Position numbers and translations under genes: made by a program
The notes under the pieces: generated by a model
Seen by the model: the letters and a program-made list of their open reading frames with translations, nothing else
The model's database searches: none
What the model was told of the DNA's origin: nothing
Shown here: positions 1 to 12,530 of the stretch, piece after piece
Layout of the letters: the number at the start of each line of letters is the position of its first letter
Position numbering within the stretch: position 1 is the stretch's first letter
Virus genome (UHGV): UHGV-1654121
Direction: 5' to 3' (one strand)
From: a virus
Length of the DNA: 12,530 nucleotides

Positions 1-136
1 ATTAATAGACAACTATCTAAAAAACAACTCATTTAAGAACTTAAAACTAAGTTGTATTTGATATATAAGTATTCCGTATTGATACAATAGGTAGTAGTAT
101 TGCAAGGCATTTACGTGTTCAGTTGGATGATATGAA
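1..136 (+). promoter_or_regulatory. AT-rich leader upstream of the first ORF; candidate promoter region with no confidently assigned -35/-10 boxes
   Basis: Strongly AT-rich stretch (e.g. ttgatatataagtattccgtattgatacaatag) immediately upstream of the ORF starting at 137; TTGATA-like and TATAAG-like hexamers are present but spacing is ambiguous. Confidence 0.2.
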
Positions 137-349
137 ATGAAAAAAATAACTTCTAATTTGATCGCCCTTGAGGTCGGACATACGGTTTCAATTGACGATG
201 ATGGGGCAGCAGCCATACTCACTGAACTGCCAACAAAGTCTTTGTTACTTGACATGAAAGACGCAACCGCATACATCTTTGAGCTAAAGGGCAAGTGCTT
301 CACTCTCATCAATACCGGCTGCGGTTCAGTAGCCGTCCGCACTATTTAA
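137..349 (+). CDS. Small hypothetical protein (70 aa)
   Basis: Complete ORF with ATG start at 137; weak GGA-type purine stretch 6-12 nt upstream; mixed charged/hydrophobic composition; same orientation as downstream genes. No recognisable motif. Confidence 0.35.
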   Translation: MKKITSNLIALEVGHTVSIDDDGAAAILTELPTKSLLLDMKDATAYIFELKGKCFTLINTGCGSVAVRTI

Positions 350-375
350 CACCCCCCTCCCATCCTCTCTAGCGC

Positions 376-408
376 CTGTACGAACAGATTAGATGCCTGT
401 TCGTACAG
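376..408 (+). promoter_or_regulatory. Perfect 12-bp inverted repeat (ctgtacgaacag N9 ctgttcgtacag) preceded by a 21-nt polypyrimidine tract; stem-loop or operator candidate
   Basis: Read directly: 376-387 ctgtacgaacag is the exact reverse complement of 397-408 ctgttcgtacag, with a 9-nt loop; 350-370 is C/T only (cacccccctcccatcctctct). No T-run follows, so it is not a canonical intrinsic terminator. Confidence 0.4.
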
Positions 409-461
409 TGATAAATTACGCACATCAGAAAACAAATTGTTTTAACAACAAGGAAATTCTA

Positions 462-2690
462 ATGTCCAAAAAAACCACCAAAGCTGTACTGAAAGAGGTG
501 CAGGATTTTCGCGACTGTGTAAAACGAGTTGTAGCGATGCTTTCAGGTAAACAGATACCTGTTGCAGAACGAGGCAATGAAGCATATGTCCGCTATAACC
601 GGCGCGGCGAACCAGTGCTGGTAAACATCCCATCTATACCGGACGACGCGTCGCCAACCCTCATGAACGTAGTGCGTGGTTTTCTCGACCATGAGGTGGC
701 CCATATTCTCTTTACTGAACCGAAAGTCGCAATGCAGATGCGCGAAAGAGGAAAGGCTCCGTCTACGGGGCTTTGGAATGCGCTGGAAGACGTTTTTATT
801 GAACGCAGAATGGGGCAGGTCTTTAACGGAACCCGGCGTAATTTACTTGCAACACAGAGTCTGGTTATCGACAAATACTTCAGGAATAAAGTACCAGAAG
901 CGGTTTTAGCCTGTCACGGAGACCAGCGTGAATTGTTTTTGAAATTCTTCCTTTGCCCGGTCGTCCGCGCCTGGGATGGACAAAGCCCCTTCATCGATTT
1001 TATGGAAGAACACTGGCGCCTTATCGAGAGGCCGGTAGCCTTACTAAAGGAGCATGGTATAGACGTGGCCGTTCGCAATATGTCGAACACTGAGGATTGC
1101 GTGAAGGTCGCTGCTGCTATAGCCCAAATCATGCAGGATATGAAAGACAAGCCAGAGGGCAAATTACCAGAACTTAAATCATCTGCCAGAAAGCCGTCGG
1201 AGAGCAAAGACGAGTCCGAGGAAACGCCAGAATCAGGTGACGAGCCGTCTCATGGTGACTCTGCATCTAAGCCTGCCAAAGGCGAAGGCGATGACAAGGA
1301 AGAACGAGAAGATGATGCATCAGAAGAGGAAGATTCTGGGGATTCCGATTTGCCTGATTCGTTAGATAAGGACTTACCTACACACGTTAAAGATATTAGT
1401 GATACAGAAAGTAAATATACAGAAGCAGGCCACGAAGAGTCAGGAGACACCCCAGAATCCGATGCTATCGGCATGAAATCAAGTGACTCTGACACCGATG
1501 GTGATGACGGTGAGGACTCCGATACTGATCGTGGGGAAACTGAAGAAGACGTCGAAGGCAAAAAAAATAAAGATGGTGCGGAAGTGCCCAAAGACAGTGA
1601 GTCTGGCTTTGTTCCTGCGCCGGATGAAATGACTCTGGAGGAGGCGCTAAAGGCGCTCGACGAGATGGAAGACGGAATCGGTGAAATGACCGAAGACGCA
1701 CTGTCGGCCACCATCAGCAAAGAGCTTATGAGCGTCTCACCTTCTGATTATCGGCCATACGATCGATCATACGACTTTATCGGGTTGATTGATGGAGCCG
1801 AAGAGCATGTGAAGCGCACCAGAAAGACGTTCGGTGCAATACCAATGCACTCACCAGTCGACCGCTACCGTATGGTGCCAGAAGGCAGAAAACTCTTTGA
1901 ACTGAAAATCGAAAAACATCTGTCTGCAGGCGTTTCTTCGACGCTGGCCAAAGACCTGGAGCGGGCCATCGCCAGCCGCAACCGAGTTCAGTTTATACCT
2001 GGTCAGAGGCGTGGGCGGATACATGGCGCGAGCCTGTATCGTCTGGCAATGAACGACGACCGAGTGTTCCGCAAGAAGGAAGACCATAGAGCGGTGAACG
2101 CGTGTGTCCAGCAGGTCATCGACTTGTCCGGCTCAATGGATGGCGTGAAGATTCAACTGGCCCTAGCCAGTGCCTATACCATTGCGGATGCTTTAGATCG
2201 TATCAATGTCCCCAACATCATCACCGGCTTTACCACGTTCGGTAGCCCAGATTATGAAACCAGGTCGAAGCGCGGGTTTACACGCTTCGAGGCGCTCATG
2301 CTGCCCATTATCAAAAACTGGAATGAGAAAGCAAACTCTCCAGAGATCCGTGCTCGCATGGGATGCGTATGTGAGACGTTCCCCCTGCTCAATAACGTCG
2401 ATGGTGAGAGTGTCGCGCAACTGGCTACCCTGTTTGCAGGGCGAATGGAGGACAAAAAGATCATGCTGGTTATGAGTGATGGGGAGCCATGTGCTACAGG
2501 TAGTGGATTCCATCAGCATTTACGAACCGTCACCAAAGAAATTGAGACCTTGAGCGACATCGAACTGATGGCTATCGGCATTCTGACCGACGAACCACGG
2601 CGTTACTACAAAAATTACGCACTGGTTAACAGTGTTGAAGAGTTAGGGCCGTCAGTCGTCACTGAGTTATCTCGTATCATTCTTGGGTAA
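462..2690 (+). CDS. CobT-like vWA-domain protein (partner of a MoxR/CobS-type AAA+ ATPase), with HExxH motif and long acidic low-complexity segment
   Basis: Start set at ATG 462 (in frame with track ORF 393..2690) because AAGGAA at 450-455 lies 6 nt upstream and the 393 ATG is buried in the 376-408 hairpin. HEVAH encoded at 690-704; D/E/S-rich low-complexity segment about 1150-1700; MIDAS-like DLSGSMDG encoded around 2121-2135 followed by vWA-like sequence (ITGFTTFG...MSDGEP). Confidence 0.75.
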   Translation: MSKKTTKAVLKEVQDFRDCVKRVVAMLSGKQIPVAERGNEAYVRYNRRGEPVLVNIPSIPDDASPTLMNVVRGFLDHEVAHILFTEPKVAMQMRERGKAPSTGLWNALEDVFIERRMGQVFNGTRRNLLATQSLVIDKYFRNKVPEAVLACHGDQRELFLKFFLCPVVRAWDGQSPFIDFMEEHWRLIERPVALLKEHGIDVAVRNMSNTEDCVKVAAAIAQIMQDMKDKPEGKLPELKSSARKPSESKDESEETPESGDEPSHGDSASKPAKGEGDDKEEREDDASEEEDSGDSDLPDSLDKDLPTHVKDISDTESKYTEAGHEESGDTPESDAIGMKSSDSDTDGDDGEDSDTDRGETEEDVEGKKNKDGAEVPKDSESGFVPAPDEMTLEEALKALDEMEDGIGEMTEDALSATISKELMSVSPSDYRPYDRSYDFIGLIDGAEEHVKRTRKTFGAIPMHSPVDRYRMVPEGRKLFELKIEKHLSAGVSSTLAKDLERAIASRNRVQFIPGQRRGRIHGASLYRLAMNDDRVFRKKEDHRAVNACVQQVIDLSGSMDGVKIQLALASAYTIADALDRINVPNIITGFTTFGSPDYETRSKRGFTRFEALMLPIIKNWNEKANSPEIRARMGCVCETFPLLNNVDGESVAQLATLFAGRMEDKKIMLVMSDGEPCATGSGFHQHLRTVTKEIETLSDIELMAIGILTDEPRRYYKNYALVNSVEELGPSVVTELSRIILG

Positions 2691-2785
2691 TAGCTTTACC
2701 CTTAAAAATAAGTAACTACTTACTATACAGCCTAATATATTTCTATAAGATATACCCCACAAACGACAAACAGTAAGGAAAAAAC
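2691..2785 (+). promoter_or_regulatory. AT-rich intergenic region between the vWA and AAA+ genes; possible internal promoter plus RBS
   Basis: 95-nt AT-rich spacer (ttactatacagcctaatatatttctataagatata) ending in AAGGA at 2775-2779, 6 nt before ATG 2786. No exact T4 late-promoter TATAAATA box found. Confidence 0.2.
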
Positions 2786-4021
2786 ATGACCGCTACTGCA
2801 CTACAGCAAGAAGAACATTTGCCGGAAGCCATCGTCTGCAAGTGGTGTGGCAAATCCTTTCATTACCTGAAATCCCATATCTCTATGGGCCGTTGCGAGA
2901 ATATTCCTGAGTCTGCGAAGGGTCTGGACGTGGACGAAGTGGTGAAGATGTACACCTCTGCGTTTCCAGATGAACCAACGATCTCTCGCACGGCACTGGC
3001 CAAACTCAATGAGAAGCGTGCCGAAAAAAATTCATGCGAAGGAAAGGTAGCGGAGATTAGCGCACATCCGGGCTACGCAGGAACGGTCGAATACAAGACC
3101 GAACTGGTGGCCGCGCACGAGCTGCTTGGCGTAACGATCAAAGAGCTGGGAACGCCACGCGGAAAGCCACTACAGGTGACAGTCAACGTCAACACGCCCT
3201 ATCCGGAGTTCGTACCGGAAGCGAAGAAAAACTATGTGTATGGCGACTTCGACCTGATCAAAGACATCTTTATGATGCTGGAAATCGGAATCCCGGGTTA
3301 TCTCTGGGGCCATGCAGGAACCGGTAAATCTTCTCTTCCTACGCAGCTATGTGCCCTGCTAAATCGACCACTGATCCGCGCCCAGCATACGGCATCTATG
3401 GAGGAAGCGCACGTTACAGGCCAGATCCTCGCTCGCGATGGTTCCACCTATTTCGAACCGGGTTTACTAGCGCTGGCGATGAAAAATGGTTGGGTTTACC
3501 TCGCTGATGAATATGACTTCGCGTTCCCGCAGATTCTGGGTGTGTATCAGCCAGTTCTTGAAGGAGAGCCGCTGATCATCAAAGAGGCAACTGCGGACTG
3601 GCGCCGCATCACCCCGCATAAACGCTTTGCCTTCATTGGCACTGGCAACACTAACGGCTCTGGCGACGAAACAGGTCTCTATCAAGGCACAAACATCCAG
3701 AACGCAGCGAACTTCTCGCGTTTTGGCATTGTTTCAAACGTGAAGTACATGAGTACGAAGGCAGAAGTCAACATGCTGGCTGAAGCAGGCGTCATCCGCG
3801 AATACGCCGAGAAGATGGTGAAGTTCGCGAATCTTATCCGTGAAGGTTATGAAAAGCATCAGATTAGCCAGCCAATCGGGCCTCGTGAGCTGCTGCTGTC
3901 CGCCAAAATCGGAATGATGCGCGGTGATTTCTCTGCCGGCATCGAAAAGTCGTTTATCAATAAACTTCCATCCACGTCTGCACAGGCAGCGCGTGAAGTG
4001 GTTCAGAAGATCTTTGGTTAA
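2786..4021 (+). CDS. CobS-like / MoxR-family AAA+ ATPase
   Basis: Walker A GHAGTGKS encoded at 3308-3331; downstream ...WVYLADEYDFAFPQ... consistent with a Walker B region; strong RBS; immediately downstream of the vWA partner, the usual pairing for MoxR/CobS-vWA systems. N-terminus carries a Cys/His cluster (CKWCGKSFHYLKSHISMGRC). Confidence 0.8.
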   Translation: MTATALQQEEHLPEAIVCKWCGKSFHYLKSHISMGRCENIPESAKGLDVDEVVKMYTSAFPDEPTISRTALAKLNEKRAEKNSCEGKVAEISAHPGYAGTVEYKTELVAAHELLGVTIKELGTPRGKPLQVTVNVNTPYPEFVPEAKKNYVYGDFDLIKDIFMMLEIGIPGYLWGHAGTGKSSLPTQLCALLNRPLIRAQHTASMEEAHVTGQILARDGSTYFEPGLLALAMKNGWVYLADEYDFAFPQILGVYQPVLEGEPLIIKEATADWRRITPHKRFAFIGTGNTNGSGDETGLYQGTNIQNAANFSRFGIVSNVKYMSTKAEVNMLAEAGVIREYAEKMVKFANLIREGYEKHQISQPIGPRELLLSAKIGMMRGDFSAGIEKSFINKLPSTSAQAAREVVQKIFG

Positions 4022-4023
4022 TC

Positions 4024-4227
4024 GTGCGTAAAGGATGTTTCGGCTCTCTTATCGCAGCGTCTGAAACTGGCAGTGCTTGTTTGGCATGTCCGGATAGCCC
4101 CGAGTGCCACCAGTCAGCCAAAGAGGTTGCGATTTCGATGTATGGGAAGTTCGTTGGCTTCCCCAATGACAAAATCAAGAAAACCAGAAAGGTAAAAGCA
4201 CATGAAGGCTCTGATGGTCAGAACTGA
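4024..4227 (+). CDS. Possible small Cys-rich protein (67 aa, GTG start); doubtful
   Basis: ORF begins with GTG 2 nt after the upstream stop and overlaps the polymerase start by 26 nt; contains CLACPDSPEC (CxxC...C). No convincing RBS for the GTG; internal ATG at 4138 has AAGAGG 11 nt upstream. Could equally be non-coding leader. Confidence 0.2.
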   Translation: MRKGCFGSLIAASETGSACLACPDSPECHQSAKEVAISMYGKFVGFPNDKIKKTRKVKAHEGSDGQN

Positions 4228-7200
4228 CTTCTCCCTGGGAGAGTCAGCTCTAAAAGCAGAAAACGCGATGAAAATCGCGAGAGACGCTGGCTACACCGCT
4301 GTCATTTCCGCTGACAGCATGAACATTGCCAGTGTGATCCCCCTGCAGCGTGCCGCTGGCGACGACATGGCGGTTATTTGTGGTGTTAAGCTGAATGTGG
4401 TCGACGATCCGACATACGAGCACCGCGCTCGCTTGGCGAAAGAGTCAGGAAGATGTATGGAATCATTAGTTCGTGATCGCAGCTACTGCTTCACGGCACT
4501 GATAAAGAATGAACAAGGTTATCGCGACGTGTGCGAACTGATGACCTTAGCGAACAAGCGCGAGCAATTCTACTTTGTCCCGCGTCTGGCGCTTGAGCAG
4601 CTGGCAGCCGCATATGCCAAAGGCAACATCATCCTGCTGACGTCCGACATTGGCAGTGTATTCCAGCGCCGGGACTTCGCAAAAATTATCGGGACGCTGG
4701 TCACAGCTGGCGGTCGCGATAACTTCTACAGCGTGGTTTATCCGCACCCTACCCCATTCTACGACCAGATTAACGTCCGGGCGATGAAAGTGGCGAGCGC
4801 ACTGAAAATAGAGCCAGTGGCGTTCTATCCCGCTTATTACGAAGCGATCGACGACGCTGACATTAAAGACATTGCGCACATGGTTACGAACAACATCAAA
4901 ATCGACCAGCCGCATCGTCTGCGCATCCCCCACCAGCGAGATAACGCTGTTAATGGTCGTCGCCATCTCCTTGAAGCGCTGAAAGCCTTCTCCGTTCGCA
5001 TGGGCGTACCGGTAACAGCTGCAATGGCCTCAACAACGCAGGACACCATTATTGAAGCCTGCACATGGCGCTGGCATGAACTGCCACCAGCACTGCCCAA
5101 GATGGCAGACGACGAGCCTGCAACGCTGATGAAGCTGGCTGTCGCGGGGCTACGCAAGCGTCTAACTACTAAAGAGTTTGGCTACACACCACCGGCTTCT
5201 GAGCACCGAGTGTATGTTGAGCGACTGAAGTACGAAATGGACACACTGACCCGTCTGGGCTTCTGTGGCTACTTCCTGATGGTACGCGATCTGATGAATC
5301 ACAGCCGTGAAACTGGCATTCCTGTCGGGCCAGGTCGTGGTTCCTCTGCCGGTTCTCTGGTGGCGTGGTGCATAGGCATAACCAACGTCGATCCTATCCG
5401 TCACGGTCTTCTGTTTGAGCGTTTCATCAACCCTGAACGTCTTGACTTACCGGATGCGGATCTGGACTTCAGCCAGGCACGTCGTCATGAGGTGATCGAG
5501 TATCTGAATGAACGCTATGGCGAAGATTACGTTGCCGGTATTCCAAACTTCACCTATCTGGGCGCCGCTTCTGCGCTGCGAGACACTGCGCGTATTTACG
5601 GTGTCGACGCTGCGGATATGGCGGTATCCAAAGAGTTCAAGAATCTGGAAGACGATAGCCTGTCTCTGGAAGAGCTGCGCGAGCAACTGGCCAGCCTGGA
5701 CAAATACGCCACGAAAAACCCGGAAGCGTTCAAAGCGGCGTGTAAGCTACAAAGCCTGATGCGTGGTTTTGGCCGTCATGCAGCGGGGATGATCGTCGCT
5801 GGCGTTCCACTGGTAGAGCGCACGCCCGTCGAGCTGCGTGGCAACGCTCGCTGTATTGCATTCGATAAACGTTACTGCGAGGCAATGGGGCTGATTAAGC
5901 TGGACGTTCTCGGTCTGGCAACGCTCGATCTGCTGGATAGCGCGAAACGCTACATCAAAGAGAGTACCGGGGAAGACATCAATCTCGATGCTATCCCACT
6001 GGACGATCGCAAAGTTCTGGATGGGTTCGCTGCAGGGTACACTCAGGGCGTATTCCAGCTGGAGTCCGGCCCCATGCGCAAGCTGCTTAAAGATCTGGGC
6101 GGTGGCATTGAGCCAATGAGCTTCAAAACCGTTGTCGCCACGACCGCACTCTTCCGACCTGGCCCGATTCAATCAGGCATGTTGGACGACTATGTCTCCG
6201 TGGCCAAAGGCTTCATGGCTCCACAGTCGCTGCACCCGGTACTGGACGAGCTTACCGCGGAAACCAACGGCGTGATTCTGTATCAGGAACAGACGATGAA
6301 CGCGACACGATTGCTGGCCGGCTTCACGATGGCCGAAGCAGATGGTGTGCGTAAAGCGATCGGTAAAAAGGATATGGAAAAGATGAAGAGCATGGGCGAG
6401 AAGTTCGTCGTTCAGGCTCAAGCTGGTTGGATCGACGTTGAGATGGAAGACGGCACAACGCAGCGTATTCACCGCGCGGAACACTTCAAATGTGAGGACG
6501 GCGCACTGCGGACGGTCGAAGAAGCGCTGGAGGCAGGTGTAAAATTGCCTATGGCTGCTGTACGCGTTACAGGGTCACAACCGGGCTTGTCTGAGACGAA
6601 AGCTAAGGAGATCTGGGATGCCTTCGAGAAGAACGGTGCGTATCAGTTCAACAAATCACACTCCGTTGCTTACTCGCTGATCAGCTATCAGTCTATGTGG
6701 TTAAAGACACATTACCCTGCTGAGTTCTTCGCTGCTGCGCTCACCATTCTGGGCGAGGATAAGCACCAGGGCTTAGTTAAAGATGCGCTGACCTATGGCA
6801 TTCGCGTATTGCCACCAGACGTTAACGTTTCATCTAACCGAATTGAGATCCGCACGCTGGAAGACGGCAGTCAGGTTCTGTATGCACCATTCTCTGCTGT
6901 GAAAGGCTGCTCTGAGAATGGTTGCCAGGCCATCATGAGAGCGCGTGAGAAAGTTGGCGGCAAATTCGAATCACTGGCGCAATTTGAGGAATCTGTCGAG
7001 AAGCGAGCATGTAACAGCCGGGTACGCGAGTCGCTGCAAAAAGTCGGTGCGTTCGCATCGATTGAGCCTGGCTGTCTGCCAGCGACAGATCCGGAACGGC
7101 TGCGCGACCAGGCAGAGTTGATGGGTAATCTGGTGATCGACGCTGTAAAAGCCTCTCGACCGTTCGAGATGAACCCTAAGCGCTCTGCTGAAGTAAATGT

Positions 7201-7720
7201 ACTGATGACGCGCATGGCGGCCGAAATGGGGCTGGGAGACAATCTAATCCGTCCAAGCATTGGTATTAAGCCAAAAATCATGGTTATTCTGGACAACGCG
7301 AACGGCAATGATGGGCGTACCGGCTACTTCATGGAGAACGGCTACGACGACTTTAAGGCGAAGTTGCTTACTGCCGGCGATCTGCGTATGGGCGATCTCT
7401 ACGTCACCGGCGTGTGCAAAAAGGTGAAGGACAAAGAGAAGGACTACACCAAAGACGAGATCGGTCAGTTCACCGACTTTATGCGTGAAGAGATCAATCT
7501 GGTGCGTCCGACCTATGTACTGACGTGTGGCAGCCGGGCGACGTCGCTCTTCAACAACAAGAGCAAACCATCCGACCTGGTTGGACGCAAAGAGTATCTG
7601 CCGGAGCTGGATGCGACCGTTTTCTACGGATTTAACCCGAATATCCTTTACTTCCGACCGGAAGAAGGAGAGCGACTGGAGGCCATTCTGACTGATATTG
7701 CGGAGACGATAAATAAGTAA
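4202..7720 (+). CDS. DnaE-type DNA polymerase (Pol III alpha-like catalytic subunit) with degenerate N-terminal PHP domain and atypical C-terminal domain
   Basis: Family-C polymerase signature blocks present: GPGRGSSAGSLVAWCIGIT..DP....LLFERFINPER, catalytic PDADLDF (Asp codons at 5453, 5459, 5465), AFDKRY, LYQEQTM, FNKSHSVAYSLISYQ..WLKTHYPAEF, then an HhH-like region. N-terminus (MVRTDFSLGES...AVISADS) lacks the His-x-His and TDH metal ligands of active PHP domains. The last roughly 150 aa (about 7259-7717) do not resemble the OB-fold/tau-binding tail. Confidence 0.9.
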   Translation: MKALMVRTDFSLGESALKAENAMKIARDAGYTAVISADSMNIASVIPLQRAAGDDMAVICGVKLNVVDDPTYEHRARLAKESGRCMESLVRDRSYCFTALIKNEQGYRDVCELMTLANKREQFYFVPRLALEQLAAAYAKGNIILLTSDIGSVFQRRDFAKIIGTLVTAGGRDNFYSVVYPHPTPFYDQINVRAMKVASALKIEPVAFYPAYYEAIDDADIKDIAHMVTNNIKIDQPHRLRIPHQRDNAVNGRRHLLEALKAFSVRMGVPVTAAMASTTQDTIIEACTWRWHELPPALPKMADDEPATLMKLAVAGLRKRLTTKEFGYTPPASEHRVYVERLKYEMDTLTRLGFCGYFLMVRDLMNHSRETGIPVGPGRGSSAGSLVAWCIGITNVDPIRHGLLFERFINPERLDLPDADLDFSQARRHEVIEYLNERYGEDYVAGIPNFTYLGAASALRDTARIYGVDAADMAVSKEFKNLEDDSLSLEELREQLASLDKYATKNPEAFKAACKLQSLMRGFGRHAAGMIVAGVPLVERTPVELRGNARCIAFDKRYCEAMGLIKLDVLGLATLDLLDSAKRYIKESTGEDINLDAIPLDDRKVLDGFAAGYTQGVFQLESGPMRKLLKDLGGGIEPMSFKTVVATTALFRPGPIQSGMLDDYVSVAKGFMAPQSLHPVLDELTAETNGVILYQEQTMNATRLLAGFTMAEADGVRKAIGKKDMEKMKSMGEKFVVQAQAGWIDVEMEDGTTQRIHRAEHFKCEDGALRTVEEALEAGVKLPMAAVRVTGSQPGLSETKAKEIWDAFEKNGAYQFNKSHSVAYSLISYQSMWLKTHYPAEFFAAALTILGEDKHQGLVKDALTYGIRVLPPDVNVSSNRIEIRTLEDGSQVLYAPFSAVKGCSENGCQAIMRAREKVGGKFESLAQFEESVEKRACNSRVRESLQKVGAFASIEPGCLPATDPERLRDQAELMGNLVIDAVKASRPFEMNPKRSAEVNVLMTRMAAEMGLGDNLIRPSIGIKPKIMVILDNANGNDGRTGYFMENGYDDFKAKLLTAGDLRMGDLYVTGVCKKVKDKEKDYTKDEIGQFTDFMREEINLVRPTYVLTCGSRATSLFNNKSKPSDLVGRKEYLPELDATVFYGFNPNILYFRPEEGERLEAILTDIAETINK

Positions 7721-7725
7721 TAAAG

Positions 7726-7750
7726 AAAAACCCGCCAAATGGCGGGTTTT
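7726..7750. terminator. Bidirectional rho-independent terminator between convergent genes
   Basis: aaaaa-CCCGCC-aaat-GGCGGG-tttt: 6-bp GC stem (7731-7736 / 7741-7746), 4-nt loop, A-tract upstream and T-tract downstream, placed 6 nt after the polymerase stop and overlapping the last codons of the convergent - strand gene. Confidence 0.7.
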
Positions 7751-8309
7751 ATGCGCAAATTTTTTCGCAGTCTTGCGAGTGACTGAGTGAGCGAGTAACT
7801 CTCTCCACCTCATGAATGTCGCCCAACGATCTTATACGCAGGGCAAGATTCCACGTACTCAATGTGCGCGCGTTACGCACCAGTTCTTCCCGTGCTTTTT
7901 CGTCTTTGCTGTCAAGACGACCGCAGTCGTTCAACCATTTAGCGACTTCCGCCCAGTCCCAGAGTGGAGACTGACCGCTGATACGCTGAACAGGGCAAGG
8001 AAAATCACCTTTGCCACGTAATCCGTCTTTAAGCAGAGTAATAGCCTGGCGCGTTAAGCCAGAGAGTTGAGCAATATCGCTCAAGCCTACCAGTGCTGAA
8101 TCTACCGATTCCACCACTGCGCCAATGCCTGCTGTTTCAATATCAAGGATTGCCGATTCGATTGCTTCATCTAAAGATTTAGCTTCTCGGTCAAATTCTA
8201 CATACACTGAGTTTCCGTAGTAGCAAATGAGCGCATCATCGCAACCGTGGCTATACAGAGCATCTGCGACTACACAGTACTGACTACAGGTTATCAGAAT
8301 TATCCCCAT
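7749..8309 (-). CDS. DNA-binding protein with C-terminal excisionase/AlpA-type HTH; N-terminal domain weakly HicB-like
   Basis: Only - strand gene in the window. C-terminal half LSDIAQLSGLTRQAITLLKDGLRGKGDFPCPVQRISGQSPLWDWAEVAKWL fits the HTH followed by a conserved W..EV..WL pattern seen in AlpA/excisionase-like HTH domains. N-terminal half (YSHGCDDAL...DREAKSLDEAIESAILDIE) loosely resembles the HicB-type antitoxin fold. No obvious SD upstream of the ATG at 8309. Confidence 0.55.
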   Translation of the reverse strand: MGIILITCSQYCVVADALYSHGCDDALICYYGNSVYVEFDREAKSLDEAIESAILDIETAGIGAVVESVDSALVGLSDIAQLSGLTRQAITLLKDGLRGKGDFPCPVQRISGQSPLWDWAEVAKWLNDCGRLDSKDEKAREELVRNARTLSTWNLALRIRSLGDIHEVERVTRSLSHSQDCEKICA

Positions 8310-8376
8310 TTACATCAGCTTATCTACGTCAGCCCTCAAGTTCTTCAGCAAGCCAGCTCCACCGCCTGATTCCAAC

Positions 8377-8850
8377 ATGATAAAATTGATATACGAAAAT
8401 AAGTATATAGATAACATTATGAGCACCGATATCTACGAAAAAATCATGTCCGATCTGGAGTTCGACCGCGACAATCTGGAGGAAGTCTGGCGTCAGCAAC
8501 CGCGCCTGTTGATGGAGTATGGCTCTAAGCTGGCGCGGGCAGAACGTGAGGTTGCAGATGCAAAACTCTCTCTCGACGCGATCGAGGCAAAAATCTATGA
8601 CAACGAGCGTAAGAGCTTGAGTATGAATGGAATTAAATTTAATGAATCCGTACTGGAAGCGAAGGTTAGAACCAACCCGCAATACCTCGCAAAGCGCCAG
8701 AAACTCGACGATGCTCGACACATTGCAGACCTGTACAAGCACGCTGTAGCCGCCTTCTCCCACCGCCGCGATATGATTGTCCAGGCGTCGAAGATGGCTA
8801 TCGTAGAGATAGAGCGTCTGGGGGCCGAACGATTCCATTTACCCCGTTAA
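8377..8850 (+). CDS. Coiled-coil protein, possibly a UvsY-like recombination mediator
   Basis: Charged, helix-rich 157-aa ORF co-oriented with the downstream SSB; length and coiled-coil character resemble UvsY, but no signature motif is confidently matched. Start uncertain (ATG 8377 or ATG 8419; neither has a clear SD). Preferred over the overlapping - strand ORF 8329..8838, which has antisense-like L/R/C/F-rich composition. Confidence 0.5.
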   Translation: MIKLIYENKYIDNIMSTDIYEKIMSDLEFDRDNLEEVWRQQPRLLMEYGSKLARAEREVADAKLSLDAIEAKIYDNERKSLSMNGIKFNESVLEAKVRTNPQYLAKRQKLDDARHIADLYKHAVAAFSHRRDMIVQASKMAIVEIERLGAERFHLPR

Positions 8851-8969
8851 TTTATGCTAGATAGTAAGTAAGTACTGATCTATCATTCTTCTCGCTCGAA
8901 AGAGCCACGAACAAACGAACGCCCAATGCGCATAGCGCCAATGGCCACAATCACAACAAGGAGAAATAC

Positions 8970-9986
8970 ATGTCTAAGTCATTACTTGATCTGCTTAACA
9001 AGACCCGTGGCGATATTGCTTCCAAACGTGGCAATAACATTGATTTGACCCGTCTGAAAGATGGCAATAACTATCTGCGCATTTTTCCGAACAAGGACGA
9101 TCCGAATGGCGTGTTCTTCCAGACTTTCGGTATGCACTACGTTAAGCATCAGAATGAGGAAGGCAAAGATGTAACCACCGCCTATATCTGCGAACAACAC
9201 ACCCACGGCCACGCTTGCCAGCTGTGTGAGATGGTTATGGAAGGTCGCGCTCGCTTTAAGGGCAACAAAGCGATGGAAGAGCGCATTAATAGTATGCGTG
9301 CTACGCCGCGTTATCTGGTCAACGGTGTTCTGTCTGCGCGTGAAGACTTTGCGGACGCAGAGAAATGCCAGCTGATTGAGCTGCCGTCTACGGTCTTCGA
9401 CGATATCTGCAAAGTGATGTCCGAAGATATTGCGGACGATATTGGCAACCCACTGAGCAAAGAAGAAGGCTATGCGTTCCTGATTAAACGCACCGGTTCC
9501 GGTCGTGACACCAAGTACGACGTATCCCCGAAACGTAAAGTCTACAAAGGCGACATTCCTGAGAAGCTCTGGACTACCCAACACGATCTGATCGCATATG
9601 CGAACCAGGCTGACGAAACTCGTTTGCTGTCCACGGCTCGCACTATGGGTCGTCTGATTGGTATTGCGGCTCCGGCAGCAACTATGTCCTCACCAGCCAT
9701 TTCTTCCGCTGCAAAATCAGCCGCAGCTGGACTGCCAGGCTTTGGCTCTATCACTGGTCATACGGAAGGCGCAGCTGCTGTCGCTACAGCACATACTCCG
9801 GCGCCAGAGTCCACCAGCCTGGTTGATGAAGAGATCCTGCGTGCCGCTGAAGCTGAGTTCAAACCGGAAGAAGCGAAAGCTCCGGAAGCCACCGAAGCCG
9901 CAAGTGCTTCAGCATCTGCTGCCGCTGCATCTGTACCAGCTGATGAAGGTCTCGATAACCTGCTGGCTGAACTGGACGCTCTGTAA
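8970..9986 (+). CDS. T4 gp32-like single-stranded DNA-binding protein
   Basis: AAGGAG at 8958-8963 with a 6-nt spacer. N-terminal block LRIFPNKDDPNGVFF and His/Cys cluster H60...C74-x8-C83-x2-C86 (encoded about 9147-9227) parallel the gp32 Zn-binding subdomain (H-x12-C-x9-C-x2-C in T4). Ala/Ser-rich linker and acidic C-terminal tail (...DEGLDNLLAELDAL) are typical of SSB partner-interaction tails. Confidence 0.8.
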   Translation: MSKSLLDLLNKTRGDIASKRGNNIDLTRLKDGNNYLRIFPNKDDPNGVFFQTFGMHYVKHQNEEGKDVTTAYICEQHTHGHACQLCEMVMEGRARFKGNKAMEERINSMRATPRYLVNGVLSAREDFADAEKCQLIELPSTVFDDICKVMSEDIADDIGNPLSKEEGYAFLIKRTGSGRDTKYDVSPKRKVYKGDIPEKLWTTQHDLIAYANQADETRLLSTARTMGRLIGIAAPAATMSSPAISSAAKSAAAGLPGFGSITGHTEGAAAVATAHTPAPESTSLVDEEILRAAEAEFKPEEAKAPEATEAASASASAAAASVPADEGLDNLLAELDAL

Positions 9987-10002
9987 TCCCATAACGTGAC
10001 CA

Positions 10003-10031
10003 GTAAGGCGTCTGCGGACGCCTTACTTTTT
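10003..10031 (+). terminator. Rho-independent terminator downstream of the SSB gene
   Basis: gtaaggcgtc-tgcg-gacgccttac followed by ttttt: 10-bp stem (10003-10012 / 10017-10026), 4-nt loop, T-run 10027-10031; located 17 nt after the SSB stop codon. Confidence 0.75.
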
Positions 10032-10046
10032 GGAAGGAGTGTACCG

Positions 10047-10991
10047 GTGAATTATCTCTTTGTGGACGGTAACAGCCTGGGCTATTACCACCAGCAATCC
10101 GACAAATTACACAACGGCGAGATGGAAGTTCAGGCGGCTTTTGGCTTCGTGAAGAACGTTCGTCGTTACGCCTCAATTCTCCATGCCCGGCCAATGATCT
10201 TGTGGGATGGATTCAGCGACAAACGTCGCGACTTCTACCCGGAGTACAAAGCGAACCGCGACGACGACCCGGACATGAAGAAGATGAAAGAAGGCTTTGC
10301 CATCCAGAAGCCGTACATCTTGAAAATGATGACCGCGCTGGGCGTTAACCAACTCATTGCAAAGGACGCAGAAGCGGATGACCTGGCTGGAATGCTGGTC
10401 TCTCGTCTGGCTCCGCAGCCGACTGTTGACCATATCTATCTGCTAACGGGCGATGGCGACTGGCTCCAGCTTGTTCGTGAGAACGTGAGCTGGATAAGCC
10501 TGCGTGAAGACGCCAAGCACAAGCAGGTGAACTTCGAACAGTTCGCAGAGCTGACCGGTCTGCCGACCCCACGCGCGTTTCTGGAAGCGAAAGCGTTGCA
10601 GGGCGATAACTCGGACAACATCAAAGGCGTAGGTGGCATTGGTGATGGTGGCGCGAAAGAGCTGCTTCATGAATGGGGAAGCGTGGCCGCAATGGTACGC
10701 GGCATTAACGACGGTTCCATTGTCATCAACAAAGGTCGCTATAAGACGGCATTCAACAAGCTGGCAAAGAACGCCTTCAACGAGAAGACGGGCTGCCGGA
10801 TGCTCGAAGCCTTTAAGCGCAACATGATGCTGATGAACCTTATCGACACAAAATTCCCACCCAGCGAAATCGAGTCGATTAAAGGCGCACGCGATATGAG
10901 CGCCTTTGAACAGATGTGTTACGAGCTGAATTTCCGTTCGTTTCTGGAAGATCTGGAAGTGTTTGTTCTGCCGTTTGAGAGGTATTGCTGA
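10047..10991 (+). CDS. 5'-3' exonuclease / flap endonuclease (FEN, T4 RNase H / Pol I 5'-exo family)
   Basis: Conserved FEN blocks: (M)NYLFVDGNSLGYY, ILWDGFSDKRRDFYPEYKANRDD, EADDLAGML, LLTGDGDWLQLV, H3TH-like GDNSDNIKGVGGIG. Start placed at GTG 10047 (GGAAGGAG at 10032-10039, 7-nt spacer) rather than track start 9996, because the intervening sequence is the 10003-10031 terminator. Confidence 0.85.
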   Translation: MNYLFVDGNSLGYYHQQSDKLHNGEMEVQAAFGFVKNVRRYASILHARPMILWDGFSDKRRDFYPEYKANRDDDPDMKKMKEGFAIQKPYILKMMTALGVNQLIAKDAEADDLAGMLVSRLAPQPTVDHIYLLTGDGDWLQLVRENVSWISLREDAKHKQVNFEQFAELTGLPTPRAFLEAKALQGDNSDNIKGVGGIGDGGAKELLHEWGSVAAMVRGINDGSIVINKGRYKTAFNKLAKNAFNEKTGCRMLEAFKRNMMLMNLIDTKFPPSEIESIKGARDMSAFEQMCYELNFRSFLEDLEVFVLPFERYC

Positions 10992-11257
10992 TGCTGAAAT
11001 CCATCATTAATGGCGGGGCAACTACGCCAACCATGCTGGCAAAGGAGATTGTTTTCTGCCACGGCGAGCACGCTGTGGTAGCGCTGCCGAACATTCTGGG
11101 CGCTGCTGGCATTTCTGCTACTGAGCGTGAGTTCGCGCTGGTCAGTGAGCAGGTCGTGAAGATCATCGCTCGCGTCGCCAAACACCTGAACCACGACGCA
11201 ATCAAGTTTGACGAAGCCGCTGCTTCGAAGCGAATCAACGAATCAAAAGGAGCCTAA
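10991..11257 (+). CDS. Small hypothetical protein (88 aa from the ATG)
   Basis: ATG at 10991 overlaps the FEN stop codon (TGATG, 1-nt overlap), suggesting translational coupling; ends 2 nt before the recombinase RBS/start. Track lists it from TTG 10985. No recognisable motif. Confidence 0.45.
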   Translation: MLKSIINGGATTPTMLAKEIVFCHGEHAVVALPNILGAAGISATEREFALVSEQVVKIIARVAKHLNHDAIKFDEAAASKRINESKGA

Positions 11258-11259
11258 TC

Positions 11260-12530
11260 ATGGCAAAAGGCAAATCCGCACTGGCACTGGCGCTGAAAAA
11301 GAAAATCGGCAGCAATGACGAGATTCAGAAGGTCTCCCACTGGATTGACTCCGGTTTCCCTCCACTGAACAAAGCCATTTCCGGACGTTACGACGGTGGT
11401 TTTCCGTGTGGGCGTATCGTTGAAGTCTTCGGGCCACCAAGCGCGGGGAAATGTGTTACCGCAGACACCATGCTGCTGACGGAGCGTGGAATGGTAACAG
11501 TGAAAGAACTGTTTGAGATTGAGGGGCACAAAGCAACATGCACTACTCGCGATGTAGAGCATAACGTTGGACTCATCAATGAAAATGGCGTGATAGAGAA
11601 GACCTCACACCTGACATGGAACAACCGTCGCAAATTCAAGCGCATTAAGCTGGCATCAGGGGGTTACATCGAGGCTACGTTCCGTCACCCAATTCGTGTG
11701 GTTGACGACTTAGGCAATATCGTCTGGCGGTATGCTGAAAAAATCAGTGTAGGCGACACGATTCCTTCAATGGTTGGCACACATCAATTCGGCGATCAGC
11801 ACTTGGATGCCAATATCGCAAAACTGATGGGCTATTTAATTGCTGACGGATACGTGGCCTCTGAAAATTCTGTGCATTTTTCTAACACAGCTCCATTCAT
11901 CAAGGATGAGTACTACCGCCTCATTTCGCTGGTATCAGACAAGATGCCAGTTACGAGAAAACATAACGGCTCGGAAGACCATGTGCTGTTTAGCAAAGAG
12001 GTGCGTTCGCTGCTTTTTAAAGAATATGGTCTGGAGTATGAGAAAGCTGCTTGCAAGCAGGTTCAGTTGAGTGTGCGTCGCGCCAATAGCGAGGCTCAAA
12101 TTGCATTCCTTCGCGGCTACTTTGAGCTGGAATGCCACGTCAATGATGGTCGCTGCATTGAGGTTGTGAGCGCGAGTGGGCTGCTGCTACAGCAAATTCG
12201 CCTCATGCTCCTGAATCTGGGGATTGCGTCAACTATCTCTGAAAAACACGTCGCAGGTTATAAAAACATATATTACCGGCTGTCATTCAGTGGCTCTAAC
12301 TACGACCTTTTCCTGTCAACGATTGGGTTCGAGTCTCCGGCTCGTTTAGCAGTGGCAACCAAACGGGACATTAGTTTTGACCGCACTTATTTAGGCTACG
12401 TTCCGCACATCAGCGGCTTAGTGAAATCACTCTACGAGTCACTCACCAAGACCTCTCGTAAAGACTACGTTCTGGTAGATCACGTTCTTGGCCGCGGCGA
12501 TCGTGTCGGAATAGACAAACTGCGAGAAAT
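11260..12530 (+). CDS. RecA-like recombinase, N-extein plus intein-interrupted P-loop (partial; continues beyond window)
   Basis: AAGGAG at 11247-11252, ATG 11260. N-extein ...GFPCGRIVEVFGPPSAGK closely parallels bacterial RecA GRIVEIYGPESSGKT; the reading frame stays open to the window end. After GK the sequence switches to intein blocks (see mobile_element). Confidence 0.85.
   Translation, partial: MAKGKSALALALKKKIGSNDEIQKVSHWIDSGFPPLNKAISGRYDGGFPCGRIVEVFGPPSAGKCVTADTMLLTERGMVTVKELFEIEGHKATCTTRDVEHNVGLINENGVIEKTSHLTWNNRRKFKRIKLASGGYIEATFRHPIRVVDDLGNIVWRYAEKISVGDTIPSMVGTHQFGDQHLDANIAKLMGYLIADGYVASENSVHFSNTAPFIKDEYYRLISLVSDKMPVTRKHNGSEDHVLFSKEVRSLLFKEYGLEYEKAACKQVQLSVRRANSEAQIAFLRGYFELECHVNDGRCIEVVSASGLLLQQIRLMLLNLGIASTISEKHVAGYKNIYYRLSFSGSNYDLFLSTIGFESPARLAVATKRDISFDRTYLGYVPHISGLVKSLYESLTKTSRKDYVLVDHVLGRGDRVGIDKLRE
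11452..12530 (+). mobile_element. Intein with LAGLIDADG homing-endonuclease domain inserted in the Walker A (P-loop) of the recombinase (partial; C-terminal splice junction outside window)
   Basis: Intein block A starts at Cys codon TGT 11452-11454 (CVTADTMLLTERGMVTVKEL); block B-like GGYIEATFRHPIRV (T..H); LAGLIDADG motif 1 KLMGYLIADGYV (about 11824-11856); motif 2 AFLRGYFELECHV (about 12103-12135). Insertion directly after GPPSAGK implies the missing Thr of GKT is the +1 C-extein nucleophile. Confidence 0.8.

What the first reader, a model, noticed from the sequence alone, without database searches (positions are those of the whole stretch)
350..408. Polypyrimidine tract followed by a perfect 12-bp inverted repeat upstream of the vWA gene
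A 21-nt C/T-only tract followed by a perfect 12/12 inverted repeat with a 9-nt loop is unlikely by chance in about 100 bp of intergenic DNA. It overlaps the track-predicted ATG 393 and would occlude it in RNA. Candidates: Rho-dependent termination/rut site for the upstream small gene, an RNase III processing site, or a dimeric protein operator.
Basis: seen in the sequence. Interest (0 to 1): 0.45.

Follow-up and report, generated by a model that had tools for sequence, protein, structure and literature searches.

The report
Transcript-ending hairpin before phage replication genes
A conserved stem-loop behind a C-rich stretch, in a plasmid-like phage of gut bacteria, most likely ends the message of a small early gene just before the phage's DNA-replication genes, which appear to have their own promoter; this is useful for annotation but an ordinary kind of element.

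Summary
The inverted repeat is real: CTGTACGAACAG (376-387) and CTGTTCGTACAG (397-408) with a 9-nt loop. It is the longest perfect one in the window.

Two details of the finding are wrong. The tract at 350-370 is 19/21 pyrimidines, not pure C/T. ATG 393 is not a start; the CobT-like vWA gene starts at 462.

The window is an SSU5/pHCM2/pMT1-type phage-plasmid. The repeat lies between a 70-aa ORF in the 'cro position' and the cobT-cobS-dnaE operon. Four sequence types in relatives keep the pairing, through compensatory changes and G·U pairs that work only on the + strand. The upstream spacer varies in sequence but is always C-rich and G-poor. No U-tract follows, and it scores far below the window's two canonical terminators.

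In published strand-specific RNA-seq of the relative Cyrano, expression falls 10-30-fold across this intergenic region.

Best reading (about 0.5): a U-less 3'-end hairpin of a factor-dependent, probably Rho-dependent, terminator. It overlaps a predicted extended -10 promoter and sits upstream of a palindromic operator. A DNA operator remains a serious rival because the arms are nearly invariant.

It is a new member of a known kind, of low to moderate interest. The palindrome, repeated 17 times across a near-identical plasmid, is the better lead.

The parts
137..349 (+). 70-aa ORF of unknown function (PHROG 2627). It is divergent from the XRE-type prophage repressor that lies just left of the window. 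The hairpin follows its stop codon by 26 nt.
   Evidence: ORF list. Annotated as a CDS in all relatives. PHROG hit at 9e-32, no Pfam hit. The Cyrano homologue CYRAN_46 is induced up to log2 10.8.
340..375 (+). C-rich, G-poor tract. 340-371 is G-free; 350-370 is 19/21 pyrimidines. It is a candidate Rho-loading (rut-like) segment, together with the C-rich 3' end of the ORF from about 298.
   Evidence: longest G-free run in the window; C/G = 3.0 over 298-375, 99.8th percentile; the sequence is not conserved, but the composition (C 40%, T 29%, A 21%, G 10%) and the C/G ratio of 1.7-3.0 are kept in all relatives examined.
376..387 (+). Arm 1 of the inverted repeat (ascending strand of the RNA stem), CTGTACGAACAG.
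   Evidence: Pairing is kept in 97.3% of cells across 22 distinct relatives.
388..396 (+). 9-nt loop ATTAGATGC. It contains the spurious ATG 393 and coincides with the weak -35-like position (TTAGAT, 389-394) of the predicted cobT promoter.
   Evidence: All 9 loop columns vary in relatives, but most sequences begin with TT at 389-390.
397..408 (+). Arm 2 (descending strand of the stem), CTGTTCGTACAG. It also forms most of the spacer of the predicted promoter.
   Evidence: It is invariant in all 15 distinct type-A sequences. A similar TTCGTACA occupies the spacer of a paralogous promoter at record position 107574.
409..417 (+). Predicted extended -10 element TGATAAATT (TG-n-TAAATT). The transcription start is inferred near 424.
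   Evidence: The hexamer keeps TAnnnT in every relative, and TG is kept in most. A comparable -10-like element lies 12-14 nt before the palindrome in paralogous intergenic regions. This is a prediction only; the generic promoter scan did not call it.
429..446 (+). Palindrome GAAAACAAATTGTTTTAA (core 431-443). It is one copy of a genome-wide repeated operator-like motif and lies at about +6 to +23 of the predicted promoter.
   Evidence: 17 copies with at most 1 mismatch in the 113-kb near-identical plasmid, against 0.52 expected. It is conserved in all four sequence types.
450..464 (+). Shine-Dalgarno AAGGA (450-454) and the true ATG (462-464) of the CobT-like vWA gene (462-2690).
   Evidence: RefSeq annotation of the 99.8% identical record. 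Pfam CobT and CobT_C/vWA hits. The N-terminus is conserved from this ATG.

Best explanation
The inverted repeat encodes an RNA stem-loop at the 3' end of the transcript of the 70-aa early gene (137-349). Together with the C-rich, G-poor, unstructured RNA just before it, it acts as a factor-dependent terminator and 3'-end-protecting structure. The factor is most likely Rho. The element is not a classical intrinsic terminator.

Its job is to keep transcription of the small gene from running into the cobT-cobS-dnaE replication operon. That small gene sits in the 'cro position' and is switched on under stress. The operon appears to have its own extended -10 promoter: -10 at 409-417, arm 2 as spacer, the loop at the -35 position. 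That promoter is followed by a palindromic operator (429-446) shared by many early promoters of the element.

Shown: the repeat, its conservation, the compensatory and + strand wobble changes, the conserved C>G skew, the missing U-tract, and the expression step-down in a relative.

Inferred: Rho dependence, the exact 3' end, the promoter and its start site, and the operator function of the palindrome.
For: 1. Context. The window is an SSU5/pHCM2/pMT1-type phage-plasmid. The gene order is int, XRE repressor (-), 70-aa ORF (+), then cobT, cobS, dnaE, a gp32-like gene and an exonuclease.

2. Pairing across relatives. It is kept in four sequence types: A CTGTACGAACAG/CTGTTCGTACAG; B CTGCGCGAATGG/CTGTTCGCGCAG; C CTGCGCGAATTG/CTGTTCGCGCAG; D GCGCGU-U-AAUGG/UCAUUGCGCGC with a bulge. 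97.3% of cells are paired, against 23-49% when the partner is slid. Two pairs changed on both sides (U-A to C-G, A-U to G-C).

3. Strand. Four of five internal one-sided changes give G·U on the + strand; these would be A·C on the - strand. By my estimate p is about 0.016 if a quarter of substitutions would do so by chance.

4. Type D has a bulge and unequal arms. That suits a folded strand better than a symmetric duplex site.

5. The 78 nt before the stem have C/G 1.7-3.0 in 15 relatives, the 98-99.9th percentile of each locus, although the spacer sequence is not conserved.

6. No U-tract. The d-score is -43 here and -22 to -62 in orthologues. The two canonical terminators of the same window score +6.4 and +10.2.

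7. Published strand-specific RNA-seq of phage-plasmid Cyrano, type B (PMC9928086 S1 Table). CYRAN_46 versus CYRAN_47 is log2 10.8 versus 5.9 in macrophages at 6 h, 8.65 versus 5.25 at 1 h, and 7.0 versus 3.3 in condition B1. That is a 10-30-fold drop across the 98-nt intergenic region.

8. Dar & Sorek 2018 (PMC6061677 abstract): in E. coli, Rho-dependent transcripts end just after stable stem-loops that lack U-rich tails.

9. A distant Acinetobacter relative also has a small gene, a long U-less hairpin, a C-rich tract and a palindrome near the Shine-Dalgarno before its cobT-like gene, with no sequence similarity.
Against: 1. Within type A the arms are almost invariant: 3 non-consensus cells of 360, against 15-37% in the loop and flanks. 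That is more than a purely structural stem usually needs and hints at sequence-specific recognition.

2. The C-rich tract free of ribosomes is only 12-41 nt, short for a rut site. Dar & Sorek place rut sites downstream of the protective hairpin, not upstream.

3. The RNA-seq evidence is at gene level, from a relative with 68% DNA identity. It does not show where or how transcripts end; differential RNA stability would look the same.

4. The covariation rests on very few independent events, probably one for the two double-sided changes.

5. G-poor composition is also seen in the cobT-cobS spacer, so it may be a general property of spacers on this strand.

6. The d-score formula was recalled from memory and applied with modern folding energies.
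Confidence: 0.5

Rival explanations
1. A double-stranded DNA operator. A sequence-specific protein, phage-encoded or from the host, binds the two 12-bp arms. These span about -48 to -16 of the predicted cobT promoter. The protein would repress, or less likely activate, the replication operon independently of the general palindromic operator.
For: The arms are nearly invariant across type-A elements from seven genera, while the loop and flanks vary. Arm 2 is never changed. The repeat is centred near -32 of a predicted extended -10 promoter whose TAnnnT is conserved. The arm centres are 21 bp apart, two helical turns. In type A each arm is itself a 10/12 palindrome, CTGTWCGWACAG. When the arm sequence changes between types, both arms change together.
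Against: There is no second copy in the 113-kb genome and no candidate binding protein. The recognition helix of the XRE repressor is the same in types A-D although the arms differ, so it is not the binder. The 70-aa protein is only 57-64% identical among elements with identical arms. The self-palindromy of each arm is lost in types B-D. One-sided changes are biased to + strand G·U, and type D has a bulge; a duplex site does not predict either. Twelve-bp half-sites 21 bp apart are atypical for a helix-turn-helix dimer. This model does not explain the RNA-seq step-down.
Confidence: 0.22
2. A sequence-specific RNA signal on the small-gene transcript: a nut/put-like antitermination site, a binding hairpin for a phage RNA-binding protein, or an RNase III processing site. 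It would gate or process read-through into the replication operon.
For: The layout resembles lambda cro-nutR-tR1-cII: a small gene, a pyrimidine-rich stretch, a hairpin, then replication genes. That comparison is from my own knowledge. Both sequence and structure of the stem are conserved. There is a + strand wobble bias. CYRAN_46 is induced without induction of the downstream operon, as expected for a conditional barrier.
Against: There is no Rfam match. The boxA-like CCUCUCUA at 364-371 is not conserved in relatives. There is only one copy in the genome, whereas N-type systems have a site in each early operon. No N- or Q-like gene was identified. A 12-bp perfect helix is short for E. coli RNase III. 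The downstream operon appears to have its own promoter.
Confidence: 0.12
3. A lox/dif-like core site for the neighbouring tyrosine recombinase ('integrase', about 0.9 kb to the left), used for plasmid dimer resolution or for integration.
For: The geometry is 12-bp inverted arms around an asymmetric, variable spacer, 33 bp in all, close to loxP's 34 bp (that figure is from my own knowledge). A tyrosine recombinase gene is nearby. The arms are conserved and the spacer is variable. The site lies at the border between the divergent immunity module and the conserved replication module.
Against: The spacer is 9 bp, where 6-8 is typical. All 274 plasmid matches and all 33 E. coli genome matches are contiguous across the repeat. 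None is chromosomal, and large cointegrate-sized plasmids show no junction there. Phage SSU5 has lost int but keeps a perfect repeat. The bulged type D arms and the G·U-biased changes do not fit. The recombinase has domains of the lambda-Int type and no detectable sequence match to any solved structure, Cre included.
Confidence: 0.06

Closest known systems
[quoted passage not shown]
   Same: An energetically stable stem-loop directly after a gene, with no U-rich tail. C-rich, G-poor RNA lies next to it, and transcript level drops downstream.
   Different: Here the C-rich segment is upstream of the stem, while that study places rut sites downstream. Rho dependence is untested. The stem sequence is unusually conserved. 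The stem overlaps a predicted promoter.
Lambda tR1/nutR region between cro and cII (own knowledge)
   Same: A small early gene divergent from the repressor is followed by a C-rich stretch and a hairpin, then by a factor-dependent barrier in front of the replication genes.
   Different: There is no conserved boxA, no boxB-like 5-bp stem with a pentaloop, no N-like protein, and a single copy only. The downstream operon seems to carry its own promoter and operator.
Intrinsic (Rho-independent) terminators, for example the two in this window at 7727-7750 and 10002-10031
   Same: A stem-loop shortly after a stop codon, on the coding strand.
   Different: No U-tract, a 9-nt loop, 50% GC, and a d-score of -43 against +6 and +10 for the canonical ones.
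Phage operators overlapping promoters (lambdoid OR/OL; the dispersed C1 operators of P1)
   Same: Dyad symmetry over the -35/spacer region of an early promoter. The sequence is invariant within an 'immunity type' and changes in both arms between types.
   Different: No cognate protein and no further copies. The half-sites are long and far apart. The changes favour RNA pairing. In this element the P1-like dispersed operator role fits the other palindrome (429-446) better.

Membership tests
Intrinsic (Rho-independent) terminator | Stable stem-loop downstream of a stop codon on the transcribed strand | tested here: met
   -17.1 kcal/mol for 376-408. It begins 26 nt after the stop codon at 347-349.
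Intrinsic (Rho-independent) terminator | U-rich tract immediately 3' of the stem | tested here: not met
   The tail is UGAUAAAUUACGCAC. T-score is 1.3, against 2.9-3.1 for the window's canonical terminators. The d-score is -43, and -22 to -62 in orthologues. The terminator scan found none in 1-800.
Rho-dependent terminator with a protective 3' stem-loop | Stable stem-loop not followed by U-rich sequence at the end of a transcription unit | tested here: met
   class definition from the PMC6061677 abstract.
Rho-dependent terminator with a protective 3' stem-loop | C-rich, G-poor, unstructured rut-like RNA adjacent to the site | tested here: met
   C/G = 3.0 over 298-375, with a 32-nt G-free run. 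C/G is 1.7-3.0 in 15 relatives. The tract is unpaired in the predicted fold. Caveats: it lies upstream of the stem, and only 12-41 nt of it are untranslated.
Rho-dependent terminator with a protective 3' stem-loop | Drop of sense transcript across the site in vivo | tested here: inconclusive
   There is a 10-30-fold lower level of CYRAN_47 than of CYRAN_46 in strand-specific RNA-seq of a type-B relative. This is gene-level only and not from this element.
Rho-dependent terminator with a protective 3' stem-loop | Read-through increases when Rho is inhibited (bicyclomycin, rho/nusG mutants) | not testable with these tools
   No such data set was available.
Dimeric repressor operator | Dyad-symmetric duplex site overlapping a promoter | tested here: inconclusive
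   The symmetry is perfect here, but imperfect or bulged in types B-D. The promoter is only predicted.
Dimeric repressor operator | A cognate DNA-binding protein whose specificity tracks the site | tested here: not met
   The XRE recognition helix is unchanged across arm types A-D. The 70-aa protein varies while the arms stay constant. No other candidate was identified.
Tyrosine-recombinase core site (lox/dif/FRT-like) | Two 11-14-bp inverted arms around a 6-8-bp asymmetric spacer | tested here: not met
   The arms are 12 bp, but the spacer is 9 bp and the next inner bases (A388, C396) are not complementary.
Tyrosine-recombinase core site (lox/dif/FRT-like) | Recombination junctions at the site (integrated or cointegrate forms) | tested here: not met
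   There are no chromosomal places among 5426 E. coli genomes, and all 33 plasmid places are contiguous. 266 of 274 plasmid records cover at least 80% of 1-3000.
Lambda-type nut site | Conserved boxA (CGCUCUUA-like) followed by a short boxB hairpin, present in each early operon | tested here: not met
   The boxA-like CCUCUCUA (364-371) is absent from relatives. The stem is 12 bp with a 9-nt loop. There is a single copy in the genome and no Rfam hit.

The most novel reading that the evidence does not exclude
The hairpin is not a passive terminator. It would be a sequence-specific, conditional barrier: the commitment checkpoint of SSU5/pHCM2/pMT1-type phage-plasmids. Stress switches on the small 'cro-position' gene. 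Entry into the replication operon would then depend on a factor that recognises this invariant stem, or on release of a repressor roadblock at the palindrome 22 nt downstream. That would explain why the arms are conserved at the nucleotide level.
Probability: 0.15. Interest if true: 0.55.

Novelty: new member of a known kind. Interest (0 to 1): 0.3.

Why it matters
SSU5-type phage-plasmids include pHCM2 of Salmonella Typhi, pMT1 of Yersinia pestis and many resistance-carrying plasmids of E. coli, Klebsiella and Enterobacter. I found no description of their lysis-lysogeny circuitry in the papers I could search.

Placing a transcript end, a promoter and an operator in the 112 nt between the 'cro-position' gene and the replication operon gives a concrete map of the early regulatory region, and that map can be tested. 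It also corrects the start codon of the CobT-like gene.

On its own, a U-less terminator hairpin is an ordinary element.

Tried and rejected
- Rfam at permissive threshold on 1-1000 gave only two chance snoRNA hits.
- LexA box: the arms contain CTGT...ACAG, but the spacing is N4, not N8, and no CTG-N10-CAG exists across the region (sequence).
- Each arm as a LacI-type palindrome CTGTWCGWACAG: there are no further copies in the window or the plasmid, and the self-symmetry is lost in types B-D.
- boxA/nut: not conserved.
- A minus-strand PRE-like promoter in the loop: the TAAnCT hexamer is not kept in types B and C.
- attP or hybrid sites: none found.
- 70-aa protein: no Pfam hit, and the PHROG family has unknown function. 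The AlphaFold model has pLDDT 47 and is unusable, so no fold search was run.
- Integrase against PDB sequences: no hit.
- The search for related loci with the 70-aa alignment failed because no conserved stretch was available. The CobT N-terminus was used instead.
- Y. pestis pMT1 sRNAs sR082 and sR083 (PMC3770706) lie at other loci.
- A 2026 preprint on an SSU5-like phage-plasmid and heteroresistance appeared in the search but could not be opened.
- Literal searches for the motifs in papers returned only unrelated primer sequences.
- The generic sigma-70 scan did not call the proposed promoter. That prediction rests on conservation only.

Full report
WHAT THE WINDOW IS

The first 3 kb match more than 270 plasmids of Escherichia, Enterobacter, Yersinia, Salmonella and Citrobacter. 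Most are about 100-115 kb and typed 'non-mobilizable'. The best match is 99.8% identical to E. coli S56 plasmid B, NZ_CP010244.1. The window also matches Salmonella phage SSU5 at 91% and the E. coli phage-plasmid Cyrano at 68%.

This is therefore an SSU5/pHCM2/pMT1-type phage-plasmid. The gene order around the finding is as follows:
- a tyrosine recombinase (+) and an XRE-type regulator of 129 aa (-), both just left of the window;
- a 70-aa ORF at 137-349 (+);
- a CobT-like protein with a C-terminal vWA domain at 462-2690;
- a CobS-like AAA ATPase at 2786-4021;
- DnaE at 4202-7720;
- a gp32-like single-strand-binding protein;
- a 5'-3' exonuclease.

The XRE gene is the 'putative repressor' CYRAN_45 of Cyrano. 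It is expressed in lysogens (PMC9928086). The window differs from NZ_CP010244.1 by one base in the C tract and by a 12-bp indel in dnaE. My whole-genome scans were therefore run on a 99.8% identical relative, not on the window's own replicon.

CHECK OF THE OBSERVATION

The inverted repeat is exactly as described. The arms are 376-387 CTGTACGAACAG and 397-408 CTGTTCGTACAG, 12/12 complementary, with a 9-nt loop. It is the longest perfect close-range inverted repeat in the window. Chance does not explain it: about 0.013 are expected per window by my arithmetic, and the fold z-score is -5.7.

Two details are wrong.
- The tract at 350-370 is not C/T-only. It contains A351 and A362, so it is 19/21 pyrimidines. 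It remains the most pyrimidine-rich 21-mer of this strand and lies in the longest G-free run of the window (340-371). C/G is 3.0 over the 78 nt before the stem.
- ATG 393 is not the start of the vWA gene. RefSeq places the start at the position equal to 462, behind AAGGA. The protein alignment is conserved from that methionine. Most relatives have no ATG in the loop, and they carry frame-breaking indels between the stem and 462.

The idea that the hairpin occludes the start codon therefore falls.

CONSERVATION

I collected the region upstream of cobT from these sources:
- 12 annotated plasmids and phages;
- 4 genomes;
- about 87 IMG/VR contigs.

That gives about 50 distinct sequences. All have a hairpin at the same place, in four sequence types.

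| Type | Hosts | Arms |
|---|---|---|
| A | Escherichia, Salmonella, Yersinia, Citrobacter, K. oxytoca, Cronobacter, Buttiauxella, Kluyvera | CTGTACGAACAG / CTGTTCGTACAG |
| B | Cyrano-like E. coli | CTGCGCGAATGG / CTGTTCGCGCAG |
| C | Klebsiella | CTGCGCGAATTG / CTGTTCGCGCAG |
| D | Cronobacter sp. JZ38 and metagenomic relatives | GCGCGU-U-AAUGG / UCAUUGCGCGC, with a bulged U and a 6-nt loop |

On an alignment of 22 distinct sequences, 97.3% of stem cells are standard pairs, against 23-49% when the 3' partner is slid. Two pairs changed on both sides (U-A to C-G and A-U to G-C, seven sequences). No shuffle reached the observed covariation score. These double changes probably go back to one event, so the covariation is real but thin.

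The one-sided changes are more telling:
- A5G in a Kluyvera contig gives G·U on the + strand.
- A9G in the Cronobacter clade gives G·U on the + strand.
- C10U in types B, C and D, and A11G in types B and D, also give G·U on the + strand.
- Only the U·U of type C breaks an internal pair.
- Two independent G12A changes affect the loop-closing pair.

If about a quarter of random substitutions would give a + strand wobble, four of five has a probability of about 0.016. That is my estimate, and it assumes the events are independent. On the - strand the same changes would be A·C mismatches.

This, and the bulged asymmetric type D, favour a folded + strand RNA over a symmetric duplex site.

Within type A, however, the arms are far more conserved than a plain stem would need:

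| Region | Non-consensus cells |
|---|---|
| Arms (all three changes in arm 1) | 3 of 360 |
| Loop | 34 of 135 |
| 20 nt after the stem | 45 of 300 |
| 4 nt before the stem | 22 of 60 |

This is the main reason I keep a protein-recognition rival alive.

THE PYRIMIDINE TRACT

Its sequence is not conserved, and its length varies from 12 to 41 nt. Its composition is conserved: C 40%, T 29%, A 21%, G 10% over 34 distinct spacers. The 78 nt ending at the stem have C/G of 1.7-3.0 in all 15 representative relatives, at the 98-99.9th percentile of each locus. The tract is predicted to be unpaired.

Among near-identical E. coli elements the C run itself differs: CACCCCCC, CACACCCC, CCCCCCCC(C), CACCACCCC. 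What is conserved is therefore a C>G skew next to the stem, not a polypyrimidine motif.

One caveat applies. The cobT-cobS spacer is also G-poor.

WHAT KIND OF TERMINATOR

The window holds two textbook intrinsic terminators:
- CCCGCC-aaat-GGCGGG followed by TTTT, after dnaE (7727-7750);
- AGTAAGGCGTC-tgcg-GACGCCTTACT followed by TTTTT, after the gp32-like gene (10002-10031).

I applied the d'Aubenton-Carafa d-score, with the formula recalled from memory and current folding energies. The two canonical terminators score +6.4 and +10.2. The repeat at 376-408 scores -43, and its orthologues score -22 to -62, because no U-tract follows. It is therefore not a classical intrinsic terminator.

[quoted passage not shown] Those stem-loops protect the RNA against 3' exonucleases (Dar & Sorek 2018, PMC6061677 abstract). 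The present element fits that class, with the difference that its C-rich RNA lies upstream of the stem.

EXPERIMENTAL HINT FROM A RELATIVE

The S1 Table of PMC9928086 re-analyses strand-specific RNA-seq (GSE154648; + and - strand profiles are shown in that paper's Fig 7) of E. coli LF82 carrying Cyrano. Values are log2(fpkm+5), averaged over the two replicates; the LB, B1, 1 h and 6 h values are quoted.

| Gene | LB | B1 | B6 | Macrophage 1 h | Macrophage 6 h |
|---|---|---|---|---|---|
| CYRAN_46 (70-aa homologue) | 4.3 | 7.0 | 6.0 | 8.65 | 10.8 |
| CYRAN_47 (cobT homologue, 98 nt downstream) | 2.9 | 3.3 | 4.0 | 5.25 | 5.9 |

The small gene is thus strongly induced while the operon behind the hairpin stays 10-30-fold lower.

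This is what a terminator between the two genes predicts. It does not show the mechanism, and it comes from the type B relative.

WHAT LIES BEHIND THE HAIRPIN

Directly after arm 2 comes TGATAAATT (409-417). The hexamer keeps the pattern TAnnnT in every relative: TAAATT, TAAAAT, TAATTT, TACATT, TATTTT, TATTAT. TG two bases upstream is kept in most. I read this as an extended -10 promoter with a start near 424. Arm 2 would then be the spacer, the loop (TTAGAT and variants beginning with TT) a weak -35, and arm 1 would lie at about -48 to -37.

Twelve to fourteen nt further on lies the palindrome GAAAACAAATTGTTTTAA (429-446), which is conserved in all four types. In the 113-kb relative, the core AAACAANTTGTTT occurs 17 times with at most one mismatch, against 0.52 expected. 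Nearly all copies are intergenic and 10-40 nt before start codons, for example before genes for a DnaB-like helicase, a DNA-binding protein next to the terminase, and many small early genes. Most copies have a -10-like hexamer and the string AAC(A/G)CCA.CAAGA in front.

The recognition helix of the XRE repressor (N-x-N-N-L-S-L-I-K-S-G-K) is the same in types A-C and nearly so in D. That matches the universally conserved palindrome and not the type-specific inverted repeat.

My inference is that the palindrome is the dispersed operator of the prophage repressor, in the manner of the C1 operators of P1 (own knowledge). The cobT operon would then be one of many units it controls. All of this is prediction. 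The generic promoter scan did not call the site.

One paralogous copy (record position 108338) has a canonical terminator directly in front of the same promoter-palindrome cassette. So the layout terminator-then-promoter occurs elsewhere in the element.

DISTANT RELATIVES
- An Acinetobacter plasmid (CobT about 30% identical) has a small gene, a long U-less hairpin, a C-rich tract, a -10-like element and a different palindrome next to the Shine-Dalgarno of its cobT-like gene.
- A K. oxytoca plasmid (48% identical) has a pyrimidine-rich spacer and a hairpin next to the Shine-Dalgarno.
- An Aeromonas plasmid has a hairpin that sequesters the Shine-Dalgarno.

The general theme recurs without sequence similarity, although the details differ.

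RIVALS

A duplex operator is the strongest rival, at 0.22. The evidence for and against it is listed in the rival section. In short, it explains the invariance of the arms and their position over the promoter. It does not explain the wobble bias, the bulged type D, the lack of a cognate protein, or the RNA-seq step.

A sequence-specific RNA signal (nut-like site, RNA-binding protein site or RNase III site) gets 0.12. It would explain conservation of both sequence and structure. There is no boxA, no second copy, no Rfam hit and no candidate factor.

A lox-like site for the neighbouring recombinase gets 0.06. The geometry is suggestive, but the spacer is 9 bp and no junctions occur at the site in 274 plasmids or 5426 E. 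coli genomes. Phage SSU5 has lost int, the repressor and most of the 70-aa gene, yet keeps a perfect repeat.

VERDICT

The repeat is real, conserved and functional. Most likely it is the 3'-end hairpin of a factor-dependent terminator. That terminator separates a stress-induced small early gene from the replication operon, and it overlaps that operon's own promoter.

This is a new member of a known kind. Interest is low to moderate (0.3).

The most novel reading still open is that the invariant stem is a conditional checkpoint for entry into lytic replication (probability about 0.15).

The dispersed palindrome seen in passing is probably the more valuable lead for understanding how these widespread phage-plasmids control lysogeny.

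Noticed in passing
window 429-446 (core 431-443); record NZ_CP010244.1 positions 1376, 1692, 5414, 6612, 48963, 66599, 69528, 97705, 97730, 107574, 108338, 109236, 109727, 110105, 111306, 112873, 112924: A palindrome, GAAAACAAnTTGTTT(T/A)A, occurs 17 times in the 113-kb phage-plasmid, against 0.5 expected. Nearly all copies are intergenic and 10-40 nt before start codons, and most follow a -10-like hexamer at a fixed distance. It is conserved upstream of cobT in all relatives. It looks like the dispersed operator of the XRE prophage repressor, or a shared early-promoter element. I found no description of it in the searchable literature.
   Followed up: partly
window 7727-7750 and 10002-10031: Two canonical intrinsic terminators with T-tracts. 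One follows dnaE and may be bidirectional, since it faces a minus-strand gene at 7749-8309. The other lies between the gp32-like gene (stop at 9986) and the 5'-3' exonuclease. The exonuclease's real start is the GTG at 10047 behind GGAAGGAG, not the GTG at 9996 of the mechanical ORF list.
   Followed up: partly
L012 (Salmonella phage SSU5, JQ965645.1 41033-47018) versus window 1-350: SSU5 lacks the integrase, the XRE repressor and all but the last few codons of the 70-aa ORF. A tRNA-Asn gene sits there instead, and homology to the window resumes at about 333. SSU5 thus looks like a deletion derivative that has lost the immunity module, which fits its isolation as a lytic phage.
   Followed up: partly
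L007 (K. oxytoca plasmid NZ_CP064109.1), region equivalent to window 374-408: A 21-bp tandem duplication of arm 1 plus the loop gives three arms (arm1-loop-arm1-loop-arm2). It probably arose by slippage between the GCCTGT direct repeats that begin each arm.
   Followed up: no
window 350-358 and the same place in L002, L023, L024, L026-L029: Among elements that are about 99% identical, the C run after the stop codon differs: CACCCCCC, CACACCCC, CACCACCCC, CCCCCCCC, CCCCCCCCC. It is a local hotspot of A/C substitutions and length change.
   Followed up: no
window 14-65 (divergent region between the XRE repressor gene and the 70-aa ORF): There is an imperfect inverted repeat at 14-34/45-65. There are also two degenerate copies of the palindrome half-sites: AAAAACAACTCATTT at about 19-33 and AAAACTAAGTTGTATTT at about 43-59. 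These are possible autoregulatory operators of the switch region.
   Followed up: no
Cyrano genes CYRAN_44 to CYRAN_47 (L017); PMC9928086 S1 Table: Inside macrophages the integrase and the 70-aa homologue rise about 25- to 90-fold (log2 5.6 to 10.3 and 4.3 to 10.8). The repressor also rises, and the replication and structural genes stay low. This is a partial induction state that stops at the hairpin and promoter region. CYRAN_43, upstream of int, is by far the most highly expressed gene in the Cyrano rows I read (log2 13-15).
   Followed up: no
window 130-620 versus relatives; L001-L013: The module boundary lies at the hairpin. Left of it the 70-aa protein is only 57-64% identical among type-A elements and the spacer cannot be aligned. 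Right of it the promoter region and the CobT N-terminus are 82-93% identical. The element is therefore mosaic, with a junction next to the repeat.
   Followed up: partly

Follow-up and report, generated by a model that had tools for sequence, protein, structure and literature searches.

Several described systems resemble the gene pair reported here. The closest are the cobaltochelatase subunits CobS and CobT, for which the solved CobST and CobSTN structures offer a mechanism template and in which the CobT shaft, Q373-D414, inserts into the CobS ring (bioRxiv 10.64898/2026.07.21.739949). The general mechanism of MoxR-vWA systems has been summarised (PMC7159879). In phage, the combination of a MoxR ATPase, a vWA domain and a metallopeptidase domain was already described in 2021, when a role in virion assembly was proposed for the MoxR ATPase and the vWA protein with an N-terminal metallopeptidase of T4-like jumbo phages (PMC7824862). 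Cyanophages have “cobS / peptidase” core genes (PMC8651126), and the metallopeptidase-type N-domain of the viral family was noted in both of these studies.

We analyzed a 12,530-nucleotide stretch of viral DNA (the window) with such a pair of genes (Table 1). The element carrying both genes is an SSU5-like phage-plasmid of E. coli; 33 of 5,426 complete E. coli genomes carry an SSU5-like phage-plasmid, on plasmids. By homology, based on the motifs of the ATPase and the three-part layout of its CobT-like partner, the pair is a viral form of CobS/CobT, a MoxR-class AAA+ ring with its vWA partner.

Table 1. Positions of the two genes, their domains and motifs, and the genes downstream.
Feature	Residues	Nucleotides	Strand	Basis or remarks
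CobT-like adaptor protein, 742 aa		462-2690	+	M48-like N-domain, acidic linker, shaft segment, vWA/MIDAS; phrog_1576 over full length
N-domain	1-230	462-1151	+	Helix, three-stranded sheet, helical bundle; topology as reported for CobT_N
HEVAH (H77, E78, H81), putative zinc-binding/catalytic motif	77-81	690-704	+	On helix 65-84
E109-D110-x3-E114, candidate third zinc ligand (“glutamate helix”)		786-803	+	On helix 100-120
Acidic Ser-rich low-complexity linker, predicted disordered	~225-429	1134-1748	+	Composition
Shaft-homologous segment and N-terminal extension of vWA	~489-546	1926-2099	+	phmmer
vWA domain (CobT_C) with MIDAS		2064-2690	+	Pfam CobT_C
MIDAS DLSGS (D554, S556, S558)	554-558	2121-2135	+	
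NNVDGE (vWA)	644-649	2391-2408	+	
SDGEP (vWA)	672-676	2475-2489	+	
CobS-like MoxR-class AAA+ ATPase, 411 aa, with N-terminal zinc-finger extension		2786-4021	+	Pfam AAA_5; phrog_249
Ros/MucR-like zinc-finger domain	~13-84	2822-3037	+	Predicted model, family profile matches
Candidate zinc ligands C18, C21, H31, C37	18, 21, 31, 37	2837-2839, 2846-2848, 2876-2878, 2894-2896	+	
AAA+ core		3302-3664	+	Walker A, Walker B, sensor-1 N288, R312
Walker A GHAGTGKS	from 175	3308-3331	+	
Walker B YLADEYD	from 238	3497-3517	+	
Small Cys-rich ORF, 67 aa, phrog_6337		4024-4227	+	Between CobS-like gene and dnaE, overlaps dnaE start
Phage DnaE (Pol III alpha), 1172 aa		4202-7720	+	Pfam PHP, DNA_pol3_alpha, finger, HHH_6

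The CobT-like protein and its HExxH motif

The start of the first ORF has an AAGGAA ribosome-binding site and agrees with the starts of database homologs. Its product matched Pfam CobT (PF06213; residues 11-331, E 1.3e-35, 123.7 bits, cut-off 26.1) followed by CobT_C/vWA (PF11775; residues 535-742, E 1.3e-108, 362.2 bits, cut-off 21), in that order and both above the gathering score. PF06213 was also matched by all 52 aligned N-domains of the CobT-like family. The best PDB sequence match was to cobaltochelatase CobT (9uka_G, E 4.8e-19, residues 489-737), and phmmer aligned residues 489-560 of the viral protein with residues 355-426 of that chain, a region spanning the shaft.

A preliminary description of this DNA, made from the sequence, had located an HEVAH motif near the N-terminus, a D/E/S-rich and likely disordered segment, and a MIDAS DxSxS in this protein, and all three were found where it had placed them. 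The acidic segment was estimated there at roughly 180 residues, which proved too short, as it measures ~205 residues (18% E, 17% D, 13% S). In 124 relatives the linker ranges from 33 to 316 residues (median 184), with a median D+E content of 39%. The MIDAS is complete: in the alignment with the solved CobT, D554/S556/S558, N644/N645 and D673 have D422/S424/S426, N518 and D546 as their counterparts.

DxSxS was present in all 128 full-length, 50%-non-redundant relatives and HExxH in 126 of them, a degree of conservation indicating that these motifs are not due to chance. E109, D110 and E114 were 99-100% conserved among the same 128 representatives and, together with HExxH, were invariant in an alignment of 52 sequences with 29-69% identity (A1). 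In the predicted model of the N-domain (pLDDT 92.6) the HExxH helix and the helix with these acidic residues are adjacent. The concern that HExxH might fall in an unstructured region lacking conservation among homologs was therefore not borne out, since the motif is conserved and lies in a confidently folded helix. In the viral family it sits on the equivalent of a pseudo-peptidase helix of M48-like type in the solved canonical CobT, where HExxH is absent. The 52 aligned N-domains did not consistently match any Pfam peptidase family. Based on the presence of H77-E78-x2-H81 together with E109/D110/E114, a seemingly complete gluzincin-type motif, we propose that the N-domain probably functions in client proteolysis, cutting or trimming the client in addition to its remodelling.

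The preliminary description had regarded the pair as having unusual additions. This view did not hold, as canonical CobT likewise has a MIDAS and an acidic, disordered linker, and HExxH is the norm across the viral family.

The CobS-like ATPase and its N-terminal Cys/His cluster

The second protein matched Pfam AAA_5 (residues 173-293, E 4.5e-15), and its best PDB match was CobS (9ujv_A, E 1.4e-25, residues 142-411), followed by midasin, CbbQ and NorQ. Relatives of this ATPase carry PF08406 CbbQ_C. Residues G175, G178, G180, K181, D241, E242, N288, R312 and R367 were at least 95% conserved in 31 CobS-like sequences, and R312 sits downstream of the CobS signature GDETGLYQGT. Its motifs and its relationship to CobS, midasin, CbbQ and NorQ place the protein in the MoxR class. 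As judged from the alignment with CobS over residues 142-411, a helix-2 insert and a pre-sensor-1 hairpin would line the pore of the ATPase. Together, the Pfam, PHROG and PDB sequence matches confirmed the original assignment of the two ORFs to a CobT-like vWA protein and a CobS/MoxR-type AAA+ partner; the possibility that they belong to unrelated families was addressed by profile searches, which recovered both the vWA and the MoxR-type AAA+ domain.

The CxxC...H...H...C cluster reported ahead of the Walker A motif is present at the expected place, as C18-x2-C21, H26, H31 and C37, and the AF2 model had a pLDDT of 91-97 over residues 11-80. The spacing C-x2-C-x9-H-x4-H was found in 112 of 120 relatives, whereas the window copy reads C18-x2-C21-x9-H31-x5-C37, with a fourth ligand changed relative to the family and also an insertion. 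ROS_MUCR (PF05443) was the commonest Pfam match of the family N-termini, being found for eight of ten relatives scanned individually, one of them at 26.1 bits and so above the gathering score of 25.4, and for 23 of 30 family members at E ≤0.1 (best E 6e-5). The window copy itself scored below the gathering score (13.0 bits, E 0.11, versus 25.4 bits). A family profile of the ATPase N-termini searched against the PDB had Ros as its top match (2jsp_A, E 0.0028), with the Cys and His residues aligned, and a fold search with the zinc-finger model returned no structural match. Based on these data, the cluster is best filed as a “Ros/MucR-like” zinc finger. The net charge of the domain is near zero and DNA binding is for that reason not favoured. 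We found no description of a Ros/MucR-type finger on a CobS-like ATPase in the searchable literature.

Gene neighbourhood

As the preliminary description had noted, the pair is placed directly before the replicative polymerase. It had also put the pair at the head of a replication operon, and here the relatives tell otherwise: close relatives have DnaB, primase and ligase genes upstream, which makes the location of the pair mid-module. The order DnaB-primase-ligase-...-CobT-CobS-...-DnaE-SSB was found in ~20 viral contigs with CobT identities of 27-40%, and also in SSU5, nickie and Rhizobium phages. DnaE is downstream of CobT-CobS in loci L082-L101 and in 21 of 31 genome loci; the full order from DnaB, primase and ligase to DnaE-SSB was likewise seen in 21 of the 31, covering alpha-, beta-, gamma- and deltaproteobacteria and one cyanobacterium. 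Overall, the pair stays beside DnaE across ~50 divergent loci. The neighbour census gives raw counts with no background control, and genes of replication are the class recognised most readily. The phrog_6337 ORF is also present in SSU5, Yersinia and Xenorhabdus loci.

T4-like and ICP2-like phages also have a CobT/CobS pair among their replication genes, and in unrelated phage types the neighbours of the pair included clamp, clamp loader, RNase H, gp46-like, DnaB and PolA genes.

The shared gene order may be explained simply by vertical descent of a conserved module within a single old phage lineage.

In one maintained 139-kb E. coli plasmid, a natural IS91 insertion disrupts the CobT-like gene. 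As this plasmid is still maintained, the gene is dispensable for plasmid-state replication there, and the role in replisome or nucleoprotein assembly that had been suggested for the pair is conjectural.

Proposed function and alternative explanations

We propose that the pair represents a viral CobS/CobT motor-adaptor that would use ATP to drive a machine for remodelling and proteolysis in the lytic, replication-phase programme, and we consider that this proposal has about an even chance of being correct. The mechanism that we infer involves complex formation, zinc binding, peptidase activity and a client. By analogy with the solved structures, the CobS-like hexamer would hold the shaft of the CobT-like protein in its pore, the N-domain would dock onto the ATPase lid via a conserved R72-G73-x2-D76 motif, and a client protein, clamped with the MIDAS face on one side and the N-domain on the other, would be pulled by ATP hydrolysis. 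The N-domain, through its gluzincin-type motif, would probably cut or trim the client besides its remodelling, and the Ros/MucR-type zinc finger could serve as a link of the machine to DNA or a partner protein. The gene context suggests an early, replication-phase role of the machine within the lytic programme, and the one IS91-disrupted copy suggests that it is not required for maintaining the element as a plasmid. The client could be part of the DnaE replisome that the phage itself encodes, or else a host protein to be removed.

If the pair were instead a virion-assembly chaperone and protease, the MoxR-vWA proteins would fold or assemble structural proteins and the metallopeptidase domain would process them. 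This is the proposal made in the report that describes the same architecture (PMC7824862). In addition, a MoxR-vWA pair without a peptidase has been shown to act in tail development of the Acidianus two-tailed virus, and portal, scaffold and major capsid genes are present in the head module of SSU5, but no prohead protease is recognisable. However, scaffold-only head modules are not known to need a protease. The pair is found with replication or early genes, outside the structural module, in all lineages that we examined, and in SSU5 it is ~37 kb from the head genes, so we consider a role in virion assembly unlikely.

Another explanation is host takeover or anti-defence, in which the pair would capture and degrade a host protein, such as a nucleoid protein or a restriction or other defence factor, with the acidic linker serving as a DNA mimic or decoy. 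Its location among early genes, the acidity of the linker across the family (median 39% D+E), a weak profile similarity between the conserved NxxEDxFIE helix and the anti-CRISPR AcrIIA26 (49 residues, E 0.0025) and the dispensability of the gene for plasmid maintenance in the natural IS91 mutant are all consistent with this. However, neither protein matched PADLOC defence models or anti-defence families at E ≤0.01, the housekeeping chelatase also has an acidic linker, and the pair belongs to a deeply conserved syntenic core set across host phyla, unlike typical counter-defence genes with their fast turnover. We therefore regard this explanation as improbable.

A further possibility is that the pair is an auxiliary metabolic gene whose CobS/CobT products would join a host CobN, or a ChlH/BchH-type subunit, and raise cobalamin, for instance for a B12-dependent ribonucleotide reductase, as was proposed explicitly for archaeal and cyanobacterial viruses (PMC8651126). 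The homology to cobaltochelatase CobS/CobT is real, providing the best PDB matches of both proteins, and conservation extends to the residues of the shaft, of the MIDAS and of lid docking. CobN or ChlH is present in many of the family's other hosts (Pseudomonas, Rhizobium, cyanobacteria), and chelatase hijacking is conceivable there. To our knowledge, however, E. coli, Salmonella and Klebsiella are without CobN, and B12 synthesis in Salmonella follows the anaerobic CbiK route. E. coli can only salvage B12, and its synthesis there requires heterologous cobN/S/T (PMC6249242). Both proteins scored far below the NCBIfam equivalog cut-offs, at 82.2 bits versus 759.05 for CobT (TIGR01651, with only the vWA part, residues 486-737, matching) and 85.4 bits versus 558.55 for CobS (TIGR01650). 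SSU5 encodes NrdA/NrdB, a class Ia, B12-independent ribonucleotide reductase, and no cobalamin genes are annotated in it. In addition, a metabolic role would leave unexplained the zinc finger and the near-invariant HExxH, which is absent in canonical CobT. The intact protease motif, the zinc finger and the placement among replication and early genes indicate that the pair probably does not act in B12 synthesis, and from its context we infer that cobalt insertion is not its function in enterobacterial hosts. We consider the metabolic explanation very unlikely. The suggestion that the pair acts in remodelling rather than cobalt chelation is thus favoured by the equivalog scores, the B12-independent reductase and the replication synteny, even though the replisome or nucleoprotein-assembly part of it is conjectural.

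Finally, the HExxH domain might have no catalytic role and serve in docking, its motif kept only for a structural metal, and the pair would then be a chaperone or metal-insertion factor driven purely by ATP, like NorQD, CbbQO or CoxDE. This would fit with canonical CobT_N being an M48-like pseudo-peptidase that docks to CobS and CobN (bioRxiv 10.64898/2026.07.21.739949), with other MoxR-vWA systems working without proteolysis (PMC7159879) and with the lack of a consistent Pfam peptidase match. We consider it highly improbable, as E78, the two His residues and E109/D110/E114 are completely conserved at 29-69% identity, a pattern that an active site would show and a relic would not.

Comparison with known systems

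The pair shares with cobaltochelatase CobS/CobT (CobSTN; 9uka, 9ujv) its two-gene organization, the CobT domain order of M48-like N-domain, disordered acidic linker, shaft and vWA/MIDAS, and the GDxTGLYxGT signature of the ATPase. By contrast, CobT has SMALR where the viral N-domain keeps HExxH (D80-SMALR in a canonical CobT fragment without HExxH aligns opposite D76-HEVAH), its disordered linker is ~90 residues, making the viral linker about twice as long, and the viral ATPase has ~105 extra N-terminal residues with the zinc finger. The viral proteins reach approximately one tenth (CobT) and one seventh (CobS) of the equivalog cut-offs, the viral host is not known to have a CobN partner, and the gene context is one of replication and not of cob genes.

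CbbQ-CbbO (Rubisco activase), NorQ-NorD, RavA-ViaA and CoxD-CoxE similarly combine an AAA_5/CbbQ-type ATPase with a client-capturing vWA/MIDAS adaptor, and CbbQ and NorQ are detectable sequence relatives of the viral ATPase. None of these systems, however, has an M48-like HExxH N-domain or a zinc finger on the ATPase, and their clients are metabolic enzymes encoded alongside.

The MoxR and vWA/metallopeptidase proteins of group 2.2 (T4-like) jumbo phages have, by their description, the same three-part viral architecture (Iyer et al. 2021, PMC7824862), and relatives with T4-type neighbours (gp44, gp45, gp62, RNase H) carry both HExxH and the MIDAS. They differ in that virion assembly is the role proposed for the jumbo-phage pairs, in that the ATPases of T4-type relatives, whose N-termini were compared, have no Ros/MucR-like finger, and in that the partner genes here are the DnaE, DnaB, primase and ligase genes of a phage-plasmid.

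The zinc finger resembles Ros/MucR (PF05443; Ros87, 2JSP) in that the family spacing C-x2-C-x9-H-x4-H is identical and followed by a T-x-E-x-Y helix. Ros/MucR is a free-standing regulator, whereas here the domain is fused to an AAA+ ATPase, and the window copy has the variant fourth ligand C37, an insertion and a near-zero net charge. The M48/gluzincin metallopeptidases (Ste24/ZMPSTE24, HtpX, Oma1, BlaR1) are also among the closest known systems, and the N-domain of the CobT-like protein shares with them an HExxH motif on the helix that in those enzymes is the active-site helix.

Family assignment of the CobT-like and CobS-like proteins

Profile searches bore out the assignment of the two ORFs to the CobT and CobS/MoxR families made in the preliminary description (Pfam CobT, E 1.3e-35; CobT_C, E 1.3e-108; AAA_5, E 4.5e-15; PHROGs phrog_1576 for the CobT-like and phrog_249 for the CobS-like protein). 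Among solved structures, CobT (9uka) and CobS (9ujv) of cobaltochelatase were the best matches, with midasin, CbbQ and NorQ ranking next. The pair is very probably a motor and adaptor of the CobS/CobT type. All of the motifs noted in that description were present where it had placed them: HEVAH at aa 77-81, a segment rich in D, E and S (aa ~225-429) and DLSGS at aa 554-558 of the CobT-like protein, and C18-x2-C21, H26, H31 and C37 preceding the Walker A motif (aa 175) of the CobS-like ATPase.

Names in public databases include "cobaltochelatase CobT-related protein", "porphyrin biosynthesis protein" and "AAA family ATPase". In Escherichia phage Cyrano (OV696614.1), the equivalent of window positions 462-4021 is annotated as "dimethylbenzimidazole phosphoribosyltransferase" and "cobalamin synthetase". 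These labels are name-collision errors, the unrelated enterobacterial CobT and CobS being meant. An apparent CobT-DnaE fusion in Xanthomonas phage JGB6 (OQ436456.1) was rejected as a product of faulty annotation in a record with many short frameshifted ORFs. Those labelled "DNA polymerase III subunit alpha" at 8001-10025 of that record are pieces of the genes for the CobT-like and CobS-like proteins.

Genome context and conservation of gene order

The 12.5-kb window was 93.7% identical to Salmonella phage SSU5 over 88% of its length. Of 5,426 complete E. coli genomes, 33 carried both ORFs on plasmids with at least 95% nucleotide identity and none carried them on a chromosome; in 21 records the identity was at least 99%. 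Based on the identity to SSU5 and the plasmid-only occurrence in E. coli, the window is a fragment of an SSU5-type phage-plasmid.

Genes of the window, with positions and strand
Feature	Position	Strand
CobT-like protein	462-2690	+
CobS-like protein	2786-4021	+
Cys-rich ORF, 67 aa, phrog_6337	4024-4227	+
DnaE	4202-7720	+
AlpA-like regulator (AlpA/excisionase-like, phrog_2620)	7749-8309	-
phrog_2058 protein, 157 aa, no Pfam hit	8377-8850	+
gp32-type SSB	8970-9986	+
5'-3' exonuclease	9996-10991	+

The pair had been described as the head of a replication operon. Since DnaB, primase and DNA ligase genes lie upstream of it in SSU5 and in a close E. coli relative, it is instead located inside the replication module. 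A scan of window positions 1-4400 found promoter and terminator sites to be no commoner than in shuffled sequences. The region between the ligase and CobT-like genes is a variable cargo spot: window positions 1-332 had no match to SSU5, and relatives carry an integrase and small ORFs at the spot upstream of the CobT-like gene. SSU5 has a tRNA-Asn directly upstream of that gene, and no tRNA was found within the window.

Several other genes of the module had features of note. The 67-aa ORF, whose product contains C5, C19, C22, C28 and H29, overlaps the start of dnaE by 26 nt and is kept in SSU5, Yersinia and Xenorhabdus loci; its product may be a small zinc-binding partner of the CobS-like protein or of DnaE. 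The C-terminal ~250 residues of DnaE (aa 920-1172, window 6959-7720) matched only phrog_4335 and phrog_13175, both of unknown function, and the SSU5 annotation lists neither a sliding clamp nor a clamp loader. The AlpA-like gene, between dnaE and the phrog_2058 gene, is the lone opposite-strand gene in an otherwise co-directional module. The phrog_2058 protein is a conserved neighbour directly downstream of DnaE throughout the supergroup, and in some relatives it corresponds to the C-terminus of larger proteins (255-434 aa).

The gene order was retained in distant relatives. Approximately 20 viral contigs, ranging from 75 to 215 kb and mostly ~100-110 kb in size, encode CobT-like proteins only 27-40% identical to that of the window and share the order DnaB, primase, ligase, ..., CobT, CobS, ..., DnaE, phrog_2058, SSB. 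The annotations of Pseudomonas phage nickie and of Rhizobium phages show this DnaB-to-SSB order as well. A genome scan using one genome per species identified 31 loci, mostly on contigs of 100-118 kb, from alpha-, beta-, gamma- and deltaproteobacteria and one cyanobacterium; CobS adjoined CobT in 24 of these and DnaE was downstream in 21, and any count of HExxH among them is circular as the search pattern contained this motif. In Vibrio phage ICP2 the pair is ahead of primase, helicase and PolA. The Pfam families occurring most often among the 136 neighbouring ORFs of T4-like and other distant contigs were clamp loader (7), sliding clamp (6), RNase H (5), gp46-like (5), DnaB (3) and PolA (2), these being raw counts without a background control. 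The pair accompanies replication genes in three unrelated types of replication module. A chromosomal CobT-CobS-DnaE block in Halomonas sulfidaeris (AP019514.1, 6001-12675) is fragmented, with CobT in two, CobS in three and DnaE in five pieces, and looks like a decaying integrated element.

A natural disruption of the CobT-like gene was found on the plasmid of E. coli ET729 (NZ_CP100929.1, 6001-10010), in which an IS91-family element inserted after nt 348 has split the gene into two pseudogene fragments, leaving the CobS-like gene and dnaE intact. As this 139-kb plasmid is still present in the complete ET729 genome, the CobT-like gene is dispensable for maintenance in the plasmid state, at least in this strain.

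The N-domain of the CobT-like protein

The features of the pair that had been regarded as unusual additions proved to be mostly ordinary. In canonical CobT, an N-domain resembling an M48C peptidase is followed by a disordered linker of ~90 residues, a "shaft" that is inserted into the CobS ring and then a vWA domain with a MIDAS (bioRxiv 10.64898/2026.07.21.739949). Because both parts are seen in CobT in the solved CobST and CobSTN structures, the acidic linker and MIDAS are canonical traits. The linkers of 124 relatives of the CobT-like protein ranged from 33 to 316 aa (median 184), and their median D+E content was 39%. The HExxH motif is the norm of the family. A first homolog search yielded nothing beyond near-identical proteins from E. 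coli, which are uninformative on conservation, and a search of 1.84 billion cluster representatives with the N-domain (aa 1-230) then identified 980 relatives. Among the best 150 of these, HExxH was kept in 126 of 128 full-length proteins.

An alignment of 52 N-domains of 29-69% identity showed R17, G38, A41, P57, G73, D76, H77, E78, H81, E109, D110, E114, G123, N127, R169 and G173 to be invariant. In the AlphaFold model (pLDDT 92.6), which has the topology reported for CobT_N of a helix, a three-stranded sheet and a helical bundle, HExxH is located on helix 65-84 and E109, D110 and E114 on helix 100-120. Foldseek comparison of the model with the PDB returned nothing below E = 1, the copy used evidently being without the new CobT entries, and the N-domain profile did not recover the canonical CobT N-domain among PDB sequences. 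The sole profile match there was to residues 42-90 of AcrIIA26 (9zq6_B; 49 residues, E 0.0025), spanning the invariant NxxEDxFIE helix (aa 103-150, window ~768-914), and may represent chance or a shared module.

At the place where the window protein has D76-H-E-V-A-H, solved CobT has D80-S-M-A-L-R, a register on which phmmer and hhalign agreed, both weakly (hhalign E 0.016). The R-G-x-x-D just ahead of the motif is common to viral and canonical CobT, and R76 and D80 of the canonical RGxxD form salt bridges with the CobS lid (bioRxiv 10.64898/2026.07.21.739949). This shared CobS-contacting element, together with the absence of any HExxH from the whole canonical CobT fragment examined, led us to conclude that canonical CobT is without HExxH at this helix. 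Based on this contrast, the chelatase N-domain looks like a pseudo-peptidase and the viral N-domain like one that has retained a complete active site, which gives the newly solved CobT N-domain an evolutionary reading. From these motifs we consider it somewhat probable that the viral N-domain is an active peptidase; the rival reading is that it too is a pseudo-peptidase and the pair a chaperone.

The N-terminal Cys/His cluster of the CobS-like protein

The CobS-like protein has ~105 N-terminal residues that are absent from canonical CobS, its alignment to CobS 9ujv beginning at aa 142, equivalent to CobS residue 39. The consensus of this region in the family is K-I-x-C-x2-C-G-A-x-V-H-x-I-Q-x-H-L-x3-H-P-E-x-T-x-E-x-Y...P-x-A-P-L-L-S, and the pattern C-x2-C-x9-H-x4-H was present in 112 of 120 relatives. 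Pfam ROS_MUCR was the commonest match of family N-termini (8/10 and 23/30; best E 6e-5), and its gathering cut-off was exceeded by one of them. In a comparison of the family profile with all PDB sequences, the Agrobacterium Ros zinc finger (2jsp) ranked first (E 0.0028), with its two Cys and two His coinciding with the family pattern. The AlphaFold model of the N-terminus was confident at aa 11-80.

Together, these data point to a Ros/MucR-like zinc finger, which is found in a large sub-family of viral CobS-like proteins. The window copy is a variant that has an insertion and C37 as the likely fourth ligand, and it reaches only 13 bits with ROS_MUCR; in some alphaproteobacterial relatives the second Cys is replaced by Asp, and the charge of the domain is near neutral. 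For these reasons our label is limited to "Ros/MucR-like" and leaves out DNA binding. A literature search found no paper mentioning MucR together with phage CobS.

Evidence against a role in cobalamin biosynthesis

Few auxiliary metabolic genes are reported from viromes as widely as cobS and cobT, and their standard interpretation is that the virus aids vitamin B12 synthesis. The NCBI equivalog scores were 82 for the CobT-like protein (cut-off 759) and 85 for the CobS-like protein (cut-off 558). No cobalamin genes were found in SSU5. A link to a B12-dependent ribonucleotide reductase was rejected for the SSU5 lineage since SSU5 encodes a class Ia, B12-independent enzyme (NrdAB), as well as thymidylate synthase and DHFR. 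Salmonella and Klebsiella use the CbiK route. E. coli is limited to cobinamide salvage and needs heterologous cobN, cobS and cobT for B12 (PMC6249242). Hijacking of a host CobN would therefore be unavailable in hosts of the element.

We consider it likely that the pair is not a chelatase in this host. The earlier proposal of a remodelling role rather than cobalt chelation is favoured indirectly, by the equivalog scores, the class Ia enzyme and lack of B12 genes in SSU5, and the conserved synteny with replication genes. More broadly, the intact metalloprotease motif, the sub-family with a Ros/MucR-like finger, the replication synteny and the CobN-less hosts argue that the B12 annotation of viral cobS/cobT is mistaken, at least in this large lineage.

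Proposed function

By homology with the chelatase, the shaft that precedes the vWA domain (aa ~489-546) would be gripped by a CobS-like hexamer, with the N-domain docked onto the ATPase lid. A client would be held by the MIDAS face and the N-domain, at the site occupied by CobN in the chelatase, and be pulled on by ATP hydrolysis. The client would probably also be cleaved by the N-domain, as this retains HExxH and the conserved acidic residues, and a possible task of the zinc finger is to localise the motor.

Timing and location suggest that the pair belongs to the lytic, replication-phase programme. Less likely rivals are a B12 auxiliary gene, virion assembly and processing, and host takeover or anti-defence; PADLOC matched no defence family. 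A direct part in replication, including the replisome role proposed earlier, is a tentative suggestion. An unlikely, more specific version is that the pair is a DNA-tethered, ATP-driven unfoldase-protease acting on the phage DnaE replisome or on template-bound proteins during lytic replication. The Ros/MucR-type finger would put the motor on DNA, the MIDAS face would capture the client and the intact M48-like site would cut it. If this speculation is correct, the cobaltochelatase motor of B12 synthesis would have descended from such a machine by degeneration and loss of peptidase activity, and the many viral cobS/cobT "auxiliary metabolic genes" of marine and gut viromes would serve replication as accessory factors and have no part in B12 synthesis.

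Comparison with known systems

A literature search found no experimental work on phage-plasmid cobS/cobT. The long-standing question of the role of viral cobS/cobT is now directly testable in E. coli and Salmonella; since both SSU5 (in Salmonella LT2) and the phage-plasmids of E. coli are open to genetic manipulation, a few point mutants could settle the function of viral CobST.

T4-like jumbo phages encode a MoxR ATPase with a vWA protein that has an N-terminal metallopeptidase (Iyer et al. 2021, PMC7824862), and "peptidase" is the usual annotation of cyanophage cobT (Liu et al. 2021, PMC8651126). The idea of a peptidase-intact viral N-domain is already known in outline and the phage MoxR-vWA-metallopeptidase architecture has been described, so that the pair is no new kind of system. 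What appears to be new is the explicit contrast between a peptidase-intact viral and a peptidase-dead chelatase N-domain, a Ros/MucR-like finger carried by the ATPase and the breadth of the CobT-CobS-DnaE synteny.

Follow-up and report, generated by a model that had tools for sequence, protein, structure and literature searches.

The window analysed here, a 12,530 bp stretch of virus genome UHGV-1654121, encodes a C-family (DnaE-like) DNA polymerase whose PHP domain appears to have kept its fold but has lost all nine canonical metal ligands. We consider it probable (roughly three chances in four) that the metal-free PHP barrel is a structural module and that proofreading is performed in trans by an epsilon-like exonuclease encoded elsewhere on the same element. 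The arrangement is a more extreme viral version of that known from E. coli, and the polymerase and exonuclease pair fits the known rule by which a DnaQ proofreader makes up for a PHP domain that is inactive (PMC12926913).

The polymerase gene and its element

The 1172-residue polymerase is encoded by an SSU5-type phage-plasmid, and its features are listed in Table 1. The window is matched by 820 plasmid records and is 99.5% identical to the E. coli plasmid NZ_CP122497.1. The polymerase gene shares 95.7% nucleotide identity with its SSU5 counterpart, which is annotated as DNA polymerase III alpha. The polymerase is the sole replicative polymerase of an element of about 107 kb that also encodes a helicase, a primase, SSB, FEN and a ligase. 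The match to phrog_405 spans its full length, and its score of 627.8 bits on TIGR00594 (cut-off 434.35) places it in the C-family. Pfam recovers a PHP domain followed by DNA_pol3_alpha, DNA_pol3_finger and HHH_6, all above their gathering scores (PF07733, 246 bits; PF17657, 153; PF14579, 61; PF02811, 45), and all three palm catalytic aspartates are present in the alignment. On NF004226, the cellular DnaE1 equivalog model, the protein scores 675.6 bits and is below the cut-off of 1002. The insertion at residues 740–792 has no equivalent in the Taq, Mtb or E. coli enzymes, and we note that many relatives are encoded as two genes, split at the place of this insertion.

The polymerase departs from DnaE1 at its right end, where neither the OB and tau-binding domains that follow the HhH region nor the clamp motif is found. 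The columns aligned to E. coli 920-QADMF-924 read SAEVN, with no Q..F motif, and a second candidate for a beta-clamp motif, DQAELM (residues ~972–977), is paired in the full-length alignment with E. coli RAALM and not with QADMF. The C-terminal domain is instead predicted to adopt the fold of a family 4 UDG (pLDDT 94.8), with Foldseek TM values of 0.76–0.79 (E ~3e-11) to 1vk2, 1l9g, 4zbx and 1ui0. Sequence matches to this family fall below the model cut-offs (TIGR00758, E=6.8e-7, 29.2 bits against 125.3; Pfam UDG, E=0.002), and a search for the four 4Fe-4S cysteines and the motif B histidine of UDG family 4 found only Cys 1072 and Cys 1109, and no histidine. There is also a weak match of residues 1008–1160 to phrog_17 (PolA).

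Table 1. Features of the polymerase gene, in coordinates of the window.
Feature	Coordinates	Strand	Basis or remark
DnaE-like C-family DNA polymerase gene	4202..7720	+	1172 aa plus stop; Pfam, TIGR00594, phrog_405, SSU5 match
PHP domain, aa 1–290; predicted fold kept, metal site lost	4202..5071	+	AlphaFold2, Foldseek
Ligands 1 and 2: M5 (ATG 4214–4216) and R7 (AGA 4220–4222) for HxH	4214..4222	+	alignment
Ligand 3: E14 for Asp	4241..4243	+	alignment
Ligand 4: S39 for His of TDH; preceding D38 retained	4316..4318	+	alignment
Ligand 5: K63 for Glu	4388..4390	+	alignment
Ligand 6: C96 for His	4487..4489	+	alignment
Ligand 7: D149 for Cys	4646..4648	+	alignment
Ligands 8 and 9: P210 (4829–4831) and Y212 (4835–4837) for DxH	4829..4837	+	alignment
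Catalytic Asp pair D418/D420 (PDADLDF)	5453..5461	+	E. coli D401/D403; intact
Third catalytic Asp D568 (KLDVLGL context)	5903..5905	+	E. coli D555; intact
Insertion of ~53 aa, aa 740–792	6419..6577	+	absent from the Taq, Mtb and E. coli enzymes
Predicted UDG family 4 fold, aa 981–1172, replacing OB and tau-binding domains	7142..7717	+	AlphaFold2, Foldseek

The PHP domain and its metal site

The N-terminal domain is predicted to be a complete and well-folded (beta-alpha)7 barrel without metal-binding residues. The AlphaFold2 model (pLDDT 93.1, pTM 0.91) matches the PHP domains of Pol III alpha subunits in Foldseek searches (E=3e-15), with TMq values of 0.76 to Taq 4iqj and 2hpi, 0.74–0.78 to E. 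coli 2hnh and 5fkw, and 0.77 to Mtb 7pu7; further PHP phosphoesterases, among them RNase AM, match more weakly. Pfam PHP (PF02811) is matched at residues 6–156 with 45.3 bits (cut-off 26.4), and barrel fold and sequence match together place the domain in the PHP superfamily. Sequence identity to the E. coli PHP domain is about 18%, and phmmer comparison of the PHP region alone with the PDB gives marginal E-values of 0.06–0.4, the assignment otherwise resting on the family alignment and the structure prediction. A first-pass annotation of this DNA had placed the PHP domain at 4202–5000; the domain is indeed found there, but its fold continues to residue ~290 (~5071).

The polymerase N-terminus reads MKALMVRTDFSLGES...GYTAVISADSMN, and the same annotation had proposed that these residues replace the HxHxxxS and TDH metal ligands. 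N-terminal sequences of the window protein, E. coli DnaE, nickie, RHEph10 and Hydra, together with 145 representative homologues drawn from an exhaustive HMMER search, were aligned by MAFFT L-INS-i; a narrower homologue search with residues 1–300 had returned 13 close or partial relatives only. The ligand columns were anchored on E. coli R10, H12, D19, F44, D69, H83, G134, D201 and R203, following the mapping of Table 1 in PMC3666897. In this alignment 62 homologues have the canonical HHDHEHCDH at the nine columns. The window protein has M5, R7, E14, S39, K63, C96, D149, P210 and Y212 (MRESKCDPY) and retains none of the nine, which confirms the proposed replacement, whereas the E. coli PHP domain, already inactive, retains four. 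The flanking sequences pair unambiguously (window protein first: TDFSLGES with SEYSLLDG, AVISADSMN with ALAMTDHGN, ICGVKLNV with IVGIEAYV, CFTALIKNEQGY with HMTMLATNKTGL, and VAFYPAYY with VVTNDSHY). Nor are the ligands conserved at shifted positions, as residues 1–290 contain six histidines (74, 182, 226, 238, 244 and 255), none of them in a ligand column.

Active PHP exonucleases carry the motif HHDHEH[C/H]DH, which coordinates three metals (PMC12926913, PMC3666897, PMC5636811), and any deviation from it identifies a PHP domain as inactive (PMC12926913). Because all nine ligands are substituted, the domain would have no trinuclear Zn/Mn centre and, as part of the explanation that we favour, would be unable to act as a PHP 3′–5′ exonuclease; the earlier view that it is probably catalytically dead is thus supported. 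A weak non-canonical metal site formed by E14, C96 and D149 could in principle exist.

Several patterns emerge from the viral clade to which the polymerase belongs. First, 64 of its 71 representatives have none of the canonical ligands, and 67 have no histidine at any of the nine positions. Secondly, the consensus at these positions is x-R-E-T-R-x-D-P-L, with Arg or Lys at positions 2 and 5, Glu or Asp at 3 and 7, and Pro at 8. In the majority of members two basic residues stand beside two acidic ones at the ligand positions, and the net charge is 0 in 47 of the 71. Thirdly, a basic residue at position 2 co-occurs with an acidic residue at position 3 (Fisher p=7e-6), and position 6 is often basic where position 5 is non-basic (Fisher p=0.005), both tests ignoring phylogenetic relatedness. 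In the SSU5 subgroup position 4 is S rather than T and position 5 is K rather than R, and a K-P dipeptide ahead of strand beta3 has been lost. Judged from the alignment, the substitutions are a conserved, charge-balanced set and not the product of random decay.

This pattern suggests that salt bridges between side chains fill the former metal cavity, the opposite charges pairing in the emptied site by the logic demonstrated for E. coli R10 and R203; R7 and K63 are the basic residues at former ligand sites here. Arg often takes the place of PHP metals, and variant domains tend to occur where epsilon is present (PMC3666897). Conservation of a specific residue set could also point to a different catalytic activity, such as the pyrophosphatase reported for the E. 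coli alpha PHP domain with H12, D19, D43, D69, H83 and D201 (PMC4822814). We regard this as very unlikely, because only D43 of these six is kept (as D38), the others being R7, E14, K63, C96 and P210, and because the conserved set is charge-neutral and devoid of histidine, which fits packing better than catalysis.

A separately encoded DnaQ-like exonuclease

Within the window Pfam recognises no 3′–5′ exonuclease, the sole nuclease being a 5′–3′ FEN, and an HMM of epsilon-like exonucleases has a best E-value of 2.9 against the window ORFs, in agreement with the first-pass annotation, which had seen no proofreading subunit here and had argued that a separate one would be needed. A candidate is found in the flanking genome: a single DnaQ-like ORF (E=1e-81) occurs in the whole 107,494-bp element, at 77,467–78,021 of NZ_CP122497.1, about 19 kb downstream of the polymerase and outside the window. 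Its product, WP_025670512.1, is a 184-residue DEDDh protein of the RNase_T/DnaQ family (Pfam RNase_T, 76.6 bits against 24), and E. coli epsilon (1j53) is closest to it among solved structures. The full DEDDh set is present, with D9, E11, D99, H154 and D159 corresponding to E. coli D12, E14, D103, H162 and D167, and these residues are invariant among six sequences (five phage exonucleases and E. coli epsilon). Among the family models only Pfam RNase_T is passed; the protein scores 73 bits on the epsilon models TIGR01406 and NF004316 (cut-offs 196 and 222.7) and 51.7 bits on TIGR00573 (cut-off 71.5). The alpha-binding tail of epsilon (E. coli residues ~190–243) is absent, with the five phage exonucleases stopping at about E. 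coli residue 190 and the catalytic domain followed by no more than a short motif, G-[FLY]-[FYV]-x-x-P, which reads G-F-F-K-L-P in the 184-residue protein, and for this reason the tether of the exonuclease must differ from that of E. coli. Another candidate proofreader, the annotated RNase H-like domain protein SSU5_077, was rejected, as it has no Pfam match and is not DnaQ-like; by eye its N-terminus (VVGVDPS...) looks RuvC-like.

The exonuclease and the polymerase clade are found in an identical set of 31 phage records (12 SSU5-like, 10 Rhizobium, 6 Pseudomonas nickie-like, 2 Stenotrophomonas and 1 Xanthomonas), the exonuclease gene lying 19–28 kb from dnaE and in no shared operon. It is from this co-occurrence that we infer that the two proteins work together, although it could reflect mere membership in one conserved phage genome backbone.

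The same distribution bears on two alternatives. The first is that the host epsilon (DnaQ) is borrowed through the PHP domain, as by E. coli alpha, with the phage exonuclease serving in repair, recombination or the like. The hosts belong to the Enterobacteriaceae, in which epsilon binds a PHP domain that is inactive (PMC3666897, PMC3919608), and the predicted PHP fold is near that of E. coli (TM 0.74–0.78), but we think this improbable, since the element's own exonuclease accompanies the polymerase in every one of the 31 records, across hosts as different as Rhizobium, Pseudomonas and Stenotrophomonas, and PHP identity to E. coli is low. The E. coli epsilon contact K63-P64 is A57-V58 in the window protein; K-P is present in most of the clade, where it is also structural in strand beta3.

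The second alternative is a low-fidelity polymerase that dispenses with proofreading, like DnaE2 and DnaE3, whose PHP sites are degenerate too, with little or no conservation at the nine positions; neither enzyme is believed to bind epsilon (PMC3919608, PMC12926913). That the exonuclease is not adjacent to dnaE is compatible with this. However, the polymerase is far under the cut-off of the DnaE2 model NF004225 (397.2 bits against 939) and does not fall in that group, it is the only replicative polymerase of its element, and an intact DEDDh exonuclease accompanies it without exception; we think it improbable that proofreading is dispensed with. Proofreading in trans by the phage-encoded exonuclease is the reading that we prefer to both.

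Relationships to known systems

The closest parallel is with E. coli Pol III alpha (DnaE1), which likewise has a PHP fold without a metal centre, basic residues (R10 and R203) at former ligand sites (PMC3666897), a separately encoded DEDDh exonuclease, and the same conserved catalytic triad and palm, thumb, fingers and HhH core. The differences are that nine of nine ligands are changed here and five of nine in E. coli, that a predicted UDG fold takes the place of the OB/tau-binding C-terminus, and that the exonuclease consists of the catalytic domain only. By sequence over the full length, the solved structures that match best are those of M. tuberculosis DnaE1 and T. aquaticus Pol III alpha, which share the domain order and the PHP fold (TM 0.76–0.77), but both have the full HHDHEHCDH trinuclear Zn site (PMC5636811) that the window protein lacks.

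Among phage-encoded enzymes, the DnaE of Streptomyces phages (Likavirus, e.g. Hydra) shares about 30% identity over residues 4–992, and because the match stops at residue 992 it lacks the UDG-fold C-terminus. Hydra serves as a control, in that the HHDHEHCDH of its DnaE is intact and no DnaQ-like ORF was found in its 50 kb; of its two annotated exonuclease genes, one has no Pfam match and the other a weak match to Metallophos_2, and neither is DnaQ-like. Pseudomonas phage nickie and Rhizobium phage RHEph10, siphophages of ~110 kb, have the full-length architecture (35–36% identity over residues 4–1171), degenerate PHP sites (GKEVQMSPL and ARETRFDPY, respectively) and the same epsilon-like exonuclease, and RHEph10 shares the gene order DnaE-SSB-FEN-RecA; they differ in being lytic or otherwise non-plasmid and in infecting other hosts. 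[quoted passage not shown] The union of a UDG-superfamily fold with a replicative phage polymerase is thus shared, with the difference that here the fold is C-terminal and on a C-family polymerase.

Discussion

We propose that the PHP barrel would persist in this polymerase as a structural module after losing its trinuclear Zn/Mn centre, with the 184-residue DEDDh exonuclease supplying proofreading in trans, as its strict co-occurrence with the polymerase suggests. The principle of an inactive PHP domain paired with DnaQ is already established in bacteria (PMC3666897, PMC3919608, PMC12926913), and the present case would be an independent second example of such a pairing with a DnaQ-type exonuclease, with a tether necessarily unlike that of E. 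coli.

More speculatively, the polymerase, the tail-less exonuclease and the UDG fold might together make up a minimal Pol III core of a distinct, viral kind, in which the PHP domain docks the exonuclease through an interface different from that of E. coli and the UDG fold replaces the clamp, OB and tau modules; we lean against this larger scheme while taking it seriously. If it were true, the UDG-fold C-terminus would either confer processivity as an intrinsic factor or sense uracil or DNA damage, and these polymerases would be a separate, undescribed group of C-family replicases, widespread in phages of ~100–120 kb and in phage-plasmids.

Klebsiella, Escherichia, Salmonella and Yersinia commonly harbour SSU5-type phage-plasmids, and these carry resistance genes. 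A PHP barrel without any metal ligand, yet conserved to ~35% identity, is a natural experiment, and it supports an essential structural or docking role that is independent of catalysis. That the SSU5-type phage-plasmids replicate with a Pol III-like enzyme of their own, and would leave proofreading to a separate exonuclease, helps to frame their mutation rate and host independence.

Source element and gene content

The 12.5-kb window matches Escherichia coli plasmid NZ_CP122497.1 (107,494 bp, IncFIB, non-mobilizable) over its full length at 99.5% identity, and matching plasmid records number 820, from Klebsiella, Escherichia, Enterobacter, Yersinia and Salmonella. The dnaE gene shares 95.7% nucleotide identity with Salmonella phage SSU5, and on the strength of these matches we assign the window to an SSU5-type phage-plasmid and, within it, to the replication module.

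Genes in the window, in order
Gene	Product	Coordinates	Strand
1	CobT-like VWA protein	within 393-4021	
2	MoxR/CobS-like AAA ATPase	within 393-4021	
3	67-aa ORF	4024-4227	
4	DnaE-like polymerase	4202-7720	+
5	AlpA-like regulator		-
6	Function-unassigned protein, between AlpA-like regulator and SSB		
7	gp32-like SSB		
8	5'-3' FEN exonuclease		
9	RecA with intein	11260-12530, extends past window end	

The CobT-like protein, whose 765 aa include a long, acidic linker of low complexity, and the CobS/MoxR-like ATPase (AAA_5) adjoin dnaE upstream and are labelled 'porphyrin biosynthesis' in the annotation. The 67-aa ORF, which shares 26 nt with the start of dnaE, contains four cysteines (C-x18-C-x18-C-x8-C) and matches phrog_6337, a family of unknown function, along its full length (E=7e-48). 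The RecA intein carries a LAGLIDADG homing endonuclease and is inserted directly past the P-loop, between GPPSAGK and CVTADTML...; the RefSeq coding sequence is 2340 bp, compared to 1077 bp for recA in SSU5. Rhizobium phage RHEph10 (locus L006, 1227-9596) has the same order of DnaE, two small ORFs, gp32-like SSB, FEN, small ORFs and RecA, despite only about 35% polymerase identity. The replication module is conserved among phages of about 105–120 kb.

The PHP metal site

The polymerase begins MKALMVRTDFSLGES and continues ...GYTAVISADSMN, as quoted in the first-pass annotation, which took the PHP domain to be degenerate and probably catalytically dead. Pfam places PHP at residues 6–156 (45.3 bits; cut-off 26.4), followed by DNA_pol3_alpha (309–571), the finger domain (574–740) and HHH_6 (866–955). 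The PHP region alone matches PDB chains only at E=0.06–0.4 (phmmer), and because of this strong divergence a deeper alignment was built. Searched exhaustively with HMMER, 1.84 billion cluster representatives gave 32,623 homologues, and the N-termini of 145 (at least 700 aa) among the best 150 were aligned with E. coli DnaE and those of phages nickie, RHEph10 and Hydra, with the ligand columns set by E. coli R10/H12/D19/F44/D69/H83/G134/D201/R203 (Table 1 of Barros et al., PMC3666897).

At these nine columns 62 of the 145 homologues have HHDHEHCDH, the definition of an active PHP in a 2026 survey (PMC12926913). The window polymerase has M5, R7, E14, S39, K63, C96, D149, P210 and Y212, none of them canonical, and its loss of all nine ligands is more extreme than that of the E. 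coli PHP. The flanking sequence aligns cleanly, which excludes a register error, and none of the six histidines in the domain lies in a ligand column, where the canonical site requires five; the ligands are therefore not conserved at shifted positions, the finding that was to have overturned the first-pass reading. With every ligand substituted, the domain is probably catalytically dead, as proposed. Residual pyrophosphatase activity, reported for the E. coli PHP using H12, D19, D43, D69, H83 and D201 (PMC4822814), is unlikely, since only D38 (the D43 equivalent) survives of those six residues.

The fold itself is retained in an AlphaFold2 model of residues 1–300 (alignment of 61 sequences; mean pLDDT 93.1, pTM 0.91). 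Foldseek matches the model to the PHP domain of Taq Pol III alpha (TMq 0.76, rmsd 2.9 Å), E. coli alpha (TM 0.74–0.78) and Mtb DnaE1 (0.77), with other PHP phosphoesterases lower in the list. PHP ligands sit in or just after barrel strands, and most of the substituted positions are in or just beyond predicted strands, E14 being in the loop that follows strand 1. With D418, D420 and D568 in conserved contexts, the polymerase as such seems functional.

Ligand loss extends across a group of 71 representatives, with identities down to about 35% and including nickie and RHEph10; at the nine positions 64 have no canonical residue and 67 have no histidine. The group shows the consensus x-R-E-T-R-x-D-P-[LMFY], with two basic and two acidic residues in most members and zero net charge in 47 of the 71. 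Basic residues at some positions go with acidic ones at others, for instance position 2 [RK] with position 3 [DE] (Fisher p=7e-6), and position 6 is often basic where position 5 is not (p=0.005), although these tests ignore shared ancestry and the covariation is only suggestive. From these sequences the loss appears old and patterned rather than random. The pattern fits the account by Barros et al. of variant PHP domains, in which arginine is the commonest replacement and a positive side chain substitutes for a metal ion, with E. coli R203 and R10 occupying metal sites 1 and 2 (PMC3666897). In the window protein, R7 and K63 together with E14 and D149 would fill the former metal cavity.

A separate exonuclease in the same element

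The first-pass annotation reasoned that proofreading would need a separate subunit and recognised none in the window. We likewise find no 3'-5' exonuclease there: FEN is the sole nuclease detected by Pfam, and an HMM of epsilon-like exonucleases gives a best match of E=2.9 to the window ORFs. Against the complete, near-identical plasmid NZ_CP122497.1, the same HMM identifies exactly one ORF (E=1e-81), at 77,458-78,018, some 19 kb downstream of dnaE; the exonuclease itself is placed at 77,467-78,021 (45465-46019 of locus L002). This DnaQ-like candidate, labelled 3'-5' exonuclease in RefSeq, is 184 aa long, passes Pfam RNase_T (76.6 bits), and hits phrog_192 (E=1.7e-47), which is described as 'DNA polymerase exonuclease subunit'; among solved structures E. 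coli epsilon is closest (1j53, E=2.8e-11), and the DEDDh residues of the two align.

By tblastn 38 phage records contain the exonuclease, and the best 31 are the same 31 that carry the polymerase clade: 12 SSU5-like, 10 Rhizobium, six Pseudomonas nickie-like and two Stenotrophomonas phages, and Xanthomonas JGB6. The polymerase is full-length in these, except in the three Stenotrophomonas and Xanthomonas phages, where it is partial or fragmented. In contrast, the DnaE of Streptomyces phage Hydra keeps HHDHEHCDH; 50 kb of its genome shows no detectable DnaQ-like ORF (best E=1), and no Streptomyces phages are among the 38 records. This distribution matches the bacterial rule that a replicative alpha has at least one active proofreader, PHP or DnaQ (PMC12926913; PMC3666897). 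The missing subunit is encoded elsewhere in the element, and we infer its partnership with the polymerase from their co-occurrence. A polymerase working without proofreading, in a DnaE2-like role, is unlikely given that this is the element's only replicative polymerase and that an intact DEDDh enzyme travels with it.

Departures from E. coli alpha and epsilon

Of the family models, only the superfamily-level TIGR00594 accepts the polymerase, which fails the DnaE1 and DnaE2 equivalog and subfamily models, and the phage exonucleases fall far under the NCBIfam epsilon cut-offs. The five compared (SSU5-type, RHEph10, RHph_X66, nickie and ANB28; 185–190 aa) terminate at the point corresponding to the end of the catalytic domain in E. 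coli epsilon, and lack the Q-linker and C-terminal alpha-binding helix; their common end is a short G-[FLY]-[FYV]-x-x-P motif directly past the catalytic domain, a possible tethering peptide. The E. coli alpha contact K63-P64 corresponds to A57-V58 in the window protein, and the exonuclease tether necessarily differs from that of E. coli. Recruitment of a host epsilon by the phage polymerase is unlikely in view of these altered contact residues and the conservation of the element's own exonuclease across unrelated hosts. The window polymerase also lacks a QADMF-type clamp motif in the columns where E. coli alpha has it.

Insertions in the polymerase gene include one of about 53 aa (residues 740–792, window 6419-6577), which separates the finger domain from the QFNKSHS helix and is missing in Taq, Mtb and E. 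coli. Among the representatives, some 20 relatives are proteins of about 780 aa ending directly past it, and others of about 390 aa start at residue 787 (e.g. P0015 and P0063; 62–63% identity); the family therefore often occurs as two genes divided here. In the Klebsiella phage-plasmids CP101896.1, CP101890.1 and PQ492289.1 the dnaE match is broken in two and extends over 4,250 bp rather than 3,516 bp, indicating an insertion of about 730 bp, perhaps an intron, intein or homing element; that of Xanthomonas phage JGB6 is in four pieces.

Where cellular DnaE has its OB and tau-binding domains, residues 981–1172 (window 7142-7717) are predicted to adopt a family 4 UDG fold (AlphaFold2 pLDDT 94.8; Foldseek TM 0.76–0.79 to 1vk2, 4zbx and 1ui0, the T. 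maritima, S. tokodaii and T. thermophilus UDGs). The domain is conserved across the clade, and a UDG-like annotation is already present in the RefSeq note on the RHEph10 polymerase. It has only two cysteines and no histidine, and therefore neither an Fe-S cluster nor the motif B histidine; it is probably not a glycosylase. UDG-like domains have been proposed as intrinsic processivity factors of phage A-family polymerases, and viral C-family polymerases differ from that of E. coli at the C-terminus (Kazlauskas and Venclovas, PMC3201878).

The polymerase is a viral member of a known pattern, in which an inactive PHP domain is accompanied by a DnaQ-type proofreader; the points of more interest are how the tail-less exonuclease docks and the UDG-fold C-terminus.

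Follow-up and report, generated by a model that had tools for sequence, protein, structure and literature searches.

A replication and recombination gene block with a DnaE polymerase, gp32-family SSB, UvsY-like protein and intein-bearing RecA in an SSU5-like phage-plasmid of Escherichia coli

The 12,530-nt stretch of viral DNA analyzed here (UHGV-1654121, hereafter the window) carries the genes for DNA replication and recombination of an SSU5-like phage-plasmid from Escherichia coli, a block in which a DnaE polymerase, a gp32-family single-stranded-DNA-binding protein (SSB), a UvsY-like mediator, a RecA-type recombinase and a flap nuclease form a real unit that is conserved together. The E. 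coli plasmid NZ_CP122497.1 covers 100% of the window at 99.5% identity, 820 plasmids in PLSDB match it, and DNA identity is 93.7% to Salmonella phage SSU5 and approximately 82% to phage Cyrano. Membership among the SSU5-like phage-plasmids is given by this near-identical DNA and by gene order conserved with SSU5, pHCM2-type plasmids and Cyrano; the block is already catalogued, and gut bacteria commonly carry it. The phage-plasmids of the SSU5 supercommunity are well established as a group (PMC7969092), and the siphovirus Cyrano has a copy number of about 5.5 per cell (PMC9928086). Parts of the module are likewise on record, the UDG-tailed DnaE since 2014 and UvsY, a T4 gp32-like SSB and RecA in the Cyrano annotation. 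The DnaE, gp32-like SSB, FEN-type exonuclease and RecA-like recombinase named in a preliminary description of this DNA were all recovered at the same positions (Table 1).

Table 1. Features of the window, with position, strand and the evidence for each assignment.
Feature	Position	Strand	Evidence
dnaE, C-family DNA polymerase, 1172 aa	4202..7720	+	Pfam; phrog_405
DnaE insertion, ~47 aa (aa ~742-790)	6425..6571	+	three-way alignment
QAELMG motif, DnaE aa 970-975, candidate beta-clamp-binding peptide	7109..7126	+	family conservation
UDG-like C-terminal domain of DnaE (aa ~990-1172)	7169..7717	+	AlphaFold and Foldseek
GC-rich, terminator-like hairpin flanked on both sides by T/A runs	7727..7750	.	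consensus match only
Regulator-like gene, 186 aa	7749..8309	-	phrog_2620 "excisionase and transcriptional regulator" at 4.6e-85
Predicted UvsY-like recombination mediator, 143 aa	8419..8850	+	fold, profile-profile alignment, Cyrano annotation
gp32-family single-stranded-DNA-binding protein, 338 aa	8970..9986	+	PF08804; phrog_1192
5'-3' flap endonuclease/exonuclease, T5 D15 / Pol I 5'-nuclease type	9996..10991	+	Pfam, PDB
Conserved 88-aa protein	10991..11257	+	phrog_2207 at 3e-58
RecA N-extein, 64 aa, C-terminal end = Walker A GPPSAGK	11260..11451	+	Pfam, junction comparison
Intein with LAGLIDADG homing endonuclease, in RecA P-loop	11452..12530	+	LAGLIDADG_3 1.4e-17; Intein_splicing

Conservation of the module extends to a distant phage genus. 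In Nickievirus, the gene order is DnaB, DnaG, ligase, CobT, CobS, DnaE, a protein with a UvsY-like domain, SSB, nuclease, RecA, SbcD and SbcC, at protein identities of 35.6% for DnaE, about 30% for the SSB, 28% for the UvsY domain, 33% for the nuclease and 45% for RecA; synteny at such low identity points to selection for linkage. Because the module order is also kept in SSU5 and the 820 PLSDB plasmids, we consider it a replication-module lineage distinct from T4, in agreement with the distinct lineage that the preliminary description had proposed. The same description had allowed that this exact order might belong to a well-characterized phage genus with described replisome biochemistry: the order does occur in a named, sequenced phage and in hundreds of plasmids, while our literature search yielded no such biochemical description and no experiments on proteins of the SSU5-type module.

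The SSU5 genome supplies the wider context, encoding a DnaB_C helicase, a DnaG-like primase, a ligase, an RNase_T/DnaQ-family exonuclease and RNase HI, along with a Rep3-type RepA, SbcCD-like and RNR genes, and a siphovirus structural module; SbcCD-like and RuvC-like genes lie directly downstream of the module in both SSU5 and Nickievirus. The SSU5 annotation, together with a few Pfam scans, shows neither a family-B polymerase nor a clamp or clamp loader, and no gp41/gp61-type helicase/primase or other T4-type gene is annotated; DnaB-like, DnaG-like and DnaE genes are found instead. The sole product annotated as an SSB in this record is the gp32-type protein. With its DnaB-like helicase, DnaG-like primase, ligase and plasmid RepA, SSU5 is a siphovirus, and not the atypical T4-like phage that had been suggested.

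The polymerase has the domain order PHP (1.5e-11), DNA_pol3_alpha (5.6e-73), finger (8.2e-45) and HhH (HHH_6, 1.4e-16) in Pfam searches, followed by a linker and a UDG-like domain, and Pol III alpha structures from E. coli and Thermus match it at about 1e-28 over the HhH region. Aspartates D418, D420 and D555 in the PDxDxDF and FDK motifs, which we take to include catalytic residues of DnaE, are invariant between the window and E. coli proteins, and this invariance favors polymerase competence. SSU5 DnaE is 98.3% identical to that of the window, and 1317 phage records match it, DnaE polymerases being common in phages. The insertion of ~47 aa is missing from both the E. coli and the Nickievirus proteins in a three-way alignment; in some relatives, a free-standing HNH endonuclease gene splits dnaE just past the insertion point, as in relative L015, where an HNH gene (NUMOD4+HNH_3) separates a 787-aa N-fragment that retains the insert from a 389-aa fragment. 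The terminator-like hairpin lies between dnaE and the convergent minus-strand gene. Hypothetically, the QAELMG motif could be a beta-clamp-binding peptide: its Q30, L33, M34 and G35 (alignment numbering) are invariant or nearly so across the family alignment, it sits in a low-confidence linker of the AlphaFold model (pLDDT 50-64), and MAFFT pairs it with RAALMN of E. coli, not with the known QADMF motif.

For the DnaE tail, a Foldseek search of the PDB with the AlphaFold model (pLDDT 83) placed family-4 UDGs on top (4zbx at 6.6e-11, 1ui1 and 1vk2) and UdgX next, and target-normalised TM values of 0.73-0.79 indicate the UDG alpha/beta fold; the Pfam UDG match is weak (0.002, 18.6 bits, under the 24.3-bit cut-off). 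Family-4 UDGs have the catalytic motifs GE[AG]PG and HPS and an Fe-S cluster with four Cys ligands. By inspection, neither motif was found in the tail, which has ILDNANGND and GFNPN, nor were the four ligands, just two Cys being present in the UDG-like fold, and family members have N, T, S, G or Y at the position of the motif-A Glu. Judging from the predicted structure, the tail is closest in fold to family 4 and is probably not a glycosylase. A DnaE variant carrying an archaeal-type UDG domain where the OB and C-terminal domains would otherwise be was described from Yersinia pestis and Salmonella enterica strains and placed outside DnaE2, in the unassigned DnaEX set (PMC3919608).

Profile similarity identifies the SSB as a gp32-family member, with a match to PF08804 at 241.9 bits (9e-72; cut-off 26.8) over profile positions 1-208 of 208, T4 gp32 itself scoring 226.4 bits. 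For the zinc-binding His/Cys3 sub-domain of the family, a comparison by eye and at the level of the motif gives a candidate in C74-x8-C83-x2-C86, with several His before it, where T4 has C-x9-C-x2-C (CSSTHGDYDSCPVCQ). The Ala/Ser/Glu-rich tail has an acidic end. Pairwise similarity to T4 gp32 is not significant (BLASTP E 0.061), and a phmmer search of the PDB gave no match; the Cyrano homologue is annotated "SSB T4 gp32-like". That gp32-family SSBs are a sizeable known group across many phages (PMC4889955) speaks, like the frequency of DnaE in phages, against framing the element as an atypical T4-like phage.

The protein encoded upstream of the SSB appears to be a remote UvsY homologue that is hard to detect, bearing out the possible UvsY-like mediator of the preliminary description. 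The mechanical ORF spans 8377-8850, and homologues begin at M15, which makes 8419 the likely start. It had no Pfam match even at E 10, PF11056 included (T4 UvsY scores 179.5 bits against this family), and no PDB sequence match. The best 19 Foldseek matches of its AlphaFold model (pLDDT 87) in the PDB were all T4 UvsY, with target-normalised TM of 0.72-0.91 and rmsd of 1.4-5.3 Å (at most 3.7 Å in 16 of the 19), although the E-values were no better than about 3e-3 and the fold is simple and helical; the matches after T4 UvsY had a query-normalised TM of at most 0.5. A profile of 57 family members aligned with the T4-type UvsY profile over 114 columns (hhalign probability 92.7%, E 4.3e-7), a shallow family profile reached a probability of only 5%, and 8 of the 57 members match PF11056 directly (best 5.7e-7). 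The family comprises 2456 clusters at 50% identity, and its nearly invariant Arg64 aligns with T4 Lys58, which is only suggestive as to heptamer formation and binding of ssDNA, the SSB and the recombinase. In Cyrano, CYRAN_52 is annotated "UvsY recombination mediator". Neither this protein nor the SSB is close enough to its T4 counterpart for pairwise detection, and the label of T4 hallmarks does not suit them. The adjoining regulator-like gene on the minus strand (HicB antitoxin in the annotation of its Cyrano homologue) is an accessory gene inserted where the module varies.

The flap nuclease, with a public annotation starting at about 10047, matches 5_3_exonuc_N (86.5 bits) and the H3TH family 5_3_exonuc (46.8 bits), both over cut-off, and its best solved relatives are T5 5'-exonuclease (1exn, 7e-17) and Pol I 5'-nuclease domains. 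It is 25% identical to T4 rnh (E 6e-5), and a Pfam scan did not find in it the T4 RNase H C-terminal domain PF09293, which T4 rnh matches at 235 bits. The RNase H/FEN-type exonuclease put forward earlier as a T4 hallmark is of the T5/Pol I type, not the T4 RNase H type, and is no such hallmark. Between this gene and recA lies the 88-aa protein, present also in SSU5 (SSU5_059), L003 and L015.

The recombinase is assigned by sequence comparison to the bacterial RecA type, with UvsX and RadA as more distant relatives. The N-extein, the only RecA extein part inside the window, matches RecA weakly (4.7e-4, under the Pfam cut-off), and the intein-free SSU5 orthologue matches PF00154 at 1e-42, bacterial RecA structures at ~125 bits (about 1e-35), T4 UvsX (3io5) at 27 bits (2e-5) and RadA structures at about 1e-5. 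The earlier reading as RecA-like and not UvsX-like stands. The window ends inside the intein, after 359 of its 421 residues; the full gene, found in relative L003 (17262-19601), has Cys1, a TFRH block, a C-terminal His-Asn and a +1 Thr. These are the features of a class-1 intein with a LAGLIDADG homing endonuclease, all those tested being present (Cys1, block-B TxxH, His-Asn, a nucleophilic +1 residue and LAGLIDADG), and the intact Cys1, TxxH, His-Asn and +1 Thr favor splicing competence. In-silico removal of the intein converts the junction GPPSAGK/C...HN/TFLAT to GPPSAGKTFLAT, which is identical to SSU5 across the junction and has the Walker A motif intact.

From the gene identities, the near-identity to known elements and the synteny with distant phages, we infer a mechanism that we hold to be quite probable, in which the genes of this region form the conserved module for replication and recombination of a temperate siphovirus that persists in Enterobacteriaceae as a low-copy plasmid. 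In the plasmid state, host enzymes would copy the element from a RepA/iteron origin, and after induction, the element's own bacterial-style fork would come into use, its DnaB-like helicase and DnaG-like primase coming from genes upstream of the window. DnaE, carrying an apparently inactive UDG-like domain instead of OB and tau-binding domains, may run on the host beta clamp, as the element has no annotated clamp or loader. The gp32-family SSB would cover single strands, and the flap nuclease, RNase HI and ligase would mature Okazaki fragments. Since the SSB is gp32-type and not bacterial-type, host RecFOR may fail to load the recombinase on it, which could explain why the element carries its own UvsY-like mediator; this would load the element's RecA-type recombinase onto gp32-coated DNA, RecA in the window copy first splicing out the intein in its ATP-binding loop. 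If so, the module would support recombination-dependent replication and fork repair as T4 UvsX-UvsY-gp32 does, but with a true RecA.

The SbcCD-like and RuvC-like genes just downstream would also suit a gp32/UvsY/RecA trio that acts apart from the DnaE fork, in general recombination and mosaicism or in repairing double-strand breaks of the plasmid or phage genome such as those left by restriction or CRISPR cleavage, and phage recombinases are often dispensable for replication, as in lambda Red and similar systems. We regard this as rather unlikely, given that the trio is tightly interleaved with replication genes and that the order dnaE, uvsY, ssb, nuclease, recA is conserved, and because the gp32-type protein, as the only annotated SSB in SSU5, must serve the fork too; repair and replication roles are moreover compatible. 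Less probable still is a DnaE2-like repair or mutagenic accessory polymerase, its UDG-like tail targeting damaged or uracil DNA while host Pol III replicates the element. The UDG fold suggests a tie to base damage, the missing tau-binding domain is the one that couples polymerase to clamp loader and helicase, and plasmid-borne C-family polymerases are mostly DnaE2, some of them without OB and C-terminal domains (PMC3919608). However, the same study kept this variant out of DnaE2, family members do not conserve the UDG motif positions, no imuA/imuB-type partners are annotated in SSU5, and the helicase, primase, ligase, SSB and flap nuclease genes run in the same direction as dnaE in a single block that Nickievirus phage isolates have kept. 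A replisome of T4 lineage that retained gp32, UvsY and RNase H and swapped in bacterial DnaE and RecA is largely refuted and very improbable: the gp32-family SSB, the UvsY fold and profile match and the nuclease's remote relationship to T4 rnh speak for it, but SSU5 has no other annotated T4-type gene and a siphovirus-type structural module, tblastn with the SSB and UvsY-like protein retrieved no T4-like phage, the SSB falls short of pairwise significance, the nuclease has its nearer relatives in T5 and Pol I, and both gp32-like SSBs and the UvsY-like family are widespread.

Among known systems, the SSU5 supercommunity (pHCM2, pMT1, pKpn and pSLy3 groups, and E. coli phage Cyrano/pLF82) has the gene set and order of the window, with the UvsY mediator, gp32-like SSB, RecA, exonuclease and DnaE already annotated in the Cyrano record. 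Compared with SSU5, the window copy has the RecA intein and is without SSU5_053 and SSU5_055, a pair of small genes that lie in SSU5 after dnaE and before the uvsY-like gene. Pseudomonas phage nickie shares the module order at only 28-45% protein identity; there, the UvsY-like domain is C-terminal in a protein of 426 aa, and neither an intein nor plasmid genes were seen within the 32 kb examined. The architecture of the window DnaE is exactly that of the "unusual variant" of Timinskas et al. (2014, NAR; PMC3919608), to which our analysis adds structure prediction confirming the UDG-like tail, the non-conservation of the family-4 motif positions, and the extension of this architecture to Nickievirus (99% coverage match). 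With E. coli DnaE1, the bacterial Pol III alpha, the window protein shares 32% identity, PHP, palm, fingers, HhH and the conserved aspartates, but it is without the OB fold and tau-binding domain, has other residues in place of the PHP motif's N-terminal His, and contains the additional insert of ~47 aa. As in the T4 presynaptic system of UvsX, UvsY and gp32, three roles are encoded side by side, the SSB belonging to the same Pfam family as gp32 and the mediator sharing the fold and a whole-length profile alignment with UvsY. Unlike T4, the SSB and mediator are undetectable pairwise, no gp45/44/62 is annotated, and the module combines a RecA-type recombinase with a C-family polymerase and DnaB/DnaG-type helicase and primase.

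The element that carries the window is a member of the SSU5 supercommunity, which PMC7969092 describes as the largest group of phage-plasmids related to one another. By megablast, the E. coli plasmid NZ_CP122497.1, a non-mobilizable 107-kb IncFIB plasmid, is 99.5% identical across the full window, and 820 PLSDB plasmids match it, with hosts that include Klebsiella, Escherichia, Enterobacter, Yersinia, Salmonella and others. The Salmonella phage SSU5 aligns at 93.7% identity to window positions 333-11451, and the E. coli phage Cyrano (pLF82), which forms siphovirus particles and has a copy number near 5.5 per cell (PMC9928086), at approximately 82%. Few extrachromosomal elements are commoner in E. 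coli, Klebsiella, Salmonella and Yersinia than SSU5-like phage-plasmids, some of which bear resistance genes. The outcome of the genome scan is mainly a clean classification of correct gene calls in a known, widely sequenced element: the public record already covers the element itself, the order of its genes, the unusual build of DnaE and the recombination gene names. Literature searches returned no biochemistry of the module proteins, no paper naming SSU5 and UvsY together, and nothing for pHCM2, pMT1, DNA polymerase III and cobT. The genes lie on the plus strand in one co-directional block that encloses a single minus-strand gene.

Replication and recombination genes of the module, with window coordinates
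Gene	Coordinates	Strand	Product features
dnaE	4202-7720	+	1172 aa; PHP, Pol III alpha, finger and HhH domains
uvsY-like	8419-8850	+	143 aa from the probable start, the 15th codon of a 157-aa ORF
gp32-family SSB	8970-9986	+	end-to-end match to Pfam gp32
5'-3' nuclease	9996-10991	+	both Pol I-type 5'-3' exonuclease domains
recA-type	from 11260	+	recombinase interrupted after GPPSAGK by an intein with LAGLIDADG endonuclease

The preliminary description had proposed a possible UvsY-like mediator, and this was its least certain call; the relationship is visible only from the widened family and the predicted structure. The protein had no match in Pfam at E values up to 10 and none among PDB sequences (phmmer and family HMM), and a profile of close relatives (Neff 1.7) reached only 5% probability against the T4-type UvsY profile in hhalign. 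Its AlphaFold model is a helical bundle (pLDDT 87). When Foldseek compared it with the PDB, T4 UvsY chains took the first 19 places, with target-normalised TM scores of 0.72-0.91 and unrelated coiled coils following far behind. Widening the family by an exhaustive HMMER search of 1.84 billion proteins gave 2456 clusters at 50% identity; a 57-member alignment then matched the UvsY profile with 92.7% probability (E 4.3e-7, 114 colinear columns), and 8 of the 57 members hit Pfam UvsY directly. Taken with the label "UvsY recombination mediator" that curators gave the orthologue in the Cyrano record, the structural and profile matches led us to accept the 143-aa protein as a remote UvsY homologue. 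Cyrano is the sole exception among phage records, which otherwise label the homologues 'hypothetical protein'. Many family members also bear N-terminal extensions of approximately 100-280 aa with no assigned function, as in the 426-aa gp100 of Pseudomonas phage nickie (L004:17462-18742).

Membership of the SSB in the gp32 family, a known phage-wide group (PMC4889955), likewise holds, at 241.9 bits against Pfam gp32 compared with 226.4 bits for T4 gp32 itself. The assignment is based on Pfam, since phmmer found no PDB match and pairwise BLASTP against T4 gp32 was not significant (E 0.061). The last ~100 aa of the protein (window 9600-9986) are Ala/Ser/Glu-rich and of low complexity with an acidic hydrophobic tip (DEGLDNLLAELDAL), and length varies among relatives, from 338 aa in the window to 296 aa in L015, a relative with a split dnaE. 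For the nuclease, described earlier as an RNase H/FEN-type exonuclease of T4 character, the enzyme class stands and the T4 affinity does not: among solved structures it comes closest to the T5 5'-exonuclease and to Pol I 5'-nuclease domains, it lacks the C-terminal domain of T4 RNase H that is present in T4 rnh, and it shares 25% identity with T4 rnh across 144 residues.

The wider reading of these accessory proteins as T4 hallmarks cannot be maintained. With either of two queries, the SSB and the UvsY-like protein, tblastn found no T4-like phages, and matches were confined to SSU5-likes, Nickievirus, Stenotrophomonas and Rhizobium phages, and some Bacillus phages. The polymerase also counts against it, since phages often carry a DnaE-type enzyme (1317 matching records). 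The annotation of SSU5 likewise shows no T4-like genome context: it lists no family-B polymerase, no gp41/61, and neither a clamp nor a clamp loader. The SSU5 structural module is that of a siphovirus (terminase, tape measure, minor tail proteins). Its helicase and primase are DnaB-like and DnaG-like, and further genes specify a ligase, RNase HI, an exonuclease of the DnaQ/RNase T family and a RepA of Rep3 type.

Identification of the polymerase as DnaE-type was borne out by its domain composition and by D418, D420 and D555, which a three-way alignment shows to be shared without change with E. coli DnaE and which lie in motifs that we take, from the E. coli enzyme, to include catalytic residues. 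The last ~180 residues adopt a UDG-superfamily fold, closest to family 4 (model pLDDT 83; Foldseek 6.6e-11), where E. coli DnaE has its OB fold and tau-binding domain. An active glycosylase is unlikely: the positions presumed to correspond to the family-4 motifs vary within the DnaE family, and because they are not conserved the domain is expected to have no glycosylase function. A conserved QAELMG peptide in a disordered linker could hypothetically bind the host beta clamp; this stays a hypothesis because the three-way alignment pairs QAELMG with RAALMN and not with QADMF, the known internal clamp-binding motif of E. coli alpha.

A free-standing HNH endonuclease gene (NUMOD4+HNH_3) interrupts dnaE in some relatives, as at L015:2918-7170, dividing it into genes for products of 787 aa (PHP, Pol3, finger) and 389 aa (HhH plus UDG-like), and some of the C-terminal fragments are named 'uracil-DNA glycosylase' by NCBI. 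The split point falls just after a ~47-aa insert (window 6425-6571) that is present in SSU5-type DnaE but not in the E. coli or Nickievirus proteins.

The complete recA in a near-identical plasmid encodes 779 aa, of which 421 aa are intein, with Cys1, a TFRH block, a terminal His-Asn and a +1 Thr; with the intein taken out, the sequence reads across the junction as it does in SSU5 RecA. The intein-free protein matches Pfam RecA at 1e-42 and scores ~125 bits against bacterial RecA structures but 27 bits against T4 UvsX, and its description as RecA-like and not UvsX-like is therefore correct. The P-loop intein (window 11452-12530; in full at L003:17454-18716, in that plasmid) is absent from SSU5 RecA and occurs in 248 PLSDB plasmids, compared with the 820 that match the window. 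In 159 of the 248, from Escherichia, Klebsiella, Enterobacter and Citrobacter hosts, it is at least 99% identical, whereas the surrounding module is only 80-93% identical between those host groups, a disparity that suggests recent spread by homing.

Directly upstream of dnaE (window 393-4021), in SSU5-likes and in phage nickie alike, lie genes for a CobT-like VWA protein of 765 aa, whose middle part is acidic and of low complexity, and for a 411-aa CobS-like AAA_5 ATPase, a pairing that hints at a role tied to replication and not to cobalamin synthesis. Two small conserved ORFs beside the module genes are also kept in SSU5: one of 67 aa, Cys-rich (phrog_6337; 4024-4227), overlapping the dnaE start by 26 nt, and one of 88 aa (phrog_2207; 10991-11257) between the nuclease gene and recA. 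The stretch that separates dnaE from the uvsY-like gene (7721-8418) is variable, and in the window it holds only a minus-strand gene for a 186-aa regulator, whose Cyrano homologue is labelled HicB antitoxin. SSU5_055, the adjacent small gene annotated as HicA toxin in Cyrano, is missing, as is SSU5_053 (a DUF7740 protein), which leaves the antitoxin-like gene without its toxin. Shuffled sequence gave promoter-like and terminator-like sites at least as often as the window did, the sole one of note being a hairpin at 7727-7750 between convergent genes, and no tRNAs were found in the window. Positions 1-332, in a region that includes a 70-aa ORF (137-349), match E. coli plasmids and not SSU5. Upstream of its CobT-like gene SSU5 has a tRNA-Asn; the matching E. 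coli plasmids and Cyrano have an integrase and a repressor-like gene just upstream of the region where the window starts.

We propose that RepA and host enzymes would copy the element in its plasmid state, and that the lytic state would rely on a DnaB/DnaG/DnaE fork of its own together with the gp32-type SSB, with lagging-strand maturation falling to the flap nuclease, RNase HI and ligase. Recombination-dependent replication and fork repair would be served by the UvsY-like mediator, which would load the element's RecA onto DNA covered by the gp32-type SSB. Such a private mediator may be carried because a gp32-type SSB, judging from what is established for the T4 and E. coli pathways, would not partner host RecFOR. 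The module is a natural hybrid that joins a bacterial-type fork to an SSB and a mediator of phage type, and its host is genetically tractable. It can thus be used to study how a true RecA is served by a UvsY-type mediator and which part a UDG-like domain plays on a replicative polymerase.

The suggestion of a distinct replisome lineage survives in a limited sense: the distant phage nickie shares the SSU5-type order over about a dozen genes (DnaB, DnaG, ligase, CobT, CobS, DnaE, UvsY-like-domain protein, gp32-like SSB, nuclease, RecA, SbcD, SbcC). Protein identities to Nickievirus are 35.6% for DnaE (across 99% of its length), ~30% for the SSB, 28% for the UvsY-like domain, 33% for the nuclease and 45% for RecA, and a shared order at this divergence indicates a module kept together over a long evolutionary distance. 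We tentatively advance, at somewhat less than even odds, that a distinct replisome type is common to SSU5 phage-plasmids, Nickievirus and related phages of Stenotrophomonas and Rhizobium, in which a clamp-loader-independent DnaE with a UDG-like tail is coupled to a presynaptic system of gp32 and UvsY proteins that, in T4 style, loads a genuine RecA. If so, UvsY-type mediators would be widespread partners of RecA-type recombinases far outside T4-like phages, given 2456 clusters that are nearly all unannotated, and recombination-dependent replication could run on a bacterial C-family polymerase. The SSU5 fork genes are of DnaB/DnaG/DnaE type, whereas T4 relies on a family-B polymerase, gp41/61, and a clamp with its loader.

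Follow-up and report, generated by a model that had tools for sequence, protein, structure and literature searches.

What is a uracil-DNA glycosylase (UDG) fold doing at the C-terminus of a replicative C-family DNA polymerase, and does it still remove uracil? This question is raised by a 12,530-nucleotide stretch of the virus genome UHGV-1654121 (hereafter the window, meaning the whole stretch that was analysed), for which a preliminary description, made from the letters alone, proposed that a DnaE-like polymerase ends in a UDG-fold-like domain with altered catalytic motifs. The C-terminal residues quoted in that description are identical to those of the open reading frame (ORF), and the domain is there. 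As we discuss below, the more difficult questions are mechanistic; which features of a glycosylase are left, and what would the domain do for the polymerase?

The window comes from the replication module that an SSU5-type phage-plasmid carries (Table 1). Its polymerase gene shares 95.7% nucleotide identity with dnaE of Salmonella phage SSU5 and 99.6% identity with one E. coli plasmid, and 805 plasmid records in PLSDB carry the gene, from Klebsiella, Escherichia, Enterobacter, Yersinia (63 records), Salmonella (49 records) and others. Phage-plasmids of the SSU5/pHCM2/pMT1 type abound in Klebsiella, E. coli, Enterobacter, Yersinia and Salmonella, and they replicate by this DnaE-UDG polymerase. 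The gene order of the replication module is common to the window, SSU5, Pseudomonas phage nickie and Rhizobium phage RHEph10. Within the SSU5 region examined, helicase, primase, ligase, SSB, FEN, RecA and nucleotide-metabolism genes are all supplied by the element itself, and no clamp, clamp loader, tau or separate UDG is annotated there. An antisense ORF of 189 aa (7244..7813), which lies opposite the UDG-fold domain, is taken to be spurious, since the plus-strand frame reads on from the polymerase and shows strong purifying selection.

Table 1. Features located in the 12,530-nucleotide window, with amino acid (aa) numbering of the polymerase where it applies.
Feature	Coordinates	Strand	Basis or context
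CobT-like vWA protein	393..2690		window neighbour
MoxR/CobS-like AAA protein	2786..4021		window neighbour
dnaE-like gene, 1172 aa, C-family (Pol III alpha type) DNA polymerase	4202..7720	+	intact ORF
PHP domain, aa 6-156	4217..4669	+	Pfam PF02811, E 1.5e-11
Pol3 core, aa 309-571, and fingers, aa 574-740	5126..6421	+	PF07733, E 5.6e-73; PF17657, E 8.2e-45
(HhH)2 / beta-binding-domain region, aa 866-955	6797..7066	+	Pfam PF14579 (HHH_6), E 1.4e-16
QAELMG, candidate internal beta-clamp-binding motif, aa 970-975	7109..7126	+	sequence resemblance
UDG-fold domain, family-4-derived, degenerate, aa ~988-1172 (~185 aa)	7163..7717	+	profiles, AlphaFold2 model
Motif A equivalent ILDNANG, aa 1029-1035	7286..7306	+	HMM alignments to 4zbx, 1ui0, 1l9g
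YVTGVCKK, equivalent of family-4 'Y-I-T-N-v-v-K-C', aa 1067-1074	7400..7423	+	HMM alignments
Motif B equivalent FNPN, aa 1144-1147	7631..7642	+	HMM alignments
Likely bidirectional terminator, G+C-rich hairpin between A and T runs	7727..7750		junction of dnaE and the AlpA/excisionase-like regulator
AlpA/excisionase-like regulator	7749..8309	-	convergent with dnaE
UvsY-like candidate	8377..8850		window neighbour
gp32-like SSB	8970..9986		window neighbour
5'-3' exonuclease	9996..10991		window neighbour

The polymerase itself is of the DnaE type, with PHP domain, Pol3 core, fingers and (HhH)2 region all present and a TIGR00594 score of 628 bits (cut-off 434). The (HhH)2 region aligns with residues 795-895 of E. 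coli Pol III alpha and 852-946 of Taq Pol III alpha. NF004226 scores 676 bits, below its cut-off of 1002, and that match stops at aa ~744. No OB fold or tau-binding C-terminal domain (CTD) has a Pfam match anywhere in the 1172 residues, and the HhH domain ends at aa 955, such that the tail does stand in place of the OB-fold/tau-binding tail of cellular DnaE, as had been proposed. The same replacement of OB and tau-binding tail by a UDG domain is described in the literature (PMC3919608), and an earlier viral survey had already remarked that viral C-family polymerases differ from the E. coli enzyme in their C-terminal region (PMC3201878).

Is the tail truly a UDG fold, or is the likeness one of a few motifs? 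Individual profiles give matches of graded quality. Pfam PF03167 matches the isolated tail at 19.2 bits (E 0.0014) and the whole polymerase at 15.0 bits, so that the match does not reach the gathering score of 24.3. The family-4 model TIGR00758 (UDG_fam4) matches the tail with an E-value of 1.9e-8 at 34 bits, short of the curated cut-off of 125, and the best phmmer matches of the tail in the PDB are all family-4 UDGs (E 0.012-0.27). A profile built from 14 homologous tails sharpens these relationships considerably, finding 4zbx at E 3.4e-13, 1ui0 at 5.4e-13 and 1l9g at 3.2e-11, with UdgX at ~2e-8. Chance motif likeness is ruled out by the E-values of TIGR00758, of the PDB profile search and of the structural comparison that follows.

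An AlphaFold2 model of aa 965-1172 (pLDDT 84.9, pTM 0.83) has an alpha/beta UDG fold, with four parallel beta-strands, that superposes on solved UDGs. The top Foldseek matches are 1l9g, 4zbx and 1ui0 (E 2.5e-11 to 8e-11, TM 0.73-0.79), and the superposition on family-4 UDGs extends over ~188 of ~191 residues; for 1l9g the E-value is 2.5e-11 and the TM-scores 0.73/0.79 over 188 columns. UdgX ranks after family 4, followed by TDG, MUG and family 5, with families 2 and 5 weaker. Among viral models (BFVD), the tail finds UDGs of phages as well as UDG-like domains carried by phage PolA proteins, that of SP-15 included. A divergent OB fold or tau-binding domain, the outcome that would have spoken against the original proposal, can be set aside; neither finds a match, and Foldseek returns UDG-superfamily structures only. 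In other words, the tail is confirmed as a UDG-superfamily fold, nearest to family 4, and it clearly descends from a family-4 UDG. The domain is longer than first thought. Its presence within 7259-7720 stands, and its start moves upstream to aa ~988 (nt ~7163), as the N-terminal helix of the family-4 fold corresponds to aa ~992-1008 of the polymerase.

If the fold is that of a family-4 UDG, how much of the enzyme is left? HMMER alignments give the same equivalences that had been proposed by eye, with LDNANG in the place of GE(A/G)PG, NPN in that of HPS, CGSRAT in that of the second strand and its G..A, and AGDLRMGDLYVTGVCKK aligned to the 'AG..R.D.Y.TN.VKC' segment of family-4 UDGs; the claim of altered catalytic motifs thus holds residue by residue. 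Asp1031 takes the place of the motif-A Glu of GE(A/G)PG, Gly1070 that of the uracil-reading Asn, Met1044 that of the stacking Phe of 'GrPF', and Asn1145 that of the motif-B His of HP(S/A). The 4Fe-4S cysteines have also gone; no CxxC occurs in aa 988-1030, the 'KC' cysteine is Lys1074, and the later Cys position is Phe or Thr. All that is left of motif A in the SSU5 lineage is an acidic residue, Asp1031. Every defining catalytic or cofactor feature fails, yet family-4 descent is clear, and the SSU5-type tail is, judged from its residues, best labelled a UDG-fold, family-4-derived domain and not a family-4 UDG.

To place these changes in context, we turn to the relatives. A word-indexed homolog search with the 173-aa tail returned close fragments only, and diversity was obtained from a full-length search, from tblastn against phages and from an exhaustive profile search of 1.84 billion representatives, which yielded 1325 relatives at E<=1e-3 (133 at E<=1e-10). 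The best 150 of these 1325 fall mainly into two classes, one of DnaE proteins (~1080-1140 aa) with the domain at the C-terminus and one of proteins of ~380-400 aa that carry HhH, clamp-like motif and UDG-like domain. The latter derive from split DnaE genes, of which they represent the C-terminal half. Among Klebsiella elements, dnaE is interrupted at codon ~787 by a 233-aa ORF resembling an HNH-type homing endonuclease. The tblastn search found the tail, at 25-28% identity, on DnaE of Pseudomonas phages related to nickie and of Rhizobium phages related to RHEph10.

Tyr1067, Thr1069, Lys1073, Lys1076, Gly1110, Gly1128 and Pro1146 are invariant or nearly so, both in the 14 tails and in 99 polymerase-attached representatives; the motif-B Pro is found in 97 of the 99, and conservation extends to the D-x-P turn and to the [NST]-P pair in motif B. 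The motif-A Asp is invariant in the 14 tails, and in the larger set the position is Asp in 82, Glu in 6 and another residue in 8, which makes 88 of 99 acidic and leaves eight without an acid. At the 'Asn' position, 91 of 99 have S/A/G/T and four have Asn; at the 'His' position, Asn (58), Ser (23) and Thr (12) prevail over His (4). The stacking position is unconserved (G/M/L/A/T), and the canonical set of Glu, Asn and His occurs together in only three of the 99.

Some relatives are informative about history. P0263, P0266 and P0271, all of them DnaE fusions, combine a GEAPG-type motif A with TN and HP and match PF03167 strongly; distant DnaE fusions score 30-90 bits against this Pfam model, and the homologs P0102, P0117 and P0118 carry precomputed PF03167 matches. 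Additionally, CxxC is kept in 45 of the 99 representatives, with the nickie tail having CDGC and a later Cys. These Fe-S remnants, together with the canonical-motif fusions, indicate that the ancestor was an active Fe-S enzyme. Most simply, a phage DnaE would have acquired an active family-4 UDG of the Fe-S type, and most lineages would later have shed the excision residues; reduction has gone furthest in the SSU5 clade. Is the tail, then, a decaying remnant? This explanation is ruled out by a dN/dS of 0.025 for the UDG-fold domain, which equals that of the polymerase core (comparison with a Klebsiella homolog at 82% nucleotide identity). The domain is thus still functional in some sense.

Between the polymerase and the UDG fold, twelve residues past the alignable end of the HhH region, lies the segment QAELMG. 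It resembles the internal beta-binding motif of E. coli alpha, 920-QADMF-924 (PMC3201878), and both motifs follow directly after the HhH domain. Gln970 is invariant in the 14 tails (QKELLP in nickie, QLELLP in RHEph10) and the Gln is present in 83 of 90 aligned representatives; in the AlphaFold2 model, the segment has a pLDDT below 50 and is predicted to be a flexible linker. We infer from this resemblance that the polymerase still uses the host beta clamp, to which QAELMG would tether it. Such clamp use weakens the idea of the UDG fold as a pure clamp substitute, though it does not remove it.

What might the tail be doing? Our preferred reading, to which we give about an even chance, is that it is a non-excising DNA-handling module that has taken the place of the OB/tau tail. 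The SSU5-type replicative C-family polymerase has exchanged the OB/tau tail of cellular DnaE for a family-4-derived UDG-fold domain, and this accessory, placed where cellular DnaE has its OB domain, would hold on to the template or scan it close to the polymerase active site. A defined base pocket is disfavoured by the variability of the stacking position, the disappearance of Asn and His and the lack of an acid in some lineages, and uracil excision by the SSU5-type tail has, to judge from these residues, most likely been lost. The DNA-handling role that we suggest would be analogous to those of the UDG-like domains of N4/T5-type PolA and of poxvirus D4, and to the position of the UDG in SP15-like PolA. 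Structures of SP15-like PolA place the UDG domain in front of the active site, on the 5' template strand; the UDG-like domain of SPO1/T5 has been proposed as an intrinsic processivity factor, and in vaccinia D4 confers processivity together with A20 (PMC3201878). The function put forward in the preliminary description, a non-catalytic or altered-specificity uracil/lesion-sensing module, is a reasonable candidate.

Could the tail be an active glycosylase after all? Family-1 UNG has Asp at the motif-A acid position, and MUG/TDG-type enzymes function without the motif-B His. Since the position of Asp1031 is Asp in 82 of 99 representatives, an unconventional enzyme is conceivable, in which Asp1031 would serve as the water-activating base within a pocket enlarged by Gly1070, with otherwise unconventional catalytic residues, and would clear the template of uracil, or of some other damaged or modified base, before it is copied, as the N-terminal UDG domain does in PolA of the SP15/YerA41 type. 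The prevalence of the motif-A acid, the conserved D-x-P turn and motif-B [NST]-P, and the strong purifying selection on the tail are all consistent with this explanation, as are the demonstrated coupling of excision to replication in PolA fusions and the canonical motifs of P0263, P0266 and P0271, from which it follows that the fusion began as an active enzyme. However, of the four positions that canonically form the pocket or take part in catalysis, three have changed, the unconserved stacking position and the eight lineages without an acid fit a scaffold better than a defined base pocket, and the curated family-4 models score far under their cut-offs (TIGR00758, 34 versus 125 bits); we therefore consider retained activity unlikely, if a serious contender. 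A catalytically dead sensor, which would bind uracil or abasic sites in the template without cleavage and stall or modulate the polymerase, in function much as archaeal family-B polymerases do with their read-ahead uracil pocket, would inherit its fold from a uracil-binding ancestor and would accommodate the loss of the catalytic His alongside the retention of an acidic and polar pocket rim. Its C-terminal location would suit it too, being that of the DnaE OB domain, which in Pol III alpha structures lies near the single-stranded DNA template. With the uracil-specificity Asn and the stacking Phe gone and the stacking position variable, specific recognition of uracil is improbable, and among the explanations considered here we regard this one as the most doubtful.

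A different possibility is that the tail works through proteins and not through DNA, as an adaptor that replaces the tau-binding CTD and couples the polymerase to the helicase, the primase, the gp32-like SSB or another partner. The absence of that CTD (by Pfam and in PMC3919608) would leave room for such a role, in an element that brings a helicase, primase, ligase, SSB, FEN and RecA of its own, with no tau or clamp loader annotated in the SSU5 region examined, and whose replication-module synteny is conserved in SSU5, nickie and RHEph10; vaccinia D4, moreover, acts via a protein partner, A20. Against this, the same type of domain is found on the unrelated PolA of very different phages, which favours a generic DNA-directed role, and the invariant lysines suit contact with DNA. 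We hold an adaptor to be decidedly improbable, and infer DNA binding instead. We also entertain the more far-reaching, if unlikely, idea that the degenerate tail represents a new glycosylase class (Asp/small/Asn, no Fe-S) or a non-cleaving reader of template lesions. If so, base surveillance would be coupled directly to a C-family replicase, and this would be the first described read-ahead or repair-coupled mechanism for an enzyme of the Pol III alpha type.

How new is the fusion? The preliminary description implied that a UDG-like domain had yet to be characterized on a DnaE-type enzyme, and here it must be corrected; the DnaE-UDG fusion is already known, having been reported in 2013 in work by Timinskas, Balvociute, Timinskas and Venclovas (NAR 2014, PMC3919608), who describe a 'DnaEX' variant with a C-terminal UDG from Yersinia pestis and Salmonella enterica. 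Pfam and GenBank likewise flag the domain in homologs; for example, the GenBank note for gp048 (DnaE) of Rhizobium phage RHEph10 lists 'uracil-DNA glycosylase-like'. In the literature searched, we found no functional or biochemical work on the SSU5-type polymerase, only the report of its architecture (PMC3919608). What is added here is the residue-level degeneration, the Fe-S remnants and canonical relatives, the clamp-like motif, the strength of selection and the breadth of the phages concerned, including those with split genes; these additions refine a known architecture and reveal no new one. The series from canonical through Fe-S-retaining to fully degenerate tails is a natural set for timing the loss of excision and whatever has replaced it.

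Several known systems bear comparison with the SSU5-type tail. The closest is the variant of PMC3919608, from which there is no essential difference; the layout PHP-Pol3-fingers-(HhH)2-UDG is identical, OB and CTD are replaced, and the host replicons are of the same kind, with the window gene showing the features of that fusion variant, including its status as an extra polymerase on Yersinia and Salmonella replicons. The domain is named there 'archaeal-type UDG, PF03167', and the text consulted is without remark on degenerate motifs, the clamp-like motif or phage distribution. With the family-4 UDGs (T. maritima TM0511, 1l9g/1vk2; T. thermophilus UDGA, 1ui0; S. tokodaii, 4zbx), the tail has in common the fold over ~190 residues with its N-terminal helix, Y-x-T, the K of 'vKC', the G of 'alG', the G of 'RG' and the motif-B P. 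It differs from them in lacking the 4Fe-4S cysteines, in the changes Glu to Asp, Asn to Gly, Phe to Met and His to Asn, and in being fused to a polymerase, whereas they are free-standing.

Phage family-A polymerases offer a second parallel, as PolA also has a UDG fold covalently joined to a replicative polymerase, in active (SPO1-like, SP15/YerA41-like) and degenerate (N4-like, T5-like) versions; there, however, the polymerase is of family A and the domain N-terminal, whereas the DnaE tail is C-terminal on a family-C enzyme. The tail profile matches the N-terminus of SPO1-group PolA (37 bits), the T5-type motif-B segment 'ISPAQLHFKPE', phrog_17 and the PolA representatives P0264, P0269 and P0272, which have a D-x-P motif A. 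N4-like PolA gave no significant match to the profile in a four-sequence search (E 0.14), and tblastn with P0269 found no clear named clade. In vaccinia and mpox, D4(E4)-A20 shows a UDG fold used as a polymerase accessory apart from its role in repair (PMC3201878, PMC4889955). D4 is family-1-type and catalytically competent, and it forms a subunit of its own that A20 links to a family-B polymerase, in contrast to the covalent family-C tail, and the two have no sequence relationship beyond the UDG superfamily. UDG folds are thus now found on family-A, family-B (in poxviruses, in trans) and family-C replicases, a spread that suggests a recurrently evolved, general route to a DNA-scanning accessory on viral polymerases.

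Among the homologs of the polymerase encoded by the window dnaE gene (ORF 4202..7720), there are cases in which the gene has been interrupted. Klebsiella variants have a divided dnaE: in locus L009 (CP101896.1), a Klebsiella phage-plasmid, it is found in two pieces (301..4553), with ORFs of 787 aa and 389 aa, and the split point corresponds to aa ~787 of the window ORF. Between these halves lies an ORF with homing-endonuclease features, and the split that it marks is located within the same segment of the polymerase, between the fingers and the HhH, as an insertion of ~55 aa (…GWIDVEMEDGTTQRIHRAEHFKCEDGALRTVEEALEAGVKL…) that is present in SSU5-clade polymerases and missing from P0117 and P0118, two homologs of 1118 aa. 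The numerous proteins of ~380–400 aa recovered in the representative search, which comprise an HhH, the candidate clamp motif and a UDG-like domain, look like similar split C-terminal halves.

Other rearrangements also occur among DnaE homologs. Some distant DnaE–UDG fusions (P0256, P0248 and P0249) carry intein or LAGLIDADG insertions inside the polymerase core. Three close homologs (P0101, P0108 and P0129) combine a shortened DnaE and a RecA Pfam match in one protein; these may be deletion fusions joining DnaE to the recA-like gene downstream.

Features in and around dnaE (window coordinates unless a locus is named)
Feature	Position	Strand	Description
Genes in conserved order	393-4021 and 8970-10991		flank dnaE; order shared with loci L001, L002 and L005
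67-aa ORF	4024-4227	+	26-nt overlap with dnaE start
Segment holding the ~55-aa insertion	6437-6796		polymerase aa ~746-865
Antisense ORF, 189 aa	7244-7813	-	overlaps UDG-like coding region
Hairpin	7727-7750		10-bp, G+C-rich, A and T runs on either side; between convergent dnaE and AlpA-like regulator genes
233-aa ORF	L009 2661..3362		between dnaE halves; NUMOD4/HNH-like homing-endonuclease features

At the two ends of dnaE, the small ORF overlapping the start lies where SSU5_051 (204 nt) is annotated in SSU5, directly 5' of dnaE in that genome. The antisense ORF is judged spurious because the plus frame is under strong purifying selection. The hairpin is probably a bidirectional terminator; by coordinates, it comes immediately 3' of dnaE, with the convergent regulator gene next. 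The hypothetical ORF SSU5_053 (426 nt; SSU5 50153-50578), which comes after dnaE both in SSU5 and in the Klebsiella phage ST13-OXA48phi12.3, appears, from a comparison of coordinates rather than an alignment, to be missing at window 7720-7749.

A CobT/CobS-like pair adjoins the replicase gene. The CobT-like protein (window 393-2690) contains a long, low-complexity acidic run rich in Asp, Glu and Ser (aa ~250-420), which separates the vWA domain at the C-terminus from the N-terminal CobT region. The gene order, i.e. CobT-like vWA, CobS/MoxR-like AAA, DnaE-UDG, gp32-like SSB, 5'-3' exonuclease and (RecA), is kept in SSU5-type phage-plasmids, Pseudomonas phage nickie and Rhizobium phage RHEph10, elements among which the polymerase tails share just ~25% protein identity.

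Follow-up and report, generated by a model that had tools for sequence, protein, structure and literature searches.

A lone minus-strand gene in the replication module of an SSU5-like phage-plasmid as the deletion remnant of a two-gene cassette

In the window, by which we mean the whole 12,530-nt stretch of DNA analyzed here, a single gene (open reading frame [ORF] 7749..8309) runs against its neighbors. We are almost certain that it is what a deletion left of a two-gene cassette. Comparison with relatives reveals that a deletion occurred, which elements it took away, and in which direction the locus changed. Since the gene is the beheaded leftover of a cassette that is intact in relatives, it points to ordinary gene decay and not to a new regulator. 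The explanation as a whole, a truncated remnant without promoter or partner that is silent and decaying, we consider probable. Annotations such as "DNA-binding protein," "HTH regulator," or "excisionase" should accordingly be corrected to truncated remnant, and a false lead on the regulation of replication genes is thereby removed.

The window belongs to an SSU5-like Escherichia coli phage-plasmid. It shares 91% identity with Salmonella phage SSU5. The 12.5-kb window also matches 32 IncFIB "plasmids" with 99.1 to 99.5% identity; these come from E. coli, E. fergusonii, and Shigella and are phage-plasmids of the SSU5 type. All neighbors of ORF 7749..8309 within the window are located on the plus strand and constitute a replication and recombination block (Table 1). 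A RecA-like gene on the same strand begins near the window end and is missing from the ORF list because it runs past that end. ORF 7749..8309 is the one minus-strand ORF in the window that both is gene-sized and has homologues, as the first-pass annotation had recognized in describing a lone inverted gene within a codirectional replication module.

Table 1. Features of the window and their coordinates
Feature	Position	Strand	Description
CobT-like gene	393-2690	+	
AAA/CobS-like gene	2786-4021	+	
dnaE	4202-7720	+	DNA polymerase III alpha, 1172 aa; left border of variable interval
Second presence/absence junction	7720..7729		426-bp DUF7740 gene (SSU5_053) absent
Intrinsic-terminator hairpin	7727..7750	both directions	Common to dnaE (+) and remnant (-)
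186-aa ORF	7749..8309	-	5'-truncated large gene of two-gene cassette; phrog_2620, PDC-M06B, alignment A2
Winged helix-turn-helix (predicted)	7932..8087	-	Intact in remnant (window residues ~75-126); AF2 homologue model, weak Phage_AlpA matches, PHROG cross-hits
Deletion junction	8259..8269		Imperfect microhomology GCATCTGCGAC; parental sites left GCGTCTGCGAG, right GCATCTACGGC
Present ATG and 12 further codons	8271..8309	-	MGIILITCSQYCV; unrelated to family; from DNA upstream of small gene in SSU5
Retained spacer	8310..8418		Distal piece of old cassette upstream region, also 5' of uvsY-like gene; no palindrome, no convincing minus-strand promoter
UvsY-like gene (phrog_2058)	8419-8850, alternative start 8377	+	Right border of variable interval
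gp32-type SSB gene	8970-9986	+	
5'-3' exonuclease gene	9996-10991	+	

The protein encoded by ORF 7749..8309 belongs to the large-gene family of the cassette. It matched phrog_2620 with an E value of 4.6e-85, covering profile positions 14 to 187 only, and the PADLOC profile PDC-M06B with an E value of 2.3e-28, covering positions 21 to 163 of 174. By these two matches, coding on the minus strand is certain. A plus-strand gene corresponding to the antisense ORF 7812..8021 was also sought in relatives, and none was annotated in SSU5, Cyrano, pMT1, or the PGAP-annotated plasmids. The first 13 to 20 profile positions remained without a match because the gene is truncated. Homologues of the large gene, which are widespread in Enterobacterales, encode approximately 185 to 193 aa. 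The N terminus MxLYNFTLTLSGV..EGLEDALY is nearly invariant in 24 of them and has been replaced in the window lineage alone.

In relatives, the large gene is nearly always found just downstream of a gene encoding 74 to 82 aa (phrog_5923/PDC-M06A). At the dnaE/uvsY-like locus the intact pair is carried by SSU5, Cyrano, pNT1F34-108k, and Yersinia pestis pMT1; in SSU5, the minus strand encodes the 78-aa SSU5_055 followed by the 192-aa SSU5_054. The small proteins of the relatives match PDC-M06A with E values down to 5e-22. Elsewhere, a small gene (74 to 82 aa) lies 28 to 78 nt upstream of a large one (about 186 aa) in three settings: among the T4SS genes of an ICE, between the opp and DUF440 genes of a Morganella chromosome, and in an integrase-flanked genomic island. 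Counts of small and large genes in PLSDB, obtained by tblastn, were 81/82 for Enterobacter, 63/63 for Yersinia, 20/20 for Citrobacter, 13/13 for Klebsiella, and 8/8 for Cronobacter. Escherichia was the exception with 80/114, the surplus of large genes being the window lineage. The small and the large gene form one unit. Five loci in different hosts, all of them intact or near-intact cassettes, have in common a TTGACA-17-TAnnAT promoter whose -35 element is covered by the palindrome GTTGAC-N4-GTCAAC, together with a GGAGG ribosome-binding site; the SSU5 version of this arrangement is imperfect.

The pair phrog_5923 and phrog_2620 is equivalent to the PADLOC phage-defense candidate PDC-M06 (A + B). 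The PDC systems are candidates picked by "guilt-by-embedding" (Payne et al., bioRxiv 10.1101/2024.01.29.577857). Order and spacing of PDC-M06 are shared by the cassettes of SSU5, Cyrano, and pMT1, and the window protein matches component B. Unlike PDC-M06, however, the window holds only a 5'-truncated B gene, without the A gene and without a promoter.

The deletion is apparent from the alignment with SSU5. Window positions 7720 to 8269 align to positions 4158 to 4710 of the SSU5 locus (L001) and window positions 8253 to 9000 to positions 5146 to 5894, the two alignments overlapping at the microhomology GCATCTGCGAC. Compared with SSU5 and pNT1F34-108k, the window lacks approximately 452 to 454 bp. 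As arranged in SSU5, the absent segment comprises SSU5_055, the promoter TTGACT-17-TATTAT, an imperfect palindrome, a GAGGAG ribosome-binding site, and codons 1 to 19 of SSU5_054, which encode strand beta1 of the N-terminal domain. No Shine-Dalgarno sequence precedes the present ATG at 8309. The first-pass annotation had remarked that no HicA partner was visible, and indeed a PDC-M06A gene (74 to 82 aa, same strand) adjacent upstream is absent from 8310-8418 and from the whole window. This is not a natural solo state, however, since the event that deleted the partner also took the promoter, the palindrome, and the first 19 codons of the large gene. The opposite polarity, in which the short form is ancestral, was considered and rejected, because both the family N terminus and the pairing of the two genes have been conserved across unrelated contexts.

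The AF2 model of a full-length SSU5-type large protein (pLDDT 80) predicts three regions. Residues 2 to 77 would form an N-terminal domain of the order beta-alpha-beta-beta-alpha-beta (pLDDT ~90). Residues 82 to 134 comprise helices 82-89 and 93-98, a wing, and helix 125-134, and the C terminus consists of two long helices. The large gene is labeled "putative antitoxin HicB" in the Cyrano record and "excisionase and transcriptional regulator" in the SSU5 RefSeq record. Searches of Pfam and NCBIfam with the window protein, its SSU5 and Cyrano homologues, and the small proteins returned no significant family, and profile searches of the small and large families against PDB sequences returned nothing.

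The proposal of a weakly HicB-like N-terminal domain was not borne out. None of the 26 large-protein members matched a HicB-related Pfam family at an E value of 10 or less, and hhalign of alignment A2 against the single sequence of E. coli HicB (6hpb_B) gave a probability of 0.3%. Foldseek with the N-terminal domain retrieved ferredoxin-like, ACT, and PII folds, with no HicB chain among the top 50. Neither profile similarity to HicB nor a HicB-type N-terminal fold was thus found for the large protein. The companion proposal of an AlpA/excisionase-type HTH was weakly supported. Phage_AlpA matched residues 81 to 132 of protein P0001 weakly, and E values of 0.025 to 0.08, under the Pfam threshold, were obtained for 9 of 26 family members, in agreement with the modeled HTH and wing; PHROG cross-hits of the large gene were to excisionase/regulator families. 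A Pfam match above threshold was not obtained, and the window protein itself gave no Phage_AlpA match at an E value of 0.1 or less. Given the Pfam, Foldseek, and hhalign results, an AlpA-type HTH can be proposed tentatively and a HicB-like domain cannot.

The small protein of the intact cassette was modeled by AF2 (pLDDT 85) with the order alpha-beta-beta-beta-alpha, and its predicted fold appears closest to that of HicA toxins. No significant match to the PDB was obtained by Foldseek with this model (best E value, 0.82), nor was profile similarity to HicA detected by Pfam or by hhalign against the single E. coli HicA sequence. The motif G-x-S-x-H is conserved in the small proteins (alignment A4) and, judging from this alignment, parallels the HicA motif of the literature. 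In the same alignment (P0121 numbering), K8, H30, C37, H46, and C71 are invariant and H5, P6, N7, and H43 nearly so. The conservation pattern of C37, H43, H46, and C71 suggests a possible metal site foreign to canonical HicA toxins. Weak matches to the Pfam family RuBisCO_small were observed for P0183 and for 28 of 35 small proteins (best E value among all matches, 1.2e-4). Homology to this family was rejected, the match being judged a short local helix-strand motif (IeYAlxkGW). A Shewanella NCBI record named "ribulose bisphosphate carboxylase small subunit" is likely a misannotation arising from this motif.

Several features of the intact cassette fit a toxin-antitoxin (TA) module: the small gene comes first, its partner is predicted to bind DNA, the promoter is palindromic, and the pair has moved across unrelated contexts. 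From these features we infer toxin and antitoxin roles within the intact cassette. Compared with the HicAB systems of E. coli (6HPB) and Streptococcus pneumoniae (HicBA, 5YRZ), however, no similarity to HicA or HicB exists at the profile level. Unlike HicB, the large protein has an N-terminal domain that is predicted to be ferredoxin-like and a DNA-binding domain of the AlpA/MerR-like winged HTH type instead of RHH or Xre; unlike HicA, the small protein carries the extra conserved Cys/His cluster. The window further differs from HicAB in that the toxin gene is missing. With these features in favor and the missing profile similarity against, the cassette would work like a HicAB-type module but was not filed as a HicAB member. 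The intact Cyrano cassette is expressed in the lysogen, CYRAN_50 and CYRAN_51 being 14-fold and 30-fold, respectively, above prophage background in LF82 lysogens (PMC9928086).

The small gene has been lost a second time, in plasmid pYLMB53a (NZ_CP073940.1). Here, the promoter and the full-length large gene were kept, and of the small gene just 13 codons at the N-terminal end and 7 at the C-terminal end survive. In place of about 166 bp inside the small gene, a near-perfect palindrome of about 59 bp is present (L015:1309-1367), which consists of CATCTTAACTTCCAAAGGGTACTCCCGCC, a TTATGTC loop, and the reverse complement. The small gene was therefore lost twice independently, in the window lineage and in pYLMB53a, with the large gene kept on both occasions, which is the pattern expected of a toxin. 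Decaying TA loci leave orphan or degraded antitoxin genes behind after toxin loss, and the two cases resemble such loci in that the toxin gene is gone and the antitoxin gene is kept. Unlike in decayed TA loci, the deletion in the window also took the promoter and the 5' end of the antitoxin gene. For this reason, a functional solo antitoxin is less likely in the window than in pYLMB53a.

The intact PDC-M06 pair can now be described as a small protein of predicted HicA fold, with a conserved Cys/His cluster, and a non-HicB winged-HTH partner, under a conserved promoter with its palindrome. Y. pestis pMT1 carries this pair, as do 108 of 5,426 complete E. coli genomes. In strain KIM10+ (NC_004838.1 92949-93836, L033), the two genes are labeled only "hypothetical protein" and "DNA-binding protein." A literature search for PDC-M06, or for pMT1 together with HicA, found no characterization.

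We propose the following course of events. The ancestor would have carried a two-gene accessory cassette on the minus strand between dnaE and the uvsY-like gene, transcribed from a TTGACA-17-TAnnAT promoter with GTTGAC-N4-GTCAAC over its -35 element. Its small gene (74 to 82 aa) would have encoded a HicA-fold protein, the presumed toxin, and its large gene a protein of ~190 aa composed of a beta-alpha-beta-beta-alpha-beta domain at the N terminus, a winged HTH, and helices at the C terminus, presumably acting as antitoxin and autorepressor. A deletion of about 452 bp between short imperfect repeats then removed the promoter, the palindrome, the small gene, the ribosome-binding site of the large gene, and its first 19 codons, and an in-frame ATG supplied by old upstream DNA keeps the 186-aa ORF open. 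Lacking promoter, Shine-Dalgarno sequence, operator, and partner, the remnant would most likely be poorly expressed or silent and be drifting toward a pseudogene.

Silence and decay of the remnant, taken on their own, are likely. Four of 33 near-identical PLSDB records lack a CDS annotation for the gene, and all four carry 1-bp deletions in the ORF, which is open in the other 29. Two frameshift events are involved, one at 7760 (one record) and one at 7880 (three plasmids from different sources), and the flanking genes are intact in the frameshifted records. Because both frameshifts occurred in short homopolymers, the one at 7760, seen in a single record, may be a sequencing error. Among 13 aligned sequences, three synonymous and three nonsynonymous single-nucleotide polymorphisms (SNPs) were counted, numbers too small to distinguish relaxed from purifying selection. 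There were eight polymorphic sites in the 561 bp of the ORF compared with nine in 321 bp and seven in 281 bp of the flanks, so that the polymorphism density of the ORF was not above that of the flanks. Because the lineage is young, drift and weak selection are inseparable by these counts. Since the DNA-binding half is intact, the remnant may retain some low-level activity. One further copy, in a 5.2-Mb contig of E. coli (CP125919.1, L028; protein P0008), contains the junction peptide …ITCSQYCV… with many substitutions. Its gp32 and exonuclease genes are shortened and its dnaE is not called; it is probably either an assembly rich in errors or a phage-plasmid that has integrated and is decaying, and P0008 was left out of the evidence on selection.

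A functional orphan, in which the truncated protein is made and acts in trans on PDC-M06 cassettes of coresident or incoming elements, is the best of the alternatives and is nevertheless unlikely. Such a protein might repress GTTGAC-N4-GTCAAC promoters or neutralize the HicA-fold toxin and thereby serve in anti-addiction or anti-defense. In keeping with this, the winged HTH and the C-terminal helices are intact, and most PLSDB records have the ORF open. About 1,960 indexed sample blocks contain the exact 186-aa protein, in every case with its gene flanked by dnaE and the uvsY-like gene; this number may reflect just a recent, successful lineage. The intact Cyrano-type cassette also circulates in the same species, in 108 of 5,426 complete E. 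coli genomes, compared with 22 for the window junction; all 108 and 22 copies are on plasmids. On the other hand, the gene has lost its native promoter and ribosome-binding site, the domain presumed to bind the toxin has lost strand beta1, and two independent frameshift events were tolerated. Furthermore, the remnant and a detectable intact cassette were never found in one complete E. coli genome, each matching genome having one place. We regard it as more improbable still that truncated protein made at a low level acts on the PDC-M06 cassettes of competing phage-plasmids, ICEs, or host islands, either by trans-dominant repression or as a decoy. If true, the trans-acting remnant would be an anti-addiction or anti-defense factor and could help explain the wide spread of the lineage.

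It had also been suggested that the gene regulates the flanking replication genes and that a 67-bp divergent region at 8310-8376 is its operator or promoter. The length of 67 bp holds if the next gene starts at 8377; with the start at 8419, as given by PGAP and the SSU5 record, the spacer measures 109 bp. No inverted repeats were found in the spacer, and a search of all 12.5 kb of the window that allowed up to two mismatches found no GTTGAC-N4-GTCAAC. The single sigma-70-like match in 7600-8500 (TAGATA-16-GATAAT, 9/12, 8326->8299) places its -10 element within the ORF, downstream of the ATG at 8309, and one observed match compares with a mean of 1.1 in shuffled sequence. Since the promoter and palindrome were deleted, 8310-8376 is not the operator or promoter of this gene. 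A dedicated regulator of dnaE, the uvsY-like gene, and ssb that acts via this spacer is thus very improbable. Its position between dnaE and the uvsY-like gene, divergent from the latter, is all that recommends it, whereas its family palindrome is missing, relatives do without the gene, and elsewhere the family and its small partner reside in ICEs and chromosomes far from replication genes.

The interval itself argues in the same direction. In PhiR41_1 the site is empty, dnaE being followed directly by the uvsY-like gene, and in pJN2-26 it is filled by a DUF7740 gene and a cold-shock gene instead. SSU5 and pMT1 carry the DUF7740 gene (on the plus strand in SSU5) and the pair, and Cyrano carries an unannotated cold-shock ORF and the pair. 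The Cyrano ORF, of the CspA type (L003:5025-5336, minus strand; …MTGLVKWFNSDKGFGFISP…), was noticed in an 850-bp "empty" stretch from dnaE to the HicB-like gene. Being occupied, swapped, or empty among relatives, the dnaE to uvsY-like interval is a site of accessory ("moron") gene insertion, and its variability speaks against a regulator devoted to the replication genes. The idea of a moron-like insertion, raised in the first-pass annotation, agrees with this synteny, including the full cassettes of SSU5, Cyrano, pNT1F34-108k, and pMT1. In SSU5, pMT1, and Cyrano-type elements, the interval can therefore be read as empty or as holding a cold-shock gene, a DUF7740 gene, a PDC-M06 pair, or remnants.

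An AlpA/Xis-type excisionase or recombination directionality factor, which the weak resemblance to Phage_AlpA and PHROG excisionase/regulator families would suggest, is scarcely credible, since all scores fall under the Pfam threshold (13.2 bits for the SSU5 homologue versus a gathering cutoff of 21), no integrase or attachment site is nearby in what is an extrachromosomal phage-plasmid, the constant partner is a small HicA-fold gene and not an integrase, and the protein, far from being short and single-domain, has an extra N-terminal domain and long C-terminal helices that are both missing in Xis proteins.

On the dnaE side, the deletion remnant ends at a hairpin (Table 1) that has perfect 11-nt arms, lies 7 nt past the dnaE stop, and shares 2 nt with the TAA stop of the remnant. 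Its folding energy is -17.0 kcal/mol on the plus and -16.5 kcal/mol on the minus strand (z-scores of -4.0 and -3.8, respectively). Because U-runs flank it on either side and it folds on both strands, the earlier reading of a bidirectional terminator at the gene end is reasonable; a consensus terminator scan called the hairpin on the minus strand only. The loop (7738-7739) reads AAAT in the window versus the reverse complement, ATTT, in 12 of 12 aligned close relatives. This flip is specific to the window, the rest of the hairpin being identical. In SSU5, pJN2-26, and pMT1, the DUF7740 gene sits between dnaE and the hairpin, and in the window the hairpin directly follows dnaE because that gene is absent. 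In SSU5, ATAAAG stands at either end of the piece that the window lacks.

Rfam and tRNA scans of the window gave no matches. Residues ~1055 to 1122 of DnaE match the UDG superfamily weakly (PF03167, E value of 0.026). This match sits in the C-terminal extension of about 200 aa of the phage-plasmid DnaE, to which a UDG-like domain may be fused. The CobT-like protein contains a long acidic, Ser/Asp/Glu-rich low-complexity insert at residues ~255 to 440, between its CobT and CobT_C/VWA domains. Finally, the element is mosaic: similarity to SSU5 ends 252 nt into window positions 11200 to 12530, whereas that to Cyrano, PhiR41_1, and vB_KpnS_p4727 goes on at 94 to 97% through the RecA-like gene.

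Follow-up and report, generated by a model that had tools for sequence, protein, structure and literature searches.

The gene under study, a genuine open reading frame at 8970..9986 on the plus strand of the 12,530-nt stretch of viral DNA analyzed here (the window), very probably encodes a true T4 gp32-family single-stranded DNA-binding protein (SSB) of an SSU5-like phage-plasmid, with a predicted zinc site and an acidic tail. The frame comprises 338 aa plus a stop codon; its position and the C-terminal sequence quoted in an earlier note on this DNA were as that note gave them. The gene is an ordinary family member whose identity is already known in public records.

Family membership and fold

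The earlier note had proposed a gp32-like SSB, and this was borne out by the profile matches, the predicted fold, the alignment, and the neighboring genes (Table 1). The Pfam gp32 profile PF08804 gave a very strong match (E=9e-72; 241.9 bits vs a cutoff of 26.8), in which residues 30-230 aligned to positions 1-208 of 208, i.e. to the entire profile. T4 gp32, used as a control on the same profile, yielded E=4.9e-67. PHROG 1192, annotated 'single strand DNA binding protein', aligned residues 1-337 to profile positions 1-325 of 326 (E=5e-120), and hhalign comparison of the family alignment with T4 gp32 returned a probability of 93.7%. Searching PDB sequences with the single sequence by phmmer did not retrieve gp32, all matches being noise due to the Ala-rich tail, so that profile and fold methods were required. 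The relationship to T4 gp32 is thus remote (about 15-18% identity to the T4 and RB69 proteins in structural alignments), resting on profiles and fold. NCBIfam has no model for the window protein, nor for T4 gp32.

In the AF2 model, the core was predicted with a pLDDT of 85-92. Foldseek against the PDB revealed six significant matches, all of them to gp32 (RB69 2a1k/2atq and T4 1gpc/8gme; prob 1.0, target-normalised TM 0.45-0.65), while the next matches had E > 0.1. Preceding the core, an amphipathic helix was predicted at residues 3-20, and M1, L5, L8, and L9 were invariant or nearly so in the A1 alignment. Read against the domain organization of T4 gp32 (PMC11551737), residues 1-29 probably form the cooperativity segment. 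A (K/R)3(S/T)2 LAST-type basic motif was sought within this segment and none was found.

Table 1. Features of the gp32 gene and its surroundings (window coordinates)
Feature	Position	Strand	Basis
UvsY-like mediator gene, upstream of gp32	8419-8850		structure match
Promoter-like element (TAGATA, 17 nt, TATCAT)	8858..8886	+	consensus scan
Imperfect palindrome of 18 bp, TAAGTAAGTACTGATCTA; copy of a dispersed element with consensus TARGTAAGTRYTTACYTA	8865..8882	.	copy counts
Hairpin 1, GCUC-GAAA-GAGC, 7 nt past the -10-like hexamer	8894..8905	+	MFE fold
Hairpin 2, GCC-CAAU-GCGC-AUA-GCGC-CAAU-GGC	8921..8945	+	MFE fold
A/C-rich unstructured tract with Shine-Dalgarno AAGGAG (8958-8963)	8946..8969	+	sequence
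gp32-family ssDNA-binding protein gene	8970..9986	+	ORF, PF08804, PHROG 1192, SSU5_057/CYRAN_53 identity
N-terminal segment, residues 1-29, candidate for cooperativity (B-domain-like)	8970..9056	+	A1 alignment, AF2
ssDNA-binding core, OB fold with zinc subdomain, residues 30-230	9057..9659	+	Pfam, AF2, Foldseek
His56 codon, predicted zinc ligand (T4 His64 equivalent)	9135..9137	+	141/141 conserved, alignment
His60 codon, ligand proposed earlier, variable	9147..9149	+	alignment to T4 K68
Cys74/Cys83/Cys86 codons, predicted zinc ligands	9189..9227 (9189-9191, 9216-9218, 9225-9227)	+	alignment to T4 Cys77/87/90
Disordered acidic tail, residues 231-338 (A-domain equivalent)	9660..9983	+	AF2, composition
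Tail island 1, LPGFGSITGH, residues 255-264, SSU5-like clade only	9732..9761	+	A1 alignment, family set
Tail island 2, SLVDEEILRAAEAEFKPE, residues 283-300, short helix then Phe in acidic context	9816..9869	+	A1, AF2
C-terminal motif DEGLDNLLAELDAL, residues 325-338, predicted amphipathic helix	9942..9983	+	AF2, A1
Intrinsic-terminator-like hairpin GUAAGGCGUC-UGCG-GACGCCUUAC then UUUUU	10003..10031	+	sequence, ViennaRNA
FEN-type 5'-3' exonuclease gene, probable start GTG 10047	10047-10991		
RecA-like recombinase gene	from 11260		

Host element and gene neighborhood

The host element is an SSU5-like phage-plasmid, with 95.1% identity to SSU5 over 1501 nt and 99.9% identity to the E. coli plasmid NZ_CP074043. 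Matches were present in 771 plasmid records, a scan of genome contigs added only nine loci, and gene order agreed with that of SSU5 and related plasmids. A DnaE polymerase gene lies upstream, and the order DnaE ... 143-146-aa protein, gp32, FEN, small ORF, RecA persisted in relatives with identities as low as 26%.

A model of the protein encoded immediately upstream of gp32 (pLDDT 92) matched T4 UvsY in the fold search with a TM of 0.72-0.93. Aligning its family to T4 UvsY by hhalign gave a probability of 0.2%, and Pfam was negative as well. The fold search alone connects this protein to UvsY and suggests that its gene may be a previously unrecognized UvsY-like mediator gene. From their adjacency alone, the UvsY-like, FEN, and RecA-like proteins are likely partners of the SSB.

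Putative transcription signals and a dispersed palindrome

With a promoter-like element of its own, a hairpin at the predicted 5' end of the mRNA, a short A/C-rich region around the ribosome-binding site (RBS), and a terminator-like hairpin right behind the stop codon, the gene resembles a self-contained cassette, in which transcription is predicted to start and stop. The promoter-like element matched the consensus at 9/12 positions, with a weak -35. The block TAAGTAAGTACTGATCTATYAT upstream of gp32 was conserved even in relatives where protein identity falls to 26-48%. A LexA box was considered in this region for a TACTG half-site and was ruled out, as it has no CAG partner. In all relatives examined, the 3' hairpin kept its position between gp32 and the FEN gene, with differing stem sequences. 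A simple scan for terminators missed it.

Within the promoter-like element, the palindrome occupies the stretch between the two hexamers and overlaps the -10-like one. Three copies were present in the window, vs 0.02 expected. SSU5 (100 kb) contained 38 matches, vs 2-8 in shuffled sequences, and 35 of these 38 were intergenic. This distribution, with about 30 recurrences in SSU5, speaks for the idea that expression is governed mainly at the DNA level, by a dimeric phage-plasmid regulator that binds the palindrome and thereby controls many units, including gp32. This regulator would either repress transcription while the element is a plasmid or activate -35-less promoters; candidates for it are the SSU5 genes annotated as repressor-like, SSU5_116, SSU5_121, and SSU5_054. 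Placement of the palindrome between the two hexamers, and its retention upstream of gp32 where the proteins are only 26-48% identical, point the same way. However, at many sites the palindrome is only 0-18 nt away from the start codon that follows, or is flanked by co-directional structural genes, so it is not a promoter at every site. A role at the RNA level, as a processing or stabilizing hairpin, or as a roadblock is equally possible. We place control at the DNA level a little short of an even chance. In the searchable literature, nothing relevant turned up on the palindrome sequence, nor on SSU5 regulation or gp32.

Leader RNA

The spacer between the upstream stop codon (8848-8850) and the gene is 119 nt, as the earlier note had it, and that note suggested that it could support gp32-style translational autoregulation. 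Both T4 gp32 and RB69 gp32 are known to repress their own translation (PMC535899). In the T4 gene 32 operator, a 5' H-type pseudoknot of about 28 nt serves as the nucleation site, and > 40 nt of unstructured RNA carry UUAAA/UAAA repeats and include the RBS (PMC535899).

The window leader does not look like a T4-type operator. Its first third is promoter-like and contains the palindrome. A search of 8887-8972 for H-type pseudoknots with both stems of at least 4 bp gave zero candidates, whereas the identical search yielded one in the T4 leader, used as a control. No UUAAA/UAAA units were present in the leader, and the unstructured RNA before the AUG spanned about 24 nt (8946-8969), vs > 40 in T4. 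The fold of the whole leader was no more stable than those of shuffled sequences (z=-1.46), and Rfam at a permissive threshold gave no match to it. The check that the earlier note had offered for 8851-8969, a pseudoknot plus an unstructured tract, thus revealed neither a T4-like pseudoknot nor a long unstructured tract, which weakens the idea of gp32-style autoregulation.

Two hairpins were predicted instead. For hairpin 1, 92% of cells were paired, variants were G.U only, and a hairpin of differing sequence occupied its position in 10 of 12 divergent leaders; it is probably the 5'-terminal stem-loop of the mRNA. The stems of hairpin 2 were kept while its loop varied (AUA/AAA/ACA/ACC/ACG) across the SSU5, Klebsiella, and Cyrano clades, and the element was missing in more distant relatives. 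An in-register covariation test of both hairpins found no compensatory pairs, with a score not above that of shuffles, so their support consists of paired fraction, loop variability, and positional conservation.

Could the protein still repress its own translation as in T4, nucleating on a structured leader element and spreading cooperatively across an unstructured tract that covers the RBS? Beyond the precedent in T4 and RB69, the hairpins lie upstream of an unstructured tract, and the surroundings of the RBS are A/C-rich, U-poor, and weakly structured. The A+C content at -30..-1 was 73% (rank 8 of 107 SSU5 genes), and the MFE of the RBS region was -1.8 kcal/mol (rank 17 of 107). More distant relatives have A-rich, G-poor leaders of 50-90 nt; one (L012) has five 8-nt CNGYAAAA repeats, and another (L100) has UAAUUAAAUUAAUUAA, reminiscent of the T4 tract. 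However, the loops of the two hairpins (GAAA, 4 nt, and AUA, 3 nt) are too short to pseudoknot, and several other SSU5 genes have equally A/C-rich, unstructured RBS regions. Together with the missing operator elements, this makes T4-like self-repression unlikely. The A/C-rich RBS region fits a general translation-enhancing leader, and autogenous translational repression may exist in some non-T4 form.

An undescribed two-layer control is also conceivable, in which a regulator of the genome-wide palindrome, with its about 30 intergenic copies, operates a plasmid/lytic switch for gp32 and many other units, and the SSB regulates itself, free of any pseudoknot, on the A/C-rich leader between the 5'-terminal hairpin and the RBS. 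We regard this combination as rather doubtful. If it were true, what is new would be the palindrome system and not the SSB.

C-terminal tail

The tail that follows the core is rich in Ala (31%) and Ser (11%) and carries a net charge of -12. In the AF2 model it was disordered (pLDDT < 50 at 238-286 and 293-324) except for helices at 284-292 and 326-337. We compared it with a family-wide set of 141 sequences (139 representatives at 50% identity, the query, and T4 gp32). The earlier note described an unusually long linker, which overstated the case: the 108 aa fall inside the family range (median 81; 5th-95th percentile 54-110), and 11 of the 141 representatives have tails of at least 108 aa, the longest reaching 193 aa. 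Net charge equaled the family median, and Ala/Pro/Ser-rich spacers were the norm across the family. Ala content was above that of the family (19.5%).

The accompanying description of the tail as low-complexity was accurate for its Ala/Ser-rich composition and acidic end, but the presence of three conserved short motifs means that it is not a featureless linker. In island 1, P256 and G257 were nearly invariant in the A1 alignment, and the motif occurred in only 2 of the 141 family-wide sequences. In island 2, S283, E288, A292, and F297 were conserved (A1). An internal Phe with acidic surroundings was found in 72 of 141 family tails, T4 among them; the T4 counterpart of this island, helix 250-264 with F265, binds Dda (PMC11551737). 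Within the C-terminal motif, E334, L335, and L338 were conserved (A1). Of 141 family members, 103 had the pattern [LIVMF][DEN]x[LIVMFA][LIVMFY]xx[LIVMF] within their final 20 aa, and T4 gp32 ends in DLDDLLNDL, of the same LDxLLxxL type. Disorder, net charge, and the terminal and Phe motifs support the view, already taken in the earlier note, that this acidic end is probably a docking tail, and by analogy with T4 it would be a partner-docking A domain.

That the Ala/Ser-rich tail has been specially adapted, for example to a novel function or to scaffolding phase separation, and is not an ordinary A domain is very unlikely. Its length in about the top 8% of the family, its elevated Ala content, and the clade-specific LPGFGSxTGH island, which has no counterpart elsewhere, could be read that way. 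However, length, charge, and terminal motif all lie inside the family distribution, the spacers are of a common type, and PHROG 1192 covers the whole length of the protein.

Predicted zinc site

The predicted zinc ligands are His56, Cys74, Cys83, and Cys86. Within the 141-member alignment, H56 was conserved in 141, C74 in 140, C83 in 141, and C86 in 139 sequences, and H56 was likewise invariant in the A1 alignment. These residues align with H64, C77, C87, and C90, the zinc ligands of T4 gp32 (PMC8549804). The earlier note had proposed a T4-like His/Cys site with H60 as its histidine, and was right about the three cysteines, which are conserved in homologs (139-141 of 141), and wrong about H60, which is variable. 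His60 is almost certainly not a ligand: spacing alone favors it, as its gap of 13 residues to Cys74 is nearest to the 12 of T4, but its column holds mainly D/G/N/T/S family-wide (H/Y/S/T/G/D among close relatives; K68 in T4), and in the AF2 beta-hairpin (strands 55-61 and 67-73) it sits near the tip, whereas the invariant H56 sits at the base beside C74.

Proposed function and significance

By analogy with T4, the protein would coat ssDNA cooperatively during replication and recombination of the phage-plasmid. The tail would be folded back on the core until DNA is bound, and in the DNA-bound state it would recruit partners.

In itself, the gene is of little consequence, being a routine, annotated replication/recombination SSB. 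Its host family consists of very common enterobacterial phage-plasmids, with relatives on plasmids of Salmonella, Klebsiella, E. coli, and Yersinia pestis. What is gained is the correction of the zinc ligand to H56, a map of three conserved tail motifs on which studies of interactions could draw, structural evidence for a UvsY-like mediator adjoining the gp32 gene, and a dispersed intergenic palindrome that may mark a regulatory circuit of clinically widespread elements.

Comparison with known systems

Orthologues in the same element family are among the closest known systems. SSU5_057 of Salmonella phage SSU5 (95% nt identity) is annotated 'single strand DNA binding protein', and CYRAN_53 of Escherichia phage Cyrano (79% nt identity) is annotated 'SSB T4 gp32-like'. 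These and the orthologues on pHCM2/pMT1-type plasmids have 78-100% protein identity and share neighbors, leader elements, and terminator, differing by small indels within the Ala/Ser-rich tail, with protein lengths of 326-348 aa. The NCBI pipeline often names such orthologues just 'regulator' or 'hypothetical protein'.

With gp32 of T4 (1GPC, 8GME) and RB69 (2A1K), the window protein shares the Pfam family, the core fold, four aligned zinc ligands, and the arrangement of N-terminal segment, core, and acidic disordered tail. Also shared are an acidic, Phe-containing tail helix, a terminal LDxLLxxL, and neighboring genes of the UvsY-type mediator, RNase H/FEN-type nuclease, and RecA/UvsX-type recombinase kinds. 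Beyond the low identity, several properties differ from T4. The zinc site is spaced H-x17-C vs H-x12-C, the hairpin being 5 residues longer here; the LAST motif is missing; and the tail is 108 aa and Ala/Glu-rich, vs 62 aa and Ser/Asp-rich. The leader, without pseudoknot or UUAAA repeats, has an A/C-rich rather than an A/U-rich tract. The host here is a temperate phage-plasmid with a DnaE-type polymerase, whereas T4 is virulent with a family-B polymerase.

E. coli SSB, whose C-terminal tip would work in like manner to the tail here, belongs to an unrelated family and is a homotetramer with no zinc and another motif sequence. Its disordered, low-complexity linker presents an acidic-hydrophobic tip, DDDIPF, which recruits many genome-maintenance proteins.

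Family membership and origin

The open reading frame at 8970-9986 (+) is a real gene of 338 aa, with a translation that agrees with the sequence quoted in the earlier note, and its product is a standard gp32-family single-stranded DNA-binding protein (SSB), real but ordinary and already annotated. The gp32 assignment made in that note was borne out by Pfam PF08804 (gp32), which matched residues 30-230 over the whole profile (E=9e-72); T4 gp32 (from NC_000866) scored E=4.9e-67 on the same model. PHROG 1192 (SSB) matched residues 1-337 (E=5e-120), and the tail therefore belongs to the family architecture. A profile of 18 homologues aligned to T4 gp32 with a probability of 93.7%. The single sequence found nothing by phmmer against PDB sequences, so the relationship to T4 gp32 is remote. 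Modelling with AlphaFold from these 18 aligned sequences gave a confident core (pLDDT 85-92, residues 30-232). The sole significant Foldseek matches in the PDB were gp32 cores from RB69 (2a1k, 2atq) and T4 (1gpc, 8gme), with probability 1.0 and target-normalised TM of 0.45-0.65; all later matches had E > 0.1. An exhaustive profile search returned 1850 cluster representatives at E <= 1e-3, and the gp32 family is therefore large.

The region shares 95.1% identity with Salmonella phage SSU5, 79-82% with Klebsiella and Escherichia phage-plasmids (e.g. Cyrano), and 99.9% with E. coli plasmid NZ_CP074043; matches occur in 771 plasmid records (Klebsiella, Escherichia, Enterobacter, Yersinia, Salmonella, and others). 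Because the orthologues SSU5_057 and CYRAN_53 are annotated as 'single strand DNA binding protein' (RefSeq) and 'SSB T4 gp32-like' (Cyrano), the SSB/gp32 interpretation is already public. Most orthologues are named merely 'regulator' or 'hypothetical protein' by the NCBI pipeline, despite a Pfam gp32 match of ~1e-70. NCBIfam contained no model covering these orthologues, nor one covering T4 gp32. More interesting than the SSB is the incidental material: a dispersed palindrome, a structurally detectable UvsY-like protein, and an intein-like insertion in the RecA-like gene.

Features of the gp32 gene, its product, and its surroundings
Feature	Position	Strand	T4 counterpart	Description
Hairpin AAAACCCGCCATTTGGCGGGTTTT	7727-7750			between convergent DnaE and minus-strand regulator genes
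143-aa 'hypothetical protein'	8419-8850	+		PHROG 2058, function not annotated
Palindrome copies	8865-8882, 2709-2726, 1363-1380			3 vs 0.02 expected in the window
Hairpin 1, GCUC-GAAA-GAGC	8894-8905			begins 7 nt past -10-like hexamer
Hairpin 2	8921-8945			stems conserved, loop variable; closer clades only
A/C-rich tract	8946-8969			~24 nt, includes Shine-Dalgarno
Shine-Dalgarno sequence AAGGAG	8958-8963	+
3' hairpin	10003-10031	+		perfect 10-bp GC-rich stem, UGCG loop, five U's; between gp32 stop and FEN gene
H56	residue 56		H64	conserved 141/141
H60	residue 60		K68	variable, mostly D/G/N/T/S (n=141)
C74	residue 74		C77	conserved 140/141
C83	residue 83		C87	conserved 141/141
C86	residue 86		C90	conserved 139/141
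Tail island LPGFGSITGH	residues 255-264			clade-specific, 2/141 in family-wide set
Tail island SLVDEEILRAAEAEFKPE	residues 283-300			predicted helix 284-292, acidic-context Phe at end
Tail island DEGLDNLLAELDAL	residues 325-338			predicted helix 326-337

Predicted zinc site

The zinc ligands of T4 gp32 are His64, Cys77, Cys87, and Cys90 (PMC8549804). The earlier note had proposed His60, Cys74, Cys83, and Cys86, all of which are present at those positions. In a family-wide alignment of 141 sequences (139 representatives, the query, and T4 gp32), the three cysteines aligned with the T4 ligands, but the histidine did not; H56 takes its place. In a set of 18 homologues, some close and some moderately distant, H56, C74, C83, and C86 were invariant, while the H60 column held H, Y, S, T, G, or D. 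The neighbouring H77, H79, and H81 were also not conserved. H60 had been chosen because its spacing to C74 is nearest to that of T4; the β-hairpin between the histidine and the first cysteine is longer by 5 residues in the window's clade than in T4 gp32. The model forms this hairpin from strands 55-61 and 67-73, which would place H56 at its base beside C74 and H60 near its tip.

C-terminal tail

When counted from query residue 230 in the alignment, the tail spans 108 aa, compared to 62 aa in T4 gp32 and a family median of 81 (5th-95th percentile 54-110, maximum 193; n=141). Tails as long or longer occurred in 11 of the 141 sequences. The tail described as unusually long is thus long but not exceptional, lying within the family range. 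Its net charge of -12 equals the family median, its Ala content is enriched (31% vs 19.5% in the family), and Ala/Ser/Pro-rich spacers are the rule among gp32 proteins. The supposed low-complexity linker with an acidic/amphipathic end is indeed Ala-rich and acidic, but is not featureless, as it contains three conserved islands. The acidic-context Phe was found in 72/141 family tails, T4 included, and a motif matching DEGLDNLLAELDAL lay within the last 20 residues of 103/141 members; the T4 C-terminus, DLDDLLNDL, resembles it.

The A domain of T4 gp32 includes a helix (residues 248-270) that docks onto the Dda helicase through V258, L262, and F265; the whole domain recruits gp59, UvsX, UvsY, and Dda (PMC11551737). 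By analogy, the suggestion that the tail serves as a docking site is reasonable. The docking surface probably comprises two or more motifs, such that the tip alone is an insufficient description.

Gene neighbourhood

The gene order is CobT/vWA-like, CobS/AAA-like, DnaE, a minus-strand regulator pair, the 143-aa protein, gp32, a FEN-type 5'-3' exonuclease, a small ORF, and RecA-like. Relatives with an SSB identity as low as 26% retain this arrangement. The 143-aa protein had no Pfam match, and hhalign against T4 UvsY gave no signal. Its AlphaFold model (pLDDT 92) had T4 UvsY crystal structures (4zwq/4zwt/4zwr/4zws) as its top 19 Foldseek matches, with TM 0.66-0.93 and rmsd 1.2-5.3 Å (best 1.2-3.5 Å) over 128-139 aligned columns, at borderline E-values of 1.6e-3 to 3.5e-2, none at 1e-3. 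These fold matches support the 'UvsY' label in Cyrano. The modelled fold makes the protein a likely recombination mediator missed by sequence methods, and a UvsY-like neighbour would thus place the SSB in a T4-like recombination module.

The RecA-like gene (11260-12530, +), which runs off the window end, carries an intein-like insertion directly after Walker A (GPPSAGK, then CVTADT...) with a LAGLIDADG-type motif, LMGYLIADGYV. The SSU5 orthologue lacks the insertion and is 1077 nt long; that of Cyrano is 2340 nt. The minus-strand gene at 7749-8309 (-) matches PHROG 2620, 'excisionase and transcriptional regulator'; its Cyrano counterpart is annotated as a HicB antitoxin, and a small HicA-like partner gene lies upstream. 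The two, located between dnaE and the recombination module, possibly represent an inserted toxin-antitoxin or regulator pair. Weak sub-threshold Rfam matches at 7696-7831 on both strands (rnk leader, STnc420, Trp leader) all coincide with the single hairpin AAAACCCGCCATTTGGCGGGTTTT, which is most simply a bidirectional terminator and none of these RNA families.

Promoter-like block, palindrome, and proposed transcription unit

Comparison of 55 distinct regions upstream of gp32 in relatives revealed a conserved block, TAAGTAAGTACTGATCTATYAT, in the first ~36 nt of the leader; the block persists even at protein identities of only 26-48% (Xenorhabdus, Morganella, Halomonas, and metagenomic loci). 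The block coincides with a σ70-like match (TAGATA, 17 nt, TATCAT; 9/12). At its core is an imperfect 18-bp palindrome, consensus TARGTAAGTRYTTACYTA, frequently flanked by TCAT or TTTT and conserved upstream of gp32 even in very distant relatives. SSU5 (NC_018843) contained 38 matches in 100 kb at <=4 mismatches, compared to 2-8 in shuffles, with the palindrome at ~30 sites (e.g. 2032, 27475, 67776, 77652, 79905, and 84179). Matches were intergenic in 35 of 38 cases and occurred in both structural and replication modules. Many copies end 0-18 nt 5' of a start codon, and the palindrome is therefore not a promoter everywhere; it may act as an operator, activator site, or RNA hairpin. No description of it was found in the searchable literature.

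The 3' hairpin lies immediately past the gp32 stop codon and was missed by a simple terminator scan. Every relative examined has a hairpin at this position, differing in sequence. GTG 10047 is the probable start of the FEN gene, rather than the mechanically listed GTG 9996. Together, the upstream promoter-like block and the 3' hairpin suggest that gp32 is transcribed as a unit of its own, probably at a high level.

Leader and the proposed autoregulation

The upstream stop codon (8848-8850) leaves a 119-nt spacer before gp32. Hairpins of different sequence occurred at the position of hairpin 1 in 10 of 12 divergent leaders, which suggests a stem-loop at the transcript 5' end. Such 5'-terminal stem-loops stabilise E. 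coli mRNAs. In-register pair counting of the leader hairpins found 92% of cells paired; compensatory changes were absent and the score did not exceed that of shuffles, so covariation support is weak. The whole 140-nt region folded no better than shuffles (z=-1.46) and matched no Rfam families. Its ribosome-binding region is A/C-rich (rank 8/107 among SSU5 genes) and weakly folded (rank 17/107), as in several other SSU5 genes, which fits a general translation-friendly leader.

The earlier note had envisaged T4-style translational autoregulation. The T4 operator consists of a ~28-nt pseudoknot followed by >40 unstructured nt with UUAAA/UAAA repeats (PMC535899), and the window leader lacks these defining features. 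A simple enumeration of H-type pseudoknots gave zero candidates, compared to one in the T4 leader control; the loops of the two hairpins, 4 and 3 nt, leave too little room for a pseudoknot; UUAAA/UAAA units are absent from the leader; and the unstructured tract is short (~24 nt vs >40 nt). Some form of SSB autoregulation is unlikely here, and is retained as a candidate because certain distant relatives have long A-rich repeat leaders. The leaders of two such relatives are better candidates than that of the window itself: locus L012 (4854-5000) has an A-rich leader with five tandem 8-nt CUGUAAAA-like units, and the Xenorhabdus plasmid locus L100 carries UAAUUAAAUUAAUUAA upstream of 2495, resembling the UUAAA tract of T4 gene 32.

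Follow-up and report, generated by a model that had tools for sequence, protein, structure and literature searches.

What is encoded by the open reading frame that runs off the 3′ end of this stretch of 12,530 nucleotides (the window, meaning the whole stretch of DNA that was analysed), and what separates its ATP-binding motif from the remainder of the protein? The initial annotation proposed that an intein with a LAGLIDADG homing endonuclease splits the P-loop of a RecA-like recombinase. According to the analyses described here, the frame very probably encodes an SSU5-type RecA-family precursor in which a recently mobile class-1 LAGLIDADG intein is located between Lys64 and Thr487 of the Walker A motif; protein splicing and DNA cleavage are predicted activities of this element.

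The source of the window is an SSU5-type phage-plasmid of Enterobacteriaceae. The closest relatives are IncFIB plasmids of E. coli and E. fergusonii, which are 99.2–99.5% identical across all 12.5 kb, and the top hits among plasmids and E. coli genomes had 99.5–99.7% identity, none of them reaching 100%. Upstream of the recombinase frame lies a block of recombination genes (Table 1). A promoter and terminator scan of positions 10800–12530 gave nothing above shuffled expectation. Small open reading frames were seen in other frames, three on the minus strand within 11254–11645, one on the minus strand at 11935–12138, and one on the plus strand at 11840–12070; they were set aside as incidental, given the long conserved frame on the plus strand.

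Table 1. Positions of the recombination genes, the recombinase frame, and the intein motifs in the window. Residue numbers refer to the intein or to the unspliced precursor as indicated.
Feature	Position	Strand	Remarks
Upstream recombination genes, whole block (PHROGs; annotation of phage Cyrano and related plasmids)	8377–11257	+	
UvsY-like mediator	8377–8850	+	
gp32-like SSB	8970–9986	+	Pfam gp32, E = 9e-72
5′-3′ exonuclease	9996–10991	+	Pfam 5_3_exonuc_N
Small conserved ORF	10991–11257	+	
RecA-family recombinase ORF	11260–12528	+	Translation; open up to the window end
N-extein, residues 1–64, ending in the Walker A fragment GPPSAGK	11260–11451	+	Translation; PF00154 and phrog_97
GPPSAGK, residues 58–64	11431–11451	+	
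Intein, residues 1–359 of 422	11452–12530	+	Cut by the window end; blocks F, G and the +1 Thr lie beyond
Splicing block A, CVTADTMLLTERG	11452–11490	+	Cys1 (precursor Cys65, codon TGT 11452–11454), first nucleophile
Splicing block B, GGYIEATFRHPIRV	11659–11700	+	T76-x-x-H79 of the intein (precursor T140-F-R-H143)
First LAGLIDADG motif, KLMGYLIADGYV	11821–11856	+	LMGYLIADG; acidic residue Asp132 of the intein (precursor D196)
Endonuclease block D	12046–12075	+	AACKQVQLSV in the window, AAGKQVPLSV (K-x-V-P motif) in all other copies
Second LAGLIDADG motif, AFLRGYFELECHV	12103–12141	+	LRGYFELEC; acidic residue Glu227 of the intein (precursor E291)

Profile searches against Pfam and PHROGs assigned residues 2–71 of the frame to PF00154 RecA and to phrog_97, 'UvsX-like recombinase', while phrog_9666 matched residues 1–423 (E = 1e-296). 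The DNA of the N-extein is 97.6% identical to the uninterrupted gene of phage SSU5, and the megablast match stops exactly at position 11451 of the window. The host protein contains the RecA ATPase core (Walker A, Walker B, and L1/L2 region), of which the window itself holds only the part within residues 1–64, and RecA structures of the PDB matched the host protein at E ~1e-27 with the Walker A and Walker B regions aligned. PF00154 scored 146.9 bits on the spliced-equivalent SSU5 protein (cut-off 27) and 126.9 bits on the full precursor, there in two pieces on either side of the intein. The bacterial RecA equivalog TIGR02012 reached 135–155 bits against a cut-off of 325, which places the protein outside this equivalog. 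It likewise falls outside NF007072, the model for intein-containing RecA of the M. tuberculosis type, because its whole-protein score of 95.9–98 bits is far under the cut-off of 1024. The host protein is a divergent phage-type RecA (phrog_97) rather than the cellular one, and its intein belongs to a type other than that of M. tuberculosis. The recombinase gene is accessory and RecA-like, belongs to a phage-plasmid, and stays under the RecA equivalog cut-off of NCBI (135 versus 325 bits); the attribute 'essential' given to it by the initial annotation is a presumption.

The motifs that had been noted from the letters alone, i.e., GPPSAGK followed by the block A Cys, T-x-x-H, and two LAGLIDADG motifs, are all present in the window, and the corresponding profiles scored above their curated cut-offs. 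On the N-terminal side of the intein, the block A Cys nucleophile and the block B T-x-x-H were found, and TIGR01445 intein_Nterm scored 36.2 bits on the window's own sequence (cut-off 24.5). Cys1 is invariant in all 39 copies compared and in the wider family alignment A1, in which LIADG of the first LAGLIDADG motif is aligned with MIADG, LVADG, LTADG, and LIADG of the members P0004–P0007. PF14528 LAGLIDADG_3 matched residues 279–356 of the window's own sequence with 64.1 bits (cut-off 22.5; E = 1.4e-17). The block D Pro is invariant among the family members retaining that region. When the 359 intein residues were modelled (pLDDT 78), a Hint-type splicing domain was seen, and the best structural match was TliVMA (7qsu; E = 2.8e-14), followed by PI-PfuI, PI-SceI, and PI-PkoII; for the nuclease part, I-DmoI was matched along with the corresponding domains of PI-PfuI, PI-SceI, and TliVMA. 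The two helices with an acidic residue at position 8 of each motif and the alpha-beta-beta-alpha-beta-beta-alpha core expected of a LAGLIDADG endonuclease were present. Thus, both the profile match and the structural matches bear out the endonuclease domain proposed earlier.

The window ends before the last 63 intein residues, the C-terminal junction, and the entire C-extein; these were read in near-identical relatives and are assumed for the window's replicon. For this purpose, 39 copies from phages, plasmids, and viral contigs with 96.8–100% identity of the intein DNA were compared. All of them end in ...SNGIISHN/TFLATAAM (C-terminal stretch PTFDVAMPETHSFWSNGIISHN/T; here and below the slash marks the junction or insertion point). 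Homologs with 99.6% identity over the shared part run on to ...FDVAMPETHSFWSNGIISHN/TFLATAAM and then into a complete RecA core. Extension in the downstream direction had been set beforehand as the step that could overturn the intein reading, and in these near-identical relatives it yielded both the C-terminal splicing block and the continuation of RecA. The same junctions were found in 39/39 copies, and the stretch read is free of stop codons in 38/39, the copy L025 having one stop inside it. Of the intein profiles, Intein_splicing (44.6 bits, cut-off 35.8) and TIGR01443 intein_Cterm (17.8 bits, cut-off 15.6) also passed, both on a full-length homolog of 779 amino acids and not on the window. 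Full-length intein-plus homologs comprise 779–780 amino acids (e.g., WP_023135727.1), compared to 357–358 amino acids for intein-less genes. Intein-less alleles of SSU5, Y. pestis pMT, K. pneumoniae, and E. coli read GPPSAGK/TFLATAAM, and intein-plus alleles carry exactly 1266 additional nucleotides (422 codons), in-frame and bounded by Cys and His-Asn/Thr. The uninterrupted motif of these relatives therefore shows that the insertion is exact and lies between Lys and Thr of Walker A, a position described as a 'classic' intein insertion point (PMC5050341), as had been stated in the initial annotation. As read from these sequences, with the C-terminal residues taken from the relatives, the element has every canonical class-1 splicing residue.

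From these canonical residues the following course of splicing can be proposed. A precursor of ~779 amino acids would be translated as a single chain, and the intein Cys1, helped by Thr and His of block B, would undergo an N-S acyl shift. The resulting thioester would be attacked by the +1 Thr (precursor Thr487), and cyclisation of the terminal Asn, which is preceded by His, would release the intein. Ligation of the exteins would restore GPPSAGKT in a recombinase of 357–358 amino acids with the predicted junction peptide ...GPPSAGKTFLATAAM.... Since the P-loop is physically split until splicing, neither binding nor hydrolysis of ATP is expected of the precursor. The recombinase would thus be active only after splicing, as suggested by the position of the intein and by the precedent of archaeal RadA: according to PMC8529194, which cites Topilina 2015, and PMC5790916, the P-loop intein of P. 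horikoshii RadA compromises ATPase activity before splicing. In a cell with both an intein-plus and an intein-minus phage-plasmid, the two-motif LAGLIDADG endonuclease would most likely cut the uninterrupted allele at GGT-AAA/ACC, whereupon repair would transfer the intein, along with a few bases from its flanks, to the empty allele (homing); both the endonuclease activity and this target site are predicted from the sequence.

The P-loop site between Lys and Thr/Ser has been described as common for inteins (PMC5050341, PMC4760082), and the K/T site has precedents in the RecA/RadA family, as it is known from RadA (PMC5790916) and was found here in other bacterial and phage RecA genes. The P-loop inteins of P. 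horikoshii and Thermococcus sibericus RadA resemble the SSU5-type intein by host and site, namely a RecA/RadA/Rad51-family protein with a split P-loop. They are mini-inteins without endonuclease from hyperthermophilic archaea with temperature-conditional splicing, whereas the SSU5-type RecA intein has 422 amino acids and a LAGLIDADG domain, is carried by a mesophilic enterobacterial phage-plasmid, and bears signs that it is still mobile. A search for homologous proteins with the intein as query gave at least 18 clusters. Among these, the RecA P-loop inteins P0004–P0018 share 28–45% intein identity with the SSU5-type intein, the same insertion point (...SGK/C...HN/T...), and the same block order, but the RecA genes in which they reside have only a distant relationship to the SSU5-type recombinase. 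P0011 is a chromosomal-type RecA of a metagenome-assembled genome (550-kb contig), and P0009 is located on a 102-kb phage-like contig. Unlike in the SSU5-type intein, the endonuclease domain is lost or degraded in P0011, P0015, P0017, and P0018.

The RecA inteins of M. tuberculosis (PI-MtuI) and M. leprae are also class-1 inteins with a LAGLIDADG-type endonuclease region in a RecA host, and NF007072 matches partly. Their site is a different one, as had been claimed: the extein aligns to positions 55–253 of NF007072, with the intein of that model beginning after ~position 253 of RecA, while the SSU5-type intein is found in the P-loop near position 70. The P-loop inteins of the archaeal RFC small subunit, aIF2, and the mycobacteriophage terminase (TerL1-a) occupy the same site, between the invariant Lys and the Thr/Ser of Walker A. 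Their hosts are unrelated (AAA+ clamp loader, GTPase, and terminase), and the similarity is limited to the intein/endonuclease blocks and a short P-loop string. In NCBIfam, the window's intein gave its best partial matches with the models for intein-containing RFC-S and IF-2, the alignments beginning 8–12 residues before the junction.

The distribution of the intein was analysed by comparison of intein-plus and intein-minus alleles. The 1266 nt of the intein show 100.0% identity in a comparison of an E. coli plasmid with K. pneumoniae p4727/BA4656, whereas the exteins are 83.8% identical, and in the same gene pairs dS is 0.08–0.09 for the intein versus 1.0–1.2 for the exteins. Each of three extein lineages has intein-plus as well as intein-minus members, with 96.9–98.5% extein identity between them. 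All intein-plus alleles share GCG GGG AAA/.../ACA TTC CTN, and the intein-minus alleles mostly read GCY GGT AAA/ACC TTY YTG; a few synonymous bases in the flanks travel with the intein, and the flanks are mosaic. In the endonuclease region, dN/dS is ~0.2, which indicates purifying selection. Altogether, the intein looks recently mobile, with a very recent horizontal spread shown by these comparisons. For homing, such population patterns are indirect evidence. In principle, the identity of the intein across lineages could reflect ordinary homologous recombination between co-resident phage-plasmids in place of endonuclease-driven homing, a process that does occur according to the mosaic flanks. 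In PLSDB, 768 records were matched by SSU5-type recA alleles. With a query of 1631 nt, 608 plasmid records were matched, ~239 of which cover most of the query and are therefore counted as holding the intein; about two thirds of the related plasmids are without it. Among 5426 complete E. coli genomes, 114 (~2%) carry the intein, in every case on a plasmid.

In the window's own copy, four substitutions in the endonuclease part (D211A, G265C, P269Q, and I410L; positions 11891, 12052, 12065, and 12487) are private, i.e., absent from the 39 other copies. Each of them is nonsynonymous (Fisher p = 0.018 versus the rest of the window), and each is a transversion, in contrast to the transition-rich pattern elsewhere (p = 0.008); two belong to the G>T / C>A type. 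A search of genome contigs and viral contigs for an exact 41-mer covering the private changes at 12052 and 12065 gave no hit. These changes raise the question whether the window's copy is a decaying intein that retained splicing, while recent mutations inactivated its endonuclease and ended its mobility in this replicon. Besides the excess of nonsynonymous changes, such decay is suggested by the loss of P269, the invariant Pro of the block D K-x-V-P motif, and by the change of D211, which is conserved as D/N in the wider family. On the other hand, neither the acidic residues of the two LAGLIDADG motifs nor the block D Lys is affected, the changes are all transversions, and their location near the sequence end would fit a base-calling or assembly error as well. 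We therefore consider decay unlikely, although the endonuclease of the window's copy may be impaired, or the private bases may be sequencing errors.

As a parallel to the conditional splicing suggested for RadA of P. horikoshii and RecA of M. tuberculosis, the SSU5-type intein might have been co-opted as a post-translational switch, in which redox state, temperature, or ssDNA controls splicing and keeps the recombinase off until needed. Its P-loop position is the same as that of the conditionally splicing RadA intein (PMC5790916), the nucleophile is a Cys with further Cys residues nearby in the intein and the N-extein, and the intein is kept intact in the copies examined, as seen from the conserved junctions and the stop-free stretch in all but one of them. 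Against this stands that about two thirds of the related plasmids manage without the intein, that no sequence feature specifically points to regulation, and that the very recent horizontal spread together with the conserved endonuclease fits a selfish element. A regulatory role is accordingly rather improbable. We regard with the same scepticism a broader scenario, in which the intein is sweeping through SSU5-supergroup phage-plasmids of E. coli, Klebsiella, Enterobacter, and Citrobacter by homing and ties the recombinase to conditional splicing, e.g., via a redox-sensitive Cys1. If it were true, phage-plasmid recombination would be tied to stress in the host or to the lysogenic-to-lytic switch, and a native, genetically tractable intein-homing system would be available in E. 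coli.

A free-standing or intron-encoded LAGLIDADG endonuclease gene that merely adjoins recA fragments, as might be suspected from the RefSeq product name 'LAGLIDADG family homing endonuclease' of the nearest plasmids (PGAP, most copies), was rejected as hardly conceivable: a single continuous in-frame ORF begins at the start codon of RecA, spans the endonuclease, and continues into the RecA core without internal stop and without need or case for an internal start, the N- and C-terminal splicing profiles are above their cut-offs and the model has a Hint-type domain, the insertion of 1266 nt has exact borders (Cys and His-Asn/Thr), and other RefSeq copies are labelled 'intein-containing recombinase RecA'.

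The preferred reading, a LAGLIDADG intein in the P-loop of the recombinase, describes an element that is canonical and textbook in kind. LAGLIDADG inteins at the K/T position of P-loops are well documented, including RecA/RadA, and the class is not new. A literature search in the contexts of SSU5, phage-plasmids, and RecA/UvsX retrieved no paper on the SSU5-type RecA intein. In a 2021 review on inteins in human pathogens, Klebsiella, Enterobacter, Salmonella, and Yersinia are absent, and E. coli appears in the reference list only (PMC8529194). With the intein and closely related empty alleles at hand, and with an identical intein in host genes of 84% identity, these phage-plasmids offer a convenient natural system in standard laboratory hosts, which could serve to study intein invasion, co-conversion, and cost. 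While some RefSeq copies already bear a name that includes the intein, most public copies, the nearest relatives among them, are named 'LAGLIDADG family homing endonuclease' or 'hypothetical protein', and this misnaming hides the recombinase gene of the SSU5 phage-plasmid group.

Translation of the frame starting at 11260 gave 423 residues up to 12528 with no stop codon. The first 64 residues, the N-extein, finish in ...RIVEVFGPPSAGK, and residue 65 (codon TGT, 11452) opens the intein with CVTADTMLLTERG. The initial annotation had described a Walker A motif GPPSAGK running directly into the intein Cys, followed by a T-x-x-H and two LAGLIDADG motifs, all of which were recovered. In the window sequence, the intein N-terminal splicing region model TIGR01445 scored 36.2 bits (curated cut-off 24.5) and LAGLIDADG_3 (PF14528) 64.1 bits (cut-off 22.5; E = 1.4e-17), while the N-terminal 64-71 residues of the ORF matched RecA (PF00154) and phrog_97, 'UvsX-like recombinase'. 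An AlphaFold model was built on the 359 intein residues within the window (mean pLDDT 78), and its best PDB matches were endonuclease-bearing inteins, with TliVMA (7qsu, E = 2.8e-14) on top, followed by PI-PfuI (1dq3), PI-SceI (1vde) and PI-PkoII (2cw7); I-DmoI matched the nuclease domain only. By profile scores and structure-model matches, the likeness to LAGLIDADG inteins is no chance resemblance.

The C-terminal half lies outside the window and was inferred from relatives. Over the 1271 nt of the gene shared with the window, E. coli plasmid p.CT29-P1 shows 5 differences and E. coli plasmid a7 'unnamed1' shows 4. In both, the gene runs on to 779 aa across the junction ...NLFYDEVVAIEEGEAPTFDVAMPETHSFWSNGIISHN/TFLATAAMVSAQKQDG... 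and into a complete RecA core, so that the C-terminal splice block and the RecA continuation, whose presence downstream had been proposed as a check, were both found in these relatives. The full-length homolog scored 44.6 bits with Pfam Intein_splicing (cut-off 35.8), 17.8 bits with TIGR01443 intein_Cterm (cut-off 15.6) and 126.9 bits with RecA PF00154, the latter in two pieces flanking the insert, and solved RecA structures aligned with the C-extein, Walker B and L2 regions included, at an E-value of about 1e-27. The allele of Salmonella phage SSU5 is uninterrupted (358-aa gene, GPPSAGK/TFLATAAM), as are those of Y. pestis pMT and of plasmids of K. pneumoniae, K. grimontii and E. coli (357-358 aa), and the DNA similarity between SSU5 and the window breaks off exactly at 11451. 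Intein-plus junctions read against these intein-less alleles and the end of the SSU5 match place in Walker A, between Lys and Thr, an insert of exactly 422 codons, from Cys1 to His-Asn and followed by Thr. All four class-1 intein nucleophile and assisting positions are present, the C-terminal ones as read in relatives. Thus, the proposed identity as an intein in a RecA P-loop was upheld.

Splicing is proposed to follow established intein chemistry. Cys65 (precursor numbering; Cys1 of the intein), helped by T140/H143 of block B, would undergo an N-S acyl shift, Thr487 would attack the thioester, Asn486 would cyclise with the help of His485, and ligation of the exteins would restore GPPSAGKT. 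The unspliced precursor should be incapable of ATP binding and hydrolysis, because the P-loop Lys and Thr are 422 residues apart. Compromised ATPase function prior to splicing has been reported for the P-loop intein of P. horikoshii RadA (PMC5790916; PMC8529194, which cites Topilina et al. 2015). The freed intein is predicted to cut the empty, intein-less allele.

Most of the 12.5-kb window is matched at 99.2-99.5% identity by E. coli and E. fergusonii plasmids of IncFIB type, which MOB-suite classes as non-mobilizable, and the recA region shares 91-94% identity with the SSU5 relatives Klebsiella phage vB_KpnS_p4727 and Escherichia phages PhiR41_1 and Cyrano. These identities assign the window, by sequence, to an SSU5-type phage-plasmid. 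A T4-style recombination module comprising the UvsY-like protein, the gp32-like SSB, the exonuclease and the 88-aa ORF occupies 8377-11257, upstream of the RecA-like gene. The CobT-like VWA protein, called 'porphyrin biosynthesis protein' in public records, has a long acidic low-complexity linker and adjoins the AAA_5 (CobS/MoxR-like) ATPase (393-4021) in a replication region of the phage-plasmid; at ~1541 the window lacks one 3-nt unit present in its three nearest plasmids. The phage-plasmid also encodes a DnaE-type Pol III alpha subunit of 1172 aa with PHP, NTPase, finger and HHH domains. Bacterial DnaE/PolIII alpha is a common intein host; this copy is intein-free.

Features of the window, motifs of the intein and private substitutions within it
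Feature	Position	Strand	Details
CobT-like VWA protein	393-2690	+	
AAA_5 ATPase	2786-4021	+	
DnaE-type Pol III alpha	4202-7720	+	
DNA-binding protein	7749-8309	-	
UvsY-like protein	8377-8850	+	so named only in phage Cyrano; without Pfam match
gp32-like SSB	8970-9986	+	PF08804, E = 9e-72
5'-3' exonuclease	9996-10991	+	
Small conserved ORF	about 10991-11257	+	88 aa, phrog_2207
RecA-like/intein ORF	11260 onwards	+	open to window end
Block B, T-x-x-H	11659-11700	+	GGYIEATFRHPIRV
LAGLIDADG 1	11821-11856	+	LMGYLIADG
LAGLIDADG 2	12103-12141	+	LRGYFELEC
Private substitution D211A	11891		A>C
Private substitution G265C	12052		G>T
Private substitution P269Q	12065		C>A
Private substitution I410L	12487		A>C

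The host protein is a RecA-family (PF00154) member well under the bacterial RecA equivalog cut-off and, because it is located in the T4-like UvsY/gp32/exonuclease module, it is a phage recombinase; the earlier designation as 'essential' is unsupported. The insertion near position 70 of the M. tuberculosis-type precursor model NF007072 is unlike that of the M. tuberculosis RecA intein, which starts at position 253, where the extein alignment ends, in agreement with the claim of a site distinct from the mycobacterial one. The point between Lys and the nucleophilic Thr is the 'classic' P-loop insertion, common in bacterial, archaeal and phage ATPases (PMC5050341) and documented for DnaB, MCM and RFC (PMC4760082), and it is shared with mini-inteins of archaeal RadA (PMC5790916). 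RecA inteins have been counted as 56, in Actinobacteria, Cyanobacteria and Proteobacteria (PMC4760082). An intein-only homology search returned relatives, 28-45% identical, that occupy the corresponding point (…SGK/C…HN/T…) of further RecA genes. One of these genes encodes a chromosomal-type RecA of a metagenome-assembled genome (550-kb contig), and another lies on a phage-like contig of 102 kb; the endonuclease domain is degraded in several of the inteins. Hence the P-loop site is not new for the RecA/RadA family.

For analysis of mobility, 11 intein-plus and 4 intein-minus alleles were compared, followed by 28 further intein-plus copies from IMG/VR. An E. coli plasmid (L007) shares its 1266-nt intein at 100.0% identity with phage p4727 and plasmid BA4656, both of K. 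pneumoniae, with 83.8% identity in the surrounding recA exteins. Synonymous divergence in cross-lineage pairs is 0.08-0.09 in the intein versus 1.0-1.2 in the exteins, which makes the intein, on these sequences, less than one tenth as old as the divergence of the host genes. Each of three extein lineages has intein-plus and intein-minus members, with extein identities of 98.5% (p4727 versus the UCLAOXA232 plasmid), 98.3% (PhiR41_1 versus pIso00225_02) and 96.9% (E. hormaechei plasmid versus SSU5; intein-plus named first). The insert is flanked in every intein-plus allele by GCG GGG AAA at the 5' and ACA TTC CTN at the 3' side, while intein-minus alleles mostly read GCY GGT AAA/ACC TTY YTG. The sole exception is the intein-minus E. 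coli pIso00225_02 (L014, 1501-2574; junction at ~nt 192 of the gene), which combines the intein-plus type 5' flank GCG GGG AAA with the intein-minus type 3' flank ACC TTT TTG; it may stand for the intein's ancestral lineage, or may have lost the intein precisely, with conversion of part of the flanks. The flank pattern appears as expected of short co-conversion tracts. In certain copies the two flanks are of differing lineages, e.g. L030 with identities of 85.9% (N-extein), 98.9% (intein) and 99.9% (C-extein). The endonuclease-region dN/dS of ~0.2 between two intein subtypes (about 97% identical) argues for selection on the endonuclease. G+C content is 47.9% in the intein versus about 54% in the exteins. 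Together, the comparisons are evidence that the intein is, or very recently was, mobile, and its spread among phage-plasmids matches the theoretical prediction for a homing intein; the vehicle could be ordinary recombination between co-resident phage-plasmids. In one IMG/VR copy (L033, IMGVR_UViG_3300028993_000030, 2501-3760) the intein is 6 nt shorter than in the other 38, with an open ORF and unchanged junction residues.

The SSU5-type recA gene matched 768 PLSDB records. With a 1631-nt query, about 239 of the 608 plasmid records matched hold the intein, coverage of at least 80% of the query being the basis for counting a record as intein-plus. Searching 5426 complete E. coli genomes yielded 122 matches in 121 genomes, every one on a plasmid, and the intein itself in 114 genomes, always plasmid-borne; there were no chromosomal matches among the 5426, and the chromosomal recA P-loop there is free of this intein.

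Compared with its three nearest plasmids, the window carries 29 private differences, four of them in the intein, within its endonuclease part, and these four occur in 0/39 other intein copies. All four are nonsynonymous (private changes elsewhere: 4 nonsynonymous, 11 synonymous; Fisher p = 0.018), and all are transversions (elsewhere: 5 transversions, 17 transitions; p = 0.008). Two of the affected sites are conserved throughout the wider family of inteins, P269 being the block D Pro (K-x-V-P motif) that never varies there and D211 a position held by D or N. The acidic residues of the two LAGLIDADG motifs (D196, E291), the block D Lys and the splicing residues within the window are untouched. 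The substitutions may be base-calling errors close to the contig end, or may mark incipient decay of an endonuclease just freed of constraint in this replicon.

In summary of the initial annotation, the observation was confirmed and its interpretation supported, with corrections on essentiality, site novelty and the source of the C-terminal half. The element is a canonical, already annotated intein, and both its kind and its identification are known. Its recent spread among enterobacterial phage-plasmids appears not yet described. In the literature collection searched, no paper mentioned the SSU5-type RecA intein, and Klebsiella, Enterobacter, Salmonella and Yersinia are absent from a 2021 review of inteins of human pathogens (PMC8529194). 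The value lies chiefly in annotation correction and in a natural homing system that lends itself to study in E. coli and Klebsiella. RefSeq names some copies 'intein-containing recombinase RecA' (e.g. WP_022649903.1), the 779-aa product of phage Cyrano is annotated as RecA, and 'recombinase RecA' also occurs. Most copies, including the nearest relatives of the window, are named 'LAGLIDADG family homing endonuclease' or 'hypothetical protein', and this inconsistent naming conceals the recombinase. The former name is given by PGAP to the whole 779-aa RecA precursor in the gene copies L005, L007-L009, L011 and L012.
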